From the NCBI RefSeq assembly GCF_003018255.1, contig NZ_CP027440.1: 64,000 bases of DNA; one strand, written 5' to 3'. The position numbers were made by a program, and so were the translations under genes. This stretch comes from Escherichia coli (lineage in GTDB: Bacteria > Pseudomonadota > Gammaproteobacteria > Enterobacterales > Enterobacteriaceae). The notes beneath the pieces were generated by a model that was not told the origin of the DNA, did not search any database, and saw only the letters and a program-made list of their open reading frames with translations. Positions 1 through 64,000 of the stretch are shown here, in pieces (positions within the stretch are counted from its first letter, which is position 1; each line of letters opens with the position of its first letter).

Positions 1-814
1 AGGCAATCCATAACGCTCCTACACCGAACAACTGCACTACAATTTTTGGAAGCGATGCTGCCGCCGCCATTTTTTCACCATAGGCGTCGAAGTGTAAGAC
101 GACTACCGTACATCCCCAGTAGACTAATCCTGCCAGCAGCAGACCAATCATCAAAGCACGAGGAAAATCACGCTCTGGATTTTTAAATTCCGAGGCGAGA
201 TGGGCAAATGCCTCCAGACCGACAAAACACCAGAACATCACTGATAACGCAGCAAATAACCCGGTAAGTTCGATATTACCAGGTGCCGGGAAGGGGATAT
301 TCGCAGGTTTGATATCGCCCGCCCACCAGATAGCGACAATCAGCGCGACGATAAGTCCGGCAATAACGGTTTGTAGATTTGCACTGGAACTGGCACCGCG
401 AGTACCGATATACCACACCAACGCCAGCGTACCGAGTTCTGCCAACAACAGTTGCCAGCTATGCCAGCCAAACATTGCCTGGCCGAACCCGGCGGCAATT
501 TGTAGTGCGGCAGGCAAACCCACGGGAATGACCGATAAAAACAGCCAGCCGGTGACTCGCTCAAGCCGCGAACCAAACGCCATACCGACGAAGTGCGCGA
601 CGCCGCCTGCGCTGGGATAGTGGCGACCCAGAATCGCAAACACAATCGCAATCGGGAACACTAAGATAATCAAAACGGGCCACGCCCACAGGCTGTTATT
701 GCCCGCTACCAGTGCAGCTAACGCAGGAACGGCAAACACGCCAGTGCCTAATAATGACGTCGATAGCAGGCCAATGCCCTGGGCCAGCCCCAGTTCTTGT
801 TTGAGTCCACTCAT
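1..814 (-). CDS. yjeH: Amino-acid exporter YjeH, N-terminal ~270 codons; gene runs off the window start
   Basis: Minus-strand frame open from ATG (revcomp at 812..814) to window edge; translation MSGLKQELGLAQGIGLLS... recognised as YjeH; not in ORF track because no stop lies in the window. Confidence 0.85.
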   Translation of the reverse strand, partial: MSGLKQELGLAQGIGLLSTSLLGTGVFAVPALAALVAGNNSLWAWPVLIILVFPIAIVFAILGRHYPSAGGVAHFVGMAFGSRLERVTGWLFLSVIPVGLPAALQIAAGFGQAMFGWHSWQLLLAELGTLALVWYIGTRGASSSANLQTVIAGLIVALIVAIWWAGDIKPANIPFPAPGNIELTGLFAALSVMFWCFVGLEAFAHLASEFKNPERDFPRALMIGLLLAGLVYWGCTVVVLHFDAYGEKMAAAASLPKIVVQLFGVGALWIA

Positions 815-974
815 GGGTTGATGTCCGATTGCGCCCAAATTTTGGGCAACTGCGTAGATTTTCGATGGTAGCACAATCAGATTCGCTTATGACGGCGATG
901 AAGAAATTGCGATGAAATGTGAGGTGAATCAGGGTTTTCACCCGATTTTGTGCTGATCAGAATTTTTTTTCTTT

Positions 975-1012
975 TTCCCCCTTGAAGGGGCGAAGCCTCA
1001 TCCCCATTTCTC
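975..1012 (+). promoter_or_regulatory. sigma32 (heat-shock) promoter of groESL
   Basis: cccccTTGAA (977..986) and CCCCATTT (1002..1009) match the sigma32 consensus, about 80 nt upstream of groS. Confidence 0.6.
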
Positions 1013-1038
1013 TGGTCACCAGCCGGGAAACCACGTAA

Positions 1039-1383
<345 letters not shown>

Positions 1384-1414
1384 TCCGCGCACGACACTGA
1401 ACATACGAATTTAA

Positions 1415-3073
<1,659 letters not shown>

Positions 3074-3099
3074 TTGCCCTGCACCTCGCAGAAATAAAC

Positions 3100-3136
3100 A
3101 AACCCCCGGGCAGAAATGTCTGGGGGTTTTTCTTTT
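3100..3136 (+). terminator. Rho-independent terminator of groESL
   Basis: GC hairpin ccccc(3103..3107)/ggggg(3122..3126) followed by T-tract. Confidence 0.8.
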
Positions 3137-3210
3137 GGTCATCTTTCTAGTATAAGATTCAGACACGGACGACGCGAGTGGCGTCCAGCTCATTGATTAT
3201 GGGGAATAAC

Positions 3211-3564
3211 ATGCACGTAAAATACTTAGCAGGGATTGTCGGTGCCGCGCTACTGATGGCGGGTTGTAGCTCCAGCAACGAATTGAGTGCTGCCGGTCAG
3301 AGTGTACGCATTGTGGACGAGCAGCCAGGCGCAGAGTGCCAGCTGATTGGTACTGCGACAGGTAAGCAAAGCAACTGGCTTTCCGGGCAACACGGAGAAG
3401 AAGGCGGTTCTATGCGCGGCGCAGCAAACGATCTGCGCAACCAAGCGGCTGCAATGGGCGGTAACGTGATTTATGGCATCAGCAGCCCGTCGCAGGGAAT
3501 GTTGTCCAGTTTTGTCCCGACGGATAGCCAGATTATCGGCCAGGTATATAAGTGCCCGAACTGA
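3211..3564 (+). CDS. yjeI: Lipoprotein YjeI (DUF4156)
   Basis: ORF track frame; start moved to internal ATG 3211 (MHVKYLAGIVGAALLMAGCSS, lipobox) giving 117 aa. Confidence 0.85.
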   Translation: MHVKYLAGIVGAALLMAGCSSSNELSAAGQSVRIVDEQPGAECQLIGTATGKQSNWLSGQHGEEGGSMRGAANDLRNQAAAMGGNVIYGISSPSQGMLSSFVPTDSQIIGQVYKCPN

Positions 3565-3613
3565 TGTGATCCAGAGGCTGGATACTTCCAGCCTCGTAGT
3601 AAAACAGATGGGA

Positions 3614-4483
3614 TTATTTCGCCTGTGGTGCAGTTTTGCTGGTGGATTGAACACGTAAGTGATGCAGCGCGCGTAAGCATTGATCCTGGGTTAGCGGTTG
3701 GGCGTTATTTGCCGCTACGGTGCGAACATAGACCTGACATGGCACACCCGCGAGTTTTTTCAGTCGGGGGCTGAAATCAAGCATTCGGCGAGTGATCGCC
3801 TCCACTTCTTTACCCGGCGTTGCTTCACGCGTTTTCACCACTGCGCCGCTAAATTGTTCTTTGCCACTTTCATCTTTAAAGCGGTAAAGCACCGCCAGAT
3901 AATGGTTGAACAAGTTATGTTTCCATTCCGGTTGGGAATAGGTGTCATATTCCAGATTGCCATTGTCCTGGCAGTCAACGTCGTATAACGGCAGGAAATC
4001 TAACAGTGAAGTAATACGTAATGCCAGTTCACGCATTTCCGCATTATTAATTGCATGAATGATTGCTCGCGCCAGCATTTCAATCTGTAATTCATTGATG
4101 ACTAACTCACATTTGCTACCGTCATGTAGTGTTAATACGAAGGTAAGATTTTCGCCCTGATTATCGGTAAGTTCCAGCGTGTTAACCCGACGATTAATAT
4201 CGGCATTTTTAAGCTCATCAACCAGAATTTCTGGGATATTTTCTGCCATTTTCTTAATGACTTTATCGCGAGCTTGCTCATACTGAAGGCGTGCAGCAGC
4301 ATCCAGTTTATGCTTTTGATGCAGACGGCTTTCCAGCGCAATCAGCAGGTCGCGCAGTTCCATGACAGACAGAAAGAACAACGATTCTTTATTGCGAGGC
4401 TCTTTAATTTTCAGCGCCAGTGCAATGAAATTATTGCTCTTGCGAATAACACCGGTATTAACACCCTTGATGCTTATGGCCAT
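3614..4483 (-). CDS. yjeJ: Uncharacterised protein YjeJ
   Basis: ORF track 3614..4513; start taken at MAISIKGVNTG (ATG revcomp 4481..4483), 289 aa; AT-rich gene. Confidence 0.8.
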   Translation of the reverse strand: MAISIKGVNTGVIRKSNNFIALALKIKEPRNKESLFFLSVMELRDLLIALESRLHQKHKLDAAARLQYEQARDKVIKKMAENIPEILVDELKNADINRRVNTLELTDNQGENLTFVLTLHDGSKCELVINELQIEMLARAIIHAINNAEMRELALRITSLLDFLPLYDVDCQDNGNLEYDTYSQPEWKHNLFNHYLAVLYRFKDESGKEQFSGAVVKTREATPGKEVEAITRRMLDFSPRLKKLAGVPCQVYVRTVAANNAQPLTQDQCLRALHHLRVQSTSKTAPQAK

Positions 4484-4717
4484 GTAGGTTCTCCCTAACC
4501 ATTTCTCAATCAAATAATTAATTTTAATTTATAAGCCAGATAAATGGGCTTGGTAGTAATAGTTGTTAAAATAACATAAATAGCCGTGCTCACTCTATAT
4601 AAACAGAAAAGAAAGGTTAATTATTGGTGTTGGTTATATAAAAAGTAATAACAGCAATGTATATGAATAATTAAAGGTTATGCAACGTGCAAAGATTAAA
4701 CTTCCCTGTTTAATCAG

Positions 4718-5746
4718 TTACTGCTGGCGTAGCTGGAGATCCAGCGGCGTTTTGCTGGGTTCGCCGCCAATTTCTCGCGCCAGTTTAGGCACCAGATATC
4801 CCGACACCAGTGTCAGCAACTCACGCATAATCTGCCGTGCTTCGTCATCACTCACCATAAAATGCGCCGCGCCCTGTACTTTATCGAGCACATGCAGGTA
4901 ATACGGCATCACGCCCGCATCGAACAACGCATTACTCAGGTTTGCCAGCGTTTGCGCGTTATCGTTCACACCACGTAACAGAACGCTCTGGTTGAGCAAA
5001 GTAACGCCTACCCGGCGCAACTTAGCCATCGCCTGACGGAATGTTTCATCTACCTCATTGGCATGGTTAATGTGATTCACCAGCAAGATTTGCAGCGTAG
5101 AATGAGAAAAGCGTTCAACCAGCGCATCTGTGATGCGTGCCGGGATCACAATCGGCAGACGGCTGTGAATCCGCAGACGTTTGATATGCGGGATGGCTTC
5201 CAGTTGTGTGAGCAACCAGTCCAGCTCGTGATCTTTCGCCATCAGCGGATCGCCGCCGGAGAAAATCATCTCGTCCAGTTCCGGATGCGCAGCAACATAC
5301 TCAAGTGCAGTCTGCCAGTTACGCTTGTTGCCCTGATTTTCGGCATAGGGGAAGTGGCGACGGAAGCAATAGCGGCAATTTACCGCGCAGCCGCCTTTGA
5401 CCAGCAAAAGCGCCCGGTTGTGGTATTTATGCAACAAACCTGGCACTACGCTGTGCTGTTCTTCCAGCGGGTCGGTGGAGAATCCGGGCGCGACAACAAA
5501 CTCATCTTGCGAGGTAAGTACCTGACGCAAAAGCGGATCGTTCGGATTGCCTTTCTCCATGCGATCGATAAATGAGCGGGGCACACGCAGGGCAAACAGC
5601 TTTTTGGCGCTGCGCCCGGCCAACAGTTTTTCGTCCGCGTCTATATTCAAAAGACGCAGAAGTTCATCAGGATCGGTCACAACATCGGCAAGTTGCGTTA
5701 ACCAATCTTCTCTGGATGGGGTATTTAGGGTTACAATATGCGCCAT
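4718..5746 (-). CDS. epmB: EF-P beta-lysylation enzyme, lysine 2,3-aminomutase-like radical SAM protein EpmB
   Basis: ORF track 342 aa; CAVNCRYC radical-SAM motif; recognised as YjeK/EpmB. Confidence 0.93.
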   Translation of the reverse strand: MAHIVTLNTPSREDWLTQLADVVTDPDELLRLLNIDADEKLLAGRSAKKLFALRVPRSFIDRMEKGNPNDPLLRQVLTSQDEFVVAPGFSTDPLEEQHSVVPGLLHKYHNRALLLVKGGCAVNCRYCFRRHFPYAENQGNKRNWQTALEYVAAHPELDEMIFSGGDPLMAKDHELDWLLTQLEAIPHIKRLRIHSRLPIVIPARITDALVERFSHSTLQILLVNHINHANEVDETFRQAMAKLRRVGVTLLNQSVLLRGVNDNAQTLANLSNALFDAGVMPYYLHVLDKVQGAAHFMVSDDEARQIMRELLTLVSGYLVPKLAREIGGEPSKTPLDLQLRQQ

Positions 5747-5787
5747 TTTGTGGCTTAGCTACCAATTAACAAATTTCAGAGGGCCTT

Positions 5788-6354
5788 ATGGCAACGTACT
5801 ATAGCAACGATTTTCGTGCTGGTCTTAAAATCATGTTAGACGGCGAACCTTACGCGGTTGAAGCGAGTGAATTCGTAAAACCGGGTAAAGGCCAGGCATT
5901 TGCTCGCGTTAAACTGCGTCGTCTGCTGACCGGTACTCGCGTAGAAAAAACCTTCAAATCTACTGATTCCGCTGAAGGTGCTGATGTTGTCGATATGAAC
6001 CTGACTTACCTGTACAACGACGGTGAGTTCTGGCACTTCATGAACAACGAAACTTTCGAGCAGCTGTCTGCTGATGCAAAAGCAATTGGCGACAACGCCA
6101 AATGGTTGCTGGATCAGGCAGAGTGTATCGTAACTCTGTGGAATGGTCAGCCGATCTCCGTTACTCCGCCGAACTTCGTTGAGCTGGAAATCGTTGATAC
6201 CGATCCGGGCCTGAAAGGTGATACCGCAGGTACTGGCGGCAAACCAGCTACCCTGTCTACTGGCGCTGTGGTTAAAGTTCCGCTGTTCGTACAGATCGGC
6301 GAAGTCATCAAAGTGGATACCCGCTCTGGTGAATACGTCTCTCGCGTGAAGTAA
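5788..6354 (+). CDS. efp: Elongation factor P
   Basis: ORF track 188 aa; [25 protein letters not shown]... recognised as EF-P. Confidence 0.97.
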
Positions 6355-6405
6355 TGCGGTTGTGGTGCGGCCTGCAGGCTGCACCATCACTTATTCAGGT
6401 CAGAG

Positions 6406-6531
6406 ATGATGAAACGCCTTATCGTTCTTGTTTTGCTTGCCAGTGCGCTGCTCACGGGCTGTAACACCGCTCGCGGTTTTGGTGAAGACATTAAACATCT
6501 CGGCAACTCCATCTCCCGCGCTGCCAGCTAA
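6406..6531 (+). CDS. ecnA: Entericidin A small lipoprotein
   Basis: 41-codon ORF MMKRLIVLVLLASALLTGCNTARGFGEDIKHLGNSISRAAS read directly from sequence; below the ORF-track size cutoff. Confidence 0.85.
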   Translation: MMKRLIVLVLLASALLTGCNTARGFGEDIKHLGNSISRAAS

Positions 6532-6641
6532 TTTTTCTTCTCCTCCGAAAAATCATCAGATTTCCATCATTTTTGGCGATGTTGTCTATTATTAATTTGC
6601 TATAGGCAAACATAAATAACATTACCTAAAAGGAAGACGTT

Positions 6642-6788
6642 ATGGTGAAGAAGACAATTGCAGCGATCTTTTCTGTTCTGGTGCTTTCAACAGTATTAAC
6701 TGCCTGCAACACCACGCGTGGCGTTGGTGAAGACATTTCTGATGGCGGTAACGCGATTTCTGGCGCAGCAACGAAAGCGCAGCAGTAA
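6642..6788 (+). CDS. ecnB: Entericidin B small lipoprotein
   Basis: 48-codon [51 protein letters not shown] with RBS aggaag; below ORF-track cutoff. Confidence 0.85.
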
Positions 6789-6796
6789 GCAATAAC

Positions 6797-6832
6797 GGTA
6801 CGACAGCTGTGTCGTGCCGTTTGTTTTTTTTG
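6797..6832 (+). terminator. Rho-independent terminator after ecnB
   Basis: 9-bp stem (6797..6805/6810..6818) followed by long T-tract. Confidence 0.75.
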
Positions 6833-6900
6833 CGATAGTCACAAAGGTAATAGTTGAAATTCCCCTGCCACCTGGCAAAATATCCGTTCAACCATCAGCT

Positions 6901-6945
6901 TTGCAGGACGACCTGCAAACGCCTCTTTTCACCGGGGACGGCCCC
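6901..6945 (+). promoter_or_regulatory. Guanidine-II riboswitch (mini-ykkC motif) in the gdx leader
   Basis: Two short hairpins with ACGR loops: gcaggACGAcctgc (6903..6916) and ggggACGGcccc (6934..6945), 18 nt before the gdx start. Confidence 0.8.
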
Positions 6946-6963
6946 AATTCTCCGGAGCCTGAT

Positions 6964-7281
6964 ATGTCCTGGATTATCTTAGTTATTGCTGGTCTGCTGG
7001 AAGTGGTATGGGCCGTTGGCCTGAAATATACCCACGGCTTTAGTCGTTTGACGCCAAGTGTTATTACTGTGACGGCGATGATTGTCAGTATGGCGCTACT
7101 TGCCTGGGCGATGAAATCGTTACCAGTAGGGACGGCTTATGCCGTGTGGACGGGTATTGGCGCAGTCGGCGCGGCCATCACCGGCATTGTGCTGCTCGGC
7201 GAGTCCGCTAACCCGATGCGCCTGGCGAGTCTGGCGTTAATCGTATTGGGGATTATTGGTCTGAAACTCAGCACTCACTAA
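6964..7281 (+). CDS. gdx: SMR-family guanidinium exporter Gdx (SugE)
   Basis: ORF track frame; start at internal ATG 6964 ([22 protein letters not shown]), 105 aa. Confidence 0.93.
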
Positions 7282-7815
7282 CTAACTACCGGGCTGCTGT
7301 ACCCAAATAAACTTACTGACATCAAACCCTTCCCGGGTCGCGACTGCCAGCATCTCCTGTTTCACTTCGTCAGAAATGGTTGGCGTGCGGGAGAGTATCC
7401 ACAGGTAGTCGCGGTCCGGACCGCAAACCAGCGCATGGCGGTATTCCCGATCGAGTGCAATAACGTTATAACCGCCATAGAAAGGACCAAAGAATGACAC
7501 TTTCAGCGCAGCGCGAGTTGGTGCGCCGGTAAAGTACGCTTTCCCTTCACTCTGCTGCCACATTTCTCTGTCAGGGTTATAGCCTTTATTAATGACATTC
7601 AGGCCGCCGTCATCACGCAGGCTGTATGTTGCGGTGACTTTTTCCAGTCCACGTTCAAAACGGTGATCAAAACGGGCAATCTCATACCAGGTACCGAGAT
7701 AGCGTTTAGCATCGAAATTATTCACTACGGTCACGCCACGGGGCGGCGTAGGAGAACTGCAGGCAACGACCAGAAATGCAGCTGTCGCTGCGGCAACGAG
7801 AGGGAGCAGGCGCAT
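7282..7815 (-). CDS. blc: Outer-membrane lipocalin Blc
   Basis: ORF track 177 aa; MRLLPLVAAATAAFLVVACSS lipoprotein signal; recognised as Blc. Confidence 0.93.
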   Translation of the reverse strand: MRLLPLVAAATAAFLVVACSSPTPPRGVTVVNNFDAKRYLGTWYEIARFDHRFERGLEKVTATYSLRDDGGLNVINKGYNPDREMWQQSEGKAYFTGAPTRAALKVSFFGPFYGGYNVIALDREYRHALVCGPDRDYLWILSRTPTISDEVKQEMLAVATREGFDVSKFIWVQQPGS

Positions 7816-7903
7816 AAATGTTTCCTTACTGGTTTTTTTCTAAGTGTAGATGACAGCAAGGAAAAGCGGAGAAAAGGTCCAAAAATTCGGACCCGATGAA
7901 ATT

Positions 7904-9459
<1,556 letters not shown>

Positions 9460-9469
9460 CTCAGGCTCC

Positions 9470-10602
<1,133 letters not shown>

Positions 10603-10610
<8 letters not shown>

Positions 10611-12411
10611 TCGCCTTCTCCTTCTTATTGGCTGCTTCCGCCTTATCGGCTGCATCCGCTTCGCCACCGTAAACACGTTTAGCTGGCGGCAGCGTAGTAA
10701 TCTTCACGTCGCTGTACTCCAGGCGAGTTGTGCCATCAGCATCGCGGAAGGCGAGGGTGTGTTTGAGGAAGTTGACGTCGTCACGCTCGGTGCAACCTTC
10801 GTCCAGACGCTGGTGCGCGCCGCGGGACTCTTTACGTGCCATTGCGGAGTGCGCCATACATTCAGCAACGTTCAGACCGTGGCCCAGCTCAATGGTGTAG
10901 AGCAGGTCGGTGTTGAACACGCTGGAAGTGTCGGTGATGCGCACGCGCTTGAAGCGTTCCTGCAGCTCTGCCAGCTTGTCGATGGTTTTCTGCATCAGTT
11001 CCGGCGTACGGTAGATACCGCAGCCTTCTTCCATGGCCATGCCCATTTCGTCGCGGATCTTAGCCCAGTTTTCGCCGCCATCCTGGTTAACCAGATCTTT
11101 CAGGCGCTGTTCAACGCCAGCAACCTGAGCATTGATTGCTGCATCGTTGCCATTACCGGCAGTAGATGCGCGTTCCATAGCTTGCTCACCGGCCAGACGA
11201 CCGAAGACCACCAGTTCCGCCAGCGAGTTGGAGCCCAGACGGTTCGCACCGTGCAGACCAACAGAGGAACATTCACCCACGGCGAACAGACCTTTAATGC
11301 GGGTTTCACAGTTCTGATCGGTTTCGATACCGCCCATGGTGTAGTGTGCGGTCGGACGTACCGGAATCGGTTCTTTAACCGGATCGACGCCAACGTACGC
11401 TTTCGCCAGTTCGCAGATGAACGGCAGACGTTCATGCAGTTTTTTCTCGCCGAGGTGACGCAGGTCGAGATAAACCACATCGCCACGTGGCGTGGAGATG
11501 GTGTTGCCTTTACGCCATTCGTGCCAGAAGGCCTGAGAAACTTTGTCGCGTGGACCCAGTTCCATATATTTGTTTTTCGGCTCGCCCAGCGGAGTTTCCG
11601 GGCCCATGCCGTAATCTTGCAGATAACGGTAGCCATTTTTGTTGACCAGAATACCACCTTCACCGCGGCAGCCTTCTGTCATCAGGATACCGGAACCGGG
11701 CAGACCGGTTGGGTGATACTGAACGAATTCCATGTCACGCAGCGGAACGCCGTGGCTTAGCGCCATACCCATACCGTCACCGGTAACGATGCCGCCGTTG
11801 GTGTTGTAACGATAAACGCGACCCGCACCGCCGGTAGCCATAACGACCGCGTTAGCACGGATCTGCACCAGCGTGCCTTCCATCATGTTCATTGCTACCA
11901 GGCCGCGAACATGACCATCATCAACCAGAATATCCAGCACGAAATGTTCGTCAAAACGCTGGATCTGCGGGAATTGCAGAGAGGTCTGGAACAGCGTGTG
12001 CAGCATATGGAAGCCGGTCTTATCGGCGGCGAACCAGGTGCGCTCGATTTTCATGCCGCCGAAGCGACGTACGTTGACGCTACCATCCGGGCGACGGCTC
12101 CATGGGCACCCCCACAGTTCCAGTTGGGTCATTTCGGTTGGGCAGTGGTGGACGAAATAATCCACGACATCCTGCTCACACAACCAGTCGCCACCCGCTA
12201 CTGTATCGTGAAAGTGATATTCGAAGCTGTCATGATCCTGCGCGACAGCGGCGGAGCCCCCTTCTGCAGCAACGGTATGGCTACGCATCGGGTATACTTT
12301 TGAGATTAGTGCGATTTTTGCATTTGGATTTGCCTGCGCGGCAGCAATTGCAGCACGTAATCCCGCGCCACCGGCGCCTACAATGGCAAGATCGGCTTGA
12401 AAGGTTTGCAC
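10603..12411 (-). CDS. frdA: Fumarate reductase flavoprotein subunit
   Basis: ORF track 602 aa; [21 protein letters not shown]... recognised as FrdA; overlaps frdB start by 8 nt. Confidence 0.97.
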
Positions 12412-12735
12412 GACATTCCTCCAGATTGTTTTTATCCCACAGCCCCGTACTTCAGGGTAAGTGCCTGAAAGTTACGGTCTGCGAACGCTATTCCACTGCT
12501 CCTTTATAGGTACAACAGTATAGTCTGATGGATAAGTCTGAAATTTGACGAGATCGATTTTTTTAGTGCGCAAGAGGGCTAAATTATCACTGAAGATGAT
12601 TAATTTAATTACTAAACCATCAGATCGTGCTTTTTTTAGTCACTGCCCACCCTTGTTTGATTCCTGCGTAAAATTTGTCTCGCCGTCGCGTTGCGAGTAG
12701 ACTTCGTGCCCTTGTCAAAAACTGGAGATTTAACT

Positions 12736-13713
12736 ATGAGCGAAACGGCATCCTGGCAGCCGAGCGCATCCATTCCTAACTTATTAAAACGCGCGGCGAT
12801 TATGGCGGAGATCCGTCGTTTCTTTGCCGATCGTGGAGTGCTGGAGGTGGAGACGCCTTGTATGAGCCAGGCGACGGTAACCGATATTCATTTGGTCCCG
12901 TTTGAGACACGTTTCGTAGGCCCCGGGCATTCGCAGGGGATGAATCTCTGGTTAATGACCAGCCCGGAATACCATATGAAACGCCTGCTGGTTGCTGGTT
13001 GTGGGCCGGTATTCCAGCTGTGCCGCAGCTTCCGTAATGAAGAGATGGGGCGTTATCACAACCCTGAGTTCACTATGCTTGAGTGGTATCGACCGCACTA
13101 TGATATGTACCGGTTGATGAACGAGGTGGACGATCTCTTGCAACAGGTGCTGGACTGTCCGGCAGCAGAAAGCCTTTCTTATCAACAAGCTTTCTTGCGT
13201 TATCTGGAAATTGACCCACTCTCTGCCGACAAAACGCAACTGCGGGAAGTGGCAGCGAAACTGGATTTGAGCAACGTTGCCGATACTGAAGAAGACCGCG
13301 ACACGCTTCTACAATTGCTGTTTACCTTTGGCGTAGAGCCAAATATTGGCAAAGAAAAACCGACCTTTGTGTACCACTTTCCAGCCAGCCAGGCATCACT
13401 GGCGCAAATCAGTACCGAAGATCATCGGGTCGCTGAACGCTTTGAGGTTTATTATAAAGGTATTGAGCTGGCGAATGGTTTCCATGAATTGACGGATGCC
13501 CGTGAGCAGCAACAACGCTTTGAACAAGATAACCGTAAGCGCGCGGCGCGCGGTTTGCCGCAGCACCCCATTGACCAGAATCTGATTGAAGCCTTGAAAG
13601 TCGGTATGCCTGACTGTTCCGGCGTGGCATTAGGCGTTGATCGTCTGGTGATGTTGGCGCTGGGCGCGGAGACACTGGCTGAAGTCATCGCCTTTAGCGT
13701 TGACCGGGCATAA
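12736..13713 (+). CDS. epmA: EF-P lysine-lysyltransferase EpmA (PoxA/GenX)
   Basis: ORF track frame; start at internal ATG 12736 ([17 protein letters not shown]), 325 aa; class II aaRS-like. Confidence 0.93.
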
Positions 13714-13931
13714 TTCTGAAAAATTACTGAATTAACCGCGAAGAATGGCGTGATAAGCGCCATTCTGTAGCATATGTTTTCATTTTTCCGCTAAAGGCCA
13801 CAATTTAAGACTGGATATTTGATATCATCCAGGTATCAATTCTGTATTGGTTTTTACGCTGCCCGCTCAATGTTGGGCAGTGCAGTTCAGTGGGCGCGTT
13901 TTATACACGCGCTGAAATGAAGGATGTTTTC

Positions 13932-15434
13932 ATGCCTCACACGATAAAAAAGATGAGTCTGATAGGACTCATATTGATGATCTTTACTTCCGTATTTGGA
14001 TTTGCCAATAGCCCATCGGCTTATTACTTAATGGGTTATAGTGCGATTCCCTTTTATATATTTTCTGCATTGTTATTCTTTATTCCATTCGCCTTAATGA
14101 TGGCTGAAATGGGAGCTGCTTATCGCAAAGAAGAAGGCGGTATCTATTCCTGGATGAATAATAGTGTCGGACCACGTTTTGCCTTCATTGGTACGTTTAT
14201 GTGGTTTTCCTCTTATATCATCTGGATGGTGAGTACCTCCGCGAAAGTTTGGGTACCGTTCTCAACATTCCTCTATGGTAGCGACATGACCCAGCACTGG
14301 CGTATTGCCGGACTGGAGCCTACGCAGGTGGTTGGTCTGCTGGCAGTGGCATGGATGATTCTGGTCACCGTCGTTGCTTCAAAAGGGATTAATAAAATTG
14401 CCCGCATTACTGCGGTGGGCGGTATTGCAGTAATGTGTCTGAATTTAGTATTGCTGTTAGTAAGCATTACTATTTTGTTATTAAATGGTGGGCATTTCGC
14501 GCAGGATATTAATTTCCTTGCATCACCGAACCCAGGTTATCAGTCCGGTCTGGCAATGCTATCGTTTGTGGTATTTGCTATTTTTGCCTATGGTGGAATT
14601 GAAGCGGTTGGTGGTCTGGTCGATAAAACGGAAAATCCAGAAAAGAACTTTGCCAAAGGTATTGTTTTTGCCGCTATTGTTATTTCAATCGGTTATTCGC
14701 TGGCAATATTTTTATGGGGCGTCAGCACAAACTGGCAGCAGGTATTAAGTAATGGTTCCGTTAACCTCGGCAATATTACCTATGTGCTGATGAAGAGCCT
14801 CGGGGTGACGCTGGGTAACGCACTGCATTTGTCACCTGAAGCGTCATTGTCGCTGGGCGTATGGTTTGCGCGTATTACCGGACTTTCGATGTTCCTCGCT
14901 TATACCGGTGCGTTCTTTACGCTTTGCTATTCACCGCTGAAAGCCATCATCCAGGGGACGCCGAAAGCGTTGTGGCCGGAACCGATGACGCGCCTGAATG
15001 CGATGGGGATGCCGTCTATCGCCATGTGGATGCAGTGCGGGTTGGTTACTGTCTTCATCCTGCTGGTTTCGTTTGGTGGCGGTACCGCATCGGCGTTCTT
15101 TAACAAGCTGACGCTGATGGCGAACGTGTCTATGACGCTTCCTTACCTGTTCCTCGCGCTGGCTTTCCCATTCTTTAAAGCACGTCAGGATCTCGACAGA
15201 CCGTTTGTGATTTTCAAAACGCATATGTCGGCAATGATTGCAACAGTGGTTGTCGTACTGGTGGTGACATTTGCGAACGTCTTCACCATCATTCAACCTG
15301 TGGTTGAAGCTGGAGACTGGGACAGCACATTGTGGATGATTGGCGGCCCTGTCTTCTTCTCGCTGTTAGCGATGGCGATTTACCAGAACTATTGCAGTCG
15401 CATGGCGAACAAACCTGAGTTAGCTCTCGACTGA
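13932..15434 (+). CDS. yjeM: APC-family amino-acid transporter YjeM
   Basis: ORF track frame; start at ATG 13932 (MPHTIKKMSLIGLILM), 500 aa, polytopic membrane protein. Confidence 0.88.
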   Translation: MPHTIKKMSLIGLILMIFTSVFGFANSPSAYYLMGYSAIPFYIFSALLFFIPFALMMAEMGAAYRKEEGGIYSWMNNSVGPRFAFIGTFMWFSSYIIWMVSTSAKVWVPFSTFLYGSDMTQHWRIAGLEPTQVVGLLAVAWMILVTVVASKGINKIARITAVGGIAVMCLNLVLLLVSITILLLNGGHFAQDINFLASPNPGYQSGLAMLSFVVFAIFAYGGIEAVGGLVDKTENPEKNFAKGIVFAAIVISIGYSLAIFLWGVSTNWQQVLSNGSVNLGNITYVLMKSLGVTLGNALHLSPEASLSLGVWFARITGLSMFLAYTGAFFTLCYSPLKAIIQGTPKALWPEPMTRLNAMGMPSIAMWMQCGLVTVFILLVSFGGGTASAFFNKLTLMANVSMTLPYLFLALAFPFFKARQDLDRPFVIFKTHMSAMIATVVVVLVVTFANVFTIIQPVVEAGDWDSTLWMIGGPVFFSLLAMAIYQNYCSRMANKPELALD

Positions 15435-15496
15435 TCATATGAAATCCTGCAACTCATCGTCTCTCCGGCGATGAGTTGTCTGGAAAGGAAGACGTT

Positions 15497-15811
15497 ATGG
15501 ACGACGCTAGTCGGGATCCAGTGATAACCGAAGATGAAATCAGGGAGCTGCAATTTTCTGCCGGGGATGTGGCGGAAATAGAGCAAACGGTCCTCTCTTT
15601 TGTCGATACCCGCCACACCCGCAAAGTAGCGATGGTGGTGGGTAACACTATTAATACCCTCAAAGAGCGCGATGGTCCGCGGTGGGGAAACCTGCCGGAT
15701 ATCTATTGCGCTTATCTTATTAGATGTCTGGTTTTTCGCGGAGAATTAGTGGGATACGGCGATTTGTTTCGTATGCGCTATAGCGAAATTAAGCGACCGA
15801 TTATCTCATGA
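15497..15811 (+). CDS. yjeN: Uncharacterised small protein YjeN
   Basis: ORF track frame; start at ATG 15497 with RBS aggaag, 104 aa. Confidence 0.8.
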   Translation: MDDASRDPVITEDEIRELQFSAGDVAEIEQTVLSFVDTRHTRKVAMVVGNTINTLKERDGPRWGNLPDIYCAYLIRCLVFRGELVGYGDLFRMRYSEIKRPIIS

Positions 15812-16122
15812 GTGCGCGCATGTTTATCTTGTGCTGCATCTGGTTTATTGTGGCGTTCCTCTGGATAACCATCACTTCCGCGCTGGACAAAGAGTGGATG
15901 ATTGATGGACGCGGGATTAATAACGTCTGCGATGTGCTGATGTATCTCGAAGATGACGATACCCGTGATGTCGGTGTGATAATGACGTTACCGCTCTTTT
16001 TCCCTTTTCTCTGGTTCGCTTTGTGGCGAAAAAAACGCGGCTGGTTTATGTACGCCACCGCGCTGGCTATTTTCGGCTATTGGCTGTGGCAGTTTTTTCT
16101 GCGCTATCAGTTTTGCTTATAA
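15808..16122 (+). CDS. yjeO: Uncharacterised inner-membrane protein YjeO
   Basis: ORF track 104 aa; start overlaps yjeN stop (ATGA). Confidence 0.8.
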   Translation: MSARMFILCCIWFIVAFLWITITSALDKEWMIDGRGINNVCDVLMYLEDDDTRDVGVIMTLPLFFPFLWFALWRKKRGWFMYATALAIFGYWLWQFFLRYQFCL

Positions 16123-16142
16123 GCCGGATGGGTTCATCCGGC
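16123..16142. terminator. Palindromic hairpin between convergent yjeO and mscM
   Basis: gccggatg-ggtt-catccggc perfect 8-bp stem in the 30-nt convergent gap. Confidence 0.5.
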
Positions 16143-16152
16143 CACAAAGACC

Positions 16153-19100
16153 TTACAAACTTCCCGCCTGACGACCTTTGCCCGCAGAAGTTAATGTTCT
16201 CCCCGTTTGCTTACCATTCAGGCTTTCCAAACGCATCTGGAAGGGCGGGAATGGCATATCAATACCGTGGGCATGGAATCCTGCCAGAATTAGCTGGTGA
16301 ATCTCATGGCGTAGTGGCATACGGTGACCCATCTCAGCGGCGTAAATACGCAGCTCGAAAATTTGAATCCCCTGTTGCAGATCCACCAGGAAGACTTCCG
16401 GTGCTGGGTTATCGATTACCAGCGAGCAGCGACGCGCTGCGGTGAGCAGGATTTCCGTCACTTCTTCACTGTTGGCATCGGCAGGGGCCGGAATCGTCAA
16501 CACCACGCGCGTGACCGAGTCAGAGAGCGACCAGTTGATAAACTGCTCGGTAATAAACGCCTTGTTCGGCACGATAATTTCTTTGCGGTCCCAGTCGCTG
16601 ATGGTGGTGGCGCGGGTGTTAATTTTCGTCACACTACCGGTAAGATCGCGGATCGTTACCGTATCGCCAATGCGAATCGGTTTTTCGAACAGGATAATCA
16701 GGCCAGAGATAAAGTTGGCGAAAATTTCCTGCAAACCAAAACCGAGACCAACACCGAGCGCGGCGACCAGCCACTGCAATTTCGACCACTCAATACCAAT
16801 CATCGAGAAGCCGACCAGCCCGCCAATCAGCATCAGCAGATATTTGGTGATGGTGGTGATGGCGTAGCCCGTACCCGGCGTTAAATCCAGGTGCTGCAGA
16901 ATCGCCAGTTCCAGCAGCGCGGGCAGGTTGCGCACCAGCTGCGTGGTGATGATAAACACCAGAATGGCAATCAGCACCGCACCGAGGGTAATCGGCTCCA
17001 GGCTTTCTACGCCCTGTACCGTGGAAGTGACATCCCACAGCGAAATATTTTCGAGGAAGCCGAAAGCGGAATGGATTTCTGACCACAGCACAATGACCGA
17101 AAGCAGGGCGATCAACATCAAAATTGAGCGCACCAGCCGCAAGGATTGCGCACTGATGGCATCGAGATCGACTTCGCTTTCATCGACTTCAATTGCTCCT
17201 TCCGGGCTACTGTGATGATGCGCTTCCTCTTCGCCACGCGCACGCTGCGCTAACATCTCTGCCCGGCGATGCTTCGCCCGGTCAAACGCCAGCCTGCGGC
17301 GCTGGATCAGCATCCAGCGGCGGATAACGTGATAAACCACCAGTAGCAGGAACCAGATGGCAACCGAGGTTTCAAGCCTCGCTAACAGCGCCTGCGCCGT
17401 TGCCAGATAACCCACCGCCGACGCCAGAATGGCAACCAGCGGTGCGCCAATCATCATGTTCCACAGCATATGGTTGGTAATGTTGTCGCCGCTGCCTTCT
17501 TTGTTGAGATACAGCGGGATCCCGGCCTTTTTCAGACTGAGAGTGACCACCGCCAGCGCACCGCAAATGAGGATAAAGCAAAGCCGTCCCAGCGAACCGG
17601 AGAATTCACGGTCGTCGAGGTTATCGAACATCATCAGCGCCATAATCAGCGGCACAATAAGCCCGATGCTCATCAGGTAGTAGCGCATCCCACGGGAAAC
17701 CCGTTCGCGCGGCCAGCCAAAATGAGCGATAAACAAGCCGTTCGGGCGGGCAAAGGTGGCGCAAATCATCACTACCCACAGCAGCGGCACGGTGGCTGTT
17801 ACGCCATCACCAATCGCGACCGCCAGCGGATAAGGCCACGCCTCGCGCAAGCCGTAACCCAGCGTCATCCACAGCACAGGCAGCGGTGACGCGACGAGAA
17901 TCGACCAGAAAAGAGTGCGTAACGTCAGCCAGAAGTGATCCTGAGTCACTTTGCCGACTTTCGCCGCCGAACGTTCAAGAAAACGGGTGAAATAGCGGCG
18001 CGAGTAAATACTGCAACCGACCAGAATCAACGCGCCAAACAGCGGCAAAATCGTCTCTTTACTGGTCAGCATCATTACACTGGCTTTGCCCAACTGACTG
18101 AAGGTGTCCAGCGAAATGAGACGACGCAGATCCTGGGCGATTTCCAGCGGCCAGGCGATGGTCATCGGGCGCACGTCAGAGGTCCAGAACAGATAGCGGT
18201 GCGTCGCTTCATTCACCTCTTTCAGCGCATCCTCCAGTTGCCCGTTGGAGACTTTCAGCTTGGTCAGTTCCAGTAGTAGCGTGTCTCCACCCTGCAACAA
18301 TGAGTTCAGCAACTCACGCTGAGTGCGTAGCTGTGCTTCCAGAATACGGTTTTGCTCGGCGGTCAGCGGCTGACCGTCGGCCTGATGGATTTGCCGTAGC
18401 AGCGGCTGTTTATTTAGCAGATCCTCATAACGTAACCGTTGCACACGCAACTGCGCCATTTCGGTATCAAGCTGTTGTGGTTTTGGCATTTCCGGTAGCC
18501 GTGCCACCTGCGCCCGCAACGCTTCGCCGAGCAGGTTGGACGAGCCCAGCCATTGCGACTGTTCACGCAGCGTATTCAACGCCTGCCGGACCTGTAACGT
18601 CTGGCTGGCAGCCTGACGCTGTTGCGAGGCAACGAGATCCATCCGCTGCGCCTGTTGATTCAGCGCTGCCGATAGTTCGCGGTTAATTTTGAATTGCGCG
18701 ACGATATCTTTCGGCAAATCGGCACTGTTTTCTGCCAGTAATTCGGTACTTTCCAGCGCCCGCTCCGCCTCAAGCTGACGTTGGCTGTTCAACTGATTAC
18801 GTAAGGCCTGCAAATACGCATCCAGTTGCTGGCTCTCTTTTTCCGCCAGCTCTGAGCGTAAGCGCGCTAATTCCTGACGGTTATTGGCAGACAGCTGCGC
18901 CAGTTCCAGTTCATCGACGAGCGCTTTCAGGCGTGCGGAGTCAGACTGCAACGCGAAATTTTGTGCCTGATTGAGCGGGGAATTGCCGGTAAGCGTCCCC
19001 AGGCGGCGCTCGATTTCATTTAACTGACGGCGGGCATCGGTTTGCTGTTGCGGCAGTTGATTCAGCGAATCGGCAATCTCGCGGGCGCGTTCCTGCTCTT

Positions 19101-19476
19101 GCTGGGCCTGACGGCTTTTATCCAGCAACTGGCTGCTGACCTGGAGAATTTCCTGATTCAGCGCGTCGGTAGACATTCCCGGTGACACGCTGCGCGGTTC
19201 GTCACGCATGTTGTTTAATTGTGCGCGCAGAGTAGCGGAAAGTTTCGGGTAATTATCAATGACTTCTTGATATTGCTTGATGCGCTCAAGGGAACCTTTT
19301 CGTTCCTCAAGCGCATTTAAGGCGGACTGGAGCGCCTCTACGACTTCCGGCTGCGCGGGTTTCGCCGCTTTTGCCTGCTCCAGTTCTTGTGAGATTTGTT
19401 TGCTATCGGGGGCCGTCGCGGCGTACGCCCCCCAACTGAGGCACCAGGCCATCAGAAAAGTGATAATCAGGCGCAC
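16153..19476 (-). CDS. mscM: Miniconductance mechanosensitive channel MscM (YjeP)
   Basis: ORF track 1107 aa; signal peptide, long coiled-coil periplasmic region, C-terminal MscS-like channel domain. Confidence 0.93.
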   Translation of the reverse strand: MRLIITFLMAWCLSWGAYAATAPDSKQISQELEQAKAAKPAQPEVVEALQSALNALEERKGSLERIKQYQEVIDNYPKLSATLRAQLNNMRDEPRSVSPGMSTDALNQEILQVSSQLLDKSRQAQQEQERAREIADSLNQLPQQQTDARRQLNEIERRLGTLTGNSPLNQAQNFALQSDSARLKALVDELELAQLSANNRQELARLRSELAEKESQQLDAYLQALRNQLNSQRQLEAERALESTELLAENSADLPKDIVAQFKINRELSAALNQQAQRMDLVASQQRQAASQTLQVRQALNTLREQSQWLGSSNLLGEALRAQVARLPEMPKPQQLDTEMAQLRVQRLRYEDLLNKQPLLRQIHQADGQPLTAEQNRILEAQLRTQRELLNSLLQGGDTLLLELTKLKVSNGQLEDALKEVNEATHRYLFWTSDVRPMTIAWPLEIAQDLRRLISLDTFSQLGKASVMMLTSKETILPLFGALILVGCSIYSRRYFTRFLERSAAKVGKVTQDHFWLTLRTLFWSILVASPLPVLWMTLGYGLREAWPYPLAVAIGDGVTATVPLLWVVMICATFARPNGLFIAHFGWPRERVSRGMRYYLMSIGLIVPLIMALMMFDNLDDREFSGSLGRLCFILICGALAVVTLSLKKAGIPLYLNKEGSGDNITNHMLWNMMIGAPLVAILASAVGYLATAQALLARLETSVAIWFLLLVVYHVIRRWMLIQRRRLAFDRAKHRRAEMLAQRARGEEEAHHHSSPEGAIEVDESEVDLDAISAQSLRLVRSILMLIALLSVIVLWSEIHSAFGFLENISLWDVTSTVQGVESLEPITLGAVLIAILVFIITTQLVRNLPALLELAILQHLDLTPGTGYAITTITKYLLMLIGGLVGFSMIGIEWSKLQWLVAALGVGLGFGLQEIFANFISGLIILFEKPIRIGDTVTIRDLTGSVTKINTRATTISDWDRKEIIVPNKAFITEQFINWSLSDSVTRVVLTIPAPADANSEEVTEILLTAARRCSLVIDNPAPEVFLVDLQQGIQIFELRIYAAEMGHRMPLRHEIHQLILAGFHAHGIDMPFPPFQMRLESLNGKQTGRTLTSAGKGRQAGSL

Positions 19477-19497
19477 GTCAGCGTTTCCTTTGATGGA

Positions 19498-20466
19498 TTA
19501 GACCTGGTCTTTGTTGTCGTCAACCAATGGGTTGGCGTCGTGTTCTGCTTCGATCTCTTCAGCAGGAAGCGGGGCCGGTTCAGCGTCTGGTGTAACAAAG
19601 GTTTCGGTAGATACTGCCAGCGGCTGGCCAATTTTCGTGACAGACAGGCTTTCCAGTTGCTCAACCAGATTCACTTTACCCGGTGCAAACAGGTTGATAA
19701 CGGTGGAACCGAGTTTAAAGCGACCCATTTCCTGGCCTTTCAGCAGTGCCACAGAACCGTCGTTTTCCCCGGCAGGCCAGGTCCAGCGCTTGATGATACC
19801 TTCGCGCGGCGGCGTAATGGTGCCCGCCCAGACCGTCTCAATGCTGCCTACAATCGTCGCCCCGACCAGAATCTGCGCCATTGGGCCAAATTCGGTATCG
19901 AACAGGCAGATCACGCGTTCGTTACGGGCAAACAGATTCGGCACGTTCTGAGCGGTGAGATGGTTAACGGAAAAGAGATCGCCCGGCACGTAGATCATCT
20001 CACGCAGAATACCGTTGCACGGCATGTGTACGCGGTGGTAGTCACGTGGGGAGAGGTAAGTGGTCACAAACGTACCGTTGCGGAACAGGTCCGCCATCAG
20101 ATAGTTGCCAGCCAGCAGGGCTTCGAGGCTGTAGTTGTGGCCTTTGGCTTGCAGGATTTTATCTTCTTCGATTTTACCCAACTGGCTGATAACGCCATCG
20201 GCAGGCATAACCAGTACATTCGGATCGGTATCGATTGGGCGTACTTCGTCACGCAGCGGACGGACAAAGAATTCGTTAAAGGTGCGGTAGCTGGCGGTGT
20301 CCGGCTTTTGCGCCTCTTTCATATCGACCTTGTAGTATTTAACGAACAGATCGATAACCAGTTTTGTCAGCCATCCTGCCCGCTTGCTTGCGCCCCAACC
20401 CGCCAGGCGAGTAAGCCATAGTTTCGGCAGAATGTACTGTAGCGAAAGTTTAAATGAATTTAACAA
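19498..20466 (-). CDS. psd: Phosphatidylserine decarboxylase proenzyme
   Basis: ORF track 322 aa; [24 protein letters not shown]... recognised as Psd. Confidence 0.96.
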
Positions 20467-20498
20467 GGTAGCCTCCAGGCCATTGTTTTGTCGTTCCT

Positions 20499-20520
20499 GA
20501 TCCGGCCTACATGCCGGATC
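20499..20520. repeat. REP-like palindromic unit between rsgA and psd
   Basis: gatccggc-ctacat-gccggatc inverted repeat resembling REP core. Confidence 0.4.
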
Positions 20521-20562
20521 CTGAAAAAAAGGGGACGATTCTAACGACGGTTAGCTTAATTG

Positions 20563-21615
20563 TCAGTCATCCGTATCAGAAAAGTTTTTACGCGTTTTTA
20601 CCTGCGCCATGCTTTCCAGAATACGGTGATAGTTTTCGAAACGGGTTTCCGCGATTTTTCCTTCCTCAACCGCTTCCCGGATAGCGCAGCCCGGATCGGT
20701 ATCGTGTTTGCAATCGCGATATTTACACAGACCTAAGTAGTCATGGAATTCGACAAAGCCCTGAGTGATTTGTTCCGGCTCCAGGTGCCAGAGGCCGAAC
20801 TCACGCACTCCTGGGGAGTCAATCACATCACCGCCGTGCGGGAAGTGATACAGCCGAGCGGCGGTCGTGGTGTGCTGACCGAGACCCGAGTTGTCAGAGA
20901 CATCGTTGGTCAGGATCTCTTTTTGCAGACCCAGCAATGCGTTCAGCAGGCTGGATTTGCCAACGCCAGACTGCCCGGCAAAAATGCTGATGCGCCCGGT
21001 CAACGCCTCTTCCAGCGGTTTCAGCCCATCCTGAGTATGACTGGAAACCATCAATACGCGATAACCGATATTGCGGTAGATATCCATCTGCTCGTTGACG
21101 AATGCCATGCCTTCGTCGTCCAGCAGGTCTATCTTGTTGAGCACAATAATCGGCTCAATCTGCAAGGTTTCGCAGGCCACCAGGTAACGGTCGATAATAT
21201 TGAGCGACAGCTCCGGCAAAATGGCGGAGACAATGACAATCTGGTCGATGTTGGCAGCAATAGGTTTCACACCGTCGTAAAAATCCGGGCGCGTCAACAC
21301 TGAGGTGCGCTCATGCACCGCTTCCACGATCCCTTTGACATTTACGCCTTCCGCCGCTGGTTTACCCGGACGCCAGACTACGCGGTCGCCGGTCACCAAC
21401 GAACGGATGGTACGGCGAATATTGCAGCGGTGAACGTCGCCATCGGCGGATTCCACATCAGCGTGCATACCAAAGCGGCTGATGACGATACCTTCATCAG
21501 GCTCGCCAAACAGATTGTCGTCGTAGTCGGGCTTCTCCTTAGACGTTTTAAGACGACGCTGGTGATTGGCGTTCACGCGGCGCTGCTGGCCTTTGGAGAG
21601 TTTATTTTTACTCAA
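20563..21615 (-). CDS. rsgA: Ribosome small-subunit biogenesis GTPase RsgA (YjeQ)
   Basis: ORF track frame; start taken at TTG (revcomp 21613..21615) giving [13 protein letters not shown], 350 aa; GTPase motifs. Confidence 0.9.
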
Positions 21616-21709
21616 TCGTACAGACTCCTGGTCGCCCCTGATGGGCAAAACATCTATGATACACGCAATTGTGGATCAATATAGTCACTGTGAATGGGTG
21701 GAAAATAGC

Positions 21710-22255
21710 ATGAGTGCCAATGAAAACAACCTGATTTGGATCGATCTTGAGATGACCGGTCTGGATCCCGAGCGCGATCGCATTATTGAGATTGCCACGC
21801 TGGTGACCGATGCCAACCTGAATATTCTGGCAGAAGGGCCGACCATTGCAGTACACCAGTCTGATGAACAGCTGGCGCTGATGGATGACTGGAACGTGCG
21901 CACCCATACCGCCAGCGGGCTGGTGGAGCGCGTGAAAGCGAGCACGATGGGCGATCGTGAAGCTGAACTGGCAACGCTCGAATTCTTAAAACAGTGGGTG
22001 CCTGCGGGAAAATCGCCGATTTGCGGTAACAGCATCGGCCAGGATCGTCGCTTCCTGTTTAAATATATGCCGGAGCTGGAAGCCTACTTCCACTACCGTT
22101 ATCTCGATGTCAGCACCCTGAAAGAGCTGGCGCGCCGCTGGAAGCCGGAAATTCTTGATGGTTTTACCAAGCAGGGGACGCATCAGGCGATGGATGATAT
22201 CCGTGAGTCGGTGGCAGAACTGGCTTACTACCGCGAGCATTTTATCAAGCTGTAA
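21710..22255 (+). CDS. orn: Oligoribonuclease
   Basis: ORF track frame; start at internal ATG 21710 ([20 protein letters not shown]), 181 aa. Confidence 0.95.
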
Positions 22256-22465
22256 AATTTTTCCTGGTCACGTAAGCGCCGGAATCCACTTGCGGCGGCG
22301 TGATTTTGACGCTAAATTGAACGTCTTGCTGATAATTTCAGCACTTGAGATAAAAACTCAAAAAAAATTTTTTAGGGGGGTTGCAGAGGGAAAGATTTCT
22401 CGTATAATGCGCCTCCCGTAACGACGCAGAAATGCGAAAATTACGAAAGCAAAATTAAGTAGTAC

Positions 22466-22541
<76 letters not shown>

Positions 22542-22698
22542 AAATTTGAAAAGTGCTGCAAAGCACAGACCACCCAATCGCAGTATTTCGAATTGCGACA
22601 AGGCGGCAACTGAACGAATCCTTGGGAACTTACAAAAGTAAGTGACTAAGGTGAGTGAAGGCAGCCAAGGCAGTAGCGGTTCGAAAGACGAAGATTAA

Positions 22699-22774
<76 letters not shown>

Positions 22775-22809
22775 AAATTTGAAAGTGCTGTAAAGCACAG
22801 ACCACCCAA

Positions 22810-22885
<76 letters not shown>

Positions 22886-23154
22886 AATTCTTCTCTCAAT
22901 AAAATATCCACAGCGACGCGATGCGTTATTGCTGGTTTTTGTTGTCTCTGACAAACTCTTGTAAACAGAGTTATCCACAGCCTCAGGCCGTAATCTTAAT
23001 TTCAAAGAAACTTCGCACGGTGAATAGTATTTTTTTAACCTATTGATAGATAAGTTAAAAATTAAGATTTCGTTTTGTCGAGTCGATCACTTGACGATTT
23101 TATTCGTCTTGAATTGCAATGCGTTTTTATTTTTATTCACAAGCTGTGGATGAA

Positions 23155-24292
23155 TCAGGCGTCACGCGGTAACCCTTTTTCAATCACCCGAACCAGACGC
23201 TGTTTTTTGGGTAATTGCACTTCGACCACGCACGCATTTCGCCTCTCGATTTGCTGCGCAATCGCCCACGCTATGTGCTCATCAAGAAGTGGGTGCTCAC
23301 CTTTACGACTTTCCAGCGCTGTCAAAATCGTTTCATCCCAGGGGGCATTGCCTAATGCTACGGCGATATTACGCAGCCAACGCAGGTGACCTATACGGCG
23401 AATCGCCGAACCTTCCGTGACTTTTAAAAACTTCTCTTCACTCCAGGCGAATAACTCAATGAGTTCCGGTGCGTGTAGCGGCTTACGCGGGCTGAAATCG
23501 TCTTCTGTAGTGAGTTGCGAATAGCGATTCCACGGGCAGATAAGCTGGCAGTCATCGCAACCGTAAATACGGTTTCCCATTAACGGTCGCAACTCTTCCG
23601 GGATCGCCCCTTCCAGTTCGATGGTGAGATAAGAGATACAGCGGCGAGCATCGACGGTATATGGCTCGACGATGGCACCGGTCGGGCAAATCGTCATACA
23701 GGCCACGCATTTACCGCATCCTTCCTCGACTGGTTGATCCACGGGCAGCGGAATATCGACCAGCAATTCGCCTAAAAAGAAGAACGAACCGGCCTCGCGA
23801 TTGAGGATAAGTGAGTGCTTACCTGTCCAGCCAAGACCTGCTTTTTCAGCTAACGGGCGCTCGAGAATAGGCGCAGAATCGACAAACGGTCTAAAATTCA
23901 GCGAAACACAATGTTGCTGAATCATCTCGCCCAGCTTTTTGAGTCGGTTGCGCAGAAGCTTGTGATAGTCACGGCCCAGCGCATAACGGCTAACATAGCC
24001 GAGTTTGGGATTTTTCAGCGTGCTGGCAAATGCGGCGTTAGCAGGAAGGTAATTCATCCGAACGCTGATCACGCGCAGCGTACCGGGCAATAATTCGTGA
24101 GGACGAGCACGCAGCATACCGTGACGCGCCATCCAGTCCATTTCGCCGTGGTATTGTTTGTCCAGCCATGCTTGCAGTTTGGGCTCGGACGCGCTGAGAT
24201 CGGTATCGGTAATACCTACCTGCTGAAAGCCCAGTTCCAGCCCCCACTGTTTAATATTTTGCGCTAATTGATTGAGATCGAGGGGCTCTGAC

Positions 24293-24294
<2 letters not shown>
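23155..24294 (-). CDS. queG: Epoxyqueuosine reductase QueG
   Basis: ORF track frame; start at MSEPLDLNQLAQNIKQWG (ATG revcomp 24292..24294), 379 aa; ferredoxin-type Cys motifs. Confidence 0.9.
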
Positions 24295-26273
<1,979 letters not shown>

Positions 26274-26291
26274 CCTTTGAAAGGTGGCGGG

Positions 26292-27629
26292 ATGATGTAT
26301 CGCATCAGAAATTGGTTGGTAGCGACGTTGCTGCTGCTGTGCGCGCAGGTGGGTGCCGCGACGCTCTCTGATATTCAGGTTTCTAACGGTAATCAACAGG
26401 CGCGGATAACGTTGAGTTTTATTGGCGATCCTGATTATGCGTTTAGCCATCAAAGCAAACGCACCGTGGCGCTCGATATCAAACAAACGGGCGTGATTCA
26501 GGGACTGCCGTTGTTGTTCAGCGGCAATAATCTGGTGAAGGCGATTCGCTCTGGAACGCCTAAAGATGCACAAACGCTACGGCTGGTGGTCGATCTTACC
26601 GAAAATGGTAAAACCGAAGCGGTGAAGCGGCAGAATGGCAGCAATTACACTGTCGTCTTTACGATTAACGCCGATGTGCCGCCACCGCCTCCTCCGCCGC
26701 CTGTGGTTGCGAAACGCGTTGAAACGCCTGCGGTTGTCGCACCGCGCGTCAGCGAACCGGCGCGCAATCCGTTTAAAACGGAAAGTAACCGCACTACGGG
26801 TGTTATCAGCAGTAATACGGTAACGCGTCCGGCAGCGCGTGCGACGGCTAACACTGGCGATAAAATTATCATCGCTATTGATGCCGGACACGGCGGTCAG
26901 GATCCTGGCGCTATCGGCCCCGGTGGTACGCGGGAGAAAAATGTCACCATCGCCATCGCGCGTAAATTGCGTACTTTGCTCAATGACGATCCGATGTTTA
27001 AAGGCGTTTTAACCCGTGACGGGGATTACTTTATCTCGGTGATGGGGCGCAGCGATGTGGCACGTAAGCAAAACGCCAATTTCCTCGTGTCGATTCACGC
27101 TGATGCCGCACCGAACCGCAGTGCGACTGGCGCTTCCGTATGGGTGCTCTCTAACCGTCGCGCCAACAGCGAAATGGCCAGCTGGCTGGAGCAGCACGAG
27201 AAACAGTCGGAGCTACTGGGCGGAGCGGGCGATGTGCTGGCGAACAGTCAGTCTGACCCCTATTTAAGCCAGGCGGTGCTGGATTTACAGTTCGGTCATT
27301 CCCAGCGGGTAGGGTATGATGTAGCGACCAGTATGATCAGTCAGTTGCAACGCATTGGCGAAATACATAAACGCCGACCAGAACACGCGAGTCTCGGCGT
27401 TCTGCGTTCGCCGGATATTCCGTCAGTACTGGTCGAAACCGGTTTTATCAGTAACAACAGCGAAGAACGTTTGCTGGCGAGCGACGATTACCAACAACAG
27501 CTGGCAGAAGCCATTTACAAAGGCCTGCGCAATTACTTCCTTGCGCATCCGATGCAATCTGCGCCGCAGGGTGCAACGGCACAAACGGCCAGTACGGTGA
27601 CGACGCCAGATCGCACGCTGCCAAACTAA
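26292..27629 (+). CDS. amiB: N-acetylmuramoyl-L-alanine amidase AmiB
   Basis: ORF track frame; start at ATG 26292 ([22 protein letters not shown]), 445 aa; contains an 8-Pro linker. Confidence 0.93.
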
Positions 27630-27638
27630 GGACGATTG

Positions 27639-29486
27639 ATGCCAATTCAGGTCTTACCGCCACAACTGGCGAACCAGATTGCCGCAGGTGAGGTGGTCGA
27701 GCGACCTGCGTCGGTAGTCAAAGAACTGGTGGAAAACAGCCTCGATGCAGGTGCGACGCGTATCGATATTGATATCGAACGCGGTGGGGCGAAACTTATT
27801 CGCATTCGTGATAACGGCTGCGGTATCAAAAAAGACGAGCTGGCGCTGGCGCTGGCGCGTCATGCCACCAGTAAAATCGCCTCTCTGGACGATCTCGAAG
27901 CCATTATCAGTCTGGGCTTTCGCGGTGAGGCGCTGGCGAGTATCAGTTCGGTTTCCCGCCTGACGCTCACTTCACGCACCGCAGAACAGCAGGAAGCCTG
28001 GCAGGCCTATGCCGAAGGGCGCGATATGGACGTGACGGTAAAACCGGCGGCGCATCCTGTGGGGACTACACTGGAGGTGCTGGATCTGTTCTACAACACC
28101 CCGGCGCGGCGCAAATTCCTGCGCACCGAGAAAACCGAATTTAACCACATTGATGAGATCATCCGCCGCATTGCGCTGGCGCGTTTCGACGTCACGATCA
28201 ACCTGTCGCATAACGGGAAAATGGTCCGCCAGTACCGCGCCGTGCCGGAAGGTGGACAAAAAGAGCGCCGTTTAGGGGCGATTTGCGGCACCGCTTTTCT
28301 CGAACAAGCGCTGGCGATTGAATGGCAACACGGCGATCTCACGCTGCGCGGCTGGGTGGCAGATCCGAATCACACCACGCCCGCACTGGCGGAAATTCAG
28401 TATTGCTACGTGAATGGTCGCATGATGCGCGATCGCCTGATCAATCATGCGATCCGCCAGGCCTGCGAAGACAAACTGGGGGCCGATCAACAACCGGCGT
28501 TTGTGTTGTATCTGGAGATCGACCCGCATCAGGTGGACGTCAACGTACACCCCGCCAAACACGAAGTGCGTTTCCATCAGTCGCGTCTGGTGCATGATTT
28601 TATCTATCAGGGCGTACTGAGCGTGCTACAACAGCAACTGGAAACGCCGCTACCGCTGGACGATGAACCCCAACCTGCACCGCGTGCTATTCCGGAAAAC
28701 CGCGTGGCGGCGGGGCGCAATCATTTTGCTGAACCGGCAGTTCGTGAGCCAGTAGCTCCGCTTTACACTCCTGCGCCCGCCTCAGGCAGTCGTCCGGCTG
28801 CCCCCTGGCCGAATGCGCAGCCAGGTTACCAGAAACAGCAAGGTGAAGTGTATCGCCAGCTTTTGCAAACGCCCGCGCCGATGCAAAAACCAAAAGCGCC
28901 AGAACCGCAGGAACCTGCACTTGCGGCGAACAGTCAGAGTTTTGGTCGGGTACTGACTATCGTCCATTCCGACTGTGCGTTGCTTGAGCTCGACGGCAAC
29001 ATTTCACTTTTAGCCTTGCCAGTGGCAGAACGTTGGCTGCGTCAGGCACAATTGACGCCGGGTGAAGCGCCCGTTTGCGCCCAGCCGCTGCTGATTCCGC
29101 TGCGGCTAAAAGTTTCTGGCGAAGAAAAATCTGCATTAGAAAAAGCGCAGTCTGCCCTGGCGGAATTGGGTATTGATTTCCAGTCCGATGCGCAGCATGT
29201 GACCATCAGGGCCCTGCCTTTACCCTTACGCCAACAAAATTTACAAATCTTGATTCCTGAACTGATAGGCTACCTGGCGAAGCAGTCCGTATTCGAACCT
29301 GGCAATATTGCGCAGTGGATTGCACGAAATCTGATGAGCGAACATGCGCAGTGGTCAATGGCGCAGGCCATAACCCTGCTGGCGGACGTGGAACGGTTAT
29401 GTCCGCAACTTGTGAAAACGCCGCCGGGTGGTCTGTTACAATCTGTTGATTTACATCCGGCGATAAAAGCCCTGAAAGATGAGTGA
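27639..29486 (+). CDS. mutL: DNA mismatch repair protein MutL
   Basis: ORF track frame; start at ATG 27639 ([23 protein letters not shown]), 615 aa. Confidence 0.96.
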
Positions 29487-30429
29487 TATCAGTAAGGCGA
29501 GCCTGCCTAAGGCGATTTTTTTGATGGGGCCGACGGCCTCCGGTAAAACGGCGTTAGCCATTGAGCTGCGTAAAATTTTACCAGTAGAGTTGATAAGCGT
29601 TGATTCTGCCCTTATTTACAAAGGGATGGATATCGGGACGGCGAAGCCGAACGCTGAAGAGTTACTCGCCGCGCCGCACCGATTGCTGGATATTCGCGAT
29701 CCGTCGCAGGCTTACTCGGCTGCTGATTTTCGCCGCGATGCGCTGGCGGAAATGGCCGATATCACCGCGGCGGGGCGGATCCCACTGTTAGTGGGCGGTA
29801 CGATGTTGTATTTCAAGGCATTGCTGGAAGGGTTGTCGCCGCTACCGTCGGCAGACCCGGAAGTGCGGGCCAGAATTGAGCAACAGGCGGCAGAGCAAGG
29901 TTGGGAGTCATTGCATCGTCAACTTCAGGAGGTAGATCCGGTTGCGGCAGCAAGGATTCATCCAAATGATCCACAAAGGCTTTCCCGGGCACTGGAAGTT
30001 TTTTTCATTTCGGGTAAAACTTTAACGGAACTGACGCAAACGTCAGGAGACGCTCTACCGTATCAGGTGCATCAGTTCGCCATCGCCCCGGCGAGCCGTG
30101 AACTGCTCCATCAACGAATTGAGCAGCGTTTTCATCAGATGTTGGCTTCAGGTTTTGAAGCAGAAGTCCGGGCGCTTTTTGCCCGAGGAGATTTGCATAC
30201 GGATTTGCCTTCCATTCGTTGCGTGGGTTATCGCCAGATGTGGTCTTACCTTGAAGGCGAAATCTCATACGATGAAATGGTTTATCGAGGTGTTTGCGCC
30301 ACGAGACAGTTGGCGAAGCGGCAGATAACCTGGCTGCGTGGTTGGGAAGGGGTTCACTGGCTTGACAGTGAAAAACCAGAACAAGCGCGTGACGAAGTAT
30401 TACAGGTTGTTGGTGCTATCGCAGGCTGA
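29479..30429 (+). CDS. miaA: tRNA dimethylallyltransferase MiaA
   Basis: ORF track 316 aa; P-loop GPTASGKT; overlaps mutL stop. Confidence 0.96.
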
Positions 30430-30502
30430 ATGTGTACAATTGAGACGTATCGTGCGCAATTTTTTCAGAATCGAAAGGTTCAAAGTACAAATAAGCATAT
30501 AA

Positions 30503-30843
<341 letters not shown>

Positions 30844-30899
30844 ACACGGGGAGCCAGCGATCCTGCGTTCCCCGCTGATCTATTTAGAGGGTTATACGC

Positions 30900-32180
30900 T
30901 TGTTTGACCGTTATGATGCTGGTGAGCAGGCGGTACTGGTACACATCTATTTTACGCAAGACAAAGATATGGAAGACCTCCAGGAGTTTGAATCTCTGGT
31001 CTCTTCCGCCGGTGTCGAAGCATTGCAGGTGATTACCGGTAGCCGTAAAGCGCCGCACCCAAAGTATTTTGTAGGTGAAGGTAAAGCAGTTGAAATTGCG
31101 GAAGCTGTCAAAGCGACGGGTGCTTCGGTCGTTCTTTTTGACCATGCCCTGAGCCCGGCGCAAGAGCGTAACCTGGAGCGTTTGTGCGAGTGTCGTGTTA
31201 TCGACCGCACCGGCCTTATTTTAGATATTTTCGCCCAACGTGCGCGTACCCATGAGGGTAAGTTGCAGGTTGAGCTGGCGCAGCTGCGCCATCTGGCTAC
31301 GCGCCTGGTGCGTGGCTGGACCCACCTTGAAAGACAGAAAGGCGGGATAGGTTTGCGTGGTCCGGGTGAAACCCAGCTCGAAACCGACCGTCGTTTGTTG
31401 CGTAATCGCATCGTGCAGATACAGTCGCGCCTGGAAAGAGTTGAAAAGCAGCGTGAGCAGGGGCGGCAATCGCGTATCAAAGCCGACGTTCCTACTGTTT
31501 CGCTGGTGGGATATACCAACGCCGGTAAATCTACCCTTTTCAATCGCATCACCGAAGCGCGGGTCTACGCGGCAGACCAGTTGTTTGCCACCCTCGACCC
31601 GACGTTGCGGCGTATTGACGTCGCAGATGTCGGTGAAACCGTGTTGGCAGATACCGTAGGGTTTATTCGCCACCTGCCGCACGATCTGGTGGCGGCATTT
31701 AAAGCCACGTTACAAGAGACGCGGCAAGCCACATTGCTGCTGCACGTCATTGATGCGGCGGATGTGCGTGTACAAGAAAACATCGAAGCGGTGAATACGG
31801 TTCTTGAAGAGATCGACGCTCACGAGATCCCAACCCTGCTGGTGATGAACAAGATCGATATGCTGGAAGATTTCGAACCGCGTATTGATCGGGACGAAGA
31901 GAACAAACCGATCCGTGTCTGGCTTTCCGCACAGACCGGAGCGGGGATACCACAGCTTTTTCAGGCTTTGACGGAGCGGCTTTCCGGCGAGGTGGCGCAG
32001 CATACATTGCGTCTGCCACCGCAGGAAGGGCGTCTGAGAAGTCGTTTTTATCAGCTTCAGGCAATAGAAAAAGAGTGGATGGAGGAGGACGGCAGCGTAA
32101 GTCTGCAAGTTCGTATGCCGATCGTTGACTGGCGTCGCCTCTGTAAACAAGAACCGGCGTTGATCGATTACCTGATCTAA
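30900..32180 (+). CDS. hflX: Ribosome-associated GTPase HflX
   Basis: ORF track 426 aa with TTG start at 30900; G-domain motifs GYTNAGKST and DTVGF. Confidence 0.93.
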
Positions 32181-32265
32181 CGGCGTAGCGTCTGAAGCGT
32201 GGAGTCATATCCTCTGGCGTCGAAAGACAACAGGGATCACCGCATAACAAATATGGAGCACAAAC

Positions 32266-33525
32266 ATGGCGTGGAATCAGCCCGGTAATAACGGACAAGA
32301 CCGCGACCCGTGGGGAAGCAGCAAACCTGGCGGCAACTCTGAGGGAAATGGAAACAAAGGCGGTCGCGATCAAGGGCCACCTGATTTAGATGATATCTTC
32401 CGCAAACTGAGCAAAAAGCTCGGTGGTCTGGGCGGCGGTAAAGGCACCGGATCTGGCGGTGGCAGTTCATCGCAAGGCCCGCGCCCGCAGCTTGGCGGTC
32501 GTGTCGTTACCATCGCAGCGGCAGCGATTGTCATTATCTGGGCGGCCAGTGGTTTCTATACTATTAAAGAAGCCGAACGTGGCGTGGTAACACGCTTTGG
32601 TAAATTCAGCCATCTGGTTGAGCCGGGTCTGAACTGGAAACCGACGTTTATCGACGAAGTCAAACCGGTGAACGTGGAAGCCGTGCGTGAACTGGCCGCT
32701 TCTGGTGTGATGCTGACGTCGGACGAGAACGTAGTGCGCGTTGAGATGAACGTGCAGTACCGCGTCACCGATCCGGAAAAATATCTGTATAGCGTGACCA
32801 GCCCGGATGACAGCCTGCGTCAGGCTACCGACAGCGCCCTGCGTGGGGTTATCGGTAAATACACCATGGACCGCATTCTGACGGAAGGTCGTACCGTGAT
32901 TCGTAGCGATACTCAGCGCGAACTGGAAGAGACGATTCGTCCGTATGACATGGGTATCACGCTGCTGGACGTCAACTTCCAGGCAGCTCGTCCGCCGGAA
33001 GAAGTAAAAGCGGCGTTTGACGATGCGATTGCCGCGCGTGAAAACGAACAGCAATACATTCGTGAAGCAGAAGCGTATACCAACGAAGTTCAGCCGCGTG
33101 CGAACGGTCAGGCGCAACGTATCCTCGAAGAGGCGCGTGCGTACAAGGCCCAGACCATCCTGGAAGCTCAGGGTGAAGTGGCGCGCTTTGCTAAACTTCT
33201 GCCGGAATATAAAGCCGCGCCGGAAATTACTCGCGAGCGTCTGTATATCGAGACGATGGAAAAAGTGTTGGGCAACACCCGCAAAGTGCTGGTTAACGAT
33301 AAAGGTGGCAACTTGATGGTTCTGCCGTTAGACCAGATGCTGAAAGGTGGTAACGCCCCTGCGGCGAAGAGCGATAACGGTGCCAGCAATCTGCTGCGTC
33401 TGCCGCCAGCCTCTTCCTCCACAACCAGTGGAGCAAGCAACACGTCGTCCACCAGTCAGGGCGATATTATGGACCAACGCCGCGCCAACGCGCAGCGTAA
33501 CGACTACCAGCGTCAGGGGGAATAA
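32266..33525 (+). CDS. hflK: FtsH modulator HflK (SPFH/band-7)
   Basis: ORF track 419 aa; recognised as HflK. Confidence 0.95.
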   Translation: MAWNQPGNNGQDRDPWGSSKPGGNSEGNGNKGGRDQGPPDLDDIFRKLSKKLGGLGGGKGTGSGGGSSSQGPRPQLGGRVVTIAAAAIVIIWAASGFYTIKEAERGVVTRFGKFSHLVEPGLNWKPTFIDEVKPVNVEAVRELAASGVMLTSDENVVRVEMNVQYRVTDPEKYLYSVTSPDDSLRQATDSALRGVIGKYTMDRILTEGRTVIRSDTQRELEETIRPYDMGITLLDVNFQAARPPEEVKAAFDDAIAARENEQQYIREAEAYTNEVQPRANGQAQRILEEARAYKAQTILEAQGEVARFAKLLPEYKAAPEITRERLYIETMEKVLGNTRKVLVNDKGGNLMVLPLDQMLKGGNAPAAKSDNGASNLLRLPPASSSTTSGASNTSSTSQGDIMDQRRANAQRNDYQRQGE

Positions 33526-33527
33526 CG

Positions 33528-34532
33528 ATGCGTAAGTCAGTTATCGCGATTATCATCATCGTGCTGGTAGTGCTTTACATGTCTGTCTTTGTCGTCAAAG
33601 AAGGTGAGCGCGGTATTACGCTGCGTTTTGGTAAGGTACTGCGTGACGATGACAACAAACCTCTGGTTTATGAGCCGGGTTTGCATTTCAAGATACCGTT
33701 CATTGAAACGGTGAAAATGCTCGACGCACGTATTCAGACCATGGACAACCAGGCCGACCGCTTTGTGACCAAAGAGAAGAAAGACCTGATCGTCGACTCT
33801 TACATCAAATGGCGCATCAGCGATTTCAGCCGTTACTACCTGGCAACGGGTGGTGGCGACATTTCGCAAGCGGAAGTGCTGTTGAAACGTAAGTTCTCTG
33901 ACCGTCTGCGTTCTGAAATTGGTCGTCTGGACGTGAAAGACATCGTCACCGATTCCCGTGGTCGTCTGACCCTCGAAGTACGTGACGCGCTGAACTCCGG
34001 TTCTGCGGGTACAGAAGATGAAGTTACTACCCCGGCGGCAGATAACGCCATTGCCGAAGCGGCAGAGCGCGTAACGGCTGAGACGAAGGGCAAAGTTCCG
34101 GTCATCAACCCGAACAGTATGGCGGCGCTGGGTATTGAAGTTGTCGATGTGCGAATTAAGCAGATCAACCTGCCGACCGAAGTGTCTGAAGCGATCTACA
34201 ACCGTATGCGCGCCGAGCGTGAAGCGGTAGCGCGTCGTCACCGTTCACAAGGTCAGGAAGAAGCGGAAAAACTGCGCGCGACTGCCGACTATGAAGTGAC
34301 CAGAACGTTGGCTGAAGCTGAGCGTCAGGGCCGCATCATGCGTGGTGAAGGCGATGCAGAAGCAGCCAAACTGTTTGCTGATGCATTCAGTAAAGATCCG
34401 GACTTCTACGCATTCATCCGTAGCCTGCGTGCTTATGAGAACAGCTTCTCTGGCAATCAGGACGTGATGGTCATGAGCCCGGATAGCGATTTCTTCCGCT
34501 ACATGAAGACGCCGACTTCCGCAACGCGTTAA
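33528..34532 (+). CDS. hflC: FtsH modulator HflC (SPFH/band-7)
   Basis: ORF track 334 aa; recognised as HflC. Confidence 0.95.
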   Translation: MRKSVIAIIIIVLVVLYMSVFVVKEGERGITLRFGKVLRDDDNKPLVYEPGLHFKIPFIETVKMLDARIQTMDNQADRFVTKEKKDLIVDSYIKWRISDFSRYYLATGGGDISQAEVLLKRKFSDRLRSEIGRLDVKDIVTDSRGRLTLEVRDALNSGSAGTEDEVTTPAADNAIAEAAERVTAETKGKVPVINPNSMAALGIEVVDVRIKQINLPTEVSEAIYNRMRAEREAVARRHRSQGQEEAEKLRATADYEVTRTLAEAERQGRIMRGEGDAEAAKLFADAFSKDPDFYAFIRSLRAYENSFSGNQDVMVMSPDSDFFRYMKTPTSATR

Positions 34533-34561
34533 TATAACGACTGCGGTACAGGTCAATAAAG

Positions 34562-34598
34562 CCACCGCATCCTCAGGGATGTCGGTGGTTTTATTTTT
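34562..34598 (+). terminator. Rho-independent terminator after hflC
   Basis: Hairpin ccaccgcatcc-tcag-ggatg(t)cggtgg followed by ttttattttt. Confidence 0.75.
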
Positions 34599-34613
34599 CT
34601 ATAAGGATAATGA

Positions 34614-34811
34614 ATGAATTCGACAATCTGGCTGGCGCTTGCCCTGGTTTTGGTACTGGAAGGTTTAGGGCCGATGCTTTACCCGAAGGCATGGAAGAAG
34701 ATGATCTCTGCGATGACCAATTTGCCCGATAATATTTTACGTCGTTTTGGCGGTGGACTTGTGGTTGCGGGCGTTGTGGTCTACTACATGTTGAGGAAAA
34801 CGATTGGCTGA
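34614..34811 (+). CDS. yjeT: Small membrane protein YjeT (DUF2065)
   Basis: ORF track 65 aa, two hydrophobic segments. Confidence 0.8.
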   Translation: MNSTIWLALALVLVLEGLGPMLYPKAWKKMISAMTNLPDNILRRFGGGLVVAGVVVYYMLRKTIG

Positions 34812-34911
34812 ACAAAAAATAGACTGATCGAGGTCATTTTTGAGTGCAAAAAGTGCTGTAACTCTGAAAAAGCGATGGTAGAATCCATTTTTAAGCAAAC
34901 GGTGATTTTGA

Positions 34912-36213
<1,302 letters not shown>

Positions 36214-36417
36214 TTCTGGTACGCCTGGCAGATATTTTGCCTGCCGGGCTAACAGTGTGATACATTGCTGTGTCGGTTAAGCCATTACGCTATCCGACAC
36301 AGTGTTAAATCCTCGCTTTTTTCCTTCCCCGAACTGAAATAAATTAGCGACACAGCTTGTGGCTGGTTTATCATCAATATAAATGTATTTTTCCCCGATT
36401 TCCCTTTTGAGGTTGAT

Positions 36418-36843
36418 GTGCAGTTAACGAGTTTCACTGATTACGGATTACGTGCGCTGATCTACATGGCGTCATTGCCAGAAGGGCGGATGACCAGTAT
36501 TTCTGAAGTGACTGACGTCTACGGCGTCTCCCGTAATCATATGGTCAAAATAATCAATCAACTTAGTCGTGCCGGCTACGTGACTGCTGTTCGTGGAAAA
36601 AATGGCGGCATTCGCTTGGGTAAACCGGCGAGTGCGATACGTATTGGTGATGTGGTGCGCGAGCTGGAGCCCTTATCGCTGGTGAATTGCAGCAGTGAGT
36701 TTTGCCACATTACACCTGCCTGTCGGTTGAAACAGGCACTTTCTAAGGCCGTGCAAAGTTTTCTTACGGAACTGGATAACTACACGCTTGCCGATTTGGT
36801 TGAAGAGAATCAACCGCTTTATAAATTATTGCTGGTGGAGTGA
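36418..36843 (+). CDS. nsrR: NO-sensing Rrf2-family repressor NsrR
   Basis: ORF track 141 aa with GTG start at 36418; Rrf2 HTH and three Cys. Confidence 0.93.
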
Positions 36844-36881
36844 CGAAAATCTTCATCAGAGATGACAACGGAGGAACCGAG

Positions 36882-39323
36882 ATGTCACAAGATCCTTTCC
36901 AGGAACGCGAAGCTGAAAAATACGCGAATCCCATCCCTAGTCGGGAATTTATCCTCGAACATTTAACCAAACGTGAAAAACCGGCCAGCCGTGATGAGCT
37001 GGCGGTAGAACTGCACATTGAAGGCGAAGAGCAGCTTGAAGGCCTGCGTCGCCGCCTGCGCGCGATGGAGCGCGATGGTCAACTGGTCTTCACTCGTCGT
37101 CAGTGCTATGCGCTGCCGGAACGCCTCGACCTGGTGAAAGGTACCGTTATTGGCCACCGTGATGGCTACGGCTTTCTGCGGGTTGAAGGGCGTAAAGATG
37201 ATTTGTATCTCTCCAGCGAGCAGATGAAAACCTGCATTCATGGCGATCAGGTGCTGGCTCAGCCGCTGGGCGCTGACCGTAAAGGTCGTCGTGAAGCGCG
37301 TATTGTCCGCGTACTGGTGCCAAAAACCAGCCAGATTGTTGGTCGCTACTTCACCGAAGCGGGCGTCGGCTTTGTGGTTCCTGACGACAGTCGTTTGAGC
37401 TTCGATATCTTAATCCCGCCCGATCAGATCATGGGCGCGCGGATGGGCTTTGTGGTGGTGGTTGAACTGACCCAACGCCCGACTCGCCGTACCAAAGCGG
37501 TGGGTAAAATCGTCGAAGTGCTGGGCGACAATATGGGCACCGGCATGGCGGTTGATATCGCTCTGCGTACCCATGAAATTCCGTATATCTGGCCGCAGGC
37601 TGTTGAGCAACAGGTTGCCGGGCTGAAAGAAGAAGTGCCGGAAGAAGCAAAAGCGGGCCGTGTCGATCTGCGCGATTTACCGCTGGTCACCATTGATGGC
37701 GAAGACGCCCGTGACTTTGACGATGCAGTTTACTGCGAGAAAAAACGCGGCGGCGGCTGGCGTTTGTGGGTCGCAATTGCCGACGTCAGTTACTATGTGC
37801 GTCCGCCAACACCGCTGGACAGAGAAGCGCGTAACCGTGGTACGTCGGTGTACTTCCCTTCGCAGGTTATCCCGATGCTGCCGGAAGTGCTCTCTAACGG
37901 CCTGTGCTCGCTCAACCCGCAGGTAGACCGCCTGTGTATGGTGTGTGAGATGACCATTTCGTCGAAAGGTCGCCTGACGGGCTACAAATTCTATGAAGCG
38001 GTGATGAGCTCTCACGCGCGTCTGACCTACACCAAAGTCTGGCATATACTGCAGGGCGATCAGGATCTGCGCGAGCAGTACGCCCCGCTGGTTAAGCACC
38101 TCGAAGAGCTGCATAACCTCTATAAAGTGCTGGATAAAGCCCGTGAAGAACGCGGCGGGATCTCGTTTGAGAGCGAAGAAGCGAAGTTCATTTTCAACGC
38201 TGAACGCCGTATTGAGCGTATCGAACAGACCCAGCGTAACGACGCACACAAGTTAATTGAAGAGTGCATGATTCTGGCGAATATCTCGGCGGCGCGTTTC
38301 GTTGAGAAGGCCAAAGAACCGGCACTGTTCCGTATTCACGACAAGCCGAGCACTGAAGCAATAACCTCTTTCCGTTCAGTGCTGGCGGAACTGGGGCTGG
38401 AATTGCCTGGCGGTAACAAGCCGGAACCGCGTGACTACGCGGAACTGCTGGAATCGGTTGCTGACCGTCCTGACGCAGAAATGCTGCAAACCATGCTGTT
38501 GCGCTCGATGAAACAAGCGATTTACGATCCGGAAAACCGTGGTCACTTCGGTCTGGCATTGCAGTCCTATGCGCACTTTACTTCGCCGATTCGTCGTTAT
38601 CCTGACCTGACGCTGCACCGCGCCATTAAGTATCTGTTGGCGAAAGAGCAGGGGCATCAGGGGAATACCACTGAAACCGGCGGCTACCATTATTCGATGG
38701 AAGAGATGCTGCAACTGGGTCAGCACTGTTCGATGGCGGAACGTCGTGCCGACGAAGCAACGCGCGATGTGGCTGACTGGCTGAAGTGTGACTTCATGCT
38801 CGACCAGGTAGGTAACGTCTTTAAAGGCGTAATTTCCAGCGTCACTGGTTTTGGCTTCTTTGTTCGCCTGGATGACTTGTTCATTGATGGTCTGGTCCAT
38901 GTCTCTTCGCTGGACAATGACTACTATCGCTTTGACCAGGTGGGGCAACGCCTGATGGGCGAATCCAGCGGCCAGACTTATCGCCTGGGCGATCGCGTGG
39001 AAGTTCGCGTCGAAGCGGTTAATATGGACGAGCGCAAAATCGACTTTAGCCTGATCTCCAGCGAACGCGCACCGCGCAACGTCGGTAAAACGGCGCGCGA
39101 GAAAGCGAAAAAAGGCGATGCAGGCAAAAAAGGCGGCAAGCGGCGTCAGGTCGGCAAAAAGGTCAACTTTGAGCCAGACAGCGCCTTCCGCGGCGAGAAA
39201 AAACCGAAGCCGAAAGCAGCGAAGAAAGACGCGAGAAAAGCGAAAAAGCCATCGGCGAAAACGCAGAAAATAGCCGCAGCGACCAAAGCGAAGCGTGCGG
39301 CGAAGAAAAAAGTGGCAGAGTGA
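36882..39323 (+). CDS. rnr: Ribonuclease R
   Basis: ORF track frame; start at ATG 36882 ([20 protein letters not shown]) with RBS ggagg, 813 aa; Lys-rich C-terminal tail. Confidence 0.96.
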
Positions 39324-39413
39324 TCATTACCCTCTTCAAACAGAAGAGGGTGAATTATCCGTAGGCCGGGCAAGCGTGGCGCTCCCGGCAAAACGTAAAT
39401 AACGAGTACATTA

Positions 39414-40145
39414 ATGAGCGAAATGATTTACGGCATCCATGCAGTGCAGGCCCTGCTGGAGCGCGCCCCTGAACGTTTTCAGGAAGTCTTTATTTTAAAA
39501 GGCCGTGAAGATAAACGTCTGTTACCGCTGATTCACGCCCTTGAGTCTCAGGGCGTGGTTATCCAGTTGGCAAACCGCCAATATCTCGACGAGAAAAGCG
39601 ACGGTGCCGTGCATCAGGGCATTATCGCTCGTGTGAAGCCAGGACGGCAGTATCAGGAAAACGATCTGCCGGATCTGATCGCTTCGCTCGATCAACCGTT
39701 CCTGCTGATCCTCGACGGCGTAACCGATCCGCACAACCTCGGCGCGTGCCTGCGTAGCGCGGACGCCGCTGGTGTTCATGCGGTGATTGTGCCGAAAGAT
39801 CGCTCCGCACAGCTCAACGCCACGGCGAAAAAAGTGGCCTGTGGTGCGGCAGAAAGCGTTCCGCTGATTCGGGTGACTAATCTGGCGCGCACCATGCGTA
39901 TGTTGCAGGAAGAGAATATCTGGATCGTCGGTACGGCAGGCGAGGCGGATCATACACTCTATCAGAGCAAAATGACCGGACGCCTGGCGCTGGTGATGGG
40001 CGCGGAAGGTGAAGGTATGCGTCGCCTGACCCGTGAACATTGCGATGAGTTGATCAGCATCCCAATGGCAGGAAGTGTTTCTTCCCTGAACGTTTCGGTT
40101 GCAACCGGAATTTGCTTATTTGAAGCGGTTCGTCAGCGCAGCTAG
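39414..40145 (+). CDS. rlmB: 23S rRNA (Gm2251) 2-prime-O-methyltransferase RlmB
   Basis: ORF track 243 aa; SpoU/TrmH family, recognised as RlmB. Confidence 0.95.
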
Positions 40146-40160
40146 TTCCTCTGAATTATG

Positions 40161-40192
40161 AAAAGCCATCCAGATTTGGATGGTTTTTTTTT
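40161..40192 (+). terminator. Rho-independent terminator after rlmB
   Basis: Hairpin ccatcca-gatt-tggatgg followed by 9-nt T-tract. Confidence 0.8.
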
Positions 40193-40271
40193 GTCTATAG
40201 CTGGTAAGATAATTACGTACTGCAAATATTCATTTTATTAATATTTAAACTTAATTTATATGGAATAATAT

Positions 40272-40673
40272 ATGACATGGAATCCGTTGGCGCTGGCGAC
40301 GGCGCTGCAAACTGTACCTGAACAAAATATTGATGTAACAAATAGCGAGAACGCATTAATTATTAAAATGAATGATTATGGCGATTTGCAAATCAATATT
40401 CTATTTACTTCCCGCCAAATGATTATCGAAACCTTTATTTGTCCGGTAAGTAGTATCAGCAATCCAGATGAATTTAATACCTTCTTATTAAGAAATCAGA
40501 AGATGATGCCGTTGTCATCGGTAGGGATCTCCAGCGTGCAACATGAAGAGTATTACATTGTTTTCGGTGCGTTATCGCTTAAATCTTCTCTTGAAGATAT
40601 CCTGCTTGAGATAACCTCGCTGGTAGATAACGCATTGGATCTGGCTGAAATTACAGAAGAATATTCACACTAA
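40272..40673 (+). CDS. yjfI: Uncharacterised protein YjfI (DUF2170)
   Basis: ORF track 133 aa. Confidence 0.85.
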   Translation: MTWNPLALATALQTVPEQNIDVTNSENALIIKMNDYGDLQINILFTSRQMIIETFICPVSSISNPDEFNTFLLRNQKMMPLSSVGISSVQHEEYYIVFGALSLKSSLEDILLEITSLVDNALDLAEITEEYSH

Positions 40674-40691
40674 TTACAAGGACGGGTATTT

Positions 40692-41390
40692 ATGGGAATT
40701 TTAAAAAGTTTATTTACGCTGGGGAAATCGTTTATCTCCCAGGCGGAAGAATCCATTGAAGAAACCCAGGGCGTGCGCATGCTGGAACAGCATATTCGTG
40801 ACGCTAAAGCTGAACTCGATAAAGCCGGAAAATCTCGCGTTGATCTGCTGGCGCGGGTGAAATTAAGTCACGATAAGCTGAAAGATTTACGTGAGCGCAA
40901 AGCCAGTCTGGAAGCTCGTGCGCTGGAAGCGTTAAGCAAGAACGTTAATCCGTCGTTGATTAACGAAGTTGCTGAAGAAATCGCGCGCCTTGAGAATCTC
41001 ATTACCGCTGAAGAGCAAGTGTTGTCGAATCTGGAAGTCTCTCGTGATGGCGTGGAAAAAGCAGTTACAGCGACAGCGCAGCGTATCGCTCAGTTTGAGC
41101 AGCAAATGGAAGTCGTTAAAGCTACTGAAGCCATGCAGCGTGCACAACAGGCTGTAACGACCTCTACTGTTGGCGCATCTTCCAGCGTTTCGACAGCGGC
41201 AGAATCCTTAAAACGCCTGCAAACGCGTCAGGCCGAACGTCAGGCTCGCCTGGATGCTGCCGCACAGTTGGAAAAAGTCGCAGACGGTCGCGATCTTGAT
41301 GAAAAGCTGGCGGAAGCCGGAATTGGCGGTAGCAATAAAAGTAGCGCCCAGGATGTATTAGCAAGACTGCAACGCCAACAGGGCGAGTAA
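40692..41390 (+). CDS. yjfJ: PspA/IM30-family protein YjfJ
   Basis: ORF track 232 aa; coiled-coil rich; recognised as YjfJ. Confidence 0.88.
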   Translation: MGILKSLFTLGKSFISQAEESIEETQGVRMLEQHIRDAKAELDKAGKSRVDLLARVKLSHDKLKDLRERKASLEARALEALSKNVNPSLINEVAEEIARLENLITAEEQVLSNLEVSRDGVEKAVTATAQRIAQFEQQMEVVKATEAMQRAQQAVTTSTVGASSSVSTAAESLKRLQTRQAERQARLDAAAQLEKVADGRDLDEKLAEAGIGGSNKSSAQDVLARLQRQQGE

Positions 41391-41439
41391 TTTTTTGCCA
41401 GCCTCACTGCAAGGCTGGCAACTATTTTAAGGATAAAAT

Positions 41440-42099
41440 ATGTCTGGTTTTTTCCAGCGTCTGTTTGGCAAGGATAATAAGCCTGCTATCGCTCGCGGTC
41501 CTCTGGGACTTCATCTCAATAGTGGCTTTACGCTCGACACGTTAGCGTTTCGTTTGCTGGAAGATGAATTGCTGATTGCGCTGCCGGGTGAGGAATTTAC
41601 GGTAGCCGCTGTCAGCCGCATCGATCTGGGCGGCGGTAGCCAGATTTTCCGCTACTACACTTCAGGCGATGAGTTTCTGCAAATCAATACCACTGGCGGC
41701 GAAGATATTGATGACATTGATGATATCAAGCTCTTTGTCTATGAAGAGAGCTACGGTATCAGTAAAGAGAGTCACTGGCGCGAGGCGATCAATGCCAAAG
41801 CGATGGGGGCAATGACCTTAAACTGGCAGGAAAAACGCTGGCAGCGATTTTTTAATAGCGAAGAACCGGGAAATATCGAACCCGTCTACATGCTGGAAAA
41901 AGTAGAAAATCAAAACCATGCTAAATGGGAGGTCCATAATTTTACCATGGGCTATCAACGGCAAGTGACCGAAGATACTTACGAATATCTGCTGTTAAAT
42001 GGTGAGGAATCTTTTAATGATCTCGGCGAGCCGGAGTGGTTATTTTCGCGCGCGCTGGGGGTCGATATCCCGCTGACATCACTTCATATTATTGGTTAA
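41440..42099 (+). CDS. yjfK: Uncharacterised protein YjfK (DUF2491)
   Basis: ORF track 219 aa. Confidence 0.85.
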   Translation: MSGFFQRLFGKDNKPAIARGPLGLHLNSGFTLDTLAFRLLEDELLIALPGEEFTVAAVSRIDLGGGSQIFRYYTSGDEFLQINTTGGEDIDDIDDIKLFVYEESYGISKESHWREAINAKAMGAMTLNWQEKRWQRFFNSEEPGNIEPVYMLEKVENQNHAKWEVHNFTMGYQRQVTEDTYEYLLLNGEESFNDLGEPEWLFSRALGVDIPLTSLHIIG

Positions 42100-42116
42100 T
42101 TACAAGGACGTTTACG

Positions 42117-42515
42117 ATGCATATACTGGATTCACTTCTTGCCTTTAGCGCTTATTTTTTTATTGGTGTGGCTATGGTGATTATTTTTCTGTTTATCTAC
42201 TCCAAAATTACACCGCACAACGAATGGCAGTTAATCAAAAATAATAACACCGCGGCGGCACTGGCGTTCAGCGGAACATTGTTGGGGTACGTGATCCCCT
42301 TATCCAGTGCGGCAATCAATGCGGTGAGTATTCCAGACTATTTCGCATGGGGCGGGATTGCTCTGGTGATTCAATTACTCGTTTTTGCTGGCGTCAGGCT
42401 TTATATGCCCGCATTAAGCGAAAAAATTATTAATCACAATACCGCAGCAGGAATGTTTATGGGAACCGCCGCGCTGGCTGGCGGTATTTTTAACGCAGCT
42501 TGTATGACATGGTAA
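42117..42515 (+). CDS. yjfL: Inner-membrane protein YjfL (DUF350)
   Basis: ORF track frame; start at ATG 42117 (MHILDSLLAFSAYFFIGVAMV), 132 aa. Confidence 0.85.
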   Translation: MHILDSLLAFSAYFFIGVAMVIIFLFIYSKITPHNEWQLIKNNNTAAALAFSGTLLGYVIPLSSAAINAVSIPDYFAWGGIALVIQLLVFAGVRLYMPALSEKIINHNTAAGMFMGTAALAGGIFNAACMTW

Positions 42516-42524
42516 TGGACGATC

Positions 42525-43163
42525 ATGGCCAGAAAACGCAAATCCAGAAATAACAAAAATATCGGATATGGGGCAATCAGTCGCATTGGTAGACCGCATA
42601 ATCCTTTTGAGCCGCGCCGCAATCGCTACGCACAAAAATACTTAACGTTGGCGCTAATGGGCGGTGCCGCTTTTTTCGTATTGAAAGGTTGTGGCGATAG
42701 TGGCGATGTCGATAACGACGGCGACGGAACGTTTTACGCGACTGTGCAGGATTGTATTGATGACGGTAATAATGCAGACATTTGCGCGCGTGGCTGGAAC
42801 AACGCCAAAGCGGCGTTTTATGCCGATGTTCCGAAGAATATGACTCAGCAGAATTGTCAGTCTAAGTACGAAAATTGCTACTACGACAATGTTGAACAGA
42901 GTTGGATCCCGGTCGTTTCTGGATTTTTGTTAAGCCGGGTTATTCGTAAAGATCGCGATGAGCCGTTCGTCTATAACAGCGGCGGATCCTCATTTGCTTC
43001 GCGCCCCGTCTGGCGCAACACTTCTGGTGATTACTCCTGGCGCTCCGGTTCTGGCAAAAAAGAGTCTTACTCTTCGGGCGGCTTTACCACCAAAAAAGCG
43101 TCAACCGTTTCTCGCGGCGGCTATGGTCGTTCTTCCAGCGCCCGTGGGCATTGGGGAGGCTAA
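42525..43163 (+). CDS. yjfM: Uncharacterised protein YjfM (DUF1190)
   Basis: ORF track 212 aa; N-terminal membrane anchor, Cys-rich segment. Confidence 0.85.
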   Translation: MARKRKSRNNKNIGYGAISRIGRPHNPFEPRRNRYAQKYLTLALMGGAAFFVLKGCGDSGDVDNDGDGTFYATVQDCIDDGNNADICARGWNNAKAAFYADVPKNMTQQNCQSKYENCYYDNVEQSWIPVVSGFLLSRVIRKDRDEPFVYNSGGSSFASRPVWRNTSGDYSWRSGSGKKESYSSGGFTTKKASTVSRGGYGRSSSARGHWGG

Positions 43164-43165
43164 TC

Positions 43166-44329
43166 ATGCTGAGACACAACGTTCCTGTGCGGCGGGATCT
43201 GGACCAGATCGCCGCTGACAACGGTTTCGACTTTCATATCATCGACAATGAAATCTATTGGGACGAGAGTCGAGCTTACCGTTTTACTCTGCGCCAGATT
43301 GAAGAGCAGATCGAAAAACCGACTGCGGAACTGCATCAGATGTGCCTTGAGGTGGTGGATCGCGCGGTTAAAGACGAAGAGATCCTGACGCAACTGGCGA
43401 TCCCGCCGTTGTACTGGGATGTGATCGCCGAAAGCTGGCGCGCACGCGATCCTTCGTTGTATGGCCGTATGGATTTTGCCTGGTGTGGTAATGCACCGGT
43501 TAAGTTGCTGGAGTACAACGCCGATACGCCAACTTCATTGTACGAGTCGGCTTATTTCCAGTGGTTGTGGCTGGAAGATGCCCGGCGCAGCGGCGTTATT
43601 CCGCGCGATGCCGATCAGTACAATGCCATTCAGGAGCGCCTGATTTCACGCTTTAGCGAGCTTTACAGTCGGGAACCGTTTTATTTTTGCTGCTGTCAGG
43701 ACACCGACGAAGACAGGAGTACCGTGCTGTACTTGCAGGACTGCGCCGAGCAGGCAGGGCAGGAGTCGCGGTTTATCTACATTGAAGATCTCGGTTTGGG
43801 CGTCGGCGGTGTGCTGACCGATCTTGATGATAATGTCATCCAGCGTGCATTTAAGCTGTATCCGCTGGAGTGGATGATGCGTGACGATAACGGTCCGCTG
43901 CTGCGCAAGCGTCGCGAGCAATGGGTGGAGCCGTTATGGAAAAGTATCTTGAGTAATAAAGGGCTAATGCCGCTGCTTTGGCGCTTCTTCCCTGGTCATC
44001 CTAACCTTCTTGCATCCTGGTTCGATGGTGAAAAACCGCAGATTGCCGCTGGCGAAAGCTATGTGCGTAAACCGATTTACTCGCGCGAAGGCGGAAACGT
44101 CACCATTTTCGACGGTCAGAATAACGTTGTTGACCACGCTGATGGTGATTACGCCGATGAACCGATGATCTACCAGGCGTTTCAACCTCTGCCGCGATTT
44201 GGCGATAGCTACACACTCATCGGTAGCTGGATTGTCGATGATGAAGCGTGCGGAATGGGGATCCGTGAAGATAACACGTTGATCACCAAAGACACCTCAC
44301 GTTTCGTTCCGCATTACATTGCTGGATAA
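43166..44329 (+). CDS. yjfC: Glutathionylspermidine-synthetase-like ATP-grasp protein YjfC
   Basis: ORF track frame; start at ATG 43166 (MLRHNVPVRRDLDQIAADNG), 387 aa. Confidence 0.88.
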   Translation: MLRHNVPVRRDLDQIAADNGFDFHIIDNEIYWDESRAYRFTLRQIEEQIEKPTAELHQMCLEVVDRAVKDEEILTQLAIPPLYWDVIAESWRARDPSLYGRMDFAWCGNAPVKLLEYNADTPTSLYESAYFQWLWLEDARRSGVIPRDADQYNAIQERLISRFSELYSREPFYFCCCQDTDEDRSTVLYLQDCAEQAGQESRFIYIEDLGLGVGGVLTDLDDNVIQRAFKLYPLEWMMRDDNGPLLRKRREQWVEPLWKSILSNKGLMPLLWRFFPGHPNLLASWFDGEKPQIAAGESYVRKPIYSREGGNVTIFDGQNNVVDHADGDYADEPMIYQAFQPLPRFGDSYTLIGSWIVDDEACGMGIREDNTLITKDTSRFVPHYIAG

Positions 44330-44412
44330 GAATGTTTTAGCAATCTCTTTCTGTCATGAATCCATGGCAGTGACCATACTAATGGTGACTGCCATTGATG
44401 GAGGGAGACACA

Positions 44413-46038
44413 GTGCACTGGCAAACTCACACCGTTTTTAATCAACCTATACCATTAAATAACAGCAACTTATACCTGTCTGATGGCGCGCTCTGCGAAG
44501 CGGTAACGCGTGAAGGTGCTGGCTGGGATAGCGATTTTCTCGCCAGTATTGGTCAGCAGTTAGGGACGGCTGAATCCCTTGAACTGGGGCGGCTGGCGAA
44601 TGTGAATCCGCCTGAATTATTGCGCTACGATGCCCAGGGGCGGCGTCTGGACGATGTGCGTTTTCACCCCGCCTGGCACCTGCTGATGCAGGCGCTATGT
44701 ACCAATCGGGTGCACAATCTTGCCTGGGAAGAAGACGCTCGCTCCGGCGCATTTGTGGCGCGCGCGGCGCGTTTTATGTTGCACGCACAGGTTGAGGCAG
44801 GGTCGTTATGTCCGATAACGATGACCTTTGCCGCCACGCCATTGCTGTTACAGATGTTACCCGCGCCGTTTCAGGACTGGACCACGCCGCTGTTGAGCGA
44901 TCGCTACGATTCTCACTTATTGCCAGGTGGGCAAAAACGCGGTTTGTTGATTGGCATGGGAATGACGGAAAAACAGGGCGGTTCCGATGTCATGAGCAAC
45001 ACCACCCGCGCAGAGCGCATGGAAGATGGCTCTTATCGGCTGGTGGGGCATAAATGGTTTTTCTCGGTGCCGCAAAGCGATGCGCATCTGGTGCTGGCGC
45101 AGACTACGGGCGGTTTGTCCTGCTTTTTTGTGCCGCGCTTTTTGCCTGACGGGCAACGCAACGCGATTCGCCTCGAGCGGCTGAAAGATAAGCTGGGTAA
45201 TCGCTCTAACGCCAGCTGCGAAGTGGAGTTTCAGGATGCCATTGGCTGGTTGTTGGGGCAGGAAGGGGAAGGAATTCGTCTGATCCTGAAAATGGGTGGG
45301 ATGACGCGTTTTGATTGCGCCCTGGGTAGCCATGCCATGATGCGCCGTGCATTTTCGCTAGCGATTTATCATGCACATCAACGCCATGTTTTTGGTAATC
45401 CATTGATCCAACAGCCCCTTATGCGTCATGTCTTAAGTCGCATGGCACTTCAGCTTGAAGGGCAAACGGCGTTGCTGTTTCGTCTTGCTCGAGCGTGGGA
45501 CCGGCGTGCCGATGCCAAAGAAGCCCTGTGGGCGCGTTTATTTACGCCTGCGGCGAAATTTGTGATCTGCAAACGAGGTATGCCGTTTGTGGCCGAAGCG
45601 ATGGAGGTGCTGGGCGGCATTGGTTATTGCGAGGAGAGCGAGCTGCCGCGGCTTTACCGGGAGATGCCGGTAAACAGTATTTGGGAAGGTTCCGGTAATA
45701 TTATGTGCCTGGATGTACTGCGCGTGCTCAATAAGCAAGCGGGTGTATACGACTTATTGTCGGAAGCATTTGTGGAAGTGAAAGGGCAGGATCGCTATTT
45801 TGATCGCGCGGTTCGTCGTTTACAGCAGCAGCTGCGTAAGCCAGCTGAAGAACTGGGGCGAGAGATTACTCATCAGCTATTCCTGCTGGGCTGCGGTGCG
45901 CAAATGTTGAAATATGCCTCTCCGCCAATGGCGCAGGCGTGGTGTCAGGTGATGTTAGATACGCGCGGCGGCGTACGGTTGTCAGAGCAGATCCAGAATG
46001 ATTTATTGCTGCGGGCGACGGGAGGAGTGTGTTTGTAA
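44413..46038 (+). CDS. aidB: Adaptive-response protein AidB (acyl-CoA dehydrogenase family)
   Basis: ORF track frame; GTG start at 44413 with RBS gagggag, giving MHWQTHTVFNQPIPL, 541 aa. Confidence 0.93.
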   Translation: MHWQTHTVFNQPIPLNNSNLYLSDGALCEAVTREGAGWDSDFLASIGQQLGTAESLELGRLANVNPPELLRYDAQGRRLDDVRFHPAWHLLMQALCTNRVHNLAWEEDARSGAFVARAARFMLHAQVEAGSLCPITMTFAATPLLLQMLPAPFQDWTTPLLSDRYDSHLLPGGQKRGLLIGMGMTEKQGGSDVMSNTTRAERMEDGSYRLVGHKWFFSVPQSDAHLVLAQTTGGLSCFFVPRFLPDGQRNAIRLERLKDKLGNRSNASCEVEFQDAIGWLLGQEGEGIRLILKMGGMTRFDCALGSHAMMRRAFSLAIYHAHQRHVFGNPLIQQPLMRHVLSRMALQLEGQTALLFRLARAWDRRADAKEALWARLFTPAAKFVICKRGMPFVAEAMEVLGGIGYCEESELPRLYREMPVNSIWEGSGNIMCLDVLRVLNKQAGVYDLLSEAFVEVKGQDRYFDRAVRRLQQQLRKPAEELGREITHQLFLLGCGAQMLKYASPPMAQAWCQVMLDTRGGVRLSEQIQNDLLLRATGGVCL

Positions 46039-46090
46039 GCGTATACGACGCTGGTTTCGATTAACTCAATGAAATATGTGAAAATTGTTA

Positions 46091-46120
46091 GCCGGACAAG
46101 GCGCTCGCGCCGCATCCGGC
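46091..46120. repeat. REP element
   Basis: gccggacaaggcgctcgcgccgcatccggc matches the REP palindromic unit; in the aidB/yjfN convergent gap. Confidence 0.7.
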
Positions 46121-46145
46121 ATTGTTCATTTGCTGTAGATGACAC

Positions 46146-46421
46146 TCACGCATACAGGATCGCCTGTACGCGCCAGTTATCAGGCTGCTGGTCTTCGTAC
46201 ATGGTAATAATGCGGTACCATGACGCACCTTGTTCATCAGCCTTTAACGCCACGATACGTTCCACGTCCTGCGGATCCCCTGAAATATTGCTAACTGAGA
46301 TCTGACCTATTTCATTCAGGCCTGTCACGCAGTCAGCACTGGCGAATTCTGCAGACTGTGCCGTGGCGCTCGCAGGATAAGTCACTAATTGCAGCGAGGA
46401 TGAGGCAAGGAATTGTTTCAT
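46146..46421 (-). CDS. yjfN: DUF1471-family periplasmic protein YjfN
   Basis: ORF track frame; start at MKQFLASSSLQLVT (ATG revcomp 46419..46421), 91 aa. Confidence 0.85.
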   Translation of the reverse strand: MKQFLASSSLQLVTYPASATAQSAEFASADCVTGLNEIGQISVSNISGDPQDVERIVALKADEQGASWYRIITMYEDQQPDNWRVQAILYA

Positions 46422-46569
46422 CGTCAGCTCCATTTTTCGTTTCCCCACATGTTGCAGGGCATTCCATCGCGGTAATAAACGCCCAGGCTTCCAGCCGGTA
46501 ATTTATTGTGCACAGGTAAACGCATAGGGACGCAAAGCAATGTAAAGCTGACTATGTAAGTTGTCTGAT

Positions 46570-46899
46570 TTATTTACGGTACAAAATGGCTTGTGAATAC
46601 CACTGTCCTGTGACGATGGTTTCGTCCACCATGACGACAACGTAATAATCAGCTTTTGCAGCGACAGCTTTCGCTCTGATTTCTGCTAATGCGTCATCCG
46701 GAGAACCCCGAACCATCGTGCTTACGCTACCTATTCGCTGTAACCCTTGCGTCTGGTCGCGGCGAATCTCTTGCGGATGGTCGGTTACTGGCGGTGCTGG
46801 CTGTGGCGTACCTTGTAGTGCGCTACAGGCACTTAACATCAACACCAATAATAAACTGGCAAACCGGTAAATAACGCTATTACGTTTCCTGCTAACCAT
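46570..46899 (-). CDS. bsmA: Biofilm/stress lipoprotein BsmA (YjfO), DUF1471 family
   Basis: ORF track frame; start at MVSRKRNSVIYRFASLLLVLMLSACS (ATG revcomp 46897..46899), 109 aa. Confidence 0.85.
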   Translation of the reverse strand: MVSRKRNSVIYRFASLLLVLMLSACSALQGTPQPAPPVTDHPQEIRRDQTQGLQRIGSVSTMVRGSPDDALAEIRAKAVAAKADYYVVVMVDETIVTGQWYSQAILYRK

Positions 46900-47080
46900 A
46901 GTGTAGTGCCTTATTAATTTAACTTTGGGGGAATGTTCCCGAATTGTTACCTGGTACGCGATTTTCGAATGAAAACGTGATGAAAGCGTAACCCACATCT
47001 CAACATTATGAACTAATACCGCCAGCAGAAACTTGTGCTAAGGATTTCTTCATGTCATACCAGACAAAAAGGAGAGACAG

Positions 47081-47830
47081 ATGATTGAAATAGAATCACG
47101 CGAGCTGGCAGATATTCCCGTTCTTCATGCTTATCCTGTCGGGCAAAAAGATACCCCGTTACCGTGCGCGATTTTTTATCACGGCTTTACTTCGTCCAGT
47201 CTGGTGTATAGCTATTTTGCCGTTGCGCTGGCGCAGGCTGGTTTGCGGGTGATCATGCCGGATGCGCCCGATCACGGTAGTCGTTTTAGTGGCGACGCAG
47301 CGCGGCGGTTAAATCAATTCTGGCAAATCTTGCTACAAAGTATGCAGGAATTCACTACTTTACGTGCGGCAATAGCCGAAGAAAACTGGCTGCGTGATGA
47401 CCGTCTGGCAGTCGGTGGCGCGTCGATGGGCGCGATGACGGCACTGGGAATTACCGCTCGCCACTCCACGGTGAAATGTACCGCCAGCATGATGGGATCG
47501 GGCTATTTTACATCGCTCGCCCGTTCACTGTTTCCACCGCTGATACCTGAAACGGCAGCACAGCAGAATGAATTCAATAACATTGTCGCGCCGCTGGCAG
47601 AGTGGGAAGCGACAAACCACCTGGAACAACTTGCTGACAGACCTCTACTGCTGTGGCATGGCCTTGACGATGACGTCGTGCCTGCCGACGAATCACTACG
47701 TTTGCAGCAGGCCTTAAGCGAGACGGGACGGGATAAACTGCTAACCTGTTCATGGCAGCCAGGCGTGCGTCACCGCATTACGCCTGAGGCGTTAGATGCT
47801 GCCGTGACATTTTTCCGCCAGCATCTTTAA
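47081..47830 (+). CDS. yjfP: Alpha/beta-hydrolase esterase YjfP
   Basis: ORF track 249 aa; GASMG nucleophile-elbow motif. Confidence 0.9.
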
Positions 47831-48582
47831 ACACGCAGAATGCTGACCCCTTGCGCTTCCAGTTGTTGCAGGATTTCCGGGTTAGCATTTTTGCCGGTGA
47901 TCAGCATATCGATTTGATCGGCACGGCTAAAAAGCATTCCCGCGCGTTCGCCGATCTTACTGCTATCAACCAGTACCACCAGTTTCCCTACCACGCTTAG
48001 CATCTTCTGCTCTGCCATTGCCGTCAGCATATCGGTTTTATACAACCCTTCTGCTGTCAGCCCTTTGCCGCTGGTAAACATCCAGTGCCCGGCATAGAGA
48101 CTGTTTTCGCTGCCTTGCGGGCTTAAAGTGATGGACTGACTTTTGTTGTACTGTCCGCCCATAATGATCACGCTGTCATGCTCCTGATCGATCAGGTAAT
48201 TTGCCAGCGGTAGATAATTAGTGATGATTTGCACTGGCTTGCCACACATTTCCCGCCCAAGCAGAAACGCGGTGGAGCCGCAGTTGATGACTACGCTTTC
48301 GCCCGGATTAACCAGCTGCGAGGCCGCTTTAGCAATACGTACTTTTTCATCGTGATTCTGCGCCTGATGCAGATTCATCGGCGTCCAGCGTGGGCGCTGC
48401 TGGGTAATAGCTTCTGCGCCATTGCGCACTTTTTTCAGTTTGCCGCTTTCGTCAAGTTTATTGATATCGCGTCGCGCAGTGGCAGGCGAAATTCCCAGAC
48501 GCTCAACGACTTTCTCAACGGTCACAAAGCCCAATTGTGCGAGCATTTCCAGGAGGATTTGATGTCTTTGTGCTTCAGTCAT
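47827..48582 (-). CDS. ulaR: DeoR-family repressor of the ascorbate regulon UlaR
   Basis: ORF track 251 aa; recognised as UlaR. Confidence 0.93.
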
Positions 48583-48689
48583 GAGCTATTCCGATAAAAT
48601 TTGATTTTTTTAGATGATATTTGAAATAGCCAGGAAATACTACGCCGGATAGCGCGAACTACTCCACGCTATCCGGTACAAGCGACAGA

Positions 48690-49754
48690 TTACAGGAACG
48701 ACTTGAACGGCAGATCCGGTTCAATAGTGAAGCAATCATCGAAACCACGCGGATAGTGGTACTCGAAGTTGTCTTTATCCAGCGGCCAGGTAAATTTGCC
48801 GCCGACCTGCCAGATAAACGGCTTGAAGCCATACTTCAGGCGATCTTTTTTCATCTCCCACAGCACGCGGATCTCTTGCGGATCGGCCTGGAAGTTTGAC
48901 CAGATATCGTGGTGGAACGGGATCACTACTTTAGCATTCAGCGCTTCGCCCATACGCAAGATATCAGCACTGGTCATTTTGTCGGTAATACCGCGTGGGT
49001 TTTCGCCGTATGAACCTAAAGCCACGTCGATCTGATGCTCGTTGCCATGTTTTGCATAGTAGTTAGAGTAGTGGGAATCGCCGCTGTGATACAGAGAACC
49101 GCCCGGTGTTTTGAACAGATAGTTTACTGCGCGATCGTCCATGCCGTCTGGCAGCACGCCAGCCGCTTTTTGATCCGCTGGTAGGGTGATCAGTGCAGTA
49201 CGGTCGAACGCGTCAAGGGCATGAATTTCAATGTCTTTCACTTTTACGACATCGCCCGGTTTGACCACGATGCAACGCTCTTTCGGTACGCCCCAGCCAA
49301 TCCATAAATCCACGCAGGTTTTCGGTCCGATAAACGGTACGTCATCAGCACAGTTCTGCATCACGGCAGCAGCGACGTTGACGTCGATATGATCGTTGTG
49401 ATCGTGAGTTGCCAGTACCGCGTCGATCTGGCGAATCGCAAACGGATCAAGAACAAACGGGGTGGTGCGCAGGTTTGGCTGCAGTTTTTTCACGCCAGCC
49501 ATGCGCTGCATCTGGTGACCCTGTTTCATCAGCGGGTTACCGTGACTTTGTTTGCCAGTACCGCACCAGAAATCAACGCAAACGTTGGTGCCACCTTCCG
49601 ATTTCAGCCAGATCCCGGTGCAGCCTAGCCACCACATCGCGAATGTGCCAGGGGCGACCTGCTCTTGTTCAATTTCTTCATTCAGCCAGCTACCCCACTC
49701 CGGGAAAGTGCTCAGGATCCAGGATTCTCGGGTGATACTTTTCACTTTACTCAT
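48690..49754 (-). CDS. ulaG: L-ascorbate-6-phosphate lactonase UlaG
   Basis: ORF track frame; start at [12 protein letters not shown] (ATG revcomp 49752..49754), metallo-beta-lactamase HxHxDH motif. Confidence 0.93.
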
Positions 49755-51506
<1,752 letters not shown>

Positions 51507-51521
51507 TAAGGAGTTTTGATT

Positions 51522-51827
51522 ATGACCGTACGTATTCTGGCTGTGTGTGGCAACGGACAAGGCAGTTCCATGATCATGAAAATGAAAGTGGACCAGTTTT
51601 TAACCCAGTCGAACATTGACCACACGGTAAACAGCTGCGCGGTTGGCGAATACAAAAGCGAGTTGAGCGGCGCGGATATCATCATCGCTTCTACCCATAT
51701 TGCGGGCGAAATCACTGTGACCGGCAACAAATATGTGGTTGGCGTGCGCAATATGCTCTCTCCTGCCGACTTTGGCCCGAAATTGCTGGAAGTGATCAAA
51801 GAGCATTTTCCGCAGGACGTGAAGTAA
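51522..51827 (+). CDS. ulaB: Ascorbate PTS EIIB
   Basis: ORF track frame; start at ATG 51522 ([16 protein letters not shown]), 101 aa. Confidence 0.95.
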
Positions 51828-51836
51828 GGACGCGCC

Positions 51837-52301
51837 ATGAAATTACGTGATTCGCTGGCGGAGAATAAATCCATCCGCCTGCAGGCTGAAGCTGAGACAT
51901 GGCAGGACGCAGTAAAAATCGGCGTTGACCTGCTGGTGGCGGCGGATGTTGTCGAGCCGCGTTACTACCAGGCGATTCTGGATGCGGTTGAACAGCACGG
52001 TCCGTACTTTGTGCTCGCACCCGGCCTGGCAATGCCGCACGGTCGCCCGGAAGAGGGCGTTAAGAAAACCGGTTTTGCGCTGGTGACGCTGAAAAAGCCG
52101 CTGGAGTTCAACCACGAAGATAACGATCCGGTGGATATCCTCATCACCATGGCGGCGGTCGATGCCAACACTCACCAGGAAGTGGGCATCATGCAGATCG
52201 TCAATCTGTTTGAAGATGAAGAGAATTTCGACCGTTTACGTGCCTGCCGTACCGAGCAGGAAGTACTGGATCTCATTGACCGCACCAACGCGGCAGCTTA
52301 A
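51837..52301 (+). CDS. ulaC: Ascorbate PTS EIIA
   Basis: ORF track 154 aa. Confidence 0.95.
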
Positions 52302-52314
52302 GAAGGAATTGAAA

Positions 52315-52965
52315 ATGTCATTACCGATGTTGCAGGTCGCGCTGGACAACCAGACTATGGATAGCGCCTATGAAACCACTCGCCTGATTGCCGAAGAAGT
52401 CGACATTATCGAAGTGGGTACCATTCTGTGCGTGGGCGAAGGCGTGCGTGCGGTTCGCGATCTGAAAGCGCTTTACCCGCACAAAATCGTACTGGCAGAC
52501 GCCAAAATTGCCGATGCGGGCAAAATCCTTTCTCGTATGTGCTTCGAAGCTAACGCTGACTGGGTGACCGTGATTTGCTGTGCGGATATCAACACAGCTA
52601 AAGGTGCGCTGGACGTGGCAAAAGAGTTTAACGGCGACGTGCAGATCGAACTGACCGGTTACTGGACCTGGGAACAGGCGCAACAGTGGCGCGACGCAGG
52701 CATTGGGCAGGTGGTTTATCACCGCAGCCGTGACGCACAGGCCGCAGGTGTGGCGTGGGGCGAAGCGGACATTACCGCGATCAAACGTCTTTCCGATATG
52801 GGCTTCAAAGTCACCGTCACCGGTGGTCTGGCGCTGGAAGATCTGCCGTTGTTTAAAGGCATTCCGATTCATGTGTTTATCGCTGGTCGCAGCATTCGTG
52901 ATGCCGCTTCTCCGGTGGAGGCCGCACGTCAGTTCAAACGTTCCATCGCTGAACTGTGGGGCTAA
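52315..52965 (+). CDS. ulaD: 3-keto-L-gulonate-6-phosphate decarboxylase UlaD
   Basis: ORF track frame; start at ATG 52315 ([19 protein letters not shown]), 216 aa. Confidence 0.95.
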
Positions 52966-52974
52966 GGAGCGGAT

Positions 52975-53829
52975 ATGTTGTCCAAACAAATCCCGCTTGG
53001 CATCTATGAAAAAGCGCTCCCCGCCGGGGAGTGCTGGCTGGAACGGCTGCAACTGGCAAAAACGTTAGGCTTCGATTTTGTCGAGATTTCGGTAGATGAA
53101 ACGGACGATCGCCTGTCGCGCCTCGACTGGAGCCGCGAGCAGCGTCTGGCGCTGGTGAACGCGATTGTTGAAACCGGCGTGCGCGTGCCGTCCATGTGCC
53201 TTTCTGCTCATCGTCGTTTCCCGCTGGGCAGCGAAGATGACGCAGTGCGGGCGCAGGGGCTGGAGATTATGCGCAAAGCTATCCAGTTCGCCCAGGATGT
53301 CGGTATTCGCGTGATCCAACTGGCGGGCTACGACGTTTACTATCAGGAAGCCAATAACGAAACGCGTCGTCGTTTCCGTGACGGCCTGAAAGAGAGCGTT
53401 GAGATGGCAAGCCGCGCGCAGGTGACGCTGGCGATGGAGATCATGGATTACCCGTTGATGAACTCCATCAGCAAGGCGCTGGGTTACGCGCACTATCTTA
53501 ACAACCCGTGGTTCCAGCTCTACCCGGATATCGGCAACTTGTCGGCGTGGGACAACGACGTGCAGATGGAGTTGCAGGCCGGGATCGGGCATATCGTCGC
53601 GGTGCATGTGAAAGACACCAAACCAGGCGTCTTCAAAAACGTCCCGTTTGGCGAAGGTGTAGTGGATTTCGAACGTTGCTTCGAAACGCTCAAACAGAGT
53701 GGTTATTGCGGGCCGTACCTGATTGAGATGTGGAGCGAAACGGCGGAAGACCCGGCGGCAGAAGTGGCGAAAGCGCGTGATTGGGTGAAAGCGCGCATGG
53801 CCAAAGCCGGCATGGTGGAGGCGGCATAA
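52975..53829 (+). CDS. ulaE: L-ribulose-5-phosphate 3-epimerase UlaE
   Basis: ORF track 284 aa. Confidence 0.95.
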
Positions 53830-54515
53830 TGCAAAAGCTAAAACAGCAGGTATTTGAAGCCAATATGGATCTGCCGCGCTACGGGCTGGTGACCTTTACC
53901 TGGGGCAACGTCAGCGCCATTGACCGCGAACGCGGGCTGGTGGTGATCAAGCCCAGCGGCGTTGCCTACGAAACCATGAAAGCAGACGATATGGTGGTGG
54001 TTGATATGAGCGGCAAGGTGGTGGAAGGGGAGTATCGTCCGTCTTCCGACACCGCGACGCATCTTGAACTCTACCGCCGTTATCCGTCGCTTGGCGGCAT
54101 TGTCCATACCCATTCCACGCATGCCACCGCATGGGCGCAGGCGGGGCTGGCTATCCCGGCATTAGGCACCACGCACGCTGACTACTTCTTTGGCGATATC
54201 CCCTGTACGCGCGGGTTAAGCGAAGAAGAAGTGCAGGGGGAATACGAGCTAAACACTGGCAAAGTGATTATCGAAACGCTGGGTGACGCCGAGCCGCTGC
54301 ATACGCCGGGAATTGTGGTGTATCAGCACGGGCCATTCGCCTGGGGGAAAGATGCTCACGATGCGGTGCATAACGCGGTGGTGATGGAAGAAGTGGCGAA
54401 AATGGCGTGGATTGCCCGCGGCATTAACCCGCAACTGAATCACATCGACAGCTATCTCATGAATAAACACTTCATGCGTAAGCACGGTCCCAACGCCTAT
54501 TACGGGCAGAAGTAA
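53829..54515 (+). CDS. ulaF: L-ribulose-5-phosphate 4-epimerase UlaF
   Basis: ORF track frame; start at ATG 53829 overlapping the ulaE stop (TAATG), 228 aa. Confidence 0.95.
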
Positions 54516-54572
54516 AACACGCGCTGCGGAGATTTCCTTCTTCGGGAGATAACTGGTCTAAGTCCGCAGCCG

Positions 54573-54603
54573 TTTTTCAAAAAAAGCCCCCTGAAAAGGG
54601 GGC
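54573..54603 (-). terminator. Rho-independent terminator of yjfY
   Basis: Hairpin gccccc-tgaaaa-gggggc (54586..54603) with T-tract on the minus strand. Confidence 0.75.
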
Positions 54604-54643
54604 AAAGCAAACTATGGCAATGTTTCGTTGGTTATACCTGGTG

Positions 54644-54919
54644 CTAGCGATAAATATCCGCGCTGGCGTGCATATTGCCGTTACTCCCCGGTTCCCGCAT
54701 CAGAATCACGTGGTAGTACGTTGCGCCCTGCGCATCTGTCTCTTCATTTAATGCCTGACGCGCTTCGCTTTCAGTGGCGAAATTATGATTGATATAAATC
54801 ACGCCTAAGCTTTGCACATCGTCCATATTTCTGGCCTGGTGGTTATTAATTTCAATGGCTGCCCATGTATTTGCACTTAGCAAAAGCACAGCCAGAAGGG
54901 CTAAAACACGGCTGAACAT
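54644..54919 (-). CDS. yjfY: DUF1471-family periplasmic protein YjfY
   Basis: ORF track 91 aa; signal peptide MFSRVLALLAVLLLSANTWA. Confidence 0.85.
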   Translation of the reverse strand: MFSRVLALLAVLLLSANTWAAIEINNHQARNMDDVQSLGVIYINHNFATESEARQALNEETDAQGATYYHVILMREPGSNGNMHASADIYR

Positions 54920-55228
54920 AGATACCTCCTCGACGGCTGACTTTGTGTGCTCTCCTCTTGTGGTGATCTTCTGATTTAATTTTAATCAATGATAAAGAAG
55001 TGGATGGTGACCATTTCTGATGCAGTTGTTCAAAAAAACACCATGATGAAGTGTGATGAACTTCAAATCAGCGTGTTAGTACGATTTGGTGAAGGATGAG
55101 ATTTATTTGTCGGCTGGCCTTGAGTTTAGCGGGGTATGTCAGTACTATAACGCGTCATTTTTCAGCCGACCTTTAACACGTTCCTTGCCTCCCCGGGATT
55201 CGGCTGACCCAGACAGGAGGCTGAATAA

Positions 55229-55642
<414 letters not shown>

Positions 55643-55648
55643 TTTCTG

Positions 55649-56195
<547 letters not shown>

Positions 56196-56224
56196 TCGGT
56201 CACGGTCCATTAATACGACTTTGA

Positions 56225-56686
<462 letters not shown>

Positions 56687-56707
56687 TTCGTTATTCAACG
56701 AGACGTA

Positions 56708-56740
56708 AAAACGCCGACCAGTGGTCGGCGTTTTGCTTTT
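56708..56740 (+). terminator. Rho-independent terminator of the rpsF-priB-rpsR-rplI operon
   Basis: Hairpin cgccgacca-gt-ggtcggcg (56712..56730) followed by ttttgctttt. Confidence 0.85.
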
Positions 56741-57048
56741 AAGTGATAAAAACCGCAGAAACAGACGTTCCCTCCATAAATCTCTTGCTATTCCTTTTAT
56801 AAAAAGTTCGCAGTACCCATACCTGGCCCCCAGCCTCGCCGCTGGTAGTTCGTGTCATGTTTTTTACGCGTAAAACACGACAAAAGCATCAATACAGCGA
56901 TCGTCTCACTTGTATGATAATAAAAACAATATGTTATATATGAATGTGCTGTTATTTTATTGTTTTTATATATAAAAAGATAAAATACCATCACTTTCGT
57001 AATCTTGAACGCTTTGCAGGTGCGTTCAATCCAATAAATGCTAATATT

Positions 57049-57065
57049 ATGGCTATCATAGCCAT
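57049..57065. promoter_or_regulatory. Candidate operator: 17-bp perfect palindrome upstream of the HTH gene
   Basis: atggctat-c-atagccat with 8-bp perfect arms, 23 bp before the HTH start codon; function inferred. Confidence 0.4.
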
Positions 57066-57087
57066 AAAAAGATAAAATATTATCACT

Positions 57088-57579
57088 ATGGGTAAAAAAA
57101 CAGCACCGTTACTCCCTTATACGAATCAGATGCTTAGTGAATTTGGTGAGCGGCTGAAACTTGCTCGTTTACGACGCAGGCTTACCGCAAAGCAAGTTGC
57201 TGAACGTGCTGGGATGTCGCCAATAACATTGCGCTCTCTGGAGTCAGGAAGTGCAGGGGTCACGATAGGGGCATATTTGTCTGTGATGCAGGTTTTGGGC
57301 CTGGAAACGGATTTAAATAAGCTTGCAGCTGAAGACGACTTAGGGCGTCAGCTCCAGGATTCCCGTTTGATTAAAAAAAGAGGGCTTTCTCGTGCATCAA
57401 GTAAGAATGAAGAAGGTTCTCAGACAGCCTCATTGCAGATGAGGCACGAGAAAGAAGGTCATCTCACCACGGATTTAACAGCACTGGCAGAAGGCTCGAC
57501 GCCATCTATTACAGGAGAAACATCAACCTCTCTTGCAGCACTATTAAAACCGATAAAAAAACCGTTAAAAGGAAATTAA
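57088..57579 (+). CDS. XRE-family helix-turn-helix protein with extended Ser/Thr-rich C-terminal tail; putative HipB-like antitoxin/repressor
   Basis: ORF track 163 aa; N-terminal region ([32 protein letters not shown]) has the XRE/Cro-type HTH pattern; stop lies 2 nt before the kinase start. Confidence 0.7.
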
Positions 57580-57581
57580 TT

Positions 57582-58850
57582 ATGGCATTAATCGGAGTGT
57601 ATGCGGATTGGGAAGGCCTGGATGGTCCGGAGCGGATTGGTTATTTACACAGTCGCCGCACTCGGACGCGTGAGATATTTGAGTTTGAGTACGATAAAAA
57701 GGCGCTTGCAGATCCTTCACTTAATTTCATTCAGTTAGATCCTGAAATAATGTTGTATGAGGGAGCACACTACCCAATTCCTCCAAAGGATAAATTTGGT
57801 GCATTTAGTGATTCCTGCCCGGATCGTTGGGGGCGTATGCTAATGAAGCGTCGTTTTGAGAGGGATATTCGAGACGGGTTATGTGATAAAGACTCCCACC
57901 TTTATGAGTCTGATTATCTACTAGGTGTTCATGATCTTTATCGGGTTGGGGCCCTTCGATACAAACGTGAAGACGCTGGAGAGTTTCTTGATAATCGCAT
58001 TGATGTTGCAGCCCCACCATTTACCGAAATAGCGAGTCTGGAAAGGGCTAGCCGGGCAATTGAAGAAGATCCTGATAATAAAGAGCTAATGGGGCAAAAA
58101 TGGTTAAGAATGCTAATCGCTCCGGGGGGATCATTAGGGGGGGCACGTCCGAAAGCCAGTGTTGTTGATGAAGCTGGGCATCTCTACATCGCTAAATTTC
58201 CCAGTGTAAAAGATGAGTATGATGTTGGTGGATGGGAAATGGCCGTTAATGCACTTGCTGTTGGCTGTGGACTGAATGTTGCACCTGCTCAGGCGCATAA
58301 ATTTGCCAGCAATTACCATTGTTTTATGGTTCGTCGTTTTGACCGCACTAATGCGGGAAGGCGTCTGCATTTTGCTTCGGCTATGACACTAACCAGGCAT
58401 CAGGATGGTGAAGATGCCTCTACAGGTGTGAGTTATCTGGAATTAGCAGATGTTCTTATCAGGCATGGCGCGCAGACTAATACTGATCTTAAGGAACTCT
58501 GGTCCAGGATTGTTTTTAATATTCTTGTTTCTAATACCGATGATCATTTACGCAATCATGGATTTATCTTGATACCAGGAAAAGGTTGGCGGCTTTCTGA
58601 GGCATATGATTTGAATCCTGTGGTCAGGTCTGATGGTTTAAAACTCAATATTACGGAAAATGACAATGCACTTGATTTGGAATTAGCTAGAGAAGTTGCA
58701 GAGTATTTTCGACTTAGTTTGACGGAAGCTGATGACATTATTGCTAATTTTAGAGGGATTGTCAGTCAGTGGCGAATCATTGCCGAGCGTCTGAGATTAC
58801 CTGGTCGTGAGCAAGAGTTAATGGCAGAGGCATTCAGAGCGTCAATTTAG
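57582..58850 (+). CDS. HipA-family serine/threonine kinase (putative toxin)
   Basis: ORF track 422 aa; HipA-like motifs GGARPK (res ~186-191), NTDDHLRNHG (res ~318-327), AYD (res ~341-343) and N-terminal SDSCPDRWGR resembling the HipA N-subdomain; RBS aaaagga. Confidence 0.75.
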   Translation: MALIGVYADWEGLDGPERIGYLHSRRTRTREIFEFEYDKKALADPSLNFIQLDPEIMLYEGAHYPIPPKDKFGAFSDSCPDRWGRMLMKRRFERDIRDGLCDKDSHLYESDYLLGVHDLYRVGALRYKREDAGEFLDNRIDVAAPPFTEIASLERASRAIEEDPDNKELMGQKWLRMLIAPGGSLGGARPKASVVDEAGHLYIAKFPSVKDEYDVGGWEMAVNALAVGCGLNVAPAQAHKFASNYHCFMVRRFDRTNAGRRLHFASAMTLTRHQDGEDASTGVSYLELADVLIRHGAQTNTDLKELWSRIVFNILVSNTDDHLRNHGFILIPGKGWRLSEAYDLNPVVRSDGLKLNITENDNALDLELAREVAEYFRLSLTEADDIIANFRGIVSQWRIIAERLRLPGREQELMAEAFRASI

Positions 58851-58948
58851 AATAGTTATTTCGATATATTCGCTAAATCATAAATTTGCGAAGCAATGCC
58901 AGTAGATACTGAACGTTTTGGAAGAGACGTTTAATTTATGAGAAAAAT

Positions 58949-58981
58949 AGAAACGCTACAAAGCTAAATTATAGCGTTTCT
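58949..58981. terminator. Perfect 10-bp stem hairpin between convergent kinase gene and MFS gene
   Basis: agaaacgcta / tagcgtttct with 13-nt loop; T-rich run follows on the minus strand, so probably the MFS operon terminator. Confidence 0.55.
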
Positions 58982-58992
58982 ATGTAAAATAA

Positions 58993-60270
58993 TTAGCTTG
59001 TCGCTAACTGTACTTGTGGTTCTTCGTCTTTAACTTTGATAAGCATCCACAGCGCAATGGCGCCAATAATGTCAAAGAAAGCCAGGGCAATAAAGAACGG
59101 CGCGAAGCCAATAATGTGAACGAATGCCCCGATAAACAGGTTGAAAATCAACTGACCGCTCCATGCACAGGCTCCTGCCATACCCACAGCGGTAGCTACT
59201 TCGTCTTTTTTGAATAGGTCACCGCCCAGAGTTGCTGCAACAGTAGAAAGACATTGATGCGAGAATGCGCCAATGCTAATCAGTAATACGGCGATGTAGG
59301 GATTTTCGACAATACTCACCAGACCAATCGTCATCATAATGACGGCTGCAATAGTGAAGGTAATTCTTCGTGAGTTAATTAAACTCACGCCGCGATCGTG
59401 GAAGAACTTCGCGACAAAACCACTGGCTAAACAGCCGAGATCGCCCAGCAGGAAAGGTAGCCAGACGAACATGGCAATTTCTTTCAGGCTAAAATGCAGC
59501 GTTTCGACGAAGAAAATCGGTACCCAGAAGTTAATGGTTCCCCATGCCGGGTCAGCGAGAAAACGCGCGATGCCAATCCCCCAGAAATTACGTTGGCTGA
59601 GGATATGCTTGATTGACGTTTTTTCTTTCTTATCTGTTTTAAGATGCTGTTCTTGCCCAGACTCAATATAGTGGCGCTCTTCATCAGAAAGGCGTTTAGC
59701 ATCTTTTGGATCTTTATAACAAAAGAACCAAAATAAAGCCGCGAGTAAAGCAAGGCTACCTGAGACAATAAACGCAAATTGCCAGCTATGAAACATAATG
59801 CACCAGGCAATCAACGGTGGAGCAAGCATCGCGCCGAGTGAGGTGCCCATATTGAAAACACCTGTCGCCACGCCACGCTCTTTTGCCGGGAACCATGTTG
59901 ATGCGGTTTTTACACCCGCAGGAATTGCCGATGCTTCGCTGAAACCCATCAGGGCGCGCATAAATGCCAGACCTGACCATGTTCCTGTCAAGGCATGCCC
60001 CATTGTCGCCAGGCCCCAGATTGCGGCACATATCGCAAAACTTAACTTCAGACCCACGGTATCAATAAAGAAGCCCATTATCGGTTGCCCCAATGTATAG
60101 GCCAACTGGAATGCACTGACAATCCATGAATATTGTTCTTTGGTTATTCCGGTTGTCTCCATAATCGTTGGAGCCGCAATACCTAACGCCGTTCTGTCCA
60201 GATAATTGATTACAGTGATAAAGCATACGAGGGCAATCATATGCCATCGATAATTCTTTATTTTATTCAT
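58993..60270 (-). CDS. MFS transporter, probably anion:cation symporter (ACS) type
   Basis: ORF track 425 aa; about 12 predicted hydrophobic helices; N-terminal NYLDRT motif resembling ExuT/DgoT-type carriers. Confidence 0.75.
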   Translation of the reverse strand: MNKIKNYRWHMIALVCFITVINYLDRTALGIAAPTIMETTGITKEQYSWIVSAFQLAYTLGQPIMGFFIDTVGLKLSFAICAAIWGLATMGHALTGTWSGLAFMRALMGFSEASAIPAGVKTASTWFPAKERGVATGVFNMGTSLGAMLAPPLIAWCIMFHSWQFAFIVSGSLALLAALFWFFCYKDPKDAKRLSDEERHYIESGQEQHLKTDKKEKTSIKHILSQRNFWGIGIARFLADPAWGTINFWVPIFFVETLHFSLKEIAMFVWLPFLLGDLGCLASGFVAKFFHDRGVSLINSRRITFTIAAVIMMTIGLVSIVENPYIAVLLISIGAFSHQCLSTVAATLGGDLFKKDEVATAVGMAGACAWSGQLIFNLFIGAFVHIIGFAPFFIALAFFDIIGAIALWMLIKVKDEEPQVQLATS

Positions 60271-60362
60271 TTTTAAACCTTTTAATTATATTAATAAACC
60301 CTGGTTGTTGGTATTTCCATGTAATAGGCAATAAAAATCAGGTACAGAGGAAATATTGAAAA

Positions 60363-62435
60363 TTATTGTGTGTAAATGTCTCCCTTTAAAAAATCTGGCC
60401 AGTTTTTTTCAAAGTAAATACCGTTAATACACGGTTGCATACGTAAAGACTTTACTTCGGTAATAAAAGAACCTTGCGAATATTGAATTGTTAATTTGTG
60501 ATTTTTGTCTTCAGCGAGTTCAGAGCGAAAACGCCATTCTTCTTTTGCGCCGCGACGAGTTTGTGGTAGGCATTTGCCTTGTGGATCAATAACCATACGC
60601 GCCCCACGGCTACCACCACCAGCATCAATATAATGCGTTAATTGTGTTAATACCGCGGCAGAAGTCAGCGCCATATGCCGCCACATAAACAGCTCGGCAA
60701 CTTCACCCACATGTTTGATTGCCAATCCATGCCGTTGGACAAATTCGTTCAATAGCAGGGCATCACGAGTGGCACGTCGGACTTTATCGGCATGGCAAAT
60801 AAATCCCGCATAGTCAGACATTCGTGCCTGAATTTTTTCTCTCACAACCGACAACGGCATCCCGGTCCCGTTATCGTGCGCCTGAGTAATGATCTCTCTT
60901 ATAGAAGCCAGTGCCGGAGCTACCAGCTGTGCTATATCTCCATCAATATTACGTTTTTGCGTGCAACCAATAAAACGTGCCAGACGAACAGCAAAAACCT
61001 GCCCGGCATTCAATGCCGCACCACCAGGGCGAGTGACGCCGTGTGTGCCAGCAACTTCCCCCACGGCGAAACAGCCGGGCAGGGAGGTTTGTCCCCAGAT
61101 ATCCACTTCAATGCCGCCATTCATATGCTGATTATTCATGGCAAACTGCAAAGGCTGTGTGGTGAGATCGTAACCGTGCATCTTATACAGCGAGATAGAC
61201 AGCGGATTCATTCGTTGCAGCCGTTCGATGGGCGATGGTGCCAGAGCGTCGTTATTTTCCAGATACGCGCGAACGTCGTCGTCCAGTCGATCTAATGAGA
61301 AGGGCAGGTCACCCGGCACCGCTTCAGGATTGCGATTGAAATCCATAAATACCTGACGCCCTGATTGCTGCTCTTGCGCTACAGCCATATCTAACAAGCT
61401 GGAGCCAAACTCCATTACCCGAGTGGCGTGGAACGGCCACTGATAGCCTTTACGAAAAATGTTTGAAGCCAGCTCCTGGGTGGTGCGATAGTAATCCGCG
61501 AGGAAGTTATACTCGTTGCCCCCGGCATCCACGGAATAGATATGTGGGATCACCTGCACATAGGTGCCGGACAAATTCCACGGAAACGTGCTGCGCGGTG
61601 TGCCTATACCAAACTGGCTTTCAGTCAAATTGGTTAGCGTCAGACCTTCTTCCAGCGCCAGCCCCAGCGAGCCGAAACATTTGTGTGGGTACACACTGTC
61701 GCGATAAAGCTCGCCAGGCCCTCCTGTTGCCAGTACCACATTGGGCGCAATCACAATTGCCAGCCCCCATGGGTTATGGACGCGATGACCGGTCGCGAGG
61801 ATAGCCCCCGCCACGCGGTCTTCGCCGTTTTCGTCACGCTGATGCAGCAGTTTAATCACTGTTGCACTGGTCAACATTGGGATAGCAAGACGCTGTACTT
61901 CTTCCAGCAGCACTTTCACCATTAACCTTGAGGTACGTGGCCCACACGAGGTTGCACGCCCGGCTTCGTCATGGTCGGTTTGATAACGAAGAATCGCACC
62001 ATAGCGATCTTCCGGTAATTCCAGACCAAGATATTGCAACCCGCCAAGAGTGTGCAGAGAACCTACCGCTTCGACATAAGCAGTGTCGTGATCCATCGCC
62101 CCACCACTCGCCAGTGCCTCTGCCAGTTTGGTGAAGTTGTCGCCGTTGCCCGCGGTAGCGGCGGTAAACAGCGTCTGTTTATCGGAACCGGAGCAGGCCG
62201 ATGTTCCCATGTATAACCCGGCGGTGGCGATTAACACATTTTGCTGGCGGCGTTTAAGTTCCACAGCTGCACGCAGCCCGGCTGCACCACTGCCGACTAC
62301 CAGGGCATCTGTTTGCCAAAGTGGGTAATCAACACCGTCTACCGTGACAACCCATGCGGGTTCTGCCTGTGCAAAACCCTTTGGGAAAGTAACGTGCGTC
62401 AGCGCATCAAGGATGGTGTCATCAAGCTGACTCAT
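60363..62435 (-). CDS. FAD-dependent oxidoreductase, fumarate reductase/succinate dehydrogenase flavoprotein-like
   Basis: ORF track 690 aa; dinucleotide-binding VVGSGAAGLRAA and FrdA-like segment CFAVGEVAGTHGVTRPGGAALNAGQVF; ATG overlaps the upstream stop (ATGA). Confidence 0.7.
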   Translation of the reverse strand: MSQLDDTILDALTHVTFPKGFAQAEPAWVVTVDGVDYPLWQTDALVVGSGAAGLRAAVELKRRQQNVLIATAGLYMGTSACSGSDKQTLFTAATAGNGDNFTKLAEALASGGAMDHDTAYVEAVGSLHTLGGLQYLGLELPEDRYGAILRYQTDHDEAGRATSCGPRTSRLMVKVLLEEVQRLAIPMLTSATVIKLLHQRDENGEDRVAGAILATGHRVHNPWGLAIVIAPNVVLATGGPGELYRDSVYPHKCFGSLGLALEEGLTLTNLTESQFGIGTPRSTFPWNLSGTYVQVIPHIYSVDAGGNEYNFLADYYRTTQELASNIFRKGYQWPFHATRVMEFGSSLLDMAVAQEQQSGRQVFMDFNRNPEAVPGDLPFSLDRLDDDVRAYLENNDALAPSPIERLQRMNPLSISLYKMHGYDLTTQPLQFAMNNQHMNGGIEVDIWGQTSLPGCFAVGEVAGTHGVTRPGGAALNAGQVFAVRLARFIGCTQKRNIDGDIAQLVAPALASIREIITQAHDNGTGMPLSVVREKIQARMSDYAGFICHADKVRRATRDALLLNEFVQRHGLAIKHVGEVAELFMWRHMALTSAAVLTQLTHYIDAGGGSRGARMVIDPQGKCLPQTRRGAKEEWRFRSELAEDKNHKLTIQYSQGSFITEVKSLRMQPCINGIYFEKNWPDFLKGDIYTQ

Positions 62436-63973
62436 GCATCCTCCATCGGCGTAAACAGGCTACTTTCCATCAGGCGTGGGTGCTTGATAATTGGACGGAA
62501 AGCCATATACGGCAGAATGTCGCGCTCAATCTCCACACCCGGCGCGATTTCAATTAATTCAACGCCTTCTGCCGTTAACTGGAATACTGCGCGTTCAGTG
62601 ATATACAGCACTTCCTGACCACTTTGCTGTGCGTAGGCGGCGCTAAAAGTGATTTTTTCCACTTGGGTAACCAGTTTAGGGATTTGACCTGACTGGGCGA
62701 TATGCAGGCCATCAGGCGTTACATCAATCTTGCTGCCTTTGGCGTCAAACGTACCGCAGAACACCACTTTACGGGCGTTTTGCGCAATTTCGAGGAAGCC
62801 GCCGGGGCCAATGAGATTGCCATTGAGATGGGATACGTTGACGTTACCGTACCGATCCATCTCTCCCATGCCGAGGAAGGTGATATCGATACCGCCGCCA
62901 CTGTAGAATTCGAATTGATCGAGTGATGGAATAATGGCGTCGGCGTTACGGGCGCAGCCGAACAGAGCATCATCCAGCATCATGCCGTTATGTACGCCTT
63001 GCTCGACGCTCATCCATAAACTTTGATAAGGCACGCCTTCGCGCAGCGCAACCCCAGGAATACCGCCCGGAATACCAAAGCCAAAGTTGGTTGAAGCGCC
63101 TGCCACCAGTTCCCGTGCTGCCCGACGGGCAATCAGGCGACGCACCGGATGACTAACCAGTTCAATAGCGTCGTTAGAACTTAGACGGCGATGTTGACCG
63201 CTGATCGTCAGGTCGTAACCGCCAAGATAGGTTTGCGGTTGTTCGCGGTGTTCAACGATACCATCGACCAGAATCCCCGGTAGCTTGACCTTGCGAGGTT
63301 CAATGGCGCCAGCTTCCAGTACATCGCGCACCTGTACAAACACTTTGCCGCCACTGTTGTGTGCTGCCAGCGCCATCGAATAGCTATCCATATCAATCGC
63401 TTCTTCTTCGAGGCTAACGTTGCCACGCGGATCGGCATAGGTGCCGCGCAAAATCGCGTAGTCCACTTTGAAAGGGCGATAGCGGAGTTTGGTTTCACCG
63501 TCGATTTCAATCAGTTCTACCAGGTCGTCGGTCGTGCATTCATTCGACTTACCGCCACCATTGCGTGGATCAACAAACGATCCCAGCCCAACGTGGGTAA
63601 AAAGCCCCGGACGTCCGGCACCGATCTCCCGCAGCAGTGCCTGAATTACGCCACCAGGGAAACAGTAGGCTTCAATAGCATTGCTTTTCACCAGTTCCTG
63701 CATCTTGGGCGACCAGGTAAAATGTCCGGCAATAATGCGTTTGAGCATTTCGGCGTGAGCAAAACGGTTAGTGCCTTTGCTGTCGCGATCGCCAATACCC
63801 AGCGAGTGGATTAATGTCAGATCGCGCGGGTGTCCGGTTTGCAGGAAACGCGCTTCAATGGCGGCCATAATATGGTCAGCTTCCACCATACCGCCGCCGT
63901 TACCGCTAATGGCAATGGTTGCGCCGTCCTGAATTTGCGCCGCCAGTGTCTCGGCGGTTGATAACTTACGCAT
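62432..63973 (-). CDS. Fused two-domain acyl-CoA:acetate/3-ketoacid CoA-transferase (YdiF-like)
   Basis: ORF track 513 aa; strong resemblance to E. coli YdiF along its whole length by recall; RBS aggaaa; promoter lies beyond the window end. Confidence 0.75.
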   Translation of the reverse strand: MRKLSTAETLAAQIQDGATIAISGNGGGMVEADHIMAAIEARFLQTGHPRDLTLIHSLGIGDRDSKGTNRFAHAEMLKRIIAGHFTWSPKMQELVKSNAIEAYCFPGGVIQALLREIGAGRPGLFTHVGLGSFVDPRNGGGKSNECTTDDLVELIEIDGETKLRYRPFKVDYAILRGTYADPRGNVSLEEEAIDMDSYSMALAAHNSGGKVFVQVRDVLEAGAIEPRKVKLPGILVDGIVEHREQPQTYLGGYDLTISGQHRRLSSNDAIELVSHPVRRLIARRAARELVAGASTNFGFGIPGGIPGVALREGVPYQSLWMSVEQGVHNGMMLDDALFGCARNADAIIPSLDQFEFYSGGGIDITFLGMGEMDRYGNVNVSHLNGNLIGPGGFLEIAQNARKVVFCGTFDAKGSKIDVTPDGLHIAQSGQIPKLVTQVEKITFSAAYAQQSGQEVLYITERAVFQLTAEGVELIEIAPGVEIERDILPYMAFRPIIKHPRLMESSLFTPMEDA

Positions 63974-64000
63974 ACAATTTCCTTATTGATTGTGGAAGCT

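Follow-up and report, generated by a model that had tools for sequence, protein, structure and literature searches.

We have found that yjfIJKLMC, a six-gene cluster at positions 40272-44329 of a 64,000-nt stretch of Escherichia coli DNA (hereafter the window), is a reduced, K+-channel-less version of a seven-gene cluster widespread in proteobacteria. The cluster is already catalogued and is not new; our analysis adds its channel-less status, its construction from nested modules, and the finding that an exported protein is encoded immediately upstream of nearly every YjfC/YgiC-type ligase. With confidence slightly better than even, we propose that yjfIJKLMC is a modular cluster, without a channel, that keeps cation or charge homeostasis at the inner membrane and envelope under membrane stress.

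The six genes are co-directional (+ strand) and begin 82 nt past the hairpin (40160-40189) of the rlmB intrinsic terminator (+, 40160-40192), which lies directly upstream and ends in a T9 tract (40184-40192). The ORF list and a terminator scan confirmed this arrangement, given in the initial annotation, to the base. Gaps of 18, 49, 17, 9 and 2 nt, in order from yjfI to yjfC, bear out the tight spacing, and all six domain calls were reproduced with Pfam (E-values 1e-17 to 1e-149). Gene boundaries equal those of K-12 b4181-b4186. The start of yjfL was taken as ATG 42117, as in the K-12 annotation (the mechanical ORF begins at GTG 42036), and that of yjfC as ATG 43166, as in K-12 and PDB 7UK6 (mechanical ORF, TTG 43151). 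An E. coli chromosome matches the region at 100% identity, and of 5426 complete E. coli genomes 5425 have it, under identical gene names and at a fixed core-genome site between rlmB and aidB.

YjfI (40272-40673; 133 aa) is a cytoplasmic DUF2170 protein with a CesT/Tir-chaperone-like fold (Pfam, E 2.7e-44; NCBIfam BacA model, 1.3e-26). Its residues 3-128 match PDB 8Q8O (E 1.3e-16), the solved structure for this family, deposited as 'DUF2170 family protein' from Pseudomonas aeruginosa (BacA), which is a soluble CesT-like dimer (PMC10948618). YjfJ (40692-41390; 232 aa) belongs to the bacterial ESCRT-III-like PspA/IM30 family and matches PspA_IM30 over its full length (E 5.9e-58); its N-terminal 18-mers have hydrophobic moments of 0.42-0.50, while the protein as a whole averages 0.28, which is consistent with a membrane-binding amphipathic helix. 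YjfK (41440-42099; 219 aa; DUF2491, E 8.7e-71) is a soluble, all-beta, barrel-like protein; it models as a compact soluble barrel, with cytosolic tunnel enzymes and not porins as the nearest folds. No signal peptide was found in the sequences of YjfK or YjfI. The full-length PspA_IM30 domain and amphipathic N-terminus are shared with PspA of the canonical Psp system (pspF-pspABCDE), by analogy with which YjfJ would be expected to bind and stabilise damaged inner membrane. Unlike that system, the yjf cluster has no PspB/PspC or PspF; a CesT-like protein and a polyamine ligase module accompany YjfJ instead.

YjfL (42117-42515; 132 aa) is a small inner-membrane protein of the DUF350 family (Pfam, E 5.4e-34; K-12 product name 'DUF350 domain-containing inner membrane protein') whose C-terminus, LNAACM[TS][YW], is kept in 47 homologues. 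YjfM (42525-43163; 212 aa; DUF1190, Pfam E 2.8e-17; NCBIfam YgiB model, 1.2e-10) has a basic N-terminus, one transmembrane or lipobox-like segment (..FFVLKGC), four conserved Cys and a Gly-rich C-terminal tail; C77, C87, C111, C118 and the tail are invariant in the ortholog alignment. YjfC (43166-44329; 387 aa) is an ATP-grasp peptide-spermidine ligase made of the synthetase domain only (Pfam GSP_synth, E 6.7e-149). It is near-identical to the crystal structures PDB 7UK6 and 7UK7 ('putative acid-amine ligase YjfC'), matches its paralog YgiC (PDB 7UK8) at 1.5e-129, and carries the RefSeq K-12 product name 'peptide--spermidine ligase YjfC'. According to the passage of PMC11762307 that cites Pederick 2023 and Sui 2012, YgiC and YjfC are peptide-spermidine ligases in vitro and have no glutathionylspermidine synthetase activity. 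Gss/GspS and trypanothione synthetase share the GSP_synth ATP-grasp fold, with an ATP-activated carboxylate amidated with spermidine. Unlike Gss/GspS, YjfC has no amidase domain, is inactive with glutathione in that same passage, and scores 162.6 bits with the NCBIfam Gss model, far below the cutoff of 882; a plain glutathionylspermidine synthetase is contradicted on all three counts. The initial annotation had assigned the cluster no function. For YjfC this gives way to the structures and the reported ligase activity, and the YjfI family has a solved structure.

Gene neighbourhoods were surveyed in 86 loci annotated with our own HMMs (I to C, homologues of yjfI to yjfC; Ch, the K+ channel). 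The order I-J-Ch-K-L-M-C was found in 16 loci, I-J-K-L-M-C in nine, L-M-C in 14, M-C in 34 and Ch-L-M-C in three. The cluster is built from the nested modules M-C, L-M-C and I-J-(channel)-K-L-M-C, and its gene order is conserved far beyond chance. At least 26 loci have the full I-J-(Ch)-K-L-M-C order, from Enterobacterales, Alteromonadales, Vibrionales, Oceanospirillales, Pseudomonas, Methylococcales, Chromatiales and a Desulfurivibrionaceae MAG; in Hahella and Methylotuvimicrobium, for example, DUF2170-PspA-K channel-DUF2491-DUF350-DUF1190-GSP_synth stand in the E. coli order. The check on neighbourhood conservation suggested earlier shows the order kept, with or without the channel, in Gammaproteobacteria and one Desulfurivibrionaceae genome, and rearranged in the alphaproteobacterium Novispirillum. 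A 1071-bp potassium-channel gene lies between yjfJ and yjfK in locus L007 and in 19 of 5426 E. coli genomes; it also sits there in other bacteria and accompanies L-M-C in distant lineages. In the window, this position is the 49-nt yjfJ-yjfK spacer, which holds a hairpin. The 'third group' of Ravi et al. 2024 (mSystems 9:e00847-23, PMC11237479), PspA-CesT/Tir-polyamine ATP-grasp operons, is the same system: the YjfI-YjfJ type dyad, the GspS-like ligase, DUF350, DUF1190 and DUF2491 are common to both. That group includes a K+ channel, which the E. coli lineage of the window lacks and 19 other E. coli genomes have. The rule for DUF1190 tails given below and the quantified nesting of M-C and L-M-C come from our analysis and are unreported there. 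In this operon class, PspA was proposed to monitor polyamines or membrane state (PMC11237479). The suggestion that a PspA effector and a ligase make up an envelope-stress and/or conjugation system agrees with that work and with our survey.

In the explanation that we favour, module 1 would act on the cytoplasmic face, where YjfJ would bind and stabilise the stressed inner membrane via its N-terminal amphipathic helix, and YjfI, a CesT/Tir-like dimer, would be its dedicated chaperone or regulator, a partnership that we infer. Module 2 would consist of YjfL, the exported, Cys-rich YjfM with its Gly-rich tail, and YjfC, which would spend ATP to amidate the carboxylate of a putative peptide with spermidine. 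YjfK and, ancestrally, an RCK-type K+ channel would be placed between the two modules. Under the presumed membrane stress, the PspA-like arm would seal or remodel the membrane, and the ligase arm would make a polyamine-conjugated peptide or protein terminus whose site of action would be the membrane or the periplasm, in the ancestral form in coordination with K+ flux. Since the channel was lost in E. coli, this K+ link is at best ancestral. In favour of the proposal we count the domain and structure matches, the synteny and modularity of the surveyed loci, the 19 channel-bearing E. coli genomes, the amphipathic N-terminus of YjfJ and, from the literature, the reading of Ravi et al., the ligase activity of YgiC and YjfC, the heat-related up-regulation of yjfIJKL, and the ΔtolC interaction and Cpx induction described below. 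The channel loss counts against the proposal, as do the M-C and L-M-C modules that many genomes have with no I-J-K beside them (in E. coli itself, the paralogs ygiBC).

Transcription bears on whether the modules belong together. The rlmB terminator folds at -16.9 kcal/mol (z -4.1), and its T9 tract, at -89 to -81 from the yjfI ATG, is identical in K-12; an activating 1-nt deletion reported '80 bp upstream' of yjfI (PMC12492005) most likely falls in this tract. In strains adapted by evolution to growth at 45 °C, yjfIJKL, not yjfMC, was strongly up-regulated, the YjfJ iModulon comprises yjfIJKL only, and the cluster seems to be expressed in almost none of the conditions of a compendium of 1000 samples (PMC12492005). 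The GC-rich hairpin in the yjfJ-yjfK spacer (+, 41395-41421; terminator scan and RNA fold) has a 10-bp stem (-17.1 kcal/mol, z -3.1), is followed by CUAUUUUAAG and is possibly a partial terminator. No sigma-54 promoter was found upstream of the cluster, the best match having 7 of 11 consensus bases. The response of yjfIJKL alone to the activating mutation, the stable hairpin 3' of yjfJ and the silence in the compendium count against our favoured explanation. A single six-gene operon, as initially supposed, is doubtful: the co-regulation of yjfIJKL in heat-evolved E. coli upholds it for four genes, whereas yjfMC lies outside that unit and M-C and L-M-C are free-standing elsewhere.

These observations give weight to the reading that the genes are adjacent yet functionally separate, with a mechanistically meaningless neighbourhood, which we regard as unlikely although it is the strongest of the alternatives. 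Under it, yjfIJ(KL) would be a spare Psp-like stress unit and yjfMC an extra copy of ygiBC that serves polyamine-peptide metabolism in its own right. It is favoured by the iModulon limited to yjfIJKL (PMC12492005), by the hairpin after yjfJ, and by M-C alone in 34/86 loci and L-M-C in 14/86; the Enterobacterales Mangrovibacter, Siccibacter and Providencia, with close yjfC orthologs (77%, 71% and 62%), show only L-M-C. Elsewhere, the I-J dyad stands beside flotillin and AAA+ proteins, as in the P. aeruginosa bac operon (PMC11237479, PMC10948618). However, the retained full order across many orders, together with tiny or overlapping gaps, would be difficult to explain without selection for co-expression.

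A somewhat more doubtful reading, which would refine the favoured explanation rather than exclude it, is that YjfC and YgiC bind the tail of the DUF1190 protein encoded upstream and amidate a glycine carboxylate of this tail with spermidine before export, so that the envelope (lipo)protein would carry a polyamine at the tip of its tail. The YjfM tail (residues 194-212; +, 43104-43160) reads T-V-SRGGYG-RSSSARGH-WGG-COOH. Its pattern, SRGG[FY]G…[WFM]GG-COOH, is the best-conserved part of DUF1190 and is invariant in enterobacterial orthologs and in relatives of 23-30% identity. Among 114 DUF1190 representatives, 96 have RGG[FYW]G within the last 60 aa and 91 end in GG, where the composition of the tails would predict 4%. 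The DUF1190 gene is directly upstream of the ligase in at least 76 pairs, usually 0-12 nt apart or overlapping, and in 3/3 informative distant DUF1190 loci. In Bradyrhizobium the N-domain is undetectable, yet small ORFs with ..RGGFG..GGG-COOH tails precede the ligase. GspS, a homologue of YjfC, uses the Gly carboxylate of glutathione, and a Gly-Gly motif closes the tail in Pup and in ubiquitin-like proteins. ATP-dependent carboxylate-amine ligation on a disordered C-terminal tail would have analogues in RimK (ribosomal protein S6), tubulin-tyrosine ligase (TTL) and Pup/PafA; homology of RimK and TTL to YjfC is limited to the ATP-grasp fold, and, unlike in RimK, TTL and PafA, a polyamine would serve as the amine and the target proposed here is exported. 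The chemistry given in the cited passage of PMC11762307 is peptide-COOH plus spermidine. In an AlphaFold2 fusion of YjfC, a 30-aa linker and the YjfM tail (paired alignment), ASTVSRGGYG was predicted as a beta-strand (pLDDT ~75; linker, 30-46), which points to docking of the tail motif on YjfC, but the free C-terminus was undocked, with the last nine residues below 50. Some ligase-neighbouring tails also have no GG end (Pseudomonas ..WGGGGSSS; others SGS or SSS). Topology poses a further difficulty: lipoprotein or signal-anchor N-termini (lipobox in 68/77 DUF1190 homologues from the loci and 92/114 representatives) and the four conserved Cys would leave the tail in the periplasm, whereas YjfC is ATP-dependent and lacks a signal peptide, so modification would have to precede export. 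The partner suggested for YjfC by this cross-bacterial comparison, the upstream DUF1190 protein, is specific and testable.

Rychel et al. 2025 (PMC12492005) proposed YjfK as an outer-membrane porin, YjfL as an inner-membrane hexameric channel and YjfI as a periplasmic lipoprotein. That the proteins work by crowding the membrane, or that YjfJ, YjfK and YjfL form pores, raising membrane viscosity or exporting aggregates at high temperature, seems very improbable to us. Although yjfIJKL was up in all heat-evolved strains and the structural predictions come from the same paper, signal peptides are absent from both YjfK and YjfI, BacA, a homologue of YjfI, is soluble (PMC10948618), the YjfK model lies near cytosolic enzymes, the authors' own membrane predictors kept YjfK out of membranes (PMC12492005), and neither yjfMC nor the conserved context of ligase and channel is taken into account. 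An anti-phage system, which the discovery of PspA as a phage-shock protein might suggest, or an ordinary glutathionylspermidine synthetase, which the GSP_synth family of YjfC might suggest, is hardly credible: the cluster is core-genome at the fixed rlmB-aidB site (5425/5426 genomes) and PADLOC returned, for the six proteins, only coiled-coil noise for YjfJ (SMC-like, E 5e-4 or weaker) and nothing for the other five, leaving the defence role once considered without support, and the synthetase is opposed by the missing amidase domain, the Gss score (163 bits; cutoff 882) and the inactivity reported in the passage of PMC11762307.

The biofilm-associated bacABCDEF operon of P. aeruginosa has six genes and is headed by the DUF2170 protein BacA (PA3732) and the PspA-like BacB (PA3731). 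It is sigma-54 dependent, lacks a spermidine-synthase homologue within or near it according to the BacA paper, and has documented biofilm phenotypes, unlike yjf; the authors of that paper ask for further comparison before relating the operon to the six-gene DUF2170-PspA type (PMC10948618). The E. coli pair ygiB-ygiC, downstream of tolC, is paralogous to yjfMC (DUF1190 plus ATP-grasp), and, unlike yjf, has no DUF350, DUF2491, PspA or DUF2170 partners. YgiB-type proteins have the same tail (TRGGFG...SMGG-COOH) and are encoded 2-12 nt upstream of the ligase (for example at locus L052). YgiB and YjfM differ at the N-terminus: the former is a lipoprotein of the classical kind (LAGC), and the latter carries a long basic extension and the atypical LKGC. 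In the literature, ygiB is Cpx-induced, and genetic interaction with tolC has been demonstrated: ygiBC and yjfMC functions overlap in a ΔtolC background, in which the growth defect is worse when YgiBC and YjfMC are both absent.

The cluster yjfIJKLMC is real, was correctly described in the initial annotation, and was already known. Six co-directional, tightly spaced genes follow the rlmB terminator on the plus strand, with rnr-rlmB upstream and aidB downstream, and their open reading frames span exactly 40272-44329: yjfI (40272-40673), yjfJ (40692-41390), yjfK (41440-42099), yjfL (42117-42515), yjfM (42525-43163) and yjfC (43166-44329), separated in that order by gaps of 18, 49, 17, 9 and 2 nt. 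The ATG starts used for yjfL and yjfC are those of the K-12 annotation, and for yjfC also that of the crystallised protein; mechanical ORF calling began these two genes at a GTG (42036) and a TTG (43151), respectively. Pfam returned every domain name that had been assigned from the sequence alone (DUF2170, PspA_IM30, DUF2491, DUF350, DUF1190 and GSP_synth; E 2.8e-17 to 6.7e-149). The 4.3-kb region is 100% identical to E. coli JNE23-011, and the cluster was found in 5425 of 5426 complete E. coli genomes, named yjfI/J/K/L/M/C. It forms part of the E. coli 'unknome', as a set of core-genome genes that essentially all strains carry. Both membrane repair of the PspA/ESCRT-III type and the chemistry of polyamines matter for envelope integrity, stress tolerance and antibiotic susceptibility, and the paralogous pair ygiBC (DUF1190 and ATP-grasp) is located in the tolC operon. 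The interest of the cluster lies in its physiological role and in a rule concerning the tail, the Gly-rich C-terminal segment of the DUF1190 proteins YjfM and YgiB.

An operon class combining a YjfI-type CesT/Tir-PspA dyad with a GspS-related ATP-grasp enzyme, a K+ channel and DUF350, DUF1190 and DUF2491 proteins has been described by Ravi et al. 2024 (PMC11237479), who label DUF1190 a 'metal-chelating lipoprotein' and DUF2491 'predicted enzymatic', and who propose that the polyamine state is coupled to PspA-based membrane dynamics. The gene set of their third group, i.e. the dyad with ATP-grasp, DUF350, DUF1190 and DUF2491 genes in one direction, is present in the window. In view of the literature on YjfC, YjfI, expression and genetics, the earlier view of the cluster as lacking any established biochemical function is partly out of date: it does not hold for YjfC, which has structures, a reported ligase activity and a K-12 product name.

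YjfC is near-identical to 7UK6 and 7UK7 (E 2e-274; three substitutions visible in the alignment), its paralog YgiC has been solved too (7UK8/7UKA), and the RefSeq K-12 product name is 'peptide--spermidine ligase YjfC'. A TolC review (PMC11762307) cites Sui 2012 for a YgiC without glutathionylspermidine synthetase activity and describes YgiC as a peptide-spermidine ligase, an activity that the title of Pederick 2023 extends to YjfC. Unlike Gss, the bifunctional glutathionylspermidine synthetase/amidase, the 387-aa YjfC consists of the synthetase region only and has no N-terminal amidase domain; against the Gss model NF007801 it scored 162.6 bits, below the cutoff of 882. This score, together with the reported lack of Gsp activity, effectively excludes YjfC as a plain glutathionylspermidine synthetase. 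As regards genetics, the growth defect of ΔtolC in minimal glucose medium is aggravated by loss of YgiBC plus YjfMC, and ygiB is Cpx-induced.

One genome per species was scanned with a YjfC alignment, the best 80 of at least 593 loci were annotated with HMMs built for the purpose, and architectures were counted across 86 loci. With each gene denoted by its last letter and the K+ channel gene by Ch, the ygiBC-type pair M-C accounted for 34 of the 86, I-J-Ch-K-L-M-C for 16, L-M-C for 14, I-J-K-L-M-C for nine and Ch-L-M-C for three, with rearranged forms in a few. Based on these counts, the cluster is a set of nested modules, in which M-C is extended to L-M-C, then by the channel and/or K, and then by I-J; I and J were each detected in 28 loci and were always paired. 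The full order was found in Enterobacterales, Alteromonadales, Vibrionales, Oceanospirillales, Pseudomonas, Methylococcales, Chromatiales and a Desulfurivibrionaceae MAG, and a rearranged version in the alphaproteobacterium Novispirillum. In Hahella and Methylotuvimicrobium, whose YjfC homologues are 52-53% identical, the E. coli gene order holds over seven genes, the additional one being a K+ channel (Ion_trans_2 + TrkA_N) located between PspA and DUF2491, and the Ferrimonas locus comprises only DUF350-DUF1190-ligase. The neighbourhood is thereby conserved as had been supposed, the E. coli order recurring in other taxa with or without the channel. In Mangrovibacter, Providencia and Siccibacter (loci L008, L009 and L068 of the survey), DUF350 and DUF1190 are the only cluster genes found within ±9 kb of yjfC orthologs of 62-77% identity; some E. 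coli relatives have apparently lost or relocated yjfIJK.

The window lacks the K+ channel, with its intracellular ligand-sensing domain, of the operon class of Ravi et al.; instead, yjfJ and yjfK are separated by a 49-nt spacer (41391-41439) that contains a hairpin (41395-41421; 10-bp GC-rich stem, -17.1 kcal/mol, z -3.1). On comparative sequence grounds, the six-gene E. coli form is a reduction of the channel-bearing cluster, and E. coli itself documents the loss. A YjfC-homologue locus in another E. coli assembly, L007, has a 1071-bp channel gene (L007:3070-4140) with an ATG that overlaps the yjfJ stop codon, and a gene annotated 'potassium channel family protein' occupies the yjfJ-yjfK site in 19 of 5426 complete E. 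coli genomes. Nineteen genomes likewise show 90-95% identity over the cluster as a whole, and these may be the same divergent lineage as the channel-bearing ones.

YjfJ matches the PspA_IM30 model PF04012 over its full length (residues 2-232 to model positions 1-220 of 220; E 5.9e-58), and its N-terminus is predicted from the sequence to be an amphipathic, putatively membrane-binding helix, with a muH of 0.39-0.50 in 18-residue windows starting at residues 1-8 versus a protein mean of 0.28. A sequence search of the PDB with YjfJ returned no solved structure at E 0.01; the published YjfJ 48-mer is a homology model at 20.6% identity (PMC12492005). NCBIfam matches of YjfJ to SMC, Rad50 and V-ATPase subunit I (E ~3e-3) were discarded as coiled-coil artefacts. 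Whereas the canonical Psp system has PspF/sigma-54 and the PspBC sensors, the yjf locus has neither: Pfam identified no PspB, PspC or PspF among the six cluster genes, a targeted scan upstream of yjfI found no convincing sigma-54 site (best 7/11 bases, without the -12 GC), and a window-wide sigma-54 scan allowing three mismatches gave 299 matches versus 335 expected by chance. The neighbouring YjfI matches PF09938 (DUF2170; E 2.7e-44) and, over residues 3-128, PDB entry 8Q8O (E 1.3e-16), which is BacA, a Pseudomonas homologue whose crystal structure is a CesT-like dimer (PMC10948618). A CesT-like fold has been assigned to the YjfI family (PMC10948618, PMC11237479), and we propose that YjfJ may be the client of YjfI, as supported by the conserved I-J adjacency.

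The YjfK model is all-beta, barrel-like and soluble (pLDDT 91.7); only DUF2491 proteins were returned from AFDB50, and a profile search of the PDB found nothing. The published assignments of YjfK as an outer-membrane porin and of YjfI as a periplasmic lipoprotein (PMC12492005) are not supported: both proteins lack a signal peptide and are predicted to be cytoplasmic, and the structure solved for the YjfI family shows a soluble dimer resembling chaperones. Among 27 DUF2491 homologues, 17 have a C-terminal Gly (YjfK C-terminus, 42055-42096). Across 47 homologues, the DUF350 C-terminus, ..G[IL]LNAACM[TS][YW]-COOH, is near-invariant (YjfL, 42474-42512).

Rychel et al. 2025 (PMC12492005) found yjfIJKL to be an iModulon of its own, silent in almost all conditions and strongly induced in 45 °C-evolved strains, and attributed its activation to the deletion, in mutL hypermutators, of a single nucleotide 80 bp upstream of yjfI. 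The rlmB terminator hairpin (40160-40189; RNA fold -16.9 kcal/mol, z -4.1) has a T9 tract (40184-40192), which occupies positions -89 to -81 relative to the yjfI ATG and has the same sequence in K-12. Given this position relative to the yjfI start, the activating deletion most likely shortens the T9 tract. In the predicted stem, four T's out of the nine pair with the A-tract; the loss of one T would leave a shorter free U-tract. A sigma-70 scan from the rlmB terminator to yjfI detected no promoter, with 4 promoter-like sites in the region versus 8.7 in shuffles. We infer that activation comes from transcription reading through from rnr-rlmB and not from a newly formed promoter. A second terminator-like element inside the yjfL 3' end (42465-42485) is weaker, and is not better than shuffles. 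Three features speak against one obligatory six-gene operon in E. coli: the hairpin after yjfJ, the yjfL element and an iModulon that does not include yjfMC. Synteny nevertheless argues for an ancestral co-expression of the cluster. Between yjfC and aidB, a strong hairpin (AUGGCAGUGACCAU...AUGGUGACUGCCAU) is present at 44364-44396, and a 71-nt stretch folds at -23 kcal/mol (z -3.9). With no U-tract after it, this hairpin is not a canonical terminator, and it may be part of aidB regulation.

We lean towards the view that the cluster is a modular inner-membrane/envelope homeostasis system with a PspA arm, a ligase module and an ancestral channel coupling. The PspA-like effector and its CesT-like partner would operate at the cytoplasmic face, the ligase module (DUF350, DUF1190 and ATP-grasp) would form a spermidine-peptide amide that acts at the membrane or in the periplasm, and the system would ancestrally have been coupled to the K+ channel. 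Its observed parts are the identities, the synteny and the in vitro chemistry, and we infer the remainder. The main rival, that the modules are functionally independent neighbours, is in our judgement unlikely; the separability of the modules and of their transcription speaks for it, and the recurrent gene order against it. An anti-phage defence role is effectively excluded, because a PADLOC scan of all six proteins gave only coiled-coil noise (weak YjfJ matches to JetC and LmuB, E 5e-4 and 2e-3, and none for the other five).

Within the ligase module, at least 76 ligase genes are directly preceded by a DUF1190-type gene, typically with a 0-12 nt gap or an overlap, and viewed from the DUF1190 side, GSP_synth is next in 3/3 informative distant members. 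Enterobacterial YjfM orthologs vary in their N-terminal third, and their last 19 residues, T-x-SRGG[YF]GRSSSARG[HS]WGG, are nearly invariant; stretches of the YjfM tail are ..TVSRGGYGRSSSARGHWGG, ..ARGHWGG and ..TVSRGG, and YgiB-type tails read ..TRGGFG..SRSMGG. The motif is kept at 23-30% overall identity. Among 114 full-length DUF1190 representatives clustered at <=50% identity, 96 carry RGG[FYW]G in their final 60 residues and 91 have a terminal Gly-Gly (50 WGG, 15 FGG), versus 4% expected from tail composition. Four Cys are conserved in DUF1190 proteins. In Bradyrhizobium, where the N-domain escaped our HMM, the DUF350 and ligase genes still flank small ORFs that end in ..SRGGFGSFAHAFGFGGG. 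The middle gene at three such loci from Bradyrhizobium and a related MAG (L071:8215-8973, L078:3492-4235 and L086:8399-8995) is not recognisable as DUF1190 and ends ..SRGGFG..F[GS]GG, with two such small ORFs in tandem at L071.

YjfC/YgiC-type ligases could be dedicated tail modifiers, which would bind the SRGG[FY]G...GG tail of the DUF1190 protein encoded upstream and attach spermidine to a tail glycine carboxylate before export; we consider this improbable. Such a modification would give polyamine-tipped envelope (lipo)proteins, and within the complete seven- or six-gene set it would work in coordination with the PspA-like repair arm and, ancestrally, with a K+ channel that polyamines could gate or block. 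We folded YjfC joined by a 30-residue Gly/Ser linker to the last 24 YjfM residues, using a 24-row paired alignment. The enzyme body had a pLDDT of ~90 and the linker 30-46; the tail segment ASTVSRGGYG formed a short strand at ~75, and the final nine residues were <50. This single, control-free prediction, read by per-residue confidence only, points to the SRGG[YF]G motif as a probable site of specific contact with the ligase, and it did not place the free C-terminus of the tail in the enzyme. Topology is a serious objection to the tail as substrate: lipobox-type signal peptides were found in 68 of the 77 DUF1190 proteins taken from the loci and in 92 of the 114 representatives, YgiB is regarded as an outer-membrane lipoprotein and was detected in ΔtolA vesicle preparations, and any tail modification must precede export since the ATP-dependent ligase is cytoplasmic. 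Moreover, some tails without a GG end (..WGGGGSSS in Pseudomonas; SGS or SSS in others) still adjoin GSP_synth, so that a required free Gly-Gly terminus is not supported as a rule. For these two reasons we think it rather unlikely that the tail is the substrate, and give a somewhat better chance to its being a binding partner of the ligase in some form. Other cluster proteins were rejected as a general substrate: the termini of YjfJ, YjfI and YjfC are variable, and the M-C and L-M-C modules lack YjfK, which therefore cannot be a general ligase partner. If the tail is the real partner of the ligase, the YgiC/YjfC substrate question becomes directly testable and a new protein modification is defined, spermidine on tails being a previously undescribed post-translational modification; if it is not, this is an ordinary, already annotated conserved cluster.

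Public E. coli proteins of 474-601 aa (P0115-P0119, P0161, P0166) appear as DUF1190+GSP_synth fusions. At least five YjfM-YjfC 'fusions' (P0115, P0117, P0161, P0166 and P0053) are frameshifts inside the yjfM tail and not true fusions: the alternative frame (42958-43218) reads ..RFSRRLWSFFQRPWALGRLI into yjfC and destroys the conserved tail. P0116, the protein of 601 aa, stands for 130 member sequences. The lipobox Cys has been lost in several enterobacterial YjfM orthologs (KGW, RGN, KSG), for which reason the enterobacterial YjfM clade is probably signal-anchored and not lipidated. Right after the membrane anchor, an acidic D-N-x-G-D-G (42699-42731; YjfM residues 59-69, GDVDNDGDGTF) is invariant in enterobacterial YjfM and absent from the Hahella, Ferrimonas and Methylotuvimicrobium homologues; it resembles the DxDxDG calcium-binding loop.

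Follow-up and report, generated by a model that had tools for sequence, protein, structure and literature searches.

Ribosome-binding sites (RBSs) repressed by CsrA are known from the leaders of glgC, cstA, pgaA and hfq, in which a GGA motif overlaps the Shine-Dalgarno sequence. The CsrA dimer can reach a second GGA about 10–60 nt away. CsrA sites are also found at operon junctions such as that of nhaAR, and Potts et al. (2017) reported 78 stop-proximal CLIP-seq peaks that overlap the next gene of the operon, for which they proposed discordant operon expression. The CsrA consensus given in the same study is ruACArGGAugu from SELEX and AuGGAug from CLIP. Two junctions of the Escherichia coli yjfIJKL operon are probably a new example of this kind of site, the CsrA-type RBS. 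The operon is poorly understood; it encodes a PspA-like protein, and a recent laboratory-evolution study connected it with heat tolerance. It behaves as a co-regulated unit, a single iModulon driven by a promoter upstream of yjfI. YjfI and YjfJ have been described as a dyad of a CesT/Tir-like chaperone and a PspA protein, and the partners of this dyad in the literature (a potassium channel, DUF350, DUF1190, DUF2491 and an ATP-grasp ligase) belong to unrelated families.

The operon was analysed in a stretch of E. coli DNA of 64,000 nt (the window), where it lies on the + strand. The first gene, yjfI (40272..40673; DUF2170, CesT/Tir-like chaperone fold), ends in TAA and is followed by yjfJ (40692..41390; PspA/IM30 family, PspA_IM30); yjfK (41440..42099; DUF2491) also ends in TAA and is followed by yjfL (42117..42515; a DUF350 membrane protein). 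The annotations of a matching strain (DETEC-S792) and of K-12 agree on these assignments. The first-pass annotation had pointed out that the same 14 nt run from the yjfI stop to the yjfJ RBS and from the yjfK stop to the yjfL RBS, with TAA as the stop and the ATG 6–7 nt further on, and both sequence and annotation confirmed this. Exact matches to TAATTACAAGGACG are located on the + strand at 40671–40684 (copy 1, junction 1) and 42097–42110 (copy 2, junction 2), 1,426 nt apart in one operon. Each copy comprises the TAA stop, a TTAC linker and the Shine-Dalgarno sequence AAGGA(CG), with the ATG 7 nt on from copy 1 and 6 nt on from copy 2. The AAGGA lies 8–9 nt upstream of the ATG at both junctions, with the GGA core inside the Shine-Dalgarno sequence, which in turn lies inside the stop-to-start spacer (18 nt between yjfI and yjfJ, 17 nt between yjfK and yjfL). 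The identity stops abruptly on both sides (c/t on the left, g/t on the right). No third copy was found in the window, even with two mismatches allowed, and no further copies were present in 264 kb of E. coli sequence (the window plus 200 kb).

Like the dispersed repeats REP/BIME and ERIC/IRU, the 14-mer is a short sequence repeated between genes. It differs from them in that it has two copies in 264 kb, is non-palindromic, is without significant structure or Rfam match, and overlaps functional stop and Shine-Dalgarno signals. With generic coupled junctions of the TAAGGAG type the two sites share the same-strand arrangement, a spacer of 17–18 nt and a Shine-Dalgarno sequence within reach of a terminating ribosome. 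The yjfJ and yjfL junctions have the geometry of a translationally coupled operon junction and may be coupled. Other junctions of the window share the 8-mers TAAGGACG and TAAGGAGC, whereas the 14-nt identity far exceeds the 7–9 nt that are typical of constraint-driven matches. The next junction of the operon, from yjfL to yjfM (42513..42527, + strand; TAATGGACGATCATG), has TAAT...GGACG in common with the 14-mer. Its 9-nt spacer is near invariant in Escherichia and Citrobacter and far better conserved than both focal junctions.

As a bare repeat, 14 nt is ordinary, since the window contains 20 maximal exact direct repeats of at least 14 nt; its direct repeats of 76–86 nt are explained by three tandem tRNA-Gly genes (22466–22885). 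The position of the identity relative to the stop codon is less ordinary. To build a null, same-strand junctions were called from ORFs in the window and four 50-kb regions (264 kb of E. coli in all), which gave 53 junctions and 1,378 pairs of them. The in-register identity reached 8 nt in five pairs (the focal pair included), 9 nt in two, and at least 10 nt in the focal pair alone. From position-wise match probabilities, the probability of 14 nt in register is ∼7e-7 to 1e-6 per pair, which extrapolates from the 264 kb to roughly 0.4 to 1 such pair per genome and ∼1e-3 for two junctions of the same operon. The null is likely to be overly strict, as it under-predicted the 8–9 nt class about two-fold.

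The sequence space of RBSs and junctions is narrow. The 8-mer TAAGGACG occurs in register at the unrelated amiB-to-mutL (27627–27634) and ulaB-to-ulaC (51825–51832) junctions, and TAAGGAGC at the frdC-to-frdD (9457–9464, − strand) and ulaD-to-ulaE (52963–52970) junctions, because stop codons that overlap the Shine-Dalgarno sequence restrict what a junction can contain. Stop codons, Shine-Dalgarno sequences and regulator motifs together restrict sequence space enough for a short stop-to-RBS identity to arise without duplication. The window also holds a 17-nt identity, AAAGGAAGACGTTATGG, at the RBSs of ecnB and yjeN, unrelated genes 8.9 kb apart (6629–6645 and 15484–15500). It is in register with the start codon, spans the Shine-Dalgarno sequence, the spacer, the ATG and the next base, and exceeds the focal 14-mer in length. 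Coincidence between RBSs may again be the explanation, or it may be something else.

The conservation of the 14-mer was followed through orthologues gathered via protein homologues and their encoding contigs. Both copies were intact in all E. coli loci inspected. When allele-specific 41-nt megablast queries were run against 5,426 complete E. coli genomes, the E. coli allele of junction 1 (yjfJ) was recovered from 5,314 and that of junction 2 (yjfL) from 5,352 (∼98% each), and the alleles of the sister lineages from none of the 5,426. Outside the species, the 14-mer was intact in two Escherichia sp. assemblies (L001, and L004, which covers junction 2 only). In E. whittamii the two junctions read AAGGAAAAG and ACAGGGACG (in longer form TAATTACAAGGAAAAG and TAATTACAGGGACG), in L003, a divergent strain that NCBI lists as E. 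coli, ..AAGGACCAG and ..ACAGGGACG, in E. fergusonii AAGGACCAG and TTTCAGGGAAG (the second also given as TAATTTCAGGGAAG), and in Salmonella TAATACAGGCGGC.. and TAAGCACATACAGGGAAATT. The junctions differ again, by substitutions and by indels or length changes, in Citrobacter, Kosakonia, Enterobacter, Buttiauxella, Atlantibacter, Rahnella and Serratia microhaemolytica. Conservation in orthologous clusters, which the first-pass annotation had named as a check, was not borne out, the 14-mer being intact only in E. coli and the two Escherichia sp. assemblies. Judged from these alignments, it is not a conserved cassette, and the sister junctions drift independently. A search of genome contigs with YjfK returned Escherichia loci only, plus two tiny contaminant contigs. 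These contigs, of 237 and 394 nt (Bacillus sanguinis; Methylobacillus sp. MM3), encode fragments 99–100% identical to E. coli YjfK and are probably E. coli contamination.

By outgroup comparison, at least two substitutions on the E. coli branch were needed for the identity, namely a change of position 9 from G to A in the yjfL junction and of position 14 from C to G in the yjfJ junction. The Smith-Waterman score between the two junctions of a genome was 8 in E. fergusonii, 10 in E. whittamii, 11 in L003 and 14 in E. coli. Junction 2 has changed more slowly than third-codon positions in Escherichia and Citrobacter (12 of its 14 nt are kept in Citrobacter sp., against a third-position identity of 47%), which fits constraint at the level of the RBS and not a 14-nt element.

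A shorter part of the sequence is conserved. A core of 6–7 nt, CA(R)GGA, was found at 13 of the 20 yjfJ and yjfL RBSs from ten genomes of nine genera. Counted by gene, the pattern CA.?GGA was present at the RBS of yjfJ in 6/10 genomes, of yjfL in 7/10 and of yjfI in 4/9. Among the other RBSs of the same loci it occurred in 4 of 54, all four belonging to yjfI, and in none of the 45 RBSs of rlmB, the channel gene, yjfK, yjfM, yjfC and aidB. The Fisher p for this enrichment was 1e-6, a value that overstates the case because the species are not independent; the contrast between genes within the same loci is still clear. In the window itself, ACA.?GGA within 25 nt 5' of the start was seen in 2 of the 66 annotated genes, yjfJ and yjfL only. 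Rahnella is without yjfI, so that yjfJ is the first gene, and still has ACAAGGAAGTATTC upstream of the ATG. In its extended form, (U)ACA(R)GGA(U)G, the conserved sequence resembles the core of the CsrA-binding consensus. The shared regulatory element that the first-pass annotation had considered therefore survives in reduced form: not as the whole 14-mer, since the junctions of orthologues differ, but as a CsrA-type CA(R)GGA core of 6–7 nt that is kept at both RBSs in many genera, and the yjfL copy lies under a published CsrA CLIP peak.

This peak is peak_428 of Supplementary Data 1 in Potts et al. (2017) (CAUCACUUCAUAUUAUUGGUUAAUUACAAGGACGUUUACAAUGCAUAUACUGGAU; log2FC 1.77, padj 3.7e-5), which is assigned to yjfK and yjfL. 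We mapped it from K-12 (4411939–4411993) to 42077..42131 on the + strand of the window, and its summit offset, mapped on K-12, falls on the A-G-G of ACAAGGA in copy 2. At the yjfI start a weaker peak, peak_427 (padj 0.092, below the authors' threshold), corresponds to 40268..40308 on the + strand (K-12 4410129–4410169) and contains ACAUGGAAU. No CLIP peak is listed between peak_427 and peak_428 in the coordinate-ordered list, which leaves copy 1, also carried by K-12 (4410532–45), without a peak. As one of two identical copies was crosslinked, the 14-mer alone is not what determines crosslinking; the CLIP reads averaged 17 nt (Potts et al., 2017), so that a read centred on the shared 14-mer can be attributed only weakly to either copy. 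The yjf genes are not among the listed rows of the differential-expression, ribosome-profiling/translation and stability tables of Potts et al. (2017), nor do they appear in the supplements of a Salmonella CsrA transcriptomics study and of a 2026 Csr-modelling preprint, and a literature search found no discussion of CsrA together with yjf genes.

Against the SELEX consensus RUACARGGAUGU, the yjfL copy (UUACAAGGACGU) matched at 10 of 12 positions and the yjfJ copy at 9 of 12. Matches with at most two mismatches numbered 11 in the window, against 10.2 expected by chance; the 12-nt consensus with mismatches is thus undiscriminating, and the shorter core motifs and RBS-restricted counts given above were used instead. 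The hairpin with GGA in the loop that marks high-affinity sites was predicted at neither junction (relative to shuffled sequences, z was 0.28 and 1.35 with windows of 80 nt and −1.2 and 1.45 with windows of 40 nt), and copy 2 allows at most a 2-bp AC/GU closure. Both copies are followed by a second GGA on the + strand. Codon 2 of yjfJ contains one (40695..40697; +3 of yjfJ), 15 nt downstream of the GGA of copy 1, which is a possible second contact for a CsrA dimer. The other, in codons 4–5 of yjfL (ACUGGAU; 42128..42130; +11 of yjfL), follows the GGA of copy 2 by 22 nt and falls within the CLIP peak.

Set beside the glgC, cstA, pgaA and hfq leaders, the yjf sites are alike in the GGA motif that overlaps the Shine-Dalgarno sequence, in the second GGA 15–22 nt off and in the in vivo crosslinking reported at the yjfL copy. 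They differ in being intercistronic rather than in a 5' leader, in the predicted structure, which has no GGA-in-loop hairpin, in being without a recorded regulatory effect, and in that one of two identical copies was uncrosslinked. The likeness to the CsrA sites at operon junctions (nhaAR and the 78 peaks of Potts et al., 2017) lies in a peak that spans the stop and the next RBS and start on a polycistronic mRNA. At the yjf operon, unlike at those junctions, the motif recurs at three RBSs (yjfI, yjfJ and yjfL), two of them identical over 14 nt in E. coli, and its function is putative.

Taken together, we consider it probable that the two junctions are ordinary candidate CsrA-type RBSs of separate descent that became identical by coincidence, and that CsrA lowers initiation at them. 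Both 14-mers are the intercistronic RBSs of yjfJ and yjfL, with modest Shine-Dalgarno sequences, on a single yjfIJKL(MC) transcript. Each junction would go back to its own ancestor, both ancestors having carried a CA(R)GGA-type Shine-Dalgarno sequence just 3' of TAA, and two or more point substitutions on the line to E. coli would then have made them identical over 14 nt. Since identity in register is rare (∼1e-6 per pair), the verdict of coincidence rests on the phylogeny and not on probability; the exact 14-nt identity is probably incidental rather than selected. As the core is of the CsrA-binding type and in vivo crosslinking is reported at the yjfL copy, occupancy of the Shine-Dalgarno sequence by CsrA is the most likely function. 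CsrA lying across the Shine-Dalgarno sequence and the early-coding GGA would keep the 30S subunit from binding, and its occupancy would lower initiation of yjfL, and probably of yjfJ and yjfI too, relative to the other cistrons (yjfK, yjfM and yjfC). We infer both CsrA binding at the yjfJ copy and any effect of CsrA on yjf translation. A ribosome that stops at the TAA, which precedes the motif by 4 nt, would be expected to cover the site, so that upstream translation could compete with CsrA.

Other origins of the identity were weighed against this one. The first-pass annotation had suggested the duplication of a two-gene unit, a proposal that did not hold. YjfI, YjfJ, YjfK and YjfL belong to four different Pfam families; BLASTP of YjfI against YjfK and of YjfJ against YjfL gave no match, and hhalign of the ortholog profiles (10–11 orthologues each) gave probabilities of 0.2% and 0.3%. 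With four unrelated families, these negative comparisons and no DNA likeness past the 14 nt, a duplicated two-gene unit is ruled out, and the 14-mer as such is left with neither conservation among orthologues nor homology between the gene pairs. A copied cassette in the wider sense, by segmental duplication of the gene pair or by short-patch gene conversion between the junctions, would account for 14 identical nucleotides in the same register at two sites of the operon, 1,426 nt from each other. It is nevertheless very improbable: the four flanking proteins come from unrelated families, the identity breaks off at 14 nt, which is shorter than the homology normally required for RecA-mediated exchange, and the junctions resemble their own orthologues and not their in-genome partner. 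Concerted evolution was likewise not detected: outside Escherichia, junctions 1 and 2 of one genome are no more alike than junctions taken from different genomes (mean longest common substring 5.0 and 4.6, respectively; permutation p = 0.24), and thus bear no trace of conversion or of cassette copying. The identity might instead have been selected, with E. coli having converged on a pair of identical CsrA operator-RBS units through which YjfJ and YjfL are repressed and released together, apart from YjfI and YjfK. The pair is a statistical outlier among junction pairs, E. coli is fixed for each derived allele, the C-to-G change at junction 1 goes towards the consensus GGA-N-G, and the Smith-Waterman scores climb stepwise (8, 10, 11, 14) to E. 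coli. We still regard selection as improbable, as no other genus has a likeness of the two junctions above chance, the G-to-A change at junction 2 is neutral for the ACARGGA consensus, only one copy was crosslinked, and neutral changes that predate the species are equally expected to be fixed.

A plainer reading would do without any shared trans-acting factor: two ordinary RBSs that coincide by pure chance, with the CLIP peak marking a non-regulatory contact of CsrA with an exposed GGA. It draws on the 14-mer being unconserved beyond E. coli, on consensus-level matches at chance frequency, and on the lack of a hairpin, of a recorded expression effect and of a peak at copy 1. The same window, moreover, holds the unrelated 17-nt ecnB/yjeN RBS identity and the 8-nt in-register junction identities, and Potts et al. 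(2017) noted many peaks without a change in expression. Against it, CA.?GGA is gene-specific, being kept across genera at yjfJ, yjfL and yjfI and found in 0/45 RBSs of the six other genes, and the CLIP summit (padj 3.7e-5) sits exactly on the GGA, so that we hold this reading to be somewhat unlikely, though still plausible. Very little speaks for the junctions being a common target of a base-pairing small RNA or of another RNA-binding protein, or an internal promoter, and we give this possibility hardly any weight. An A/C-rich sequence beside a Shine-Dalgarno sequence is a common type of small RNA target, but no yjf gene occurs in the Hfq CLASH supplementary tables, and an Rfam scan of 40100–44400 returned no match. 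A weak promoter match (ATTACA, 17 nt, TATACT) overlaps copy 2; there are, however, 4 promoter-like sites against 6.3 in shuffled sequences, and copy 1 has no matching −10 element.

If CsrA gates yjfJ and yjfL, and perhaps yjfI, an envelope-stress module would be tied to the global Csr network of carbon and stationary-phase control, and the operon would be a clear case of cistron-specific control. A bolder extension, which we think very improbable, is a built-in CsrA circuit with operators on the yjfI, yjfJ and yjfL RBSs, the last two identical by selection, in which YjfI would titrate CsrA, and YjfJ and its membrane partner YjfL would be released by feed-forward under envelope or heat stress. 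CesT titrates CsrA in EPEC, and the link between the CesT-like YjfI and CsrA is an analogy from this literature. In Pseudomonas aeruginosa, levels of the remaining Bac proteins rise when bacA is lost, which is a misfit for a simple role as CsrA antagonist. For the scanning of genomes, the lesson is that the conservation of the core motif should be checked, not that of the whole repeat.

Several further features were observed in and around the operon. In several other genera, yjfJ and yjfK are separated by an Ion_trans_2 potassium-channel gene of ∼360 aa (about 2430–3520 of the ortholog loci). It is present in Salmonella, Citrobacter sp., Enterobacter, Buttiauxella, Atlantibacter and S. microhaemolytica and missing from E. 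coli, E. fergusonii, C. freundii, Kosakonia and Rahnella. At its place, the 49-nt yjfJ–yjfK gap of the window (41391–41439) contains a strong hairpin of 10 bp with a weak U tract (41395..41421, + strand; ∼−19 kcal/mol for the surrounding 66 nt), which in E. coli is possibly a deletion scar or an internal attenuator. Just 5' of the yjfK ATG, the Shine-Dalgarno sequence AAGGAU is predicted to lie in the loop of a small hairpin, UAUUUUA-AGGA-UAAAAUA (41422–41442). This is the classical geometry of a CsrA site, yet no CLIP peak is reported there.

The yjf segment of the window (40200–42600) represents a minority haplotype, being at least 99% identical in 77 of 5,414 E. coli genomes, with most at ∼97%; most E. 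coli differ from it by a 1-nt length change between yjfJ and yjfK. The 2.4-kb segment is 100% identical to strain DETEC-S792, relative to which the coordinates of the window drift by 1 nt near both window ends. In Salmonella bongori LR134137 the gene calls of rlmB, yjfI, yjfJ, yjfM, yjfC and aidB are fragmented, which suggests a frameshift-rich assembly more than true pseudogenes. Some database entries (P0028, P0046, P0074 and P0092) fuse DUF2491 with DUF350, PspA or DUF1190; because yjfK and yjfL occupy different frames, such fusions are probably artefacts of frameshifts or mis-assembly at the short junctions. Further along the window is a strain-specific segment with a helix-turn-helix gene followed by a frameshifted hipA-family toxin gene, and an IS1 copy nearby (57582–58849; 60330–61027).

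What the first reader, a model, noticed from the sequence alone, without database searches (positions are those of the whole stretch)
44364..44395. 14-bp near-perfect inverted repeat immediately upstream of the aidB ribosome-binding site
atggcagtgaccat (44364..44377) and atggtgactgccat (44382..44395) form an inverted repeat with one central mismatch and a 4-nt spacer, ending 5 nt before the aidB RBS gagggag. It could be an operator or a leader hairpin that occludes translation initiation.
Basis: seen in the sequence. Interest (0 to 1): 0.3.

Follow-up and report, generated by a model that had tools for sequence, protein, structure and literature searches.

The report
Hairpin straddling the aidB promoter
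The inverted repeat is real and sits across the aidB promoter itself, so aidB's own mRNA cannot fold it; RNA arriving from the upstream gene yjfC can, and the resulting long hairpin is predicted to bury the aidB ribosome-binding site, probably shielding aidB from upstream transcription.

Summary
The repeat is confirmed: 14-nt arms at 44364-77 and 44382-95, one G/G mismatch, a 4-nt spacer. About 0.1 such repeats are expected per 64 kb.

It lies across the core aidB promoter of E. coli. The -10 hexamer CATACT (44375-80) spans the left arm and spacer, and the annotated start site (G44385) is inside the right arm. aidB's own mRNA therefore lacks the left arm, and a leader hairpin in that mRNA is excluded.

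RNA entering from yjfC meets no terminator in the 83-nt spacer. In that RNA the repeat caps a 26-bp stem-loop (-35 kcal/mol, z -6.4). Its lower 13 bp pair a CU-rich tract (44344-56) with the aidB Shine-Dalgarno region (44396-408).

The lower helix is kept by compensatory changes in Salmonella, Citrobacter sedlakii, Phytobacter and metagenome relatives. Salmonella has its own different repeat around the -10. Both helices are strong only where yjfC is directly upstream. Orthologues with a terminator or a divergent gene upstream lack them, even when the downstream half is identical.

Best reading: fold-back insulation of aidB translation from read-through transcripts, as in IS10/IS50. This function is inferred, not shown. 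An operator is not supported. Moderate interest; a new member of a known kind.

The parts
44327..44329 (+). yjfC stop codon (TAA). No terminator lies between it and aidB.
   Evidence: Annotation; terminator scans negative.
44331..44343 (+). Ada box AATgttttaGCAA (match to AAT-N6-GCAA). It lies outside the repeat.
   Evidence: Sequence. The consensus and its -40 to -60 position are from my own knowledge of Landini & Volkert 1995; that paper was not readable here. The site falls at -54 to -42 relative to G44385.
44344..44356 (+). 5' strand of the basal helix (anti-Shine-Dalgarno tract UCUCUUUCUGUCA). It overlaps the -35-like CTGTCA at 44351-56.
   Evidence: Folds. Conserved pairing and covariation.
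44357..44363 (+). 7-nt bulge (UGAAUCC) between the basal and apical helices. It carries the common T>G polymorphism at 44357.
44364..44377 (+). Left arm of the inverted repeat, which is the 5' strand of the apical helix. It covers the promoter spacer, the TGAC upstream of the -10, and the first 3 nt of the -10.
   Evidence: The outer TGGCA/TGCCA pairs are recovered by RNAalifold across genera.
44375..44380 (+). aidB -10 hexamer CATACT, with a C directly upstream at 44374 (sigma-S type).
   Evidence: CCATACTTA is conserved 37-38 nt before the start codon across Enterobacterales. A paper states that the aidB -10 begins with C.
44378..44381 (+). 4-nt spacer, which forms the hairpin loop (ACUA).
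44382..44395 (+). Right arm of the inverted repeat, which is the 3' strand of the apical helix. It spans -3 to +11 of the aidB transcript.
44385..44385 (+). Annotated aidB transcription start (G). The 5' UTR is 28 nt.
   Evidence: Leistra 2018 (PMC6028588), supplementary file 2. The aidB transcript is given as GTGACTGCCATTGATGGAGGGAGACACAgtg... with the start codon at nt 29.
44396..44408 (+). 3' strand of the basal helix (UGAUGGAGGGAGA). It contains the aidB Shine-Dalgarno GGAGGGAG at 44400-07.
44413..44415 (+). aidB GTG start codon.

Best explanation
The repeat is the apical 13 bp of a 26-bp RNA stem-loop spanning 44344-44408. Only transcripts that begin upstream of the aidB promoter can form it, in practice read-through from yjfC, which has no terminator. 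The lower 13 bp pair a CU-rich tract (44344-56) with the aidB Shine-Dalgarno sequence and its 5' flank (44396-408). The aidB -10 and transcription start lie inside the apical part. aidB's own Ada- and sigma-S-driven mRNA therefore starts in the 3' arm, lacks the whole 5' strand, and has a free ribosome-binding site.

Shown here: the structure, its strand specificity, its conservation by compensatory change, and its restriction to genomes where yjfC is directly upstream.

Inferred: the structure blocks aidB translation on read-through RNA, as fold-back inhibition does in IS10/IS50. An untranslated aidB leader might then favour Rho termination, RNase III cleavage or 3'-end stabilisation of the yjf mRNA.
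For: - **Start site and -10.** The annotated start is G44385 inside the right arm, and the -10 CATACT lies at 44375-80.
- **Fold of the long RNA.** The + strand RNA 44340-44412 folds to -35.3 kcal/mol, z -6.4, with 0 of 200 shuffles as good. The - strand gives only -25.1 kcal/mol and loses the basal helix, because 4 of its pairs are G.U.
- **Native mRNA.** It shows no excess structure (z +0.2). The probability that the Shine-Dalgarno sequence is paired is 1.00 in the long RNA and 0.23 in the native RNA.
- **Comparison with neighbouring genes.** Among 65 annotated genes of the same region, aidB ranks first for pairing between its Shine-Dalgarno region and the upstream sequence (-25.3 kcal/mol against a mean of -10.2, sd 4.1).
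- **Covariation.** In 11 yjfC-aidB spacers from about 8 lineages, 81% of cells are paired against 39-56% with slid partners. Eight pairs change on both sides. The basal helix is 89.5% paired. Without the Escherichia rows the basal helix is 85.6% paired, against 44-65% slid. RNAalifold recovers the basal helix and the outer 5 bp of the repeat without being given the E. coli structure.
- **Salmonella.** It has a different repeat around its -10 (TCAATGGCGCAGTCA...TGACTtcaGCGCCATTGA), with ATGGCAG/CTGCCAT replaced by ATGGCGC/GCGCCAT.
- **Dependence on context.** Both helices are stronger with yjfC upstream (n=10) than in other contexts (n=31), with Mann-Whitney p of 2e-4 to 5e-4. After collapsing near-duplicates the summed energy is -33 against -20 kcal/mol, p 7e-4. 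Of the other contexts, 20 of 31 have a canonical terminator; of the 10 yjfC contexts, 9 gave no hit and L187 only a weak 5-bp stem across the yjfC stop codon.
- **Matched pairs.** Three metagenome pairs are identical from -39 or -43 to +15 but differ upstream. Basal-helix energies are -21.6, -26.0 and -26.0 with yjfC upstream, against -9.6, -12.3 and -12.3 with a terminator.
- **E. coli polymorphisms.** They fall in the bulge (44357), the loop (44381), or turn A-U into G.U (44364).
Against: - There is no direct evidence that transcription reads through from yjfC into aidB. There is also no evidence that such RNA is poorly translated.
- No 3' end or processing site near the junction appears in the one 3'-end dataset I could search. 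That is uninformative if expression is low.
- The 5' strand overlaps promoter elements (the -35 and the bases from -16 to -12), so part of its conservation within Escherichia has other causes.
- The apical helix, which is the repeat itself, is significant against shuffles in only 4 of 10 yjfC-type sequences. Two yjfC-type sequences (L150, L189) show weak helices.
- The T>G change at 44383, seen in E. albertii and some E. coli, breaks one apical pair without compensation.
- Lineages are few and not independent, and the context hypothesis was formed after seeing the data.
- The start site comes from a database-derived UTR in a supplement. I could not read the primary mapping papers.
Confidence: 0.55

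Rival explanations
1. The same RNA stem-loop exists, but its selected role is as the 3' structure of the yjfIJKLMC transcript. It would act as a non-canonical terminator or a barrier to 3' exonucleases, standing in for the missing intrinsic terminator. Burying the aidB Shine-Dalgarno sequence would then be a side effect of a cramped 83-nt spacer.
For: The hairpin occurs only where yjfC is directly upstream, and it replaces the canonical rlmB terminator seen in other genomes. It begins 15 nt after the yjfC stop codon.
Against: There is no U-tract after the stem and no terminator call. No 3' end is recorded at the junction in Adams 2021. In every strong case the 3' strand is specifically the Shine-Dalgarno sequence plus its flank, with compensatory changes at the bases next to it.
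Confidence: 0.2
2. The repeat is a DNA operator. A dimeric repressor would bind the dyad centred on the -10 and start site (44379/80) and block RNA polymerase at the aidB promoter.
For: A dyad with 14-bp arms sits exactly over -21 to +11 of a regulated promoter. aidB has Ada-independent regulation (sigma-S) and autoregulation by AidB.
Against: Arm sequences are not conserved outside Escherichia, while the -10 and the UTR are. Salmonella keeps complementarity with a different sequence. The repeat is continuous with a helix rich in G.U pairs that is not a DNA palindrome. No other copy of the half-site exists in the window or elsewhere in E. coli genomes. The dyad tracks the upstream gene context rather than the aidB lineage. 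From my own knowledge, AidB binds the UP-element region and Ada binds -40 to -60, neither of which is the repeat. The footprint papers were not readable here.
Confidence: 0.12
3. The repeat has no function. It would be a by-product of promoter constraints (CCAT of the -10 facing a conserved ATGG/GCCAT in the UTR), extended by template-switch (quasi-palindrome) mutation in the Escherichia lineage.
For: The inner part of the repeat (GTGACCAT/ATGGTGAC) is specific to Escherichia. The apical helix is weak in several yjfC-type lineages. E. albertii carries three DNA-level mismatches.
Against: The chance expectation is about 0.1 per 64 kb. Salmonella has an independent strong repeat at the same place. 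Covariation, the context association and the matched pairs also argue against it.
Confidence: 0.1
4. The hairpin forms in aidB's own leader and regulates its translation.
For: The repeat ends 4-5 nt before the Shine-Dalgarno sequence.
Against: The annotated start G44385 and the -10 at 44375-80 place the left arm upstream of the transcript. The native leader shows no excess structure.
Confidence: 0.03

Closest known systems
Fold-back inhibition of IS10 and IS50 transposase translation on transcripts entering from outside (Davis, Simons & Kleckner 1985; Krebs & Reznikoff 1986; Schulz & Reznikoff 1991). Cited from my own knowledge.
   Same: A sequence upstream of the gene's own start site is complementary to the ribosome-binding region. 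Only read-through transcripts can fold and mask the site, and the native transcript starts inside or after the structure.
   Different: This is a chromosomal housekeeping or stress gene, not a transposase. The structure encloses the whole -10 and start site. It appears to travel with the upstream yjf gene block and to replace a terminator. No experiment has been done.
[quoted passage not shown]
   Same: There is protection from outside transcription, and translation is controlled by pairing of the Shine-Dalgarno sequence with a complementary tract.
   Different: In IS200 the sequestering stem-loop lies inside the native 5' UTR and represses the element's own mRNA. At aidB the native mRNA escapes it.
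Intrinsic (Rho-independent) terminators between co-directional genes.
   Same: A stable stem-loop follows an upstream gene immediately. Orthologous genomes have a real rlmB terminator at the equivalent place.
   Different: There is no U-tract, and the stem is 26 bp with a bulge. The terminator scan was negative.
Palindromic repressor operators overlapping the -10 and start site (for example LexA or TetR-type sites).
   Same: The position and the dyad symmetry on DNA.
   Different: The half-site sequence is not conserved, no cognate factor is known, there is no second site, and the dyad continues into a helix that forms only in RNA.

Membership tests
Fold-back inhibition (IS10/IS50 type) | The complementary 5' strand lies upstream of the gene's own transcription start. 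| tested here: met
   The 5' strand is at 44344-44377 and the annotated start is G44385.
Fold-back inhibition (IS10/IS50 type) | The 3' strand includes the ribosome-binding site. | tested here: met
   The Shine-Dalgarno sequence at 44400-07 lies inside the basal helix 44396-408. The start codon itself is not paired.
Fold-back inhibition (IS10/IS50 type) | The native transcript cannot form the structure and has an accessible ribosome-binding site. | tested here: met
   By prediction only. Native RNA has z +0.2. The probability that the Shine-Dalgarno sequence is paired is 0.23 in native RNA against 1.00 in long RNA.
Fold-back inhibition (IS10/IS50 type) | Read-through transcripts exist. | tested here: inconclusive
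   No terminator lies between yjfC and aidB. No 3' end is recorded there. No transcript data spanning the junction were available.
Fold-back inhibition (IS10/IS50 type) | Read-through transcripts are translated poorly, and this is relieved by mutations that disrupt the stem. | not testable with these tools
   This needs reporter fusions or toeprinting.
Conserved cis-regulatory RNA structure | Base pairs are maintained by compensatory substitutions in independent lineages. | tested here: met
   The sample is small (11 sequences, about 8 lineages).
Intrinsic terminator | A GC-rich stem is followed by a U-tract. | tested here: not met
   The scan found none in 44200-44520. The stem is followed by CACAGUGCACUGG.
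Repressor operator | A DNA dyad overlaps the core promoter. | tested here: met
   The arms span -21 to +11.
Repressor operator | The half-site sequence is conserved in orthologous promoters. | tested here: not met
Repressor operator | A cognate DNA-binding protein or footprint is known. | not testable with these tools
   The primary footprint papers (Landini 1994-96, Rippa 2010) are not held.
Ada box | AAT-N6-GCAA at about -40 to -60. | tested here: not met
   The repeat itself has no such motif. The motif lies upstream at 44331-43.
Any Rfam family | A covariance-model match. | tested here: not met
   No match at E <= 1 in 44100-44600.

The most novel reading that the evidence does not exclude
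The stem-loop is a portable translational insulator belonging to the yjf gene block. Where the yjfI-yjfC block sits between rlmB and aidB, its 3' end carries a strand complementary to the resident aidB 5' UTR and Shine-Dalgarno sequence. The aidB promoter ends up enclosed in the hairpin, and the hairpin takes over the job that the rlmB terminator does in genomes without the block. This would be a general way for co-directional neighbours without a terminator to keep a stress gene under the sole control of its own promoter. Matched natural variants already exist that could test it.
Probability: 0.4. Interest if true: 0.6.

Novelty: new member of a known kind. Interest (0 to 1): 0.42.

Why it matters
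aidB is a classic model promoter for Ada activation and for sigma-S selectivity. An unrecognised RNA structure that encloses its -10 and start site would add a post-transcriptional layer to that model. It would explain how AidB synthesis stays dependent on its own promoter despite an unterminated upstream operon.

It would also be one of few chromosomal examples, outside transposons, of fold-back protection from read-through. It comes with a natural experiment: genomes with and without the yjf block share an identical downstream half.

There is a practical consequence too. Reporter constructs or 5' UTR clones that include sequence upstream of 44385 would behave differently from the native mRNA.

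Tried and rejected
**Primary papers.** I tried to read the aidB promoter papers (Landini 1994, 1995, 1996; Lacour 2004; Rippa 2010, 2011). None is held. A text search for the promoter sequence found nothing.

**Start-site data.** I looked for a measured start site in genome-wide supplements: Ettwiller 2016 (file truncated), Kim 2012, Cho 2014 and Conway 2014. There were no aidB entries. The start site finally came from the UTR table in Leistra 2018. A search for 'aidBp' returned only unrelated hits.

**First hypothesis, rejected.** I first supposed that every Enterobacterales aidB promoter carries a significant tract complementary to the Shine-Dalgarno sequence. With dinucleotide shuffles most orthologues were not significant. 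That led me to split the orthologues by upstream context.

**Early reading, rejected.** I first read E. coli as having a 13-15 nt deletion relative to Citrobacter. The ungapped alignment to Phytobacter and Salmonella shows instead that the E. coli Ada box occupies the position of the TTTGTGAyC box.

**Other negatives.**
- The sigma-70 consensus scan finds no promoter in the region. This is expected for an activator- or sigma-S-dependent promoter.
- There is no Rfam family.
- The coordinate mapping to ATCC 11775 failed for many genes and was redone on the record itself.
- The metagenome pattern was too permissive. Only 36 of 120 hits were real aidB loci, and these were filtered by tblastn.

Full report
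**Observation.** The window here is E. coli. The 231 nt around the site are 100% identical to strain ATCC 11775 and are present in 5424 of 5426 complete genomes. The flanking genes are yjfC (stop codon at 44327-29) and aidB (GTG start at 44413).

The repeat is exactly as described. The arms are ATGGCAGTGACCAT (44364-77) and ATGGTGACTGCCAT (44382-95), with one G/G mismatch and a 4-nt spacer. It extends to 18-nt arms with 2 mismatches. Repeats of this quality are expected 0.11-0.16 times per 64 kb. The window holds three, and the other two look like terminators.

**Where the repeat sits.** CCATACTTA is conserved 37-38 nt before the aidB start codon across Enterobacterales. A paper from the Landini laboratory states that the aidB -10 element begins with C. 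The -10 hexamer is therefore CATACT at 44375-80, which covers the last 3 nt of the left arm and most of the spacer.

The supplement of Leistra et al. 2018 gives the aidB transcript as GTGACTGCCATTGATGGAGGGAGACACAgtg..., with the start codon at nt 29. That places the start at G44385, the fourth base of the right arm. The match to the Ada consensus (AAT-N6-GCAA; consensus from my own knowledge) lies at 44331-43, which is -54 to -42.

aidB's own mRNA therefore contains only 11 nt of one arm. Its leader shows no excess structure (z +0.2).

**What the repeat can do in RNA.** If RNA enters from upstream, the repeat stacks on a second helix. UCUCUUUCUGUCA (44344-56) pairs with UGAUGGAGGGAGA (44396-408), which is the aidB Shine-Dalgarno sequence and its flank. 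A 7-nt bulge separates the two helices.

- The 73-nt segment folds to -35.3 kcal/mol, z -6.4, with none of 200 shuffles as good.
- The complementary strand reaches only -25.1 kcal/mol and loses the basal helix, because four of its pairs are G.U. The structure is therefore specific to the sense RNA and is not a DNA palindrome.
- The predicted probability that the Shine-Dalgarno sequence is paired is 1.00 in the long RNA and 0.23 in the native RNA.
- Among 65 annotated genes of the same region, aidB ranks first for pairing between its Shine-Dalgarno region and the upstream sequence (-25.3 kcal/mol against a mean of -10.2, sd 4.1).
- No terminator-like site lies between yjfC and aidB.

**Comparative evidence.** I collected aidB loci from three sources:
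- a scan of one genome per species;
- exact-protein look-ups for Salmonella, Citrobacter sedlakii, C. amalonaticus and an E. coli-like strain;
- a metagenome pattern scan filtered by tblastn.

A first test across all orthologues showed no general excess of complementarity between the upstream sequence and the Shine-Dalgarno region. Splitting by context changed the picture.

Where yjfC is directly upstream, both helices are strong. This group is Escherichia, Salmonella, C. sedlakii, Phytobacter and five metagenome contigs. Elsewhere they are at chance level:

| Measure | yjfC upstream (n=10) | Other context (n=31) | Mann-Whitney p |
|---|---|---|---|
| Apical helix, mean energy (kcal/mol) | -15.5 | -8.5 | 2e-4 |
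| Basal helix, mean energy (kcal/mol) | -17.6 | -11.0 | 5e-4 |
| Basal helix, mean z against shuffles | -2.6 | -0.1 | 2e-4 |

After collapsing near-duplicates (8 against 22 sequences), the summed energy has medians of -33 and -20 kcal/mol, p 7e-4. In the other contexts, 20 of 31 have a canonical intrinsic terminator just before the conserved TTTGTGAyC box, and most of the rest have a divergent gene. In the 10 yjfC contexts the same scan gave no hit in 9 and only a weak 5-bp stem across the yjfC stop codon in L187.

Three metagenome pairs give a control matched for phylogeny. Within each pair the sequence is identical from -39 or -43 to +15 and unrelated upstream. The yjfC-linked versions have basal-helix energies of -21.6, -26.0 and -26.0 kcal/mol. 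The terminator-linked versions have -9.6, -12.3 and -12.3.

**Covariation.** Eleven yjfC-aidB spacers align almost without gaps. On the structure derived from E. coli:
- 81% of cells are paired, against 39-56% when partners are slid;
- the covariation score is 0.256, against 0.07-0.15 for slid partners;
- eight pairs change on both sides;
- the basal helix is 89.5% paired.

Without the three Escherichia rows, the basal helix is still 85.6% paired (slid 44-65%) and the apical helix 62.7% (slid 25-49%). RNAalifold, which was not given the E. coli structure, recovers the full basal helix and the outer 5 bp of the repeat (TGGCA/TGCCA).

The bases next to the Shine-Dalgarno sequence covary with their partners: UGAU with GUCA in E. 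coli, GAC with GUC in L166 and L187, GAU with AUC in L159, and AAC with GUU in Phytobacter. Salmonella carries its own repeat around its -10 (TCAATGGCGCAGTCA...TGACTtcaGCGCCATTGA). Relative to E. coli it has two compensatory pair changes, ATGGCAG/CTGCCAT becoming ATGGCGC/GCGCCAT.

Within E. coli and E. albertii the observed variants are:
- 44357 T>G, in the bulge;
- 44381 A>T, in the loop;
- 44364 A>G, which turns an A-U pair into G.U;
- 44383 T>G, which breaks one apical pair;
- a 1-nt deletion in the right arm, in a strain whose yjfC is fragmented.

**Interpretation.** The evidence best supports an RNA structure selected in transcripts that come from yjfC, with the aidB promoter enclosed in its top. 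The most direct consequence is masking of the aidB ribosome-binding site on read-through RNA. aidB's own Ada- and sigma-S-driven mRNA would stay translatable. This is the logic of fold-back inhibition in IS10 and IS50 (my own knowledge) and is related to the protection devices of IS200.

I infer, but did not show, that read-through occurs and that it is poorly translated. A close rival is that the hairpin serves mainly as the 3' structure of the yjf mRNA. The two roles are compatible with each other.

An operator is not supported. Half-site sequence is not conserved, there is no second copy, the dyad continues into a helix that forms only in RNA, and the dyad tracks the upstream context rather than the aidB lineage. 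No Rfam family matches. I found no paper that treats the yjfC-aidB junction.

**Limits.**
- The lineages are few and related, and the context hypothesis was formed after seeing the data.
- The 5' strand overlaps promoter elements.
- The apical helix, which is the finding itself, is strong only in Escherichia, Salmonella and two metagenome lineages.
- The start site comes from a database-derived table. I could not read the primary mapping.
- The one 3'-end dataset I could search has no entry at the junction.

**Verdict.** The repeat is a real, non-random feature. Read as an operator or a native leader hairpin it is misinterpreted. Read as the cap of a read-through-specific hairpin that masks the Shine-Dalgarno sequence, it is a new member of a known kind, of moderate interest, and directly testable.

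Noticed in passing
window 44331-44343; loci L002-L024, L083, L084, L141-L189: The E. coli and E. albertii Ada box (AATgttttaGCAA) occupies exactly the position where all other Enterobacterales aidB promoters carry a conserved TTTTGTGAyC box at about -50. Ada control of aidB may be specific to Escherichia. The factor that uses the TTTGTGAyC box is unknown; it resembles a CRP half-site.
   Followed up: partly
window 40140-40200 and 44330-44375; L159/L178, L166/L141, L187/L133: The yjfI-yjfC block lies between the rlmB terminator and aidB. Genomes without it place the rlmB terminator directly before the TTTGTGA box. Matched contig pairs are identical from just upstream of the aidB -10 onward and unrelated before it, so the indel or recombination breakpoint is at the edge of the -10. 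TTTTGT follows the rlmB terminator in E. coli as well.
   Followed up: partly
L085 (Citrobacter amalonaticus), about -100 to -35 before aidB: An insertion of about 64 nt containing a strong hairpin separates CCATACTTA from the conserved GCCATTGAAGGAGGGAG. It looks like a small repeat or MITE-like element inside the promoter-UTR region.
   Followed up: no
L086 (GCA_900450065.1), aidB upstream: This E. coli-like strain has yjfC broken into four fragments. It also has a 1-nt deletion (equivalent to C44389) in the right arm of the repeat.
   Followed up: no
L011, L068, L135, L150, just after the -10: Cedecea and Enterobacter-like lineages have a separate short palindrome, TAATGGCA(N)TGCCATTA, at the very 5' end of the predicted native aidB mRNA. 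GCCATTGA is conserved widely in the UTR, and aidB is a reported CsrA target.
   Followed up: no
window 56707-56735 and 58947-58983: These are the only other inverted repeats of comparable quality in the window. AAAAACGCCGACCA/TGGTCGGCGTTTTG looks like a bidirectional terminator near rplI. The second lies between two convergent genes.
   Followed up: no
whole window against NZ_CP033092.2: The window is identical to ATCC 11775 around aidB but is not colinear with it over all 64 kb. A simple coordinate transfer put many start codons out of place.
   Followed up: partly
window 44443-44476: A direct repeat, CAACCTATACC / CAACTTATACC, spaced 23 nt apart inside the first codons of aidB. It is probably chance.
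   Followed up: no
K-12 coordinate 4415796, inside aidB on the minus strand: Adams et al. 2021 list an antisense RNA 3' end within the 3' part of aidB. It presumably comes from the convergent yjfN side.
   Followed up: no

Follow-up and report, generated by a model that had tools for sequence, protein, structure and literature searches.

The window analysed here, a stretch of 64,000 nucleotides of Escherichia coli DNA, carries three small genes, yjfN, bsmA and yjfY, together with the esterase gene yjfP and the ula (ascorbate) regulon (Table 1). The three ORFs, which had been proposed as genes in a reading made from the letters alone (hereafter the sequence-only reading), are all present on the minus strand and coincide exactly with the CDSs that RefSeq names yjfN, bsmA and yjfY on an E. 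coli chromosome of 100% identity; their K-12 counterparts are b4188, b4189 and b4199, respectively. For bsmA, the annotated ATG was taken as the start (109 aa), the open frame running on to 46998. A GGAG Shine-Dalgarno sequence of yjfN lies at 46428-46431. YjfN is 98% identical to its K-12 counterpart, with two changes in the signal region (L4F and P8S) and Ala91 kept, BsmA differs from the K-12 protein by a single substitution (K79R), and YjfY is identical to it. Strain JNE23-011 is 100% identical over bases 45900-47100, a segment that 5,424 of the 5,426 complete E. coli genomes contain; the 8.8-kb block from yjfN to yjfY is contiguous in 5,346 of them. Its span in the window is 8,774 bp, within the 9 kb given by the sequence-only reading.

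Table 1. Genes and other features of the yjfN-bsmA-yjfY region, with positions in the 64,000-nucleotide window.
Feature	Position	Strand	Description
yjfN	46146..46421	minus	91 aa, single-domain DUF1471, ends Ala91; RefSeq "DUF1471 family protease activator YjfN"
bsmA-yjfN spacer	46422..46569	minus	148 bp; candidate yjfN promoter region
bsmA (yjfO)	46570..46899	minus	109 aa, DUF1471 lipoprotein (predicted), lipobox LSA↓C25; RefSeq "biofilm peroxide resistance protein BsmA"
yjfP	47081..47830	plus	esterase gene, strand opposite to the paralogues; from ORF list and annotation
ula regulon (ulaR, ulaG, ulaABCDEF)	47827..54515		between yjfP and yjfY; from annotation
GC-rich hairpin GCCCCCTGAAAAGGGGGC	54586..54603		terminator-like, directly 3' of the yjfY stop codon
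yjfY	54644..54919	minus	91 aa, DUF1471, canonical Sec signal peptide (…TWA↓A); RefSeq "DUF1471 family protein YjfY"

All three proteins match PF07338 (YdgH/BhsA/McbA-like, formerly DUF1471), with bit scores of 63.5 for YjfN, 56.9 for BsmA and 71.6 for YjfY against a gathering score of 27, and with the full 55-position model covered each time. BsmA also scores 152.7 bits against the NCBIfam equivalog NF011433, for which the cutoff is 100. The lengths of 91, 109 and 91 aa all fit the size of single-domain members of the family (about 80-110 aa). The sequence-only reading had described the three as similarly sized members of a stress and biofilm family, and had named the lack of a shared domain in an HMM search as the result that would overturn it; since all three exceed the gathering score of PF07338, this refutation fails, and the description stands. 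In the 64-kb window, a six-frame scan with the family HMM found no fourth DUF1471 copy, remnant or pseudogene. Eletsky et al. 2014 listed YjfN, YjfO and YjfY among about 12 DUF1471 subfamilies (PMC4092069), and we see no family-level difference between these and the three window proteins. The three are genuine members of the E. coli core genome and have been catalogued before as single-domain DUF1471 genes.

The fold of the family is recovered in the model of YjfN. An AlphaFold2 model, built from a 12-sequence paralogue alignment, has a pLDDT of 86 (above 90 across the domain) and is predicted to adopt the mixed α+β fold seen in the structures of SrfN, YahO and YdgH domains I and III. In Foldseek searches, in which TMt is the TM-score normalised to target length, it matches YdgH domain III (4EVU; TMt 0.88, rmsd 1.5 Å) and YdgH domain I (2M2J; TMt 0.81), with SrfN (2JNA) and 2MA8 as further top matches. 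For YjfY, the closest solved relative is Salmonella SrfN (2JNA, E = 1e-6). Single-sequence PDB searches with YjfN and BsmA gave no relative, one BsmA match to a ribosomal protein being noise; the profile search and the fold search did recover the structural relatives that these had missed. After the DUF1471 structures, the next match of the YjfN model is RcsF (2Y1B, E = 3.6e-3), an outer-membrane lipoprotein stress sensor whose lipoprotein nature is common with BsmA. There is no sequence relationship between RcsF and YjfN (12% identity), and we do not claim family membership for it. The RcsF likeness of the DUF1471 fold has been noted earlier (PMC4092069, PMC12096828).

The three proteins differ at both ends. 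All had been credited with signal peptides and a periplasmic location in the sequence-only reading, which describes YjfY well, with its canonical Sec signal peptide and a core score of 3.44 (maximum Kyte-Doolittle value over 9 residues), and the other two less exactly. In BsmA, the signal sequence is of the lipobox type: L22-S23-A24-C25 follows the hydrophobic core ASLLLVLML and agrees with the pattern that we required, [LVI][ASTVI][GAS]C closing a hydrophobic signal sequence. Because of this lipobox, which occurs in 109 of 119 BsmA orthologues, BsmA is predicted to be a lipoprotein and a substrate of signal peptidase II, so that "periplasmic" is inexact for it; the K-12 annotation likewise reads "putative lipoprotein BsmA". 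YjfN is atypical: its core scores 1.28, and the remaining eight E. coli paralogues with a single domain score 2.0-3.4. Next to this weak core stands an A-T-A↓Q cleavage motif, and the protein is described as periplasmic in PMC12096828 and bioRxiv 10.1101/2024.12.25.630354. Across 100 YjfN orthologues the median core score is 2.13 and Escherichia ranks fourth lowest. A few other genera are equally weak, so that the weak core is not an Escherichia-only trait. We suspected, and have dropped, a small inversion in the signal-peptide codons of E. coli yjfN, since the orthologue DNA alignment shows only dense substitutions.

At the other end, the C-terminal ILY or IYR motif that had been said to close the three proteins is present, and the chain continues for 0-2 residues beyond it (…AILYA in YjfN, …AILYRK in BsmA, …ADIYR in YjfY). 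The last residue is A, V or L in 99 of 104 YjfN orthologues (95%), mostly K, R or Q in BsmA orthologues, and R in those of YjfY. Within E. coli, YjfN alone ends in Ala, and K or R stands last in the other paralogues. By these residue counts, the hydrophobic C-terminus with which YjfN is reported to activate DegP is a conserved and YjfN-subfamily-specific trait.

The functions assigned to the three genes come from the literature. BsmA (YjfO) was reportedly characterised by Weber et al. 2010 as a biofilm stress and motility protein, and is said, by way of secondary citation, to be linked to peroxide and acid resistance in biofilms. The window BsmA, which passes the equivalog cutoff and carries one substitution, shows no difference from that protein. 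YjfN is a suicide activator of DegP that acts via its C-terminal Ala and is itself degraded while activating the protease, according to Kim et al. 2018 (J Bacteriol 200:e00519-17) as cited in PMC12096828 and bioRxiv 10.1101/2024.12.25.630354. The window YjfN has the hydrophobic C-terminal residue of such an activator in Ala91, and its activity on DegP is putative. BsmA (…YRK) and YjfY (…YR) are without a hydrophobic C-terminal residue and are therefore unlikely to act on DegP in the manner of YjfN. CpxP, the fold of which is unrelated to the DUF1471 fold, resembles YjfN in being Cpx-induced and DegP-degraded; we do not claim it for the family. It is a Cpx-induced DegP adaptor that DegP degrades together with its substrate (bioRxiv 10.1101/2024.12.25.630354). 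For YjfY, strong induction on radish sprouts has been described (logFC 7.5; PMC4048457), and the same paper cites earlier reports of yjfY induction on lettuce and activity in biofilm growth.

The sequence-only reading took the three genes for a local paralogue expansion and proposed pairwise alignment and phylogeny as a check. With all ten K-12 DUF1471 genes as the comparison set, BLASTP aligns YjfN with BsmA at 31% identity over 85 aa (E = 8e-9) and BsmA with YjfY at 22% identity (E = 1e-3), and gives no alignment of YjfN with YjfY. YjfN is the top E. coli relative of BsmA by both BLASTP and hhalign, and YjfN and YjfY each score highest with the unlinked YhcN. In a neighbour-joining (NJ) tree of 12 E. 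coli domains, YjfN and BsmA group at 53% bootstrap and all three at 7%; in a tree of 74 domains the values are 41% and again 7%. The positional groups are each monophyletic in the larger tree (BsmA 93%, YjfY 73%, YjfN 51%). With 68 usable columns, the domain alignment is too short for NJ trees to resolve the deep nodes of the family, and the hhalign profile comparisons left these nodes unresolved as well. Taken by itself, the 7% for the three-way clade would suit a history in which separate ancient DUF1471 subfamilies were brought near each other by rearrangement or independent insertion, with no common local origin. So would the affinity of YjfN and YjfY to YhcN, and the fact that SrfN, the nearest solved relative of YjfY, is encoded elsewhere in Salmonella (PMC4092069). 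However, YhcN scores high against almost every subfamily in the hhalign comparisons, and therefore behaves as a consensus-like hub and not as a specific relative.

Unlike the trees, a discrete loop character joins the three proteins. The loop between two invariant alanines measures 20 residues in 115 of 115 YjfN, 121 of 123 BsmA and 39 of 39 YjfY sequences, and 17 residues in almost all YhcN, YbiJ, McbA, BhsA, YahO and RclB sequences. This 3-residue indel splits the family into two structural classes, and the only single-domain E. coli members of the long-loop class are yjfN, bsmA and yjfY, one of the 84 possible choices of three out of nine. Long loops also occur in the YdgH domains (19-21 residues in all sequences but one), in 2 of 16 YhcN-group and in 1 of 17 BhsA-group sequences (20 residues), and SrfN is intermediate with 18, so that the character could have arisen repeatedly.

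To compare the locus between species, we used a DNA-pattern scan for the C-terminus of BsmA with one genome per species, which gave at least 120 loci, and mapped the genes by tblastn. Four of the 127 loci screened by tblastn are without any query gene. Four pattern matches among those listed (L020, L034, L055 and L075) come from non-Enterobacterales genomes; we infer that these are the same four gene-free loci, that is, chance matches of the pattern. Among the matches listed, all genus-named gene-bearing loci belong to Enterobacteriaceae or Yersiniaceae, next to a few MAGs labelled to family or phylum only. The family profile matches 582 of 1.84 billion 50%-identity cluster representatives at E≤1e-3 (HMMER), and on these matches DUF1471 is found to be restricted to Enterobacterales.

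Even in contigs of distant representatives, yjfP, bsmA and yjfN remain together, and in one Serratia-like contig yjfY, yjfP, bsmA and yjfN fit into 2 kb without any ula gene. Among the matches listed, the ula regulon lies between yjfP and yjfY or rpsF in 47 loci, all from Enterobacteriaceae. A compact form without ula, rpsF< yjfY> yjfP< bsmA> yjfN>, occurs in 27 of the listed loci: nine Yersiniaceae (8 Serratia and Yersinia ruckeri) and 18 Enterobacteriaceae, including Kluyvera, Buttiauxella, Raoultella, Cedecea colo, Shimwellia and several Enterobacter species. In this form, yjfP is the sole gene between yjfY and the bsmA-yjfN pair. A further 7 listed loci have neither ula nor yjfY, with rpsF adjoining yjfP (Siccibacter, Intestinirhabdus, Edaphovirga, Chimaeribacter and two Serratia). 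Altogether, of the listed loci whose sequence extends over that side of yjfP, 34 lack ula, among them each of the 12 informative Yersiniaceae; among the matches listed, the block is variable within Kluyvera, Buttiauxella, Cedecea, Raoultella and Enterobacter. The median span from yjfY to yjfN is 1,984 bp without ula (n = 26, all four genes) vs 8,690 bp with ula (n = 9), again among the matches listed. Single genes are also missing with their neighbours kept: yjfY is absent from 8 and yjfN from 4 of the listed loci, and the listed loci without yjfN include four from Yersiniaceae. Pfam searches confirmed the Serratia and Kluyvera locus proteins as family members.

Among the matches listed, the compact form is found in both families and ula at this site in Enterobacteriaceae only, from which we infer that the compact triad is ancestral and the ula block a later insertion, a direction given by outgroup comparison only. 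Alignment of the ula junctions showed no recognisable insertion scars, only a positionally conserved hairpin after yjfY, which in Kluyvera and Raoultella sits at the same place, between yjfY and yjfP. The sequence-only reading had set the paralogues next to the ascorbate regulon. In the window, ula sits between yjfP and yjfY, and its absence from that place in the 34 listed loci makes the neighbourhood incidental. A functional tie to ascorbate utilisation, in which the paralogues would be co-regulated with the ula regulon or serve it, has physical proximity in E. coli in its favour and nothing else. Against it, those 34 loci keep their DUF1471 genes without ula at the site, the paralogues are separate transcription units in orientations incompatible with the ula operons, and the signals known to act on them are Cpx, σS and plant or biofilm cues. 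We consider such a tie highly improbable; it is effectively refuted by synteny, and we see no link of the paralogues to UlaR or ascorbate.

Position, on the other hand, argues against independent arrival of the three genes. In 400,000 random placements of ten genes on 4.64 Mb, a trio within 8.8 kb came up in 0.13% (P = 0.0013); for a trio within 2 kb, about the span of the compact form, P = 7e-5. The clustering of yjfN, bsmA and yjfY exceeds chance; in addition, all three genes are on the same strand and are exactly the long-loop single-domain set. Co-location of separately arisen subfamilies is in our estimation unlikely, in spite of the weak three-way clade. A local origin is likely on the positional and indel evidence, so that the local expansion proposed in the sequence-only reading is upheld by the compact arrangement and the shared loop, and backed by the trees only weakly and for the yjfN-bsmA pair alone. 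Eletsky et al. 2014 had already taken the yjfN/yjfO adjacency as evidence of gene duplication (PMC4092069). Other local DUF1471 pairs are known, ybiJ-mcbA in E. coli (4.1 kb apart in K-12, 47% identical) and yhcN with a ycfR-like gene in Salmonella (PMC4092069), and the family as a whole tends toward local expansion. Compared with these pairs, the yjfY/bsmA/yjfN group is older, far more diverged (0-31% identity), and since interrupted by yjfP and ula.

The three genes also appear to be regulated separately. The spacer between bsmA and yjfN contains a CpxR-box-like site at 46532-46546 (GCAAAGCAATGTAAA on the plus strand) with 1 mismatch to GTAAA-N5-GTAAA, and a -10-like CACAAT on the minus strand at 46505-46510. 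A CpxR-like box with at most one mismatch is present in 95 of 107 orthologous bsmA-yjfN spacers vs 0.8% of shuffles; over the range from Escherichia to Serratia its pentamers are kept unchanged and the N5 between them differs, and some 21 nt further downstream there is a conserved TGCACAAT. It is this comparative footprint on which the claim rests, since the number of CpxR boxes within the window (5 observed vs 2.9 expected) is not significant and was discarded as evidence. The minus strand of the bsmA-yjfN spacer showed no terminator-like hairpin, and a consensus promoter scan of 45900-47200, which is blind to σS- or activator-dependent promoters, gave no σ70-like site. The conserved box suggests that yjfN is transcribed from its own, Cpx-dependent promoter in this spacer, to which CpxR would bind. 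In published data, yjfN belongs to the CpxR iModulon, yet it was not among the direct CpxR targets of a ChIP-exo study (PMC7657598). [quoted passage not shown] On account of this distinct regulation, by a CpxR-like box, a σS-bound promoter and a promoter of yjfY's own, the three paralogues look subfunctionalised.

Separate promoters and different regulators also bear on the idea that the linkage is maintained by function, whatever its origin, with yjfY, yjfP, bsmA and yjfN forming a selected module within a single envelope pathway, such as an esterase working alongside proteins that modulate proteases or outer-membrane proteins. Such a module would account for the four-gene order kept from Escherichia to Serratia and Yersinia ruckeri among the matches listed, and for yjfP always lying between the paralogues. 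From the RcsF-like fold, moreover, an action of DUF1471 proteins on outer-membrane proteins has been hypothesised (PMC4092069, PMC12096828). Yet besides being regulated apart, the genes can be missing singly, as in the 8 listed loci that lack yjfY and the 4 that lack yjfN. The group is also split by the ula block without apparent harm, and double mutants of ydgH with yjfN or bsmA show no compound defect (PMC11705850). This leaves functional maintenance of the linkage a rather improbable explanation. In its most explicit form, yjfY-yjfP-bsmA-yjfN would be an ancient envelope-quality-control module in which the long-loop trio modulates periplasmic proteases or outer-membrane proteins as YjfN does DegP, differentiated by anchoring (soluble or lipid-anchored), C-terminal residue and regulator (Cpx, σS, or a plant or biofilm signal), and in which YjfP is a partner; by analogy with YjfN this can be imagined, and we give it little credence.

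Together, our data favour a model in which an ancient compact array arose by local duplication, was later split by ula, and contains paralogues that have since diverged, which we hold to be the probable history of the locus. The array rpsF< yjfY> yjfP< bsmA> yjfN> aidB< would most likely go back to a long-loop DUF1471 gene that was duplicated locally before Enterobacteriaceae and Yersiniaceae separated. The ula regulon of about 6.7 kb would then have been placed between yjfP and yjfY in the ancestry of Escherichia, Salmonella, Citrobacter and Klebsiella, lengthening the cluster from roughly 2 kb to 8.8 kb. YjfN would be exported to the periplasm, where its Ala91 is reported to bind and activate DegP, YjfN being degraded as it does so, and it would be expressed from the Cpx-dependent promoter suggested above. 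BsmA would be lipid-anchored at Cys25 and, by the +2 rule (Ser26), sorted to the outer membrane; with its promoter bound by σS RNA polymerase, it would serve in the peroxide and acid tolerance of biofilms, as reported. YjfY would be a soluble periplasmic protein, transcribed divergently from rpsF under a promoter of its own, with induction on plant surfaces and in biofilms.

Published work and RefSeq already cover the genes, their family, the functions of two of the three, and the adjacency of yjfN and yjfO, so that the sequence-only reading amounts to a correct yet ordinary observation at the level of annotation, of small importance as a discovery. The additions made here are incremental: the compact triad as the probable ancestral state, the presence of ula in some genomes and its absence from others, the long-loop class, the hydrophobic C-terminus peculiar to YjfN, and the deep conservation of the CpxR-like box. 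With these details, the ascorbate regulon appears as an interloper in an older three-gene DUF1471 locus, and they point to specific, cheap experiments on YjfY and on the mechanism of BsmA.

The spacer between bsmA and yjfN contains a CpxR-box-like site that, read in the yjfN sense, consists of two pentamers separated by five nucleotides, and a -10-like element (see the table). Among the orthologous spacers, which range from Escherichia to Serratia, the box is kept in 95 of 107. Its N5 spacer is variable, while the pentamers are invariant, and approximately 21 nt downstream of the box the orthologous spacers share a conserved TGCACAAT. The box and the -10-like element probably constitute the Cpx-dependent promoter of yjfN.

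Features in the window and in the K-12 ybiJ/mcbA region (L003); Rfam matches in the window were counted when above the gathering score
Feature	Position	Strand	Remarks
Guanidine-II (mini-ykkC) riboswitch	6900-6946	+	Rfam
Three tandem tRNA genes	22466-22882	+	Rfam; identical scores
REP-like GC-rich palindrome GCCGGACAAGGCGCTCGCGCCGCATCCGGC	46091-46120		between convergent aidB and yjfN
-10-like element	46505-46510		bsmA-yjfN spacer
CpxR-box-like site	46532-46546		bsmA-yjfN spacer; yjfN sense: TTTAC-N5-TTTGC
GC-rich hairpin	54586-54603		just past yjfY stop codon
RpsF leader	55165-55249	+	Rfam; directly upstream of rpsF
K-12 ybiJ	L003 5666-5926
K-12 mcbA	L003 9797-10057

Both differences between the YjfN of the window and that of K-12 (L4F and P8S) lie in the signal-peptide region, the N-terminal 22 codons of yjfN. 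Next to the Citrobacter or Salmonella orthologues (MKQSLALSSLLLSAGLVSTTA, followed by Q), the signal peptide of Escherichia YjfN (MKQFLASSSLQLVTYPASATA, also followed by Q) is unusually polar in its core.

Comparison with the synteny loci from other genomes (L015-L134) identifies the 3'-3' junction of yjfP and yjfY as the exact site of the ula regulon (47827-54515 in the window). All sampled Yersiniaceae among these loci are without the regulon at this junction, and within Kluyvera, Buttiauxella, Cedecea, Raoultella and Enterobacter its presence there varies between species. At their 3' ends, yjfP (+) and ulaR (-) share 4 bp (47827-47830), and the ula block therefore directly abuts the yjfP stop codon. 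Kluyvera and Raoultella also have a hairpin in this place past yjfY, where it lies between yjfY and yjfP. Over the 8.8-kb block from yjfN to yjfY (46146-54919), only 2 of 5,426 E. coli genomes reach 99% identity to the window or more, and 5,418 of them fall into the 95-99% identity band. Either the strain of the window comes from a lineage that has diverged somewhat, or variability in the ula region is unusually high.

Another local DUF1471 pair exists in K-12, where ybiJ and mcbA, which are 47% identical, are 4.1 kb apart, with ybiI, ybiX and fiu in between. The annotation places one small RNA each at the 3' end of ybiJ (ZbiJ) and of bhsA (BhsB), or just beyond it.

In Yersinia nurmii (L026), Ewingella (L066) and Chimaeribacter coloradensis (L130), yjfN is absent and aidB directly follows bsmA; Serratia rubidaea (L113), also without yjfN, has the order bsmA, yjfC, aidB. 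Some Yersiniaceae can therefore dispense with the DegP-activator paralogue or have lost it.

Follow-up and report, generated by a model that had tools for sequence, protein, structure and literature searches.

A non-coding junction downstream of rplI

What lies between the end of rplI and the next gene in this Escherichia coli genome, at the point where its gene order ceases to follow that of K-12? We examined positions 56741-57087 of a 64,000-nucleotide stretch of contig NZ_CP027440.1 (hereafter the window), in which rpsF-priB-rpsR-rplI run on the plus strand and the rplI stop codon falls at 56686. A terminator scan placed a strong intrinsic terminator after rplI on the same strand (hairpin 56708-56734, T-run to 56739). 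The next credible gene 3' of rplI encodes a helix-turn-helix (HTH) protein and starts at 57088. We consider it likely that the interval between them is the left edge, together with the promoter/operator-like region, of a ~2.2-kb hipBA-type toxin-antitoxin cassette (56740 to about 58966).

No credible gene was found in 56741-57087, which contains ORFs of 31-65 amino acids only. A second natural allele of the junction, from EC23HZZ201, differs from the window by indels of 1, 2, 1, and 4 bp. Because these indels shift the reading frame, the small ORFs were ruled out and the junction was taken as non-coding, in agreement with the first-pass annotation of this sequence. A small RNA or riboswitch was likewise rejected, as an Rfam search of 56500-57300 at a permissive threshold returned no family above threshold. 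The sub-threshold matches were driven by the rplI terminator.

That annotation had also described the whole interval as very AT-rich. This is accurate for 56901-57087 (26% GC), but not for 56741-56900 (44% GC). Overall GC content of the junction is 34.6%, against 51.6% for the whole window. In 200-bp windows, the cassette genes mostly fall at ~37-50% (junction, 35%).

The same annotation singled out a 14-bp perfect palindrome, ttttacgcgtaaaa (equivalent to TTTTACGCGTAAAA). Its sequence and position (56862-56875) are exact, and it sits within a longer imperfect inverted repeat (~56852-56885). However, it is neither conserved nor beyond chance. Five perfect 14-bp palindromes were observed in the window against 3.9 expected, and the hairpin around this one is not notably more stable than those of shuffled sequence (z = -1.45 and -0.42). 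In the EC23HZZ201 allele, the palindrome is broken, yet a better 13-bp stem is present (z = -4.05). With its count within expectation and its folding scores unremarkable, the palindrome was rejected as a special site. It also lacks a match to what we take to be the PurR, TyrR, and CRP consensus sequences. A second palindrome, TTTTATATATAAAA at 56964, is likewise within chance expectation.

Identity of the HTH/HipA gene pair

Two co-oriented genes follow the junction on the plus strand. The first (57088-57579) encodes a 163-aa HipB-like XRE-family HTH antitoxin/repressor (Pfam HTH_31, E = 6.6e-11). Directly downstream, the second (57582-58850) is intact and encodes a 422-aa HipA-family Ser/Thr kinase toxin (Pfam HipA_C, E = 2e-47). 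The gene order is that of a hipBA module, and the HipA_C match covers profile positions 2-213 of 213. The kinase translation contains GGSLGGARPK, which we take to be the Gly-rich loop, and NTDDHLRNHG, presumably the catalytic motif.

Part of this identification was already known. RefSeq annotates the two genes as an HTH protein and a 'type II toxin-antitoxin system HipA family toxin', and the structure of a close HipB homologue has been solved (PDB 9u9g, 'XRE family transcriptional regulator, HipB', 153 aa). Residues 1-99 of the HTH protein align end to end with this homologue (E = 1e-30), and an N-terminal MxKKTAPL motif is common to both. In contrast, the C-terminal ~60 residues could not be aligned. 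A literature search on 9U9G or leaderless hipB transcripts returned nothing relevant.

By its profile scores, the pair is a distinct subfamily within the Hip kinases. The best NCBIfam match of the kinase, YjjJ/HipH, reached 44.5 bits against a cutoff of 401, far from an equivalog assignment, and its best PDB match was HipT (E = 2e-8). The HTH protein scored 17.1 bits against the NCBIfam HipB model, whose cutoff is 79. For the kinase clades of Gerdes et al. 2021, the tables in the supplement yielded no searchable E. coli entry, and PADLOC contained no defence-system family matching the kinase.

We scanned one genome per species and obtained 181 loci encoding kinase relatives, the best 80 of which were kept. 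The closest relatives in other species, at 77-81% protein identity, were from Atlantibacter, Serratia, Pluralibacter, and Erwinia. Further relatives among the 80 came from Azotobacter, Burkholderia, and Pseudomonas, and from Bacteroidota at ~50% identity. An HTH homologue was present directly upstream of the kinase in 79 of these 80 loci. As the homologues align from residue 1 in 65 of the 80, the ATG at 57088 was confirmed as the start codon.

Boundaries and distribution of the cassette

The first-pass annotation had the gene order departing from K-12 directly after the rplI terminator, and alignment bears this out to the nucleotide. Identity to K-12 ends at 56739. The break, at 56739/56740, comes one base after the terminator T-run and is found in the same place when the window is compared with strain B, CE10, and AR#0349. 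On the right, homology resumes at 58967 relative to CE10, which has a yjfZ-type locus, and at 58990 relative to strain B. The cassette thus spans 56740-58966 or 56740-58989, depending on the strain compared.

Both ends of the cassette have flanks outside the gene pair. On the left, 56740-56945 forms a 206-bp spacer of 43-44% GC that was found only in cassette-carrying E. coli. It was present in 1046 E. coli genomes, every time at the rplI locus, and matched none of the 80 related loci from other species. Indeed, neither blastn against these related loci nor a 'distant' search of E. coli genomes detected any homologue of 56740-57037 outside cassette carriers. The spacer is presumably donor-derived or lineage-specific sequence with no assignable function. 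On the right, a flank of 58851-58966 was defined by comparison with CE10 and strain B. A terminator-like hairpin of a convergent MFS transporter gene (58947-58983, minus strand) straddles the right boundary. The cassette sits in the narrow space separating two convergent terminators, that of rplI and that of the MFS transporter gene.

We surveyed 5426 complete E. coli genomes for this segment. The first ~50 bases of the query, comprising the terminator, matched 5285 of them, and the whole junction matched 1043. Altogether, the cassette was found in 1043-1046 genomes (19%), always at this locus. Its absence from K-12 and from ~81% of complete genomes agrees with the earlier proposal that the segment departs from the K-12 order. 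In other strains, the slot that the cassette occupies holds yjfZ, or no more than 45 bp.

A search of plasmid sequences revealed no donor. Apart from one E. coli record, it returned only distant homologues on Pantoea and Azotobacter megaplasmids (about 68-69% DNA identity). That record, CP054241.1 (PLSDB, 834 kb; match at 606447-608690), is the sole near-identical 'plasmid' match and is more likely a misassigned chromosome fragment.

The earlier annotation had seen no integrase, transposase, tRNA, or flanking direct repeats, and none emerged here. The ORF list of the window contains no integrase or transposase, no tRNA was detected in 50000-64000, and neither target-site duplications, terminal inverted repeats, nor flanking direct repeats were seen at the cassette ends. 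Of the marks of a genomic island, the cassette displays patchy distribution and atypical composition, and has no integrase, tRNA/att site, or direct repeats. It amounts to ordinary strain-to-strain (pan-genome) variation and does not constitute a classical genomic island.

Immediately past GCGTTTTGCTTT, where the rplI terminator ends, the structural forms of the locus part ways, all of them within 1 nt. This terminator is the last sequence that they have in common. Such precision could reflect an active sequence- or structure-specific insertion hotspot, used for example by a trans-acting element recognising the hairpin. This would account for why four or more unlike sequences (those of the hipBA and yjfZ cassettes, the spacer of strain B, and the TRAP-transporter form) start within 1 nt of one base, and IS1 and IS200/IS605-family elements do occur in variants of the locus. 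However, these IS elements sit at other positions, and no transposase or recombinase lies in or beside the cassette, which also shows no terminal inverted repeats or target-site duplication. Furthermore, the convergent terminators of strain B are only 45 bp apart, such that selection keeping both would confine the insertions that survive. The simplest account is that breakpoints are restricted to a few nucleotides because only insertions between the terminators leave both intact. We consider an active hotspot improbable.

The preferred reading, a cassette seated between two terminators, is in line with the 'regions of genome plasticity' described between convergent core genes of E. coli. At one position, genomes carry hipBA, yjfZ, or nothing; MFS and TRAP transporters alternate, with deletions and IS insertions superimposed. 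The slot differs in that it is associated with neither a tRNA nor an integrase, everything in it is shorter than 3 kb, and the left breakpoint is common to all forms to the nucleotide. The cassette was presumably acquired horizontally. As it carries no recombinase of its own, homologous recombination through the conserved flanking sequences is its most likely route of spread within E. coli. The 45-bp spacer of strain B only weakly resembles 23 bp common to the window and CE10, and strain B may represent either a true empty site or a diverged alternative.

Operator-like sites upstream of the HTH gene

The right 142 bp of the junction (56946-57087) contain four operator-like sites, arranged as two inverted pairs. 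The distal pair consists of O1 (GTGCTGTTATTTTATT, 56946-56961, plus strand) and O2 (GTGATGGTATTTTATC as read on the minus strand, 56979-56994), with position weight matrix (PWM) scores of 15.3 and 13.3. The proximal pair consists of O3 (ATGCTAATATTATGGC, 57038-57053, plus strand; 20.9) and O4 (GTGATAATATTTTATC as read on the minus strand, 57071-57086; 19.5). Each site is a 16-nt GC-n-A-nn-A|T-nn-T-n-GC pseudo-dyad with the consensus GTGCTAATATTCTGGC. The most informative positions (3, 6, 9, 10, 13, and 16) are symmetric about the central A|T, and pseudo-dyad symmetry of this kind would suit an HTH dimer. O1 and O2 are separated by 33 nt start-to-start, and the dyad centres within a pair lie ~31 bp apart, roughly three helical turns.

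A repeat search detected a 24-nt direct repeat on the plus strand, with copies spaced 92 bp apart. The first, ATAAAAAGATAAAATACCATCACT (56972-56995), contains O2, while the second (57064-57087; 92% identical) contains O4. These repeats are O2 and O4 plus the flanks they share. We also noted a 10+10-bp perfect inverted repeat, TTATGGCTAT-c-ATAGCCATAA (57047-57067), which overlaps O3 and fills the O3-O4 spacer. It is specific to E. coli, as relatives have unrelated sequence at this place in the alignment.

The layout recurs among relatives. Within the 100 nt 5' of their start codons, a 16-mer near GTGCTAATATTCTGGC lies at about -50, and in most loci an inverted copy ends 1-2 nt before the ATG. 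A PWM trained on proximal sites only (last 70 nt) was used to scan 300 nt upstream of the start codon in 46 proteobacterial loci. This revealed 168 sites, compared with 4.1 +/- 2.1 in shuffled sequence. The proximal pair was found in 39 of the 46 loci, with the nearest site abutting the start codon, and an independent distal pair in 36. Start-to-start spacing within the distal pair was exactly 33 nt in 35 of these 36, while the gap between the proximal and distal pairs varied from about 85 to 205 nt. The four-site layout persists despite very different base composition, including in GC-rich Burkholderia and Pseudomonas.

Conservation within Enterobacterales is confined to the sites themselves. 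When six relatives were aligned, only the four sites (O2 among them) were conserved, and not the spacers or the sequence 5' of O1. By blastn, homology to the Atlantibacter, Serratia, and Erwinia cassettes starts at 57033-57039, at O3, and extends as far as the stop codon of the kinase gene. EC23HZZ201 has lost the 92 bp that separate the 24-nt repeats, a deletion that fuses O1 to O4. As the relatives have four sites, the four-site layout is ancestral and the single-pair layout a deletion product.

O4 ends one base 5' of the ATG (57088), and TAAAAT (57073-57078), the sole plausible -10 element, lies under its centre. A -10-like element at a fixed position relative to the ATG was found across related loci. 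Since a simple sigma-70 scan identified no strong plus-strand promoter in the junction, the promoter was placed by comparative geometry alone. A Shine-Dalgarno sequence (GGAG, GAGG, or AGGA at -18 to -4) was absent in 30 of the 46 loci, including the window. In the other 16, AGGA occurs within the last site, 10-11 nt from the ATG, where it could serve as a weak Shine-Dalgarno if the transcript starts further upstream. The distance between O4 and the ATG is fixed across taxa of differing composition, which suggests a leaderless or nearly leaderless mRNA. We judge the chances of leaderless expression of the HTH gene to be about even; the negative sigma-70 scan and the AGGA motifs of the 16 loci count against it.

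From these sequence comparisons, 56946-57087 is probably the control region of the cassette itself, with O1-O4 as its putative operators. The HipB-like repressor, alone or together with the HipA-like kinase, would occupy O1-O4 and thereby silence the operon that encodes it. When bound at O4, it would cover the -10 element and end at -2 from the ATG, which would shut off transcription. With no Shine-Dalgarno, the mRNA would be leaderless or carry a leader of a few nucleotides.

An alternative is that the AT-rich junction is non-functional foreign spacer, perhaps an H-NS-bound tract, whose repeats and palindromes are chance features. Its appeal lies in the 26% GC of 56901-57087, the chance-level palindromes at 56862 and 56964, and the absence of a consensus promoter from the scan. 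Against this, four sites with 33-nt pairing and a fixed distance to the ATG were found in dozens of loci, GC-rich ones included, in which the sequence between the sites is not conserved. We consider this explanation very improbable for the junction as a whole. It is contradicted for 56946-57087 and possible for 56740-56945. The junction is not featureless spacer, with a conserved promoter/operator-like region at its right end.

The predicted control region resembles and departs from that of K-12 hipBA, which reportedly has a four-operator promoter with the operator sequence TATCC-N8-GGATA. That promoter is repressed by its own HipB product. In both systems, an XRE-type HTH antitoxin gene lies upstream, followed directly by a HipA-family kinase gene. 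Four dyad-like sites overlap the core promoter, as putative operators in the case of the cassette, for which autorepression by HipB or a HipB-HipA complex would be expected by analogy. Unlike in K-12 hipBA, the sites here have the unrelated sequence GTGCTAATATTCTGGC and are arranged as two inverted pairs whose spacing is fixed at 33 nt; the final site abuts the ATG without a Shine-Dalgarno. The proteins differ as well: the antitoxin has 163 aa compared with 88 aa in K-12, and the kinases are only distantly related. The resulting map offers testable candidate operators for a widespread, uncharacterised HipBA subfamily.

Structural forms of the rplI-ytfB locus and the K-12 state

The window continues beyond the cassette into a TetR-regulated catabolic operon, the first genes of which (58993-63973, minus strand) encode an MFS transporter, an FAD-dependent oxidoreductase, and a CoA-transferase, according to the ORFs and the annotation of strain 104. 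This strain is 98.8% identical to the window over 27 kb. Past the end of the window, the operon leads to an intact TetR gene, of which K-12 ytfA is a shortened version, with ytfB after it. In strain 104, the operon comprises genes for a 3-ketoacyl-ACP reductase, a sugar-phosphate isomerase/epimerase, an enoyl-CoA hydratase, the CoA-transferase, the oxidoreductase, and the transporter. The TetR gene (648 bp, intact) is divergent from the adjoining operon. The reductase is an SDR protein and the isomerase/epimerase a TIM-barrel protein. EC23HZZ201 has an additional MaoC-dehydratase gene in its operon.

Inspection of examples from the 5426 genomes distinguished five main forms of the locus. Counts for form A and for yjfZ overall are exact; all remaining frequencies were estimated by sampling the match tables at evenly spaced rows. 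Form A, that of the window, combines the HTH/HipA cassette with the MFS gene, operon, and TetR gene (1043-1046 genomes, 19%; ST131, Nissle, ATCC 25922, 536, and APEC O2:K1). In form B (strain B, BL21), the rplI terminator is followed by 45 bp and then the MFS gene and operon, and in form E (CE10) by yjfZ and then the MFS gene and operon. Together, forms B and E make up about 11%. Form C (AR#0349; roughly 27-29%) has three TRAP-transporter genes in place of the MFS gene, followed by the operon. Form D, found in K-12 and O157:H7 (roughly 40%), has yjfZ and a truncated TetR gene only. A majority of E. coli possess the ~8-kb operon, together with either the MFS or the three-gene TRAP transporter.

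Several rare variants were also observed. EC23HZZ201 (L086 5995-7232) carries a diverged, decayed cassette with the 92-bp promoter deletion and a gutted kinase gene. In KE51 (L094 1501-2702), IS1 sits just after the HTH start, with an IS1-mediated deletion through the TetR N-terminus. Rare yjfZ forms (L096, L097, and L101 5755-7585) contain IS200/IS605-family elements (Y1 transposase + TnpB) between yjfZ and ytfB.

These comparisons bear on which state of the locus is original. When K-12 is aligned to strain 104, the match extends to the base equivalent to window position 56739 and then resumes only in the TetR-family gene, 10.1 kb further on. K-12 ytfA corresponds to the C-terminal 402 bp of the 648-bp TetR/AcrR gene, with the N-terminus gone (K-12 L002 9027-9535 versus L001 29527-30577). 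Beside it, K-12 retains a 102-bp, 81%-identical relic of the 3-ketoacyl-ACP reductase gene. Because the truncated TetR gene and the reductase relic survive, K-12 represents a deleted state, and its yjfZ-ytfA arrangement arose by deletion of the ~8-kb operon. According to PMC6790063, every E. fergusonii and E. albertii strain examined has ytfA, in keeping with an old operon.

It is hence barely credible that the junction is the att end of a single ~10-kb island (HTH/HipA plus operon) inserted site-specifically by rplI in a K-12-like ancestor: the absence of the segment from K-12, the sharp break at 56739/56740, and the GC dip at the junction would fit, but K-12 retains operon remnants, the operon exists without the cassette in strain B, CE10, and TRAP-transporter strains, ytfA occurs throughout the E. 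fergusonii and E. albertii strains examined (PMC6790063), and neither integrase, tRNA, nor flanking direct repeats were found. A reading as a single '10-kb island' inserted relative to K-12 did not stand, as K-12 is itself rearranged and only the ~2.2-kb cassette is specific to 19% of genomes. K-12 is thus not the reference state at the rplI-ytfB locus, where most E. coli keep the TetR-controlled operon.

The distribution of yjfZ has a practical consequence. PMC11057252 puts this gene forward as a 'conserved signature' qPCR marker that is confined to E. coli/Shigella and conserved among them. The K-12 yjfZ segment (L002 8068-8862) was covered by at least 80% in 2513 of the 5426 complete genomes, and no class of matches pointed to a copy elsewhere in these genomes. 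It was absent from cassette-carrying ExPEC lineages, strain B/BL21, and the TRAP-transporter form. As a universal marker, yjfZ would therefore miss about half of complete genomes, including major extraintestinal pathogenic lineages.

Loss of the kinase in carrier strains

The kinase gene is intact in the window, JNE23-011, and APEC E12053, while most sampled carrier strains have a frameshift or stop in it. Among these other carriers, at least four independent lesions inactivate the kinase gene. Single base pairs are deleted at nt 505 in ST131 strain 4433 and at nt 1076 in strain 104 and STLEFF_47, one base pair is inserted after nt 555 in 536 and EcN/Nissle, and N17 has a stop at codon 127. 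In every one of these strains, the annotation gives the 163-aa HTH gene as intact. Judged by match lengths, the frameshifted ST131-type allele accounts for approximately half of carriers. In EC23HZZ201, kinase codons 80-348 have been lost, and the spacer is about 88% identical to that of the window.

Repeated loss of the kinase with retention of the HTH gene is as would be expected for a toxic gene, judging from these alleles. We tentatively raise a broader possibility, which we think unlikely: the HTH/HipA pair may represent an undescribed leaderless, four-operator, autoregulated Hip module ranging from Proteobacteria to Bacteroidota, with the orphan repressor kept for another role (anti-addiction or local regulation) and the rplI terminator end maybe a targeted hotspot. 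What the operator map and the repeated decay of the toxin add is modest new detail, not a new kind of biological system. Toxin loss with the antitoxin kept has recurred in clinically dominant lineages. Indeed, the kinase has been knocked out repeatedly in pandemic ExPEC (ST131, Nissle/ST73-type, and 536), with the repressor and the operator-like sites retained.

Follow-up and report, generated by a model that had tools for sequence, protein, structure and literature searches.

Four predicted operator sites in mirror-image pairs upstream of a hipBA-type toxin-antitoxin operon on a variable island of Escherichia coli

Introduction

The stretch between positions 56944 and 57088 of the Escherichia coli sequence analysed here (a window of 64,000 nt from GCF_003018255.1, NZ_CP027440.1) is very probably the operator and promoter of a hipBA-type operon, with four predicted sites for the HipB-like XRE protein encoded directly downstream. 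HipA kinases underlie the classic high-persister phenotype, and to our knowledge the layout of the operators is understood in no more than a few hip systems, namely those of K-12, Shewanella and Legionella HipBST. The hipBA subfamily to which the present locus belongs is highly conserved and very widespread and, as it seems, unstudied, being found in roughly one in five complete E. coli genomes (ST131 included), in Pseudomonas, Burkholderia and Bacteroidota, and often in mobile or defence-island settings. A four-site operator of the predicted kind would supply probes and mutants with which to study how expression in this subfamily depends on the toxin:antitoxin ratio, the main handles being the strict 31-bp pairing of the sites and the site that abuts the start codon. 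The pattern also offers a sequence signature for annotating such operons, and it corrects the tempting assumption that the most perfect palindrome in an intergenic region is the operator.

Materials and methods

Starting from 14 aligned kinases, we took 80 related loci from one-genome-per-species contigs and added a small number of closer relatives by exact-protein look-up. Operator arms were located independently in each locus using an iteratively built 22-column matrix, and a second matrix was trained without any enterobacterial locus. To assess the chance occurrence of repeats and palindromes, the 353-bp intergenic region was shuffled 2000 times with its dinucleotide counts preserved.

Results and discussion

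The operon and its genomic island

The HTH gene encodes a HipB-like antitoxin or repressor of 163 aa, whose XRE HTH domain spans residues 18-75 approximately (Pfam HTH_31, E = 6.6e-11) and whose C-terminal 65 aa or so are variable, while the gene that follows encodes a HipA-family Ser/Thr kinase of 422 aa, the toxin, with the Pfam domain HipA_C (PF07804) at residues 184-397 (E = 3.4e-47). The two genes are co-oriented and translationally coupled, with 2 nt between the HTH stop and the hipA start (Table 1), and PGAP names the pair 'helix-turn-helix domain-containing protein' and 'type II toxin-antitoxin system HipA family toxin'. PGAP also begins the HTH gene at 57088, and about 70 loci share the N-terminus M(A/G)KKTAPLLP from the first residue on; the start codon is thus fixed at this position, as the HTH homologues align from residue 1. 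Across the 14 aligned kinases, the glycine-rich loop GGSLGGARPKAS (residues 182-193) is invariant, and so are D320 D321 H322 L R N325 and A341 Y342 D343. We take the loop, DDHLRN and AYD to correspond to the K-12 motifs, including the catalytic DxHxxN and the Mg-binding D. Kinase homologues with 72-82% identity occur in the Gamma- and Betaproteobacteria, among them Enterobacter, Salmonella, Yersinia, Serratia, Pseudomonas, Stenotrophomonas and Burkholderia. By its sequence features, namely a kinase domain with intact motifs and a coupled XRE gene, the pair is a hipBA-type type II toxin-antitoxin module.

Table 1. Features of the analysed region by position in the window. For the predicted operator cores, the first bit score is that of the full matrix and the second that of the matrix trained without any enterobacterial locus.
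Feature	Sequence	Position	Strand	Score or source
rplI intrinsic terminator		56708-56734	+	terminator scan
L2, predicted distal left core	TGCTGTTATTTTATTG	56947-56962 (22-mer 56944-56965)	+	18.6; 18.8 bits
Direct repeat, first copy	ATAAAAAGATAAAATACCATCACT	56972-56995		sequence reading and repeat finder
R2, predicted distal right core	AGATAAAATACCATCA (plus strand)	56978-56993 (22-mer 56975-56996)	-	19.3; 18.0 bits
Stretch deleted in isolate 82.0312		56996-57087		
Inverted repeat between the units	TTGAACGC-N9-GCGTTCAA	57005-57029		
L1, predicted proximal left core	TGCTAATATTATGGCT	57039-57054 (22-mer 57036-57057)	+	22.6; 20.7 bits
Extended -10-like element in L1	TGCTAATAT	57039-57047		
Palindrome, full extent	TTATGGCTAT-C-ATAGCCATAA	57047-57067		
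Palindrome, 17-bp part	ATGGCTATCATAGCCAT	57049-57065		
Direct repeat, second copy	ATAAAAAGATAAAATATTATCACT	57064-57087		sequence reading and repeat finder
R1, predicted proximal right core	AGATAAAATATTATCA (plus strand)	57070-57085 (22-mer 57067-57088)	-	25.1; 23.2 bits
Promoter candidate in R1	TAAAAT	57073-57078		
HTH (hipB-like) gene		57088-57579	+	
Kinase (hipA) gene		57582-58850	+	
Remainder of the island		58993-64000	-	

Three tests for membership of named families failed: that for K-12-type HipB (NF007271 equivalog; 17.1 bits vs a cutoff of 79), that for Y4mF/couple_hipB (TIGR03070; 30.3 bits vs 71.65) and that for the YjjJ/HipH kinase (NF007297; 44.5 bits vs 401), the HTH being here a separate upstream gene. 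The nearest solved kinases are HipT proteins, and K-12 HipA structures were not retrieved at E <= 1e-3. When the kinase was sought in a published Hip tree, the E. coli accessions were absent from the supplementary text (PMC8262856).

The intergenic region, from the rplI terminator to the HTH start codon, has a G+C content of only 26-35%. A variable island starts directly after the terminator, at a position occupied by yjfZ in K-12-type strains, and the operator region therefore lies inside the island. Genomes without the locus have only the first 50 nt or so of the query 56690-58900 in common with it, the island is carried by about 1040 of 5426 complete E. coli genomes, and the locus is 100% identical in strain JNE23-011. 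Further genes of the island, downstream of hipBA, specify an MFS transporter, a 690-aa FAD-dependent oxidoreductase, a CoA transferase, an enoyl-CoA hydratase and a sugar-phosphate isomerase, and is a metabolic cassette that accompanies the toxin-antitoxin module in E. coli.

Neighbourhoods differ elsewhere. The Enterobacter hipBA with the 82% identical kinase lies directly downstream of a gene for a class Ib aminoacyl-tRNA synthetase of 334 aa, the size of TrpS, and also adjoins SymE and McrA-like/HNH genes. HipT kinases target TrpS, and the adjacent synthetase may be either a coincidence or a hint of the target. Further copies of the subfamily (loci L089, L092 and L093) adjoin AcaB/DUF3158, or KwaA (Kiwa) together with TraI_2; AcaB and DUF3158 are typical of IncC/SGI1-type elements, and such neighbours indicate that the hipBA module travels with mobile and defence islands. 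Plasmid carriage of the subfamily is rare (9 records).

Four predicted operator sites

When both strands of the 64-kb window were scanned, the four best matches to the matrix were R1, L1, R2 and L2, in this order, and the next best reached 12.5 bits; the matrix without Enterobacterales placed the same four sites first, followed by a match of 13.2 bits. As the matrix is built from the same locus family that it describes, the independent checks are this control and the sites R2 and L2, which were never in the training set. Centre spacings are 31 bp from L2 to R2, 61 bp from R2 to L1 and 31 bp from L1 to R1. R2 is inverted relative to L2, and R1 ends 2 nt before the ATG. L2 is degenerate, with G for A at matrix position 8 and T for C at position 18, and it is polymorphic in E. 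coli.

An earlier note on this DNA had described a 24-nt direct repeat, which is indeed present (22 of 24 positions identical), its copies lying 92 bp apart from start to start and the second ending, as reported, at the base that precedes the ATG. No shuffled version of the intergenic region contained a 24-mer direct repeat of at least 22/24 (0/2000; maximum 20), which places the repeat far beyond chance. R2 lies inside the first copy and R1 inside the second, and each copy has an inverted partner 31 bp upstream that the earlier note had overlooked; the repeat finder had reported these partner arms among its inverted repeats (I1, I2 and I22). As read from the sequence comparison, the 24-bp repeat is R2 and R1 with their A-rich inner flanks, and the suggestion that it might provide a second binding site is borne out to the extent that R2 is a predicted member of the conserved site set. 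The R2 allele of the window (ACC) is a minority allele in E. coli; most strains carry ATC, with which the direct repeat becomes 23/24.

A fifth operator inside the ORF was considered at 57088-57107 (minus strand of ATGGCTAAAAAAACAGCACC; first codons ATGGGTAAAAAAACAGCACC) and rejected, as it reaches only about 7.6 bits in the window. In Enterobacterales this minus-strand candidate reaches no more than 6-15 bits, and in most loci its score is negative; it is 93% complementary to L2, and the conserved MxKKTAP codons probably account for its likeness to an arm. Between the two operator units, a G+C-richer stretch contains a perfect 8-bp inverted repeat (Table 1). A search of 56650-57150 found no RNA family near its gathering score.

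Conservation of the layout across loci

The HTH gene precedes the kinase gene in about 75 loci ranging from Enterobacterales to Bacteroidota, and these have a common upstream layout, with an AT-cored site right before the ATG, a mirror copy about 30 bp upstream and often a second pair. When the 16 nt at -19 to -4 were compared with their surroundings, the best inverted match lay between -44 and -52 in 64 of the 76 loci, with about 12 expected. Among the proteobacterial loci, the centre-to-centre distance between L1 and R1 is exactly 31 bp in 43 of 47, and the outer end of R1 falls within +/-1 nt of one position relative to the ATG in 42 of 47. The site is a pseudo-dyad of about 16 bp, TGCnA-N6-TnGCA, with a conserved asymmetric TATT centre, and the proximal right one lies 2-3 nt before the ATG; enterobacterial right arms read GATA...TATC. 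The matrix consensus, aAgTGcTAtTATTcTgGCatTT, is self-complementary about its centre (r = 0.6), and the L1, R1, L2 and R2 classes, analysed separately, yield one core, TG..A.TATT.Y..C. Bacteroidota-type loci have two 16-bp palindromes (GTnnAnnATnnTnnAC) at the same place, 31-32 bp apart. Specificity is high: the 400-bp upstream regions held about 150 matrix matches of at least 12 bits, and 261 kb of sequence elsewhere in the loci held 6.

Of the 39 proteobacterial loci whose proximal pair is clear, 24 also have a distal pair with the 31-bp offset, about 15 being without a detectable one. Helical phasing between the two units was considered and rejected: the distal-proximal gap ranges from 33 to 125 bp across loci and shows no phase, which counts against a single rigid four-site complex. 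Within a locus, L1 and R1 agree at 11.3 of 16 positions, compared with 10.2 between loci (permutation p < 1e-4, phylogeny being not fully controlled), and the excess sits at the variable positions; sites that track their own repressor should show such likeness.

In locus L093, the HTH gene was called (968-1489) from an ATG within L1, as a protein of 173 aa, and the conserved start lies 39 nt downstream of the called one. The ATG-containing sequence of the operator (TAATATTATGGC) can thus mislead annotation.

Proposed mechanism and comparison with characterised hip systems

Taken as a repressor-binding region, the layout would most likely serve autorepression of the hipB-hipA operon by HipB, possibly in complex with HipA. 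The 5-N6-5 geometry of the pseudo-dyad fits one HTH dimer per site, and by analogy with the characterised hip systems each 16-bp site would be occupied by one HipB dimer. As 31 bp corresponds to three helical turns, both sites of a unit face the same side of the DNA, and the invariant 31-bp mirror pairing suggests that the two dimers are held by one symmetric assembly on one DNA face. HipA bridging or HipB-HipB contacts would probably set this distance; in the K-12 hip system, HipA bridges HipB dimers. HipB dimers on L1 and R1 would cover all plausible core-promoter elements and the transcription start site (TSS), and would thereby repress the operon. Since the candidate promoters and start sites lie under L1 and/or R1 in every scenario, repression by occlusion would follow regardless of which one is used. 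The distal unit L2/R2 would add occupancy or cooperativity, or might hold a second, weaker promoter. If HipB were lost, the operon would be de-repressed.

For relatives it is established that HipB regulates its own operon through several operators, namely in K-12, Shewanella oneidensis (PMC4150777) and Legionella HipBST (PMC10653801). The hipBA operon of E. coli K-12 has four HipB operators, TATCCN8GGATA, separated by gaps of 10, 21 and 10 bp (summarised in PMC4150777). The present locus resembles it in the order of hipB (XRE HTH) and hipA (HipA_C kinase), in the grouping of four upstream dyads as 2+2, with within-pair centres 28 bp apart in K-12 and 31 bp apart here, and in the expected logic of autorepression by the antitoxin-toxin complex. 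Unlike in K-12, the half-sites are separated by N6 rather than N8, the sites are asymmetric and mirror-imaged within each pair, the last one abuts the ATG, and HipB has 163 rather than 88 aa. The kinase is very distant from K-12 HipA, with sub-threshold NCBIfam matches only, and a search of 56700-57100 for the K-12 operator found no match with up to 2 mismatches.

The hipBA operon of S. oneidensis has four GTGTAN6TACAC operators with even 34-bp gaps, the fourth lying inside the hipB ORF (PMC4150777). Here, likewise, there are four sites of 5-N6-5 geometry (16 bp), and the promoter-proximal one reaches the hipB start. The half-sites differ (TGCnA/GATA here, GTGTA in Shewanella), the N6 centre is conserved here (TATT), the spacing is that of inverted pairs 31 bp apart rather than even, and the ORF holds no convincing site; the Shewanella operator, with up to 2 mismatches, had no match near 56900-57100.

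In Legionella pneumophila, hipBST has three 18-nt HipB operators with 53-bp gaps, of which O1 lies 24 nt upstream of the start codon; these operators have a conserved centre, and O2 and O3 are asymmetric (PMC10653801). A conserved operator centre, tolerated asymmetry and distal sites more variable than the proximal ones are shared with the present locus, the kinase of which is closer by sequence to HipT than to K-12 HipA. In contrast to this locus, Legionella has three genes (hipBST), with HipS as antitoxin, and its three sites are evenly spaced with 6-nt half-sites, rather than arranged as two inverted pairs.

Two further proteins are pertinent. The entry PDB 9u9g ('XRE family transcriptional regulator, HipB'; 153 aa, 4 chains), which residues 1-99 of the HTH protein match at E = 1e-30, belongs to the same HipB subfamily and shares its MxKKTAPL(L/M)P N-terminus; it is the one close solved relative, and neither DNA nor a publication was found for it in the searchable literature. 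HipBA of Acidovorax citrulli, the subject of the only experimental study found that may concern a related system, is possibly related; its HipB shifts the whole promoter fragment in EMSA, with no operator defined. No description of the present operator design was found in the searchable literature and, as predicted from sequence, it departs from the known multi-operator hipBA promoters in four respects: the motif, the asymmetric conserved centre, the rigid 31-bp inverted pairs and the site abutting the start codon.

Promoter candidates within the predicted operator

A consensus scan of the plus strand for a standard sigma-70 -35/-10 promoter found none, and no -35 element is conserved upstream of L1. 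L1 itself reads TGnTAATAT, an extended -10-like element that makes a good promoter candidate and predicts a TSS near 57054. R1 carries two further candidates, TAAAAT (Table 1) and AATATT, which occupies -12 to -7 relative to the first base of the ATG, and GATAAAAT is a possible -10 for the proximal repeat copy.

The resemblance of the conserved core TGnTAnTAT to an extended -10 means that part of the L-arm conservation could reflect a promoter. A stronger version of this idea, in which the conserved arms are mainly promoter elements and the repeats are tandem or convergent promoters instead of operators, is in our judgement very improbable. It draws on the coincidence of the highest-information positions (TG, A, TAT) with those of an extended -10, on the fit of TG-n-nAnnnT to 31 of 39 L1 arms and 18 of 24 L2 arms, on the extra T at the -12 position in L1, and on the lack of a conserved -35 upstream of L1, just as extended -10 promoters would have it. 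Promoters of this type would not account for a motif that is equally conserved in reverse, in the R arms, at a rigid 31 bp, nor for its dyad symmetry, for the conserved T15, C18 and inner TT flank, which fall outside any -10, or for the covariation of the arms within loci. Bacteroidota-type loci, moreover, keep their two palindromic sites though a TAnnTTTG box, which we take to be the Bacteroidetes -7 promoter motif, lies between them, overlapping the inner edge of R1.

Most loci inspected have no Shine-Dalgarno sequence before the ATG, and ATG is the start codon in nearly all of the 75 or so; together with the fixed distance between R1 and the ATG, this fits a leaderless or near-leaderless mRNA. 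A joint reading can be built on it, which we consider unlikely though worth setting out: the hipB mRNA would be leaderless or nearly so, with its -10 in the AATAnT core of R1, the paired arms would act as a ruler for an assembly, and the palindrome would be a new layer. A single site of 16 bp could then combine three roles, binding the repressor, providing the -10 element and defining where translation starts; the 31-bp L-R ruler would reflect a HipB tetramer or a HipA-bridged assembly from Proteobacteria to Bacteroidota; and the E. coli palindrome would be an extra layer, such as a host-factor site or a read-through RNA hairpin. A search for leaderless hipB found nothing relevant in the searchable literature.

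The palindrome between L1 and R1

The reading preferred here, of four HipB sites in two mirror-image pairs, assigns no operator role to the most conspicuous symmetric element of the region. The 17-bp perfect palindrome described in the earlier note is present and in fact longer than reported, with arms of 10 bp (Table 1). Of the 2000 shuffled intergenic regions, 12 (0.6%) contained a perfect palindrome with arms of 10 bp or more, and 92 contained one with arms of 8 bp or more, 8 bp being the arm length of the 17-bp form; the palindrome is thus unlikely by chance yet less extreme than the direct repeat, given the low G+C content of the region. Its left arm coincides with the inner end of L1, and its right arm (57058-57067) fills the spacer between L1 and R1.

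The earlier note suggests a model in which this palindrome would be the operator, bound by the HTH dimer, with the direct repeats as accessory -10-like elements. Compact palindromes are typical XRE operators, the element is real and lies where an operator would be expected, about 30 bp before the ATG, and it is included in the 66-nt proximal unit (57030-57095) that is identical in 1023 of 1045 E. coli carriers (98%). The comparison across loci nevertheless makes the proposal very improbable. None of the 46 other proteobacterial loci has the palindrome; in those from Salmonella, Enterobacter, Serratia and Erwinia, near-identical arms enclose a spacer of the same length (17 nt, TTATGGC to GATAAAAT) and of differing sequence. 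A search of the last 60 bp of the other proteobacterial loci for compact perfect palindromes with arms of at least 6 bp returned only two short AT-only ones. In the L1-anchored profile, the spacer centre, into which the right half of the palindrome falls, carries almost no information, its length alone being conserved. The HTH domain is highly conserved across loci, so a lineage-specific operator is not expected, and in isolate 82.0312 the palindrome is deleted from in front of an HTH gene that is annotated as intact.

The conserved elements are instead the four pseudo-dyads of about 16 bp. What stands of the original proposal is that this is the regulatory region of an HTH-plus-toxin operon, in keeping with the succession of XRE HTH and HipA_C kinase genes; the 17-bp palindrome as its operator does not. 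On the available alignments, the palindrome is a feature specific to the E. coli lineage, situated in a free spacer and outside the conserved operator design, and its near-invariance within the species may simply reflect recent common ancestry, the sole account that we offer. As RNA, it could form a hairpin of 9-10 bp (-12.5 kcal/mol for 57030-57100, z = -2.6), which would be relevant only to transcripts initiated upstream of the palindrome.

Variation within E. coli

The distal unit (56938-57003) is identical to that of the window in just 87 of 1040 genomes. Its contribution is uncertain, as it is degenerate and polymorphic in E. coli and the distal pair is lacking in about 15 of 39 loci.

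The urinary isolate 82.0312 (NZ_CP122451.1) has a precise 92-bp deletion between the two repeat copies, by which L1 is lost along with the palindrome, while L2 and one R arm remain, the latter abutting the ATG. This is a natural repeat-mediated deletion, and the repeats are recombinogenic. That property, together with the position of the locus on a variable island starting right after the rplI terminator, would suit an origin of the direct repeat as a recent local duplication or mobile-element scar (an att site, or a target-site duplication, at the edge of the island) that plays no part in regulation, a possibility that is hardly credible and largely refuted by cross-genus conservation: the repeats lie some 230-350 bp inside the island boundary, the two-pair layout recurs in unrelated genomic contexts, in many genera and in diverged sequences, and both copies are matched by inverted partners of their own at 31 bp.

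Variation also affects the toxin gene. In E. coli SCU-171 and the ST131 strain 4224, hipA is annotated as frameshifted, with the HTH gene and the proximal operator intact, and other truncated hipA products measure 371-389 aa. Toxin genes are often inactivated, and these frameshifts and truncations suggest recurrent inactivation of the toxin.
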